Shown one piece after another: positions 1 to 64,000 of a DNA stretch of 64,000 bases. Location: NCBI GenBank assembly GCA_964199315.1, contig OZ116707.1, positions 8,680,001-8,744,000 on the forward strand, read 5' to 3'. A program made the position numbers and the translations under genes. Under the pieces are notes generated by a model, which worked only from the letters and a program-made list of their open reading frames with translations, was not told where the DNA came from and did no database searches. The DNA is from Orbicella franksi (lineage: Eukaryota). Numbering within the stretch: the stretch's first letter is position 1; every line of letters begins with the position of its first letter.

Positions 1-49793: not shown

Positions 49794-52700
49794 ATGTCGG
49801 ACAAAGGTGGTCGAAAACCAAGAGCCAGGAATCTCTCCAGAACTTTTATACTTCTGAGATCAGATGATTCGAATAGTCACGTTCCTAGATCAGCAACGCT
49901 TAAGACACTCGAGGCAAGTGGACGAATAAAGGAGATTGAATTTAGCAATAATGCGACATCGCAGCACATCACTGAGTTGGTCATGAATGCCTTTGGTCAA
50001 CTTAACCAATCAAACATTTCCAGGTACTAGAACTGAAGCTATAACATAAATATCACTTTTGGTCTTTACAACAAAGACTTAATCCTGAGATTTGTGTTGT
50101 ATTGTTATCAATATCTTCTTTTTTAGGCTTGTCTTGTATAAGACTGTTGGAAACACATCCGTTTTAAGCCGGGCTGGTAGAGCTGGAAACATCTGCGGAG
50201 ACACCCTCAAGTGTATTTATAAATCTCGCGCAAAGGTGTTCCTTCGCTTAGAGGACGGTAAGAACATCTAAATCGTAAGCGACGTAACATTGAGCATAAG
50301 AACTCGGTATCCTGTTCGGCTGTTAATGTAGCTGTCAAATCACACTTTTATTTTACAAGGTAGCATTATTGGTGATCATATTTGAACGCAGCTAAACGCT
50401 TTGACGAACGAGCCATCGATAAGATAATTGGTGTATCTTTGTGATTCAATGAAATGGAAATAAATGGCCTTTATTCTTTAAAGCGCTTCTGAAATATGTA
50501 ACTGGAATATATATGTTAAGGTGGCTCCCTATAGTTTTACGATCGCACGCGCACTGGGGACGAAATTTCAAGCAATCTGCACGCGCTCGAAGGGAAACGT
50601 CAGTGTTTTTCTATATTTTATTACGTCAACATGAGCACAAAAAGCAAAACTGACAGTGAAATTTCTCGAGGTTCCTTCGGTGAAATTCCGTAAAATTTGG
50701 CAGACTGTTAATAAATATGTTACTTTAGTCGGAACTCGTTTTCCAGGGAAATCTATGTCCATTTTTTTAGCAGCGGTAAAAGACGTAAATCTGAAAAAAT
50801 CTAAAAAACTGCCTTTACAAACCCTACTTTTTTCGTGTTTAAAATTTGTGTCCTGCTGGGTGCGATGTGCTGTGAAAATTTTGGAAGATTTCACCGAAGG
50901 AAATTTAAGAAAATCGCAAATAAAGCCTTAAAAACGGCAAAAAACACATTGATTTGGGCATTTATAATTTAAGACTTAAACCCAAAATTTTAACATAGAC
51001 AGTACTAAAACACTATTTAATCATTGCTTATTACATTTGGCAAGTTTGAGAGGACTGGGTGAAAAACACAAATGCAAAAACAGCATTCAAAACATAACGC
51101 TTGTGCGTGCAACGCCATAAATGATTACCCTATGGAGCCACCTTAAGTGGTACGGTGCGCAAGAAAACCCACGCGTGACGCGTCGATTCATGAGTTATAC
51201 ATCGAGTTACGCATGATCTGTGTGACCATTTGATCTTATGCATGTAAAGCAATTGGATTTCATTTTTTTCACAGAAAGTGGAGATGGTGCAGGGCCAAGT
51301 AATCAAGAAGCCGGCCAAAGTCAAGTTAAAGGTTCGTTAGAGTTGTTTATTCTATTTCTAAACACTAATTTGAGCATCAACTTAAACAGTTGTCTATGAA
51401 GTATTTGCTGACCAATTTTAAGTGATATACATATATTACATAGTTTTTAAATTCTTGATGCACAGGAGGAAATGCAGCAACTCAACAAATTGAGATTGAG
51501 GATGATGATTCCAGTACTGCCCTAGCTCCACAATTCGGTATGGTGCTTGTATTTGTCCTGTTGGTCATACTAGTCATATTGATGTGGTTGTTTGAGTGAT
51601 GGTCAGTGCATTGCGTTTCTTTGTTGTGTGACAGACAAATGGCATTCAGTACGTGAGAAGTCATGTTGATGGTTTTTTAGTGATAATCATGAAGCATTGC
51701 ATCTAGAACCCAGACAGCTTTCACCCATACAAAAAGGTTGTGTGTGCTACGACTGCCTTCCGGAACAAAAACATCGTTTCATGACAGAACCCAATCAGAT
51801 GCCGTATCCAAATTCGAAAGAATTGGAGCAATTTATTACAGGCAAATAACAAGTCTTAAAACTTCCATACAAGTCAACTGTTACATTGTACTTGTGTGTA
51901 TCTTAATTGATAGTTGTGTTGCAATTACGAGATAAGGTTTTTAATTATATATTTACCTCACTCTTCAGATGATGACAGTGACGATGATTTAGGGACGCCA
52001 GTCTTCTCGTCCACTCCCACCCTAGTGCCCAAATGTACATGTAAATCTTCTATCGTGATAACATGTCTACTTATAAGCTCAAGTTGTAATATTTGGAAAA
52101 GGTATGTCTGATGTATAGGCATTTAATATATTAAGACTTCAGATCTTAAGCGTTACCATTTGTGATAATGAGAAGTGCTTCATTTCGGAAGCCTCATGCC
52201 AGGACAGAGAGGATAAGTTAGGGAGAGAGTATTGATTACAGCTGTAGTTGCAAGTTATTCAGTTATGGGCAATGATTTTTTTCAACTTTCTTTTCAAAGA
52301 TTCTGTACAAAGGAAGGTGGAAAAGATTGTGGAGACATTTTATAGTAAGTCAAGATATAGTAAACAAGCACTATGACAGCTGAATGTATTAATGTTCTTG
52401 ATATTCTTGACTTAATAATAATTTATTATTCTGGCATCAGCATTTGAAAGATAGATTTGAGAAAAAATTAAATGGGTACTCAATTGTATAGTGTTGGTCA
52501 CAAAATAATTCCTATGTTAGAGTAAAAAGAAATAAATCAGCACCTTTCATATTTTGGGGTTTGATTTGTAGATTCAATCACTATCAGTGGTGCAGTGACG
52601 AAGGATGTTAATCAGAGTGCTGATCAGGCAACAGAAGGTAAATGTTGATGATCCTGACCAGTACTGTTAAGAAAAATATAACTTAAGTTAATTGATGTTT

Positions 52701-55700
52701 CATTAAAGACTGTGATGATATCAATATTGTGCCACAATCACACATAATTACAAGTGTCAAGAGACAACATGTATAATTACTCTGGTCACTAGTATAAATA
52801 AGTAATTAAGCCGTCATTCCTAAAAAATATCTCACGATCAGGCACTAAAGAAAATTATTATATGACCACCTCTGTAAGTGGGCAAGATGAACCGAATATC
52901 ATGCTGTGATTAGCTTTGTCACGGTCATAAACACGCAAAAAAAAAAAAAGAACTTGGTCAATATCCAGTCATCTATCTCAACCTCCTGTTGGTCAATAAC
53001 CCATATTTATCATCAAGGCTTCGGTCTGGGAAAAATTTTGAGGAGCCCAAAGTTACGTAATATTGATTAAATCACGATCAAGTGCCCATCATTAATACGC
53101 TCATCAATGAAAAAGCTTTTTTTTAAAAAATGCAGATAGACCAAGGAACTCACCAGAATTACAGCAAAGTACAGTCTTAACATTTTAAAACCTGTCTGTG
53201 GTTACAGTTACACAATGTGAAAATTTATGTTCAAAGATTAATGCACTTTAAATGACAATCCAATTACAATACACAGTACTGATTTAAATAATCACATTGA
53301 TTTCCATTTTTAGTTGGAACTGTAGAAGAGGAGTGCAATCATCTGATAGGTGCTGAAGCAAGTGAGTTGATAAGTGCAATTTTTATCATCAATTTACAAG
53401 TCACTTTAAGTTAGGTTTTAAATTTTTGCAGTGAACCCAGGTGATGGCTCAGGTGAATCATGGTATTGCATCCTAACCCCTTTGCTGGCACTGCACTACA
53501 CAAACATCTATTAAATAGAAAACTGGCCTAACAATTCTTCTGCACTCTAACAACAATGAGAGTCCTAGTACTAAACTGTGGTTTTGCACTCAGTGCATAT
53601 TTGTCTCATTATTACAACTATACATACATTTCCTCAGATGAATCAGCAGGACCTGCATATGATGTGCAGCTCTTGACAAAGTTGATGGAAGCGTATAAAG
53701 TACCACAAAGGCTCCAGTTTCTCTGCCTTAATGCTCAGGAAGTAAGTGATAGCAAATTCACGTTATGATAATTATAGATTTGTCAAACAAGAACCTGAGG
53801 TATCGACTGTGAATGCATGTTCATGACACACCAAACTTTTTTGCTAATAGCACATAAGTGCATTAGTACACAAATTTTGAAAGTGAATATGAAGATCTAG
53901 AGGGTTTCATCTCGGACGGGGCTGCACCCCCTGCATCTCCCTCTAAATCTGCCTTAGAAGAATAAGCATGTGAAGTTTGCTTGGGCCTGAGTGGTACTCA
54001 AAAAAAGAACTATCTTATTTTATCCCATTAAGTTGTGATGACTGTTTGATTATGATTATTTAGAAGTATTTGCGGCAGGGCAGATTGCTTTAAGTGTGTA
54101 CATATTTTATGCAAAGTAGGCCCAAGCGAGGGAGTGTAAACTAAATATCTGTCAAAAAGTTGTGTTATGATGTTATTAAGCTTAATTAGTGTTATAAAGT
54201 AAAAATCCCGGATTTAAAAAATACATGTATAAGAGTACAAATCCCCAAAACACGTAGAGGTATATGCGGGATATAATAATTTAACAGCAGAGTTTCTTAT
54301 AATTTCTCAGATGAGGAGGCAGAGCCATGAAGATTGCACTCCACTAGTGCTTCTTCGATATATCCCAAGTGCAAAGGCCATTAGCATTATTAGGTGGGTA
54401 TTAAAGATTTTTTTTAGGAATACAACATGTAGTACAACTAATGCAGCTATTTTCTTCATTTTCTTGATAAAAGACACTGTGTTTTCGTTATGACAGCTTG
54501 TCGTATCTTCTTGTTCACATGGTCATGCATGTTTTACACTGTAGTATTTAACCATTTTCCTTTTGTTGTGAACAATACCGTATAGGAGCCTCATTAACTA
54601 TTACTTTTTTTACCTTTTTGGTTCAGATCATTAATGACGACAATAGATCTTTTGCCACAGCTGGCCAATTGCTATGTACATGTAGCTTTGAAAGGGAGCC
54701 AGTTTGACGAGGAAGGTAACTAATTTGTGGTATGCTACAATTACATATGTTACAGGGCTCAAAATAATTTTTGAATGGTGGCCAGTGGTGTTAATTATAA
54801 TTTGAAAGTGAGGTACCTGACCAGTCAAAATGACTGCCATACCAAAATTTTGTCTGGACAAATATTCATTTTGGCCAGACACTGTCCATTGACTGGCTGT
54901 TATGAGCAAGGCTGATGTTGCTTTAAACTAATTCTTTGTATTATTTGATACTACCTTACAACACTTGCAAAAAGGTGATGTGTCCTTTGATTGCTATATT
55001 GTAGCATGTGGAAAGCAGGGAATCTTCAACAGTGGAAGTGACATCCAGGTGCACATAATGCATCCAACAGCATCGGCAGCTAGGATGGTTGTAGGAAACA
55101 TTTTGACAGGTGATCATAATGCAATACTACCTTGCTTGTGTATGTGTGTGTGTGTCAAATGTTAATTTGAGATAAGAGGTTATGTCACGAGTGGCCCTCT
55201 TTTAGCCTTGTTTAAAAAGTGCAAATTGTAAATTTCTTGAGAAAGAAACTACCAAAGCAGAAGAGATGAAAAGAATCCCCTTAGTAAAAACATTATGCAG
55301 TGGTTCCTGAGGTTTGAGAAGAAATGATATGTACATGTAGGTTGTGAATGGGAAGTAATCACATGCTTAGACATGCTAATGGAAGTGTTATATTTAAAAT
55401 TCCCATTGAAGGAGAGGAAGACAACTTCCTTGTTCAATTGAGCGATTCAATCCAGGATGCTCAGGAAGCTGCCGAGGCTATCAAAGCAAACAGGTAAGAC
55501 TAGTATTATTAGTTAGGTTTCCTGTATTGAATGCTATTTTGGCTTAATGAATGTAGAAGTAATACTTTTGTCACTTTTTATTAGAAGGAAGGTAGAGTTA
55601 AGTACTGTTATTATAAATGAATTGAGGAACGCCTGTTAAGTTTTCTGCTTCTACACTGTATCTCCTCCACTATAATAAAATATTCTCCATTCTCTCCAGT

Positions 55701-57884
55701 AGTAATTGTTAAGCGAGTAGGGAACATGATTTATTCTTTTTGTGATGTATTCTTACATGCATTTTAATCATGCAAAATGAATCTTAAACAGCAAAAGTCA
55801 AAAGTATGACTTATTGCTTGTGGAACATTAGTGTCATTGGTGTATTAAACAGTAATCATTCATGATTACATAGTGCATGAGAGTCTTTTGAAAGAAATTT
55901 GTTCTAGATGACACTTTTCCAATCTAATCTGCCAAATGCAAGAACTGTCACAATTTCTGTTATTACAACATTTTAATTGTAATCAATATTAATACAAACT
56001 GGTAAATTATTACAGGGAACTTTTACAGCAAAACAGAGTAATACGGAGGCGACAAGAGGCGGAATTATTACTATCGCTAAGTTTCAATTGAAAACGCTGA
56101 TCGTGCTCAATTTTTAACCAAATTTGAAAATATTCAATGGTACAGACATGGGTAGAAATTTGAGGGAAATTGACATCGAAAAGGGATGAAACAGGTTTGA
56201 AAGTTCTCCCGAACATTTTCAGGAGCAGGAAGACCAAAGAAAACATGCAGAAGAAACCCAAGAAAGTCAAAATGAAACAGTTGCTGATGATGACGAGGTA
56301 AGTGTTATTCCTTACAGTTAAAGTGTACCCCTCAAGAATACATAAATGAATTCATTACTTGAATATTGAACCCACTAGCCTTTTCAAGACTGCAATCTTG
56401 TAATTTTTTCACTATTGCACTCGCTATAGTCATTTCAAGATTCAATGATATCAAATTCATTTTTTTAGTTAATTATAAAACCCATTATATGTACATGTAT
56501 ATTCGGGTAAAGTAGCACTGACAGTAATCAATTCATCATTGCATTCTCGAAACATCTAGTGCATTCAAAATTTGAATAATCGATTCATTAAATAAAATGT
56601 AATATTGAGGGGTATGCCTCAATTGCTTGTACTGCAATATTTAATTTAATCATACCAATGCAGAACGTATTTCGAGCCACATTTCCTACCATTTGCATAA
56701 TCCACAGGCACTAACCACAGGTAAGCAAGTTAGGTAAAAAGTTAACCTGTTGATTATTATTGTAGCTAAAAACTCATGAAATTATTTGTTTTAACTCCTT
56801 CCAGGTTCGACGCAAAAGGTTGTTAGCTTTAGATGCCCAGGTACAAATTATACTCTAGTAATTATCATAGATTAAAGAGACTCTGTTCGAGCGTGGGAAG
56901 GTAAAGCAAAACTTCCCTGTTCTAACAGCGTTTTGTGCATGAGCTGCTAGATGACATGACATTGGGCTCCTTCCAGCAGGGGCAGAAACAAATAAATTGG
57001 TCACTAAGCATGTGAACATGTATGGGTTAAAGTAATATCAGTTACGACCAGTCAGTACAAAATACGCAGTGATTAAAGCGTGATTTTAAGAGGTTTAAAC
57101 AAGGGACAGAAGAAAGAAATCTATTTTGGCGACAAAGCCAAAAACTGATGCATGTATTTCATCATGCAAAATAGTCGTAGCCTCAAAGAGACCTTTGATT
57201 TGAATTTCAATTGTATTTCTAACACCTGAACAGTTAAGCTAAAGTAATCGGTCAAACACTAAGATTTGTTATCAACTTCAAAGGATTGTTACTGAAGTTT
57301 CAAAATACATCATGGTAAAGGTAAAGACACTCAAGGATGTAAGACATTTTATTTCTTTGTTTTAGGTTGGCACTTCGAAACGCCCCCGGGAAGAGAGTTC
57401 TGTGGCCGATGATAGTGGAACAGTAAGGAAGTTGTTTGGAATCCAATACGTTTTTCATTGTTTGGGCTAAAATAATTTTATGATTGTTTACATCATCATC
57501 TACCCACTTTCCCCTTCCCTTCACAGTTAAAAAATAGATGAACCTAATCACCTTAAATCAATGCAGGGGGCACCATCGTTCATTCGTCCATAACAGAGGC
57601 AAGAAAAGTAACTTAAATTTCTAACTTGCCCAATTGCCAAGGACCTAGGCAAGTAATCTGCAATCTAATTTTAAAAAAAAGGAAACTAAGACTTGCCCAG
57701 GGCAAGCAAAATTTGAGTGCTGCTTGTCAGAATGGCAAACTGGAAAAAAAGGTTTTTCTCGAGTCCTGAGTTTCTTCACTTTCTGATACTTAATGGTACT
57801 CTTAACTGGGCTTTATCATCACTGAAAATTAAAAGTAAATACATTCTTCTTTGATTTTATTTTCAGGTTACATTCAGGATATAA
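49794..57884 (+). CDS. Multi-exon gene of unknown function (~18 exons, ~504 aa model)
   Basis: Exons 49794-50023, 50127-50257, 51275-51331, 51466-51537, 51969-52040, 52300-52344, 52572-52637, 53314-53361, 53638-53741, 54311-54393, 54627-54715, 54975-55109, 55242-55311, 55371-55493, 56016-56076, 56223-56297, 56805-56840, 57867-57884. Phase-consistent (1515 nt). Needs one non-canonical donor (56077 CTAAGT), one weak acceptor and one 59-nt intron. Confidence 0.65.
50520..51142. mobile_element. TTAA MITE (Kolobok-type), 623 bp, in intron 2 of the partner gene
   Basis: TTAA|GGTGGCTCC...GGAGCCACC|TTAA. Confidence 0.85.
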
Positions 57885-57915
57885 CTTAGCTGTATCATTG
57901 ATAAATCAGTGAGAA

Positions 57916-59358
57916 AATGCTGGTTAAATATTAAATAAATGAACAAATAAAAATAAAAAAAATAGAACTTTTAGCATTTCACCACTGAATGAAAAGAATC
58001 TTTTTGACCTTTTTGAAACTACTTTATTACTACACAATTACCTTAGTTACCTTAGTTATCAATGATATGTAGATGATTAATGGGTCAATATTTTTACCAA
58101 AATGCAAATCCATGTAGGAGTTTAAGACAGTCGATTTAGTTTTGTTACAAGTATTGCATTAAGAAACTTTTAAAGTTGTATGAAGTTGATAGTTTAACAG
58201 GTTGGCCATTGCAATCATTGCATCTGTATTTCAAAAACATCGAATCATTGCTGTGTAAATCGGCGAAAGAATAAACTTGTAATCATTGATATATATGTTG
58301 TTTATTGCTGAGTTAAATAAACAGTTTCACCTCCTGTTACACGCTTTGCTGATACACCACCATATTGACTTAGTTTAACACAAACGGAGTGCCTGAATTA
58401 CAAAATGACCCACTATTAGAAGTCAATTTTTTATTTCGGGCGAGGACAGGTGGTGGGGGGAGGTGAGGGAGAAAGGAAGCATACGTTTGTGATTGAACCC
58501 ACCAGTCAGATTTAACTGAGTCAGATATTCAACTACACCGATTGACTTCAGAACACTTGCCTGAATCAGATCTTTAAGAGCCATTTTTAGTTGCTATGCC
58601 GGATGCCTTCCACAACTTTAAAGAGTCCTAGCGGTGCTGATATAGAACAAGTTTAGTCCTTTTAGTCCTCTTAAAGTGCGAACTTTTATTACTCTTAAAG
58701 TTCGAAATTAAAGGACTCTTAAAGTTCGAAATTTAAGGACTCTAAAAGTTCGAACTTTTAGGACTGTTAAAGTTTGAACTTTTAGGACTGTTAAAGTTCG
58801 AACTTTAAGGCCTCTAAAAGTTCGAACTTTTAGCACTCTTAAAGTTCGAACTTTAAGGACTCTAAAAGTTCAAACTTTTAGGACTGTTAAAGTTCGAACT
58901 TGAAGGCCTCTTAAAGTTCGAACTTTTAGGACTGTTAAAGTTCGAACTTTAAGGCCTCTTAAAGTTCGAACTTTTAGCACTCTTAAAGTTCGAACTTTAA
59001 GGACTGTTAAAGTTCGAACTTTAAGGACTCTAAAAGTTCGAACTTTAAGGACTGTTAAAGTTCGAACTTTTAGGACTCTAAAAATTCGAACTTTTAGGAC
59101 TCTTAAAGTTCGAACTTTAAGGACTCTAAAAGTTCGAACTTTAAGGACTCTTAAAGTTCGAACCTCTAAGACATTTCAGAATCTTGAAAAATTTTAAGAA
59201 TTATTAGGGAAGTTGGAACTTTTAGGACAACAGAACTGTATAGGGGGTCCTGACAGTAATTGTAACAGTTTAAATTGTTGTAGTTACATAGGGGACTTTT
59301 AAGTAATTTAAATAAGTTTTTTACGTAAGGGACTTTGCCCAGCTGCTGATATTGATCC
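57916..59358 (-). repeat. Right TIR (1443 bp)
   Basis: Reverse complement of 36557-38074. Confidence 0.97.
58670..59164. repeat. 24-bp palindromic minisatellite in the right TIR (~20 units)
   Basis: Same unit as in the left TIR, reverse orientation. Confidence 0.95.
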
Positions 59359-59364
59359 AACAAG

Positions 59365-59630
59365 TCTTGCAAAACTTTTCAATGACAATATAACAAATAA
59401 TTTTTTTCCTTTTTATGCAGAGTCTTGCCCTTTTTTTCAAGTGCCAAGTGTAAATTCTCTAAGAATTCAAACAACAAATGACAAATTAATTAATTATATG
59501 CTAGCGATACAGTGTAATAAATACAGTTTTCTGAAACCTTTCCTCATAAACAACAAGTTTTGCTACAGCTTAAACCTTAACAACAATAAACTAAATAAAA
59601 ATATTTGTTTGAGTTCAGATGTTAACTTCT
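59365..59630 (+). repeat. Copy 2 of the ~271-bp tandem dimer
   Basis: Direct, diverged repeat of 36284-36548. Confidence 0.85.
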
Positions 59631-61427
59631 AAAAAACCTTTTTTCATAAAAGAATGTTTTGCTGTTGATCACAAAACTAATAATAACAATACAGTACTAG
59701 AGCATTTGTTTGAGGTCATCGGTCATGAGGCATTGAGGTCATGGGCATTCTAGTGTGGGTTGCTGGACACTCATTCTCATCACCAGCAACTTTAAGCTCA
59801 GTTATCTGTTCATGATTCAAAGTTAAAATACTTGGAAATCAATTTGGCTGTTCAACTTTCATATATGGAAATCATTCAAAATTTTACAGCTTTTGAATTT
59901 CTGAGATCCTTTAAAAATTGCATGCCAAAGGTTCATAGCCTAATACAGCTAACCCAAGGCTCCACCTATTATAATTAGCTAAGCAATAAAGAGAACCTTC
60001 ATGTAAACAGTCTGCCTTGCTGTTTGATGTCATCTCACAACATGAATGCAATAAAAACTCGCATATAAAAACCTAGCAACTTAAGAACCTACAGGCTGAA
60101 ATTTAGCATTTATATACCCAAAAGTATAAGAACCTGTTGTGCCTGGCAACGAAAGATAGGTTCTTATACAACTAAACCACTCCACTTTTGATGGTGTAAA
60201 TTCCGGATTTTAATTGTGTGATAAACTTCTCACAAAAAGGTATTGGGTATATGATTTCTTTGATTTACATTTCTTTGGATTTTCACCAGAAATATGTTTT
60301 CCATAAAGCTACAGTGCGATATAGACAATTTAAAATATGTTATAAAACAAAATATAAAAATGTATTGATCTCCTTCCTGGACCTTGATTGTTATATCATC
60401 GGAGCCATGCAGTTAACAAACACCCAGTTTTGACCATGTGAAATTAAAAAAATGTATATATACAACCTCTGAAAAATAAGAACCTTTTCTCCTAATGAGC
60501 CTGAATTGTGAAAAACTATACGACCTGTTCAGCCTGACCTTGAAAATTCTAGGTTGTTATAAGTGGGGTTTTACTATACAACATATACAGAGAAGTGAAC
60601 CAACCTTTCATTTTCGTCTCAGTACAATTTCTTCTGTGCTGTGTTATTTTTTCCCCAATGCATCAATTTTGGCTCTTTTAGATTCTAGTTGCCTGTTGAG
60701 CTCACTTATTTGTGTATCTACCTGAAGTGATGCTTGAATAAGGGAATTTGCCCTTTCCTTCTTCAGCTTTTGGTACTTTCCAATAGCAAATCTTTCCTTC
60801 TTGTCACTAATGGTGGGCTAAAAGGGCCATGATTTATTTTTGCAGAGAGAAGACAAAAGCAAAGAATAAATACATATCTAATGAAAATGGACTTTGAAAT
60901 GCCATCATATCATTTCGAATTTTCATTAAGTTCATCCCACTCCAATAAAAACCTCAAAGAAAGTGTTTACCTAAAATCCTCTCCACGGTCGTTTGACTCG
61001 GTATTTTCGCATCCTATCATATCTATTTTGCCGCATTTATCAAACTAAAATGCACCTCATCATATACCAACAGAAAGCTTGTTCATTCAACTTTAATATA
61101 TAGATTTAGGGAAGGCCAAGCCTTTAGCCAAGCCTAAAAGCAGAGCTCCTGAGCTGGGTTGTTCAAAGCCCGATTAAGCTAACCCAGGATAAGCAAGAAT
61201 TTTGATTTGAGTTTTTTAACTTTACAGTGAGGTTTTTTGTTTCTGTTGTTTGGCCTTGTTTCGAGTTTGAATAATCTCAAGGTCCTCAAAATACACAAAA
61301 CAAAAGCAGTCATTTGTATACTTCGATTAAATTTTATAATCCCGGGTTAGTGTTTCCCAGCTTCCAAACAACCAACAAGCTTTAAACTTGAGCCCGCCAT
61401 GTGGTCATGTGATACTGGTCAATGGAT

Positions 61428-61458
<31 letters not shown>

Positions 61459-61832
61459 GCATGGATGTCCAATATCAAAGAGGGACGCTACAAACCGAGG
61501 GTGCATGTCTCTGTCAGCCTATTAGCTGGAGTATGGCCACCATGTTGCATGACTCCATCATCGCTGTCATGCCACCTGTTCCGCACGTTGTAACGCACTA
61601 ACTAATGGAATTGTTAGGCGTTGTATCACAGTAAACTAATGCATTGTAAATGAACAACGTTTACGACAATTACTTTTCTAGGGTGGGAGGGCAGGTAATG
61701 GGCAACGGATATTTTATTTTTCAATATGGCGTCCCTTTCGTCCTTTTGGTTTCAGTTTAATCGTTAGTTAGTTTAGTTAGTTGGTTAGTTAGGTAGTTAT
61801 AGGTTAGTTAGTTTGTTAGCATAGTAAACAAT

Positions 61833-62286
61833 ATGTATTTCGGAAGCAGCAAGAAAAAAGGGAAATCAGCTTTTAAAGTGATCTATGTCTCGAATAAGAG
61901 AAGCACATCAGTTGTCAACTTGCCTTCGTGTTGGTCAACTCCAACAAGTTCAAATGATGTGGAAGAACCTAGCGAGATGGTGGATGACTCAGCTGCTTGT
62001 GTGTCATGGAGCAGAGATGAAGAATCTGATGGAGAAACTTTGTCCACACCATATCAAAAACAAAGAGAACAGTTGTGCAGAAACTGGGAGGTGTTAAGGG
62101 TGCCCCTTACTTCAGTCATCTCTCAGGATGGAAGGTTTCATCCAGCCTAAATGTGTTAAAGGTGACTGTGATAGGGACGCTCAAACTAGGTGCCAGGATT
62201 GTAGCTTTGGTGCATACTATTGCACTGAGTGCTGCAATGAATTGCACAGAGTGAAACATCAGTTTCATTCCCCAGAAGTGCTTAAG
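61833..62286 (+). pseudogene. 5' exon of a KDZ/Zisupton-like CxC-domain transposase, frameshifted
   Basis: YQKQREQLCRNW, then CDRDAQTRCQDCSFGAYYCTECCNELH...FHSPE, ending at an AAG|GTGAGT donor. Confidence 0.55.
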
Positions 62287-62681
62287 GTGAGTGTTTCTCG
62301 TGGTGTTTTTAGTTTAAAAAATTGCTTATAATGTTGTGAATGAACTTGTATAACTACTTATATATTCTTGACTTCTGGGACATGCAAAAATTATTGACAA
62401 ATTAAACTAATGCTTAATTTTCCTAGTGCAAGTTAAGCCATGCAGGACACTGCAGTCACTCATTAAACAGTAGAATGCACAAATATATTCCTTCCTGTTT
62501 TTGCGTTGTTATTTTATTAGCAGCAGGTTAATTGTTAATTAAAACCATTAACACATCTAAAGAGCTTTATAATTTGCTTCTATATTTTTGATTGGGTTAT
62601 TATCCATTCCATTGGATCAAGATGTTTAAATTTCCTGCAGCCATTAGTCTTTATTTTGATGTTGAGATACAGTCATTTTTG

Positions 62682-63037
62682 ATAAGTTAATAAAGATGGT
62701 GAATTTTAAGCTTGGTAATGAAATGTGAAGGTGAATTAATCAACATGACACGAGCGTGGGACAGGAATCGAACCCATGACCTCCCGAAATTTTAAAAATT
62801 CACCATCTTTATTAACTTATCACTACTCACGATGAATTCGATAGCGTTGATCCTAGCAGTATGCAGGACACCTATCATATATGAACTCAGTTAAATGACC
62901 TTGCTCTCCATGAGTTCTCGTAGCTCAGTGGATAGAGCGCCCGCCCGGTGTTCGGGAGGTCATGGGTTCGATTCCTGTCCGGGACTCAGAATTTTTCTTT
63001 GTCCCACGCTCGTGTCATGTTGATTAATTCACCTTCA
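62682..63037. mobile_element. tRNA-related SINE-like repeat with an inverted partial copy
   Basis: A box TAGCTCAGTGG (62921), B box GGTTCGATTCC (62965); 62682-62787 is an inverted copy; 12-bp flanking direct repeat CAGTCATTTTTG. Confidence 0.8.
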
Positions 63038-64000
63038 CAGTCATTTTTGTTTATAATTTGTCATGACAACTAGAAAGAGAGAAAAAATATGCCAAATATG
63101 TTAATGCGTTGCAACCTGAAGATTCAGGCTCCGCAATATATAACAGGGGTGTGACGACCACATATGCATGTACAGTACTTGCCATGATCAGCACTGCTAA
63201 ACGTAAGAATTAGCTTGAAGAGTTTGAAAGTCGCAGCACTCCGAGTAAGGAAAGGCTGTCCTCTCTGGCAATTCTTTATATAAGAATAAGGATGACTTAT
63301 TATTGACAATGTTCTTGCAGAATTTTTTTATGAATTGTACCTTGATTAGGTTCTTTTGTTTGTCAACAATAGGATGGATGCTGGTTGGCATATGAAGTCT
63401 CTGGCAGAGTGCTTCTGGATTACAGCCACTCTTGTAGATGTGTTAATTTGGTTGATATAACAGGTTATGTCATTTTTAAAAGTTTTCTTATATGGCGACA
63501 GTTCCTTAGGTTATTTTTTTATTATAAAAAACATTGTAAAGAGATAATTAGAGGTTATTTGTTAAACCTTGGAATGAATTATTTTGTTGATTTCTTTCCT
63601 CTCCCAGTCCCCCACTTGAGGTTCTTCTTGGTTTATTCAGCAGATGTCAAAATATCAAAATATAAATAGTTATCATCTGTCACATAAGGCCTTCTAAAAT
63701 TAGCTTTTGGCATGTTAATTATTCAGTTGAGCATGCTGAACACAGCTTGTAAATTTCTCATTTGTAGTTTCATCTCTCAACTTAATTGCTTAAAGGACAA
63801 TTTTTTTTAGAGTTTTATCTGAACATAATTAATAAACACCACTTGGCTTTGAATTGAATTTTCTACAGTTGTCAGTATCACAATCCTTCAGAATATGTCA
63901 TTTTTCTGTCAGTGGTATTATTTTCCTATAGATGTGATTTGTGGTTGTACCTGATCACTTTAATTTATTTATTAATTAATGAAATGTTGTGCTTATTAGT

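Follow-up and report, generated by a model that had tools for sequence, protein, structure and literature searches.

Two-gene DNA transposons are established for the PIF/Harbinger group, in which the transposase is accompanied by a Myb-like accessory protein. For Merlin transposons, the literature searched described no second gene and reported the transposase alone, treating these elements as cut-and-paste transposons of one gene. The coral gene described here shares with the second genes of PIF/Harbinger, and of CACTA and MuDR, its position beside a DDE transposase throughout lineage diversification, as well as purifying selection. It differs from that of PIF/Harbinger in belonging to a Merlin/IS1595 element, in lacking a Myb/SANT or other DNA-binding family, and in having a predicted beta-grasp domain as its conserved module. 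At the level of the protein, the closest known systems include the PB1/ubiquitin-like beta-grasp domains (Par6, NBR1, p62, MEKK3, the UBLs of USP7, SAP18, and UBX) and the UAS-domain p97 adaptors FAF1, FAF2/UBXD8, and UBXN7. In these adaptors the beta-grasp domain is C-terminal, whereas in the coral protein it would be N-terminal.

The window analyzed is a stretch of 64,000 nucleotides from Orbicella franksi (assembly GCA_964199315.1, contig OZ116707.1, positions 8,680,001 to 8,744,000). On its forward strand, an 18-exon open reading frame runs from an ATG at 49794 to a stop codon ending at 57884, comprising 476 codons (1431 nt) uninterrupted by a stop. This gene sits within a 22.8-kb DNA transposon of the Merlin/IS1595 type, and is transcribed divergently from the transposase, which starts at an ATG at 49602 on the reverse strand. 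The element is bracketed, from 36557 to 59358, by terminal inverted repeats (TIRs) of approximately 1.5 kb and an 8-bp target site duplication. The repeats pair from 36554-38074 with 59361-57916, at 89.7% over 1531 nt; their outer 28 nt, at the termini 36557 and 59358, are identical, and their inner 463 nt are 99% complementary. The last exon of the transposase matches PF12762 (DDE_Tnp_IS1595) with 37 bits, against a cut-off of 27. Only 32 nt separate the stop codon of the 18-exon gene from the inner end of the right TIR, which supplies the poly(A) signals of the gene. The spacer between the 2 start codons is near-identical in a copy located 213 kb upstream (100% over 835 nt; 99.8% by blastn). 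The features of the element are as follows.

36557 to 38074, no strand: left TIR, with the 8-bp target duplication AACAAGTC immediately outside
47374 to 49602, reverse strand: Merlin (IS1595-type) transposase, three exons, from open reading frames; last exon PF12762
49603 to 49793, no strand: spacer of 191 bp between the start codons, presumed to be a shared promoter region
49794 to 50023, forward strand: exon 1, 230 nt; encodes the basic N-tail and the N-terminal half of the predicted beta-grasp domain; conserved exon end (…SR)
50127 to 50257, forward strand: exon 2, 131 nt; encodes the C-terminal half of the predicted beta-grasp domain; the paralogue transcript P0042/L037 splices exons 1 and 2
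50516 to 51146, no strand: high-copy repeat of about 630 bp inside intron 2, noncoding for the gene; at least 40 genome copies at 85-88%
51275 to 51331, forward strand: exon 3, 57 nt, phase 1-1; joined to exon 4 in L056
51466 to 51537, forward strand: exon 4, 72 nt, phase 1-1; L056, and an RNA loose end at 51968 carrying the end of exon 4
51969 to 52040, forward strand: exon 5, 72 nt, phase 1-1; RNA contigs
52300 to 52344, forward strand: exon 6, 45 nt, phase 1-1; RNA contigs
52572 to 52637, forward strand: exon 7, 66 nt, phase 1-1; RNA contigs
53314 to 53361, forward strand: exon 8, 48 nt, phase 1-1; joined straight to 53638 in X5, X11, and L056
53638 to 53741, forward strand: exon 9, 104 nt; the C-terminal alpha/beta domain begins here; RNA contigs; homologue in L060
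54311 to 54393, forward strand: exon 10, 83 nt; RNA contigs
54627 to 54715, forward strand: exon 11, 89 nt; RNA contigs; 93% amino-acid identity to an old copy at C10:2.46 Mb
55005 to 55109, forward strand: exon 12, 105 nt; RNA contigs; homologues P0079, P0080, and L060 (47.5%)
55412 to 55493, forward strand: exon 13, 82 nt; joint from 55109 to 55412 in X5 and X11, also in L056
56016 to 56076, forward strand: exon 14, 61 nt; the long helix begins here; RNA contigs
56223 to 56297, forward strand: exon 15, 75 nt; acidic helix; RNA contigs
56805 to 56840, forward strand: exon 16, 36 nt; basic RRKR motif; RNA contigs
57366 to 57422, forward strand: exon 17, 57 nt; KRPR motif; RNA contigs
57867 to 57884, forward strand: exon 18, 18 nt including the stop codon; joint from 57422 to 57867 in X5; P0085 ends in its residues
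57916 to 59358, no strand: right TIR, with poly(A) signals at 57930, 57946, and 57952 in its inner end

The gene is real, spliced, and transcribed. Spliced RNA contigs from three data sets confirmed all junctions from exon 3 to exon 18: contigs from runs X5 and X11 joined exon 4 to exon 5 and every subsequent pair, the JGI metatranscriptome contig L056 joined exons 3 through 17, and the JGI product P0085 carries the residues of the last exon at its end, which gives the join of exons 17 and 18. The original prediction, an 18-exon chain with a run of symmetric phase-1 micro-exons of 45-72 nt, is thereby supported by RNA for exons 3-18. The same RNA joints left a candidate 21-nt exon (53432-53452) unused, and ruled out a start of exon 13 at the stronger-looking acceptors 55341 or 55371. 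Joins of exons 1 and 2 and of exons 2 and 3 were not seen in RNA of the window's gene in the data examined, and the raw poly(A) reads of one sample showed no expression of the gene. These 2 joins were accepted on the basis of the reading phase, the acceptor at 51275 (the sole canonical in-frame one for exon 3), a RefSeq model, and the spliced paralogue P0042.

The RefSeq model in question, XP_020607563.1 (P0084; uncharacterized protein LOC110046219 of Orbicella faveolata), represents the same gene. Its source DNA (GCA_002042975.1, L057, in which runs of N were left as they stand) is 99.4-99.7% identical to the window. The model matches all junctions except at the exon 2/3 boundary, at an assembly gap in exon 10, which it bridges, and at the last intron, which it retains. 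At the boundary of exons 2 and 3, it contains a 17-residue insertion for which the window has no canonical in-frame acceptor. Its annotation does not give a transposon origin. As the exons, searched one by one, belonged to no Pfam family and RefSeq labels the protein uncharacterized, its description as an orphan was a fair one.

Homologues of the gene accompany transposases of matching subfamilies. Of the 15 exon-1 homologues in this genome, 13 are located no more than 30 kb from a transposase exon (P about 1e-23, given 98 transposase-exon matches whose 30-kb surroundings cover no more than 1.2% of the genome); counted per family, the figure is 7 of 7. The orientation is divergent in 11 of these 13, and the exon-1 subfamilies each adjoin one transposase subfamily (groups at 56%, 61%, 54%, and 55%). 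Three further lineages were found in other coral assemblies (L058, L059, and L060-62), with the transposase on the reverse and exon 1 on the forward strand, 0.4-1 kb apart, while three exon-1 homologues in other assemblies had no transposase within 10 kb. In the diverged L060 lineage, exons 9, 10, 11, 12, and 14 are colinear downstream of exon 1, and the C-terminal domain is kept. Altogether, the pairing spans at least seven sublineages whose transposases share only 54-77% identity, and most of the pairs are divergently oriented in the same way. A profile search with exon 1 yielded a family of 47 clusters, in all of which the intron that follows exon 1 keeps its position; it returned exon-sized fragments of open reading frames only, and no named protein. 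The proposal that this is an accessory gene linked to Merlin transposases thus gained support both within this genome and elsewhere; linkage in other genomes and evidence for the exon chain had both been sought, and both were found.

With moderate confidence, we propose that the gene is the second gene of a stony-coral clade of Merlin (IS1595-type) transposons, and that it encodes a protein-protein adaptor working with the transposase; the gene would probably be a helper of these elements that has gone undescribed. The product would begin with a basic N-tail and a basic beta-grasp domain (exons 1-2), followed by an acidic, probably disordered linker encoded by the six phase-1 micro-exons (exons 3-8; 25 D+E in 124 residues, pI 4.05). 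Next would come a conserved alpha/beta domain encoded by exons 9-13, then a long helix of acidic character, and finally a short basic tail with 2 NLS-like motifs. The beta-grasp module would dock or oligomerize partners, and the C-terminal one may tie the transposition complex to a ubiquitin/p97-type machine of the host, by which the transposase is assembled or removed. In searches and fold prediction, contiguous public records (pieces of L056, P0083, P0084, and P0085) took the place of the joined 476-residue model, whose use was confined to checking the frame, computing composition, and running tblastn on the loci retrieved.

Exons 1-2 are predicted to encode a beta-grasp fold of the ubiquitin/PB1-like type. 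The AlphaFold model of the paralogue P0042, which is 37% identical, is of middling confidence (pLDDT 71.8), and its structural neighbors, at middling Z, are nearly all beta-grasp domains. The original prediction had pointed to a ubiquitin-like fold as seen in transposon-linked HECT/G2E3-like proteins; this holds at the level of the fold, in the model of this paralogue, but not at the level of the family. Membership of the HECT/G2E3-like ligases found no support, as the profile search detected no family, the HECT domain (PF00632) included; one ESM Atlas neighbor cluster contained HECT in 27% of its members. Profiles for PB1 (PF00564) and UBX (PF00789) gave no match, even at E up to 10, and the ubiquitin families gave none either, apart from ULD_2 at E = 0.12 for one paralogue.

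The charge of this region raises the question of whether the helper binds DNA instead. The N-tail has a pI of 11.7 and the beta-grasp domain one of 10.0, and the long TIRs are filled with short tandem repeats, so that the N-tail and the beta-grasp domain might bind these repeat arrays and recruit the transposase, in the manner of the Myb-like protein of PIF/Harbinger, the precedent for a two-gene transposon. The protein as a whole is acidic, however (pI 5.1), it matches no DNA-binding family, and the structural neighbors of the domain are protein-binding modules. We consider a DNA-binding helper rather unlikely.

For the C-terminal piece, all Atlas language-model feature neighbors came from the UAS group (FAF1/UAS, UBX7_N, or FAF2 clusters, at 0.76-0.82). 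In addition, the stretch from exon 12 to the helix aligns gap-free with what we take to be the end of the UAS domain of human FAF2 and the helix that follows it. The AlphaFold model of the piece has a pLDDT of 60 overall and below 50 in the domain part. The UAS profile PF21021 gave no hit to the gene at E up to 10; run on the genome, it finds the host's own gene at C14:9.39 Mb and not the 18-exon gene. Searches of the PDB by sequence and by profile, exon by exon and with the C-terminal piece, gave no useful match. When P0042, the open frame of exon 12, or the C-terminal piece served as the query of a word search, only fragments were returned, and the full RefSeq model was found solely through cluster membership. 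The earlier impression that the C-terminus recalls ubiquitin/p97-associated proteins therefore finds agreement in the Atlas neighbors but not in the Pfam profile, and the resemblance to p97 adaptors is only a lead. By analogy with the disassembly of the phage Mu transpososome by ClpX, this Merlin clade might even carry a ubiquitin-pathway module of its own, although we regard this as a long shot. A p97-adaptor-like protein (beta-grasp, UAS-like domain, and helix) and a TRAF-like RING ligase of the same element would then mark the transposase and extract it from a very stable post-transposition complex, with the machinery encoded by the transposon.

The host-type neighbors of the C-terminal piece (FAF1/UAS) would also fit a passenger: a gene of the host, or a chimera assembled from its exons, captured once by a giant, cargo-carrying Merlin, without a role in transposition, as may be the case for the TRAF-like gene of the element. 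A zf-TRAF open reading frame upstream in L058 would represent other cargo of this kind. Further in line with a passenger, this genome contains a single full-length copy, and recent evolution looks neutral, with 6 of 7 differences among near-identical copies being non-synonymous. The C-terminal piece matched only itself and the old copy in this genome, and a truncated copy upstream retained exons 1-2 alone. Over deeper divergence, however, the dN/dS against old copies was 0.26 (174 codons) and 0.32 (130 codons), with dS 0.37-0.48, values that show the gene to have been under purifying selection. Together with the persistence of matched, mostly divergent pairs over at least seven sublineages and the constant placement of the intron after exon 1 across the 47 clusters, this makes a passenger unlikely in our view.

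The truncated copy also bears on whether the locus comprises two genes, namely a ubiquitin-fold gene of exons 1-2 (about 124 residues) and a separate gene of exons 3-18 that starts inside intron 2. JGI products from at least three contigs (P0088, P0089, and P0091, from contigs of 2489, 978, and 1246 nt) start with intron-2 sequence upstream of exon 3, with an in-frame ATG, RefSeq contains separate models of 124 and 119 residues, and the junction of exons 2 and 3 was absent among the reads examined. Against such a split, the phase is 1 at the end of exon 2 and throughout exons 3-8, with the single canonical in-frame acceptor at 51275. Moreover, both parts are joined in XP_020607563.1, both are colinear on one strand in L060, and the paralogue transcript continues beyond exon 2 up to a donor site. 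Two genes are, accordingly, quite improbable here.

It is very unlikely that the C-terminal alpha/beta domain is a PD-(D/E)XK nuclease cutting the second strand, comparable to TnsA of Tn7, a reading that we rejected: the match of two overlapping queries to YhcG_C (PDDEXK; E = 0.062 and 0.094, about 13 bits) falls, at 13.6 bits, far under the cut-off of 32.5, and the D…(D/E)xK motif is not conserved among homologues, its Lys being Gln in L055 and the old paralogue and Met in L060, where the Asp region is replaced as well. A Merlin partner of the CCDC106 type was also considered and rejected; PF15794 had 13 matches elsewhere, and none in the gene at C10:8.73 Mb or in the vicinity of its homologues.

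A conserved partner gene would imply that part of the Merlin superfamily depends on a second protein or makes use of one, in the way that PIF/Harbinger does. This would change how autonomous Merlin copies are recognized, and heterologous studies of Merlin transposases might require co-expression of the partner. The cleaning of coral gene sets would be affected as well, as annotation now treats the gene and its fragments like any other uncharacterized protein of corals. With a partner that has a ubiquitin fold, and perhaps a TRAF-like ligase next to it, a connection of eukaryotic transposition with the ubiquitin/p97 system could also be put to the test.

Judging from its sequence, the copy in the window has probably lost its full function, since the splice donor of intron 14 is mutated: it reads CT at 56077, whereas the older assembly and the old paralogue have GT. 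The expressed allele, represented by X5 and L056, differs in turn in exon 10, where CGA at 54356 is replaced by the stop codon TGA. The last base of exon 5 is a T in the window and a G in both the RNA and the older assembly.

The 18-exon gene at 49794-57884 (+) is inside a transposon whose ends are intact, and the best-supported reading is that it is a conserved partner gene of a coral Merlin transposon clade. The Merlin literature that could be searched does not mention a second gene in such elements, and RefSeq labels the partner protein uncharacterized. The gene is accompanied by the following features:

47374-49602, minus strand: transposase gene, starting at 49602, with three exons, the last of which scores 37 bits with PF12762 (IS1595/Merlin), above the cut-off of 27
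36557-38074: left inverted repeat
57916-59358: right inverted repeat, matching the left at 89.7% over 1531 nt

The inner 463 nt of the repeats are 99% alike, their 28-nt tips are identical, and an 8-bp duplication, AACAAGTC, lies outside both. The start codons of the two genes (49794 on the plus strand, 49602 on the minus strand) are 191 bp apart, exactly as the original prediction had claimed. The partner-gene stop codon precedes the right repeat by 32 nt, and three poly(A) signals are found within that repeat.

From its ATG at 49794 (+) to a stop ending at 57884, the partner gene forms a frame of 18 exons (1431 nt, 476 codons) without internal stops. The exon chain was tested by comparing 51950-57949 with RNA data: raw reads from two runs and contigs from two runs, X5 (cDNA) and X11 (poly(A)), which belong to separate studies. 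Contigs of X5 and X11 showed GT..AG joints at all predicted junctions from exon 5 to exon 18, with the tail of exon 4 on a loose end. A JGI metatranscriptome contig of 2489 nt (L056), found with a junction-spanning pattern, agrees precisely with the model at every join from exon 3 to exon 17; it keeps the last intron unspliced and continues into the terminal repeat. The C-terminal end of a JGI protein product (P0085) corresponds to the residues of exon 18. The RNA places the start of exon 13 at 55412 and skips a 21-nt candidate exon at 53432. One sample's raw poly(A) reads gave no sign of partner-gene expression. Exons 3-8 (57, 72, 72, 45, 66, and 48 nt) are all phase 1, and their product is acidic (pI 4.05).

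A profile of exon 1 retrieved 47 clusters of exon-sized ORFs from public data, nearly all sharing an end at the splice position. In the genome of the window, this profile identified 15 exons and the last transposase exon gave 98 matches; 13 of the 15 had a transposase match no more than 30 kb away, although sequence this close makes up at most 1.2% of the genome (binomial P about 1e-23; 7 of 7 when counted by family), and 11 of these 13 were divergently oriented. Each exon-1 subfamily adjoins one transposase subfamily: the three copies of the type of P0042, a spliced paralogue, adjoin the 56% transposase group, and the other three subfamilies adjoin the 61%, 54%, and 55% groups. In three lineages from other assemblies (L058, L059, and L060-62), transposase and exon 1 lie on opposite strands, 0.4-1 kb apart; at three further loci (L036, L053, and L054), exon 1 is present with no transposase within 10 kb. 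At L060, where exon 1 is 51% and the transposase 67-75% identical to those of the window, exons 2, 9, 10, 11, 12, and 14 are colinear along 9.7 kb, so the long architecture is not restricted to the family of the window.

Protein searches took single exons or contiguous public records as queries, and Pfam returned no family for the individual exons, the two contiguous L056 pieces, or the RefSeq protein. The N-terminal domain was folded on P0042 (37% identical, E = 1e-15) with 30 rows of exon-1 homologues, giving a model (pLDDT 71.8, pTM 0.64) with the order b-a-b-a-b-b-a-b. Nearly all of its Foldseek matches were beta-grasp folds (SAP18, TBCE UBL, PB1, RA, UBX, and USP7; E 0.03-0.2). ESM Atlas neighbours included PB1 and SAP18 clusters, unnamed sponge and chordate clusters, and one chordate cluster with HECT in 27% of its members. 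The C-terminal piece folded poorly, with confidence limited to a long helix; its Atlas feature neighbours were exclusively FAF1/UAS, UBX7_N, and FAF2 clusters (0.76-0.82), rated by the tool as a lead. The part from exon 12 into the helix may resemble the UAS domain end and following helix of human FAF2. A UAS profile run on the genome found a host gene on contig C14 and did not find the partner gene. Given the beta-grasp module, probably disordered acidic linker, helix, and NLS-like tail, the protein would most likely act as a protein-protein adaptor for the transposase. A DNA-binding helper appears unlikely.

Compared with a 75-80%-identical copy from another assembly (L055), dN/dS was 0.26 over 174 codons without stops; against an old paralogue, it was 0.32 over 130 codons with one stop (dS 0.37-0.48). 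Intron 14 has a CT donor in the window (56077); an older Orbicella faveolata assembly has G there, giving GT, as does the 77%-identical old paralogue. RNA contigs join exactly at this site, which leaves two options: expressed copies whose sequence is not that of the window, or a non-canonical splice. In the allele expressed in X5 and L056, a C to T change at 54356 replaces an exon 10 Arg codon, kept in the window, with a stop. Between the window and the older assembly, 6 of 7 exonic differences are protein-changing. Besides its single full-length copy, the genome holds a near-identical copy 213 kb upstream, truncated within intron 2, and an old fragment at C10:2.46 Mb (C10:2462600-2471113). 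The latter retains exons 11-15 with introns at 77% nucleotide identity, is interrupted by a 6.4-kb insertion, and has no transposase within 20 kb; its exon 11 (93%) is much better preserved than the flanking sequence. Allele defects, mostly protein-changing differences, and this copy inventory make the partner gene look lately unconstrained. Weighing this condition against the dN/dS ratios and paired subfamilies, we regard a passenger without function as slightly less likely than a DNA-binding helper.

The window is of eukaryotic origin; its nearest public record is the older assembly (GCA_002042975.1), with 99.4-99.7% identity across the whole stretch. Between 49600-58254 and its locus (L057), 34 single-base differences were counted, 20 of which have G in the older assembly and A, C, or T in the window; at eight of the 20, RNA contigs carry the older assembly's base. 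This pattern, which bears on the CT donor at 56077, may reflect another haplotype or systematic base-calling bias in one assembly. The counterpart of 47625-52947 occurs twice in tandem there (L057:1-12445), beside long N runs, which is probably an assembly artefact and the source of additional short models in RefSeq, of 124 and 119 residues.

RNA of the partner gene did not cover the junctions of exons 1/2 and 2/3. These joins were drawn from phase, the sole canonical in-frame acceptor, the paralogue (P0042/L037), and RefSeq model XP_020607563.1, which unites the exon 1-2 part with later exons. JGI products of at least three contigs start within intron 2, upstream of exon 3, so an isoform without exons 1-2 or two separate genes are possible; of these, we hold two genes to be a rather slim prospect. 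Least probable by far is a second nuclease, as a YhcG_C (PDDEXK) match was weak and its catalytic residues were not conserved.

Intron 2 contains a repeat of ~630 bp (50516-51146), SINE- or MITE-like, with at least 40 genome copies at 85-88% identity, within which L056 starts. Introns 15 and 17 carry two other dispersed repeats (56321-56640 and 57598-57778) with many copies at ~70-83% identity. A zf-TRAF ORF, placed upstream of the transposase and on the same strand as in the window, also occurs at L058:1697-2107, and conservation of a three-gene order (TRAF, transposase, partner gene) may extend to that lineage and assembly. ORFs matching Pox_VLTF3, DUF2738, and Rho_N (L059:14757-18484), 5-8 kb downstream of a partner-gene exon 1, may belong to an insert of large-DNA-virus or Polinton-like type in that coral contig. 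At L036:8666-14000, exons 1-2 of a homologous gene are tandemly duplicated with a period of 3161 bp and no transposase nearby. In the 60-61% transposase subfamily, a long terminal repeat may contain the end of the transposase gene: at the five loci below, the last transposase exon recurs, incomplete and inverted, 4-8 kb from the full exon.

C1:35099234-35104002
C14:11458032-11462837
C9:25952457-25960883
C8:360399-365120
C15:19073129-19077929
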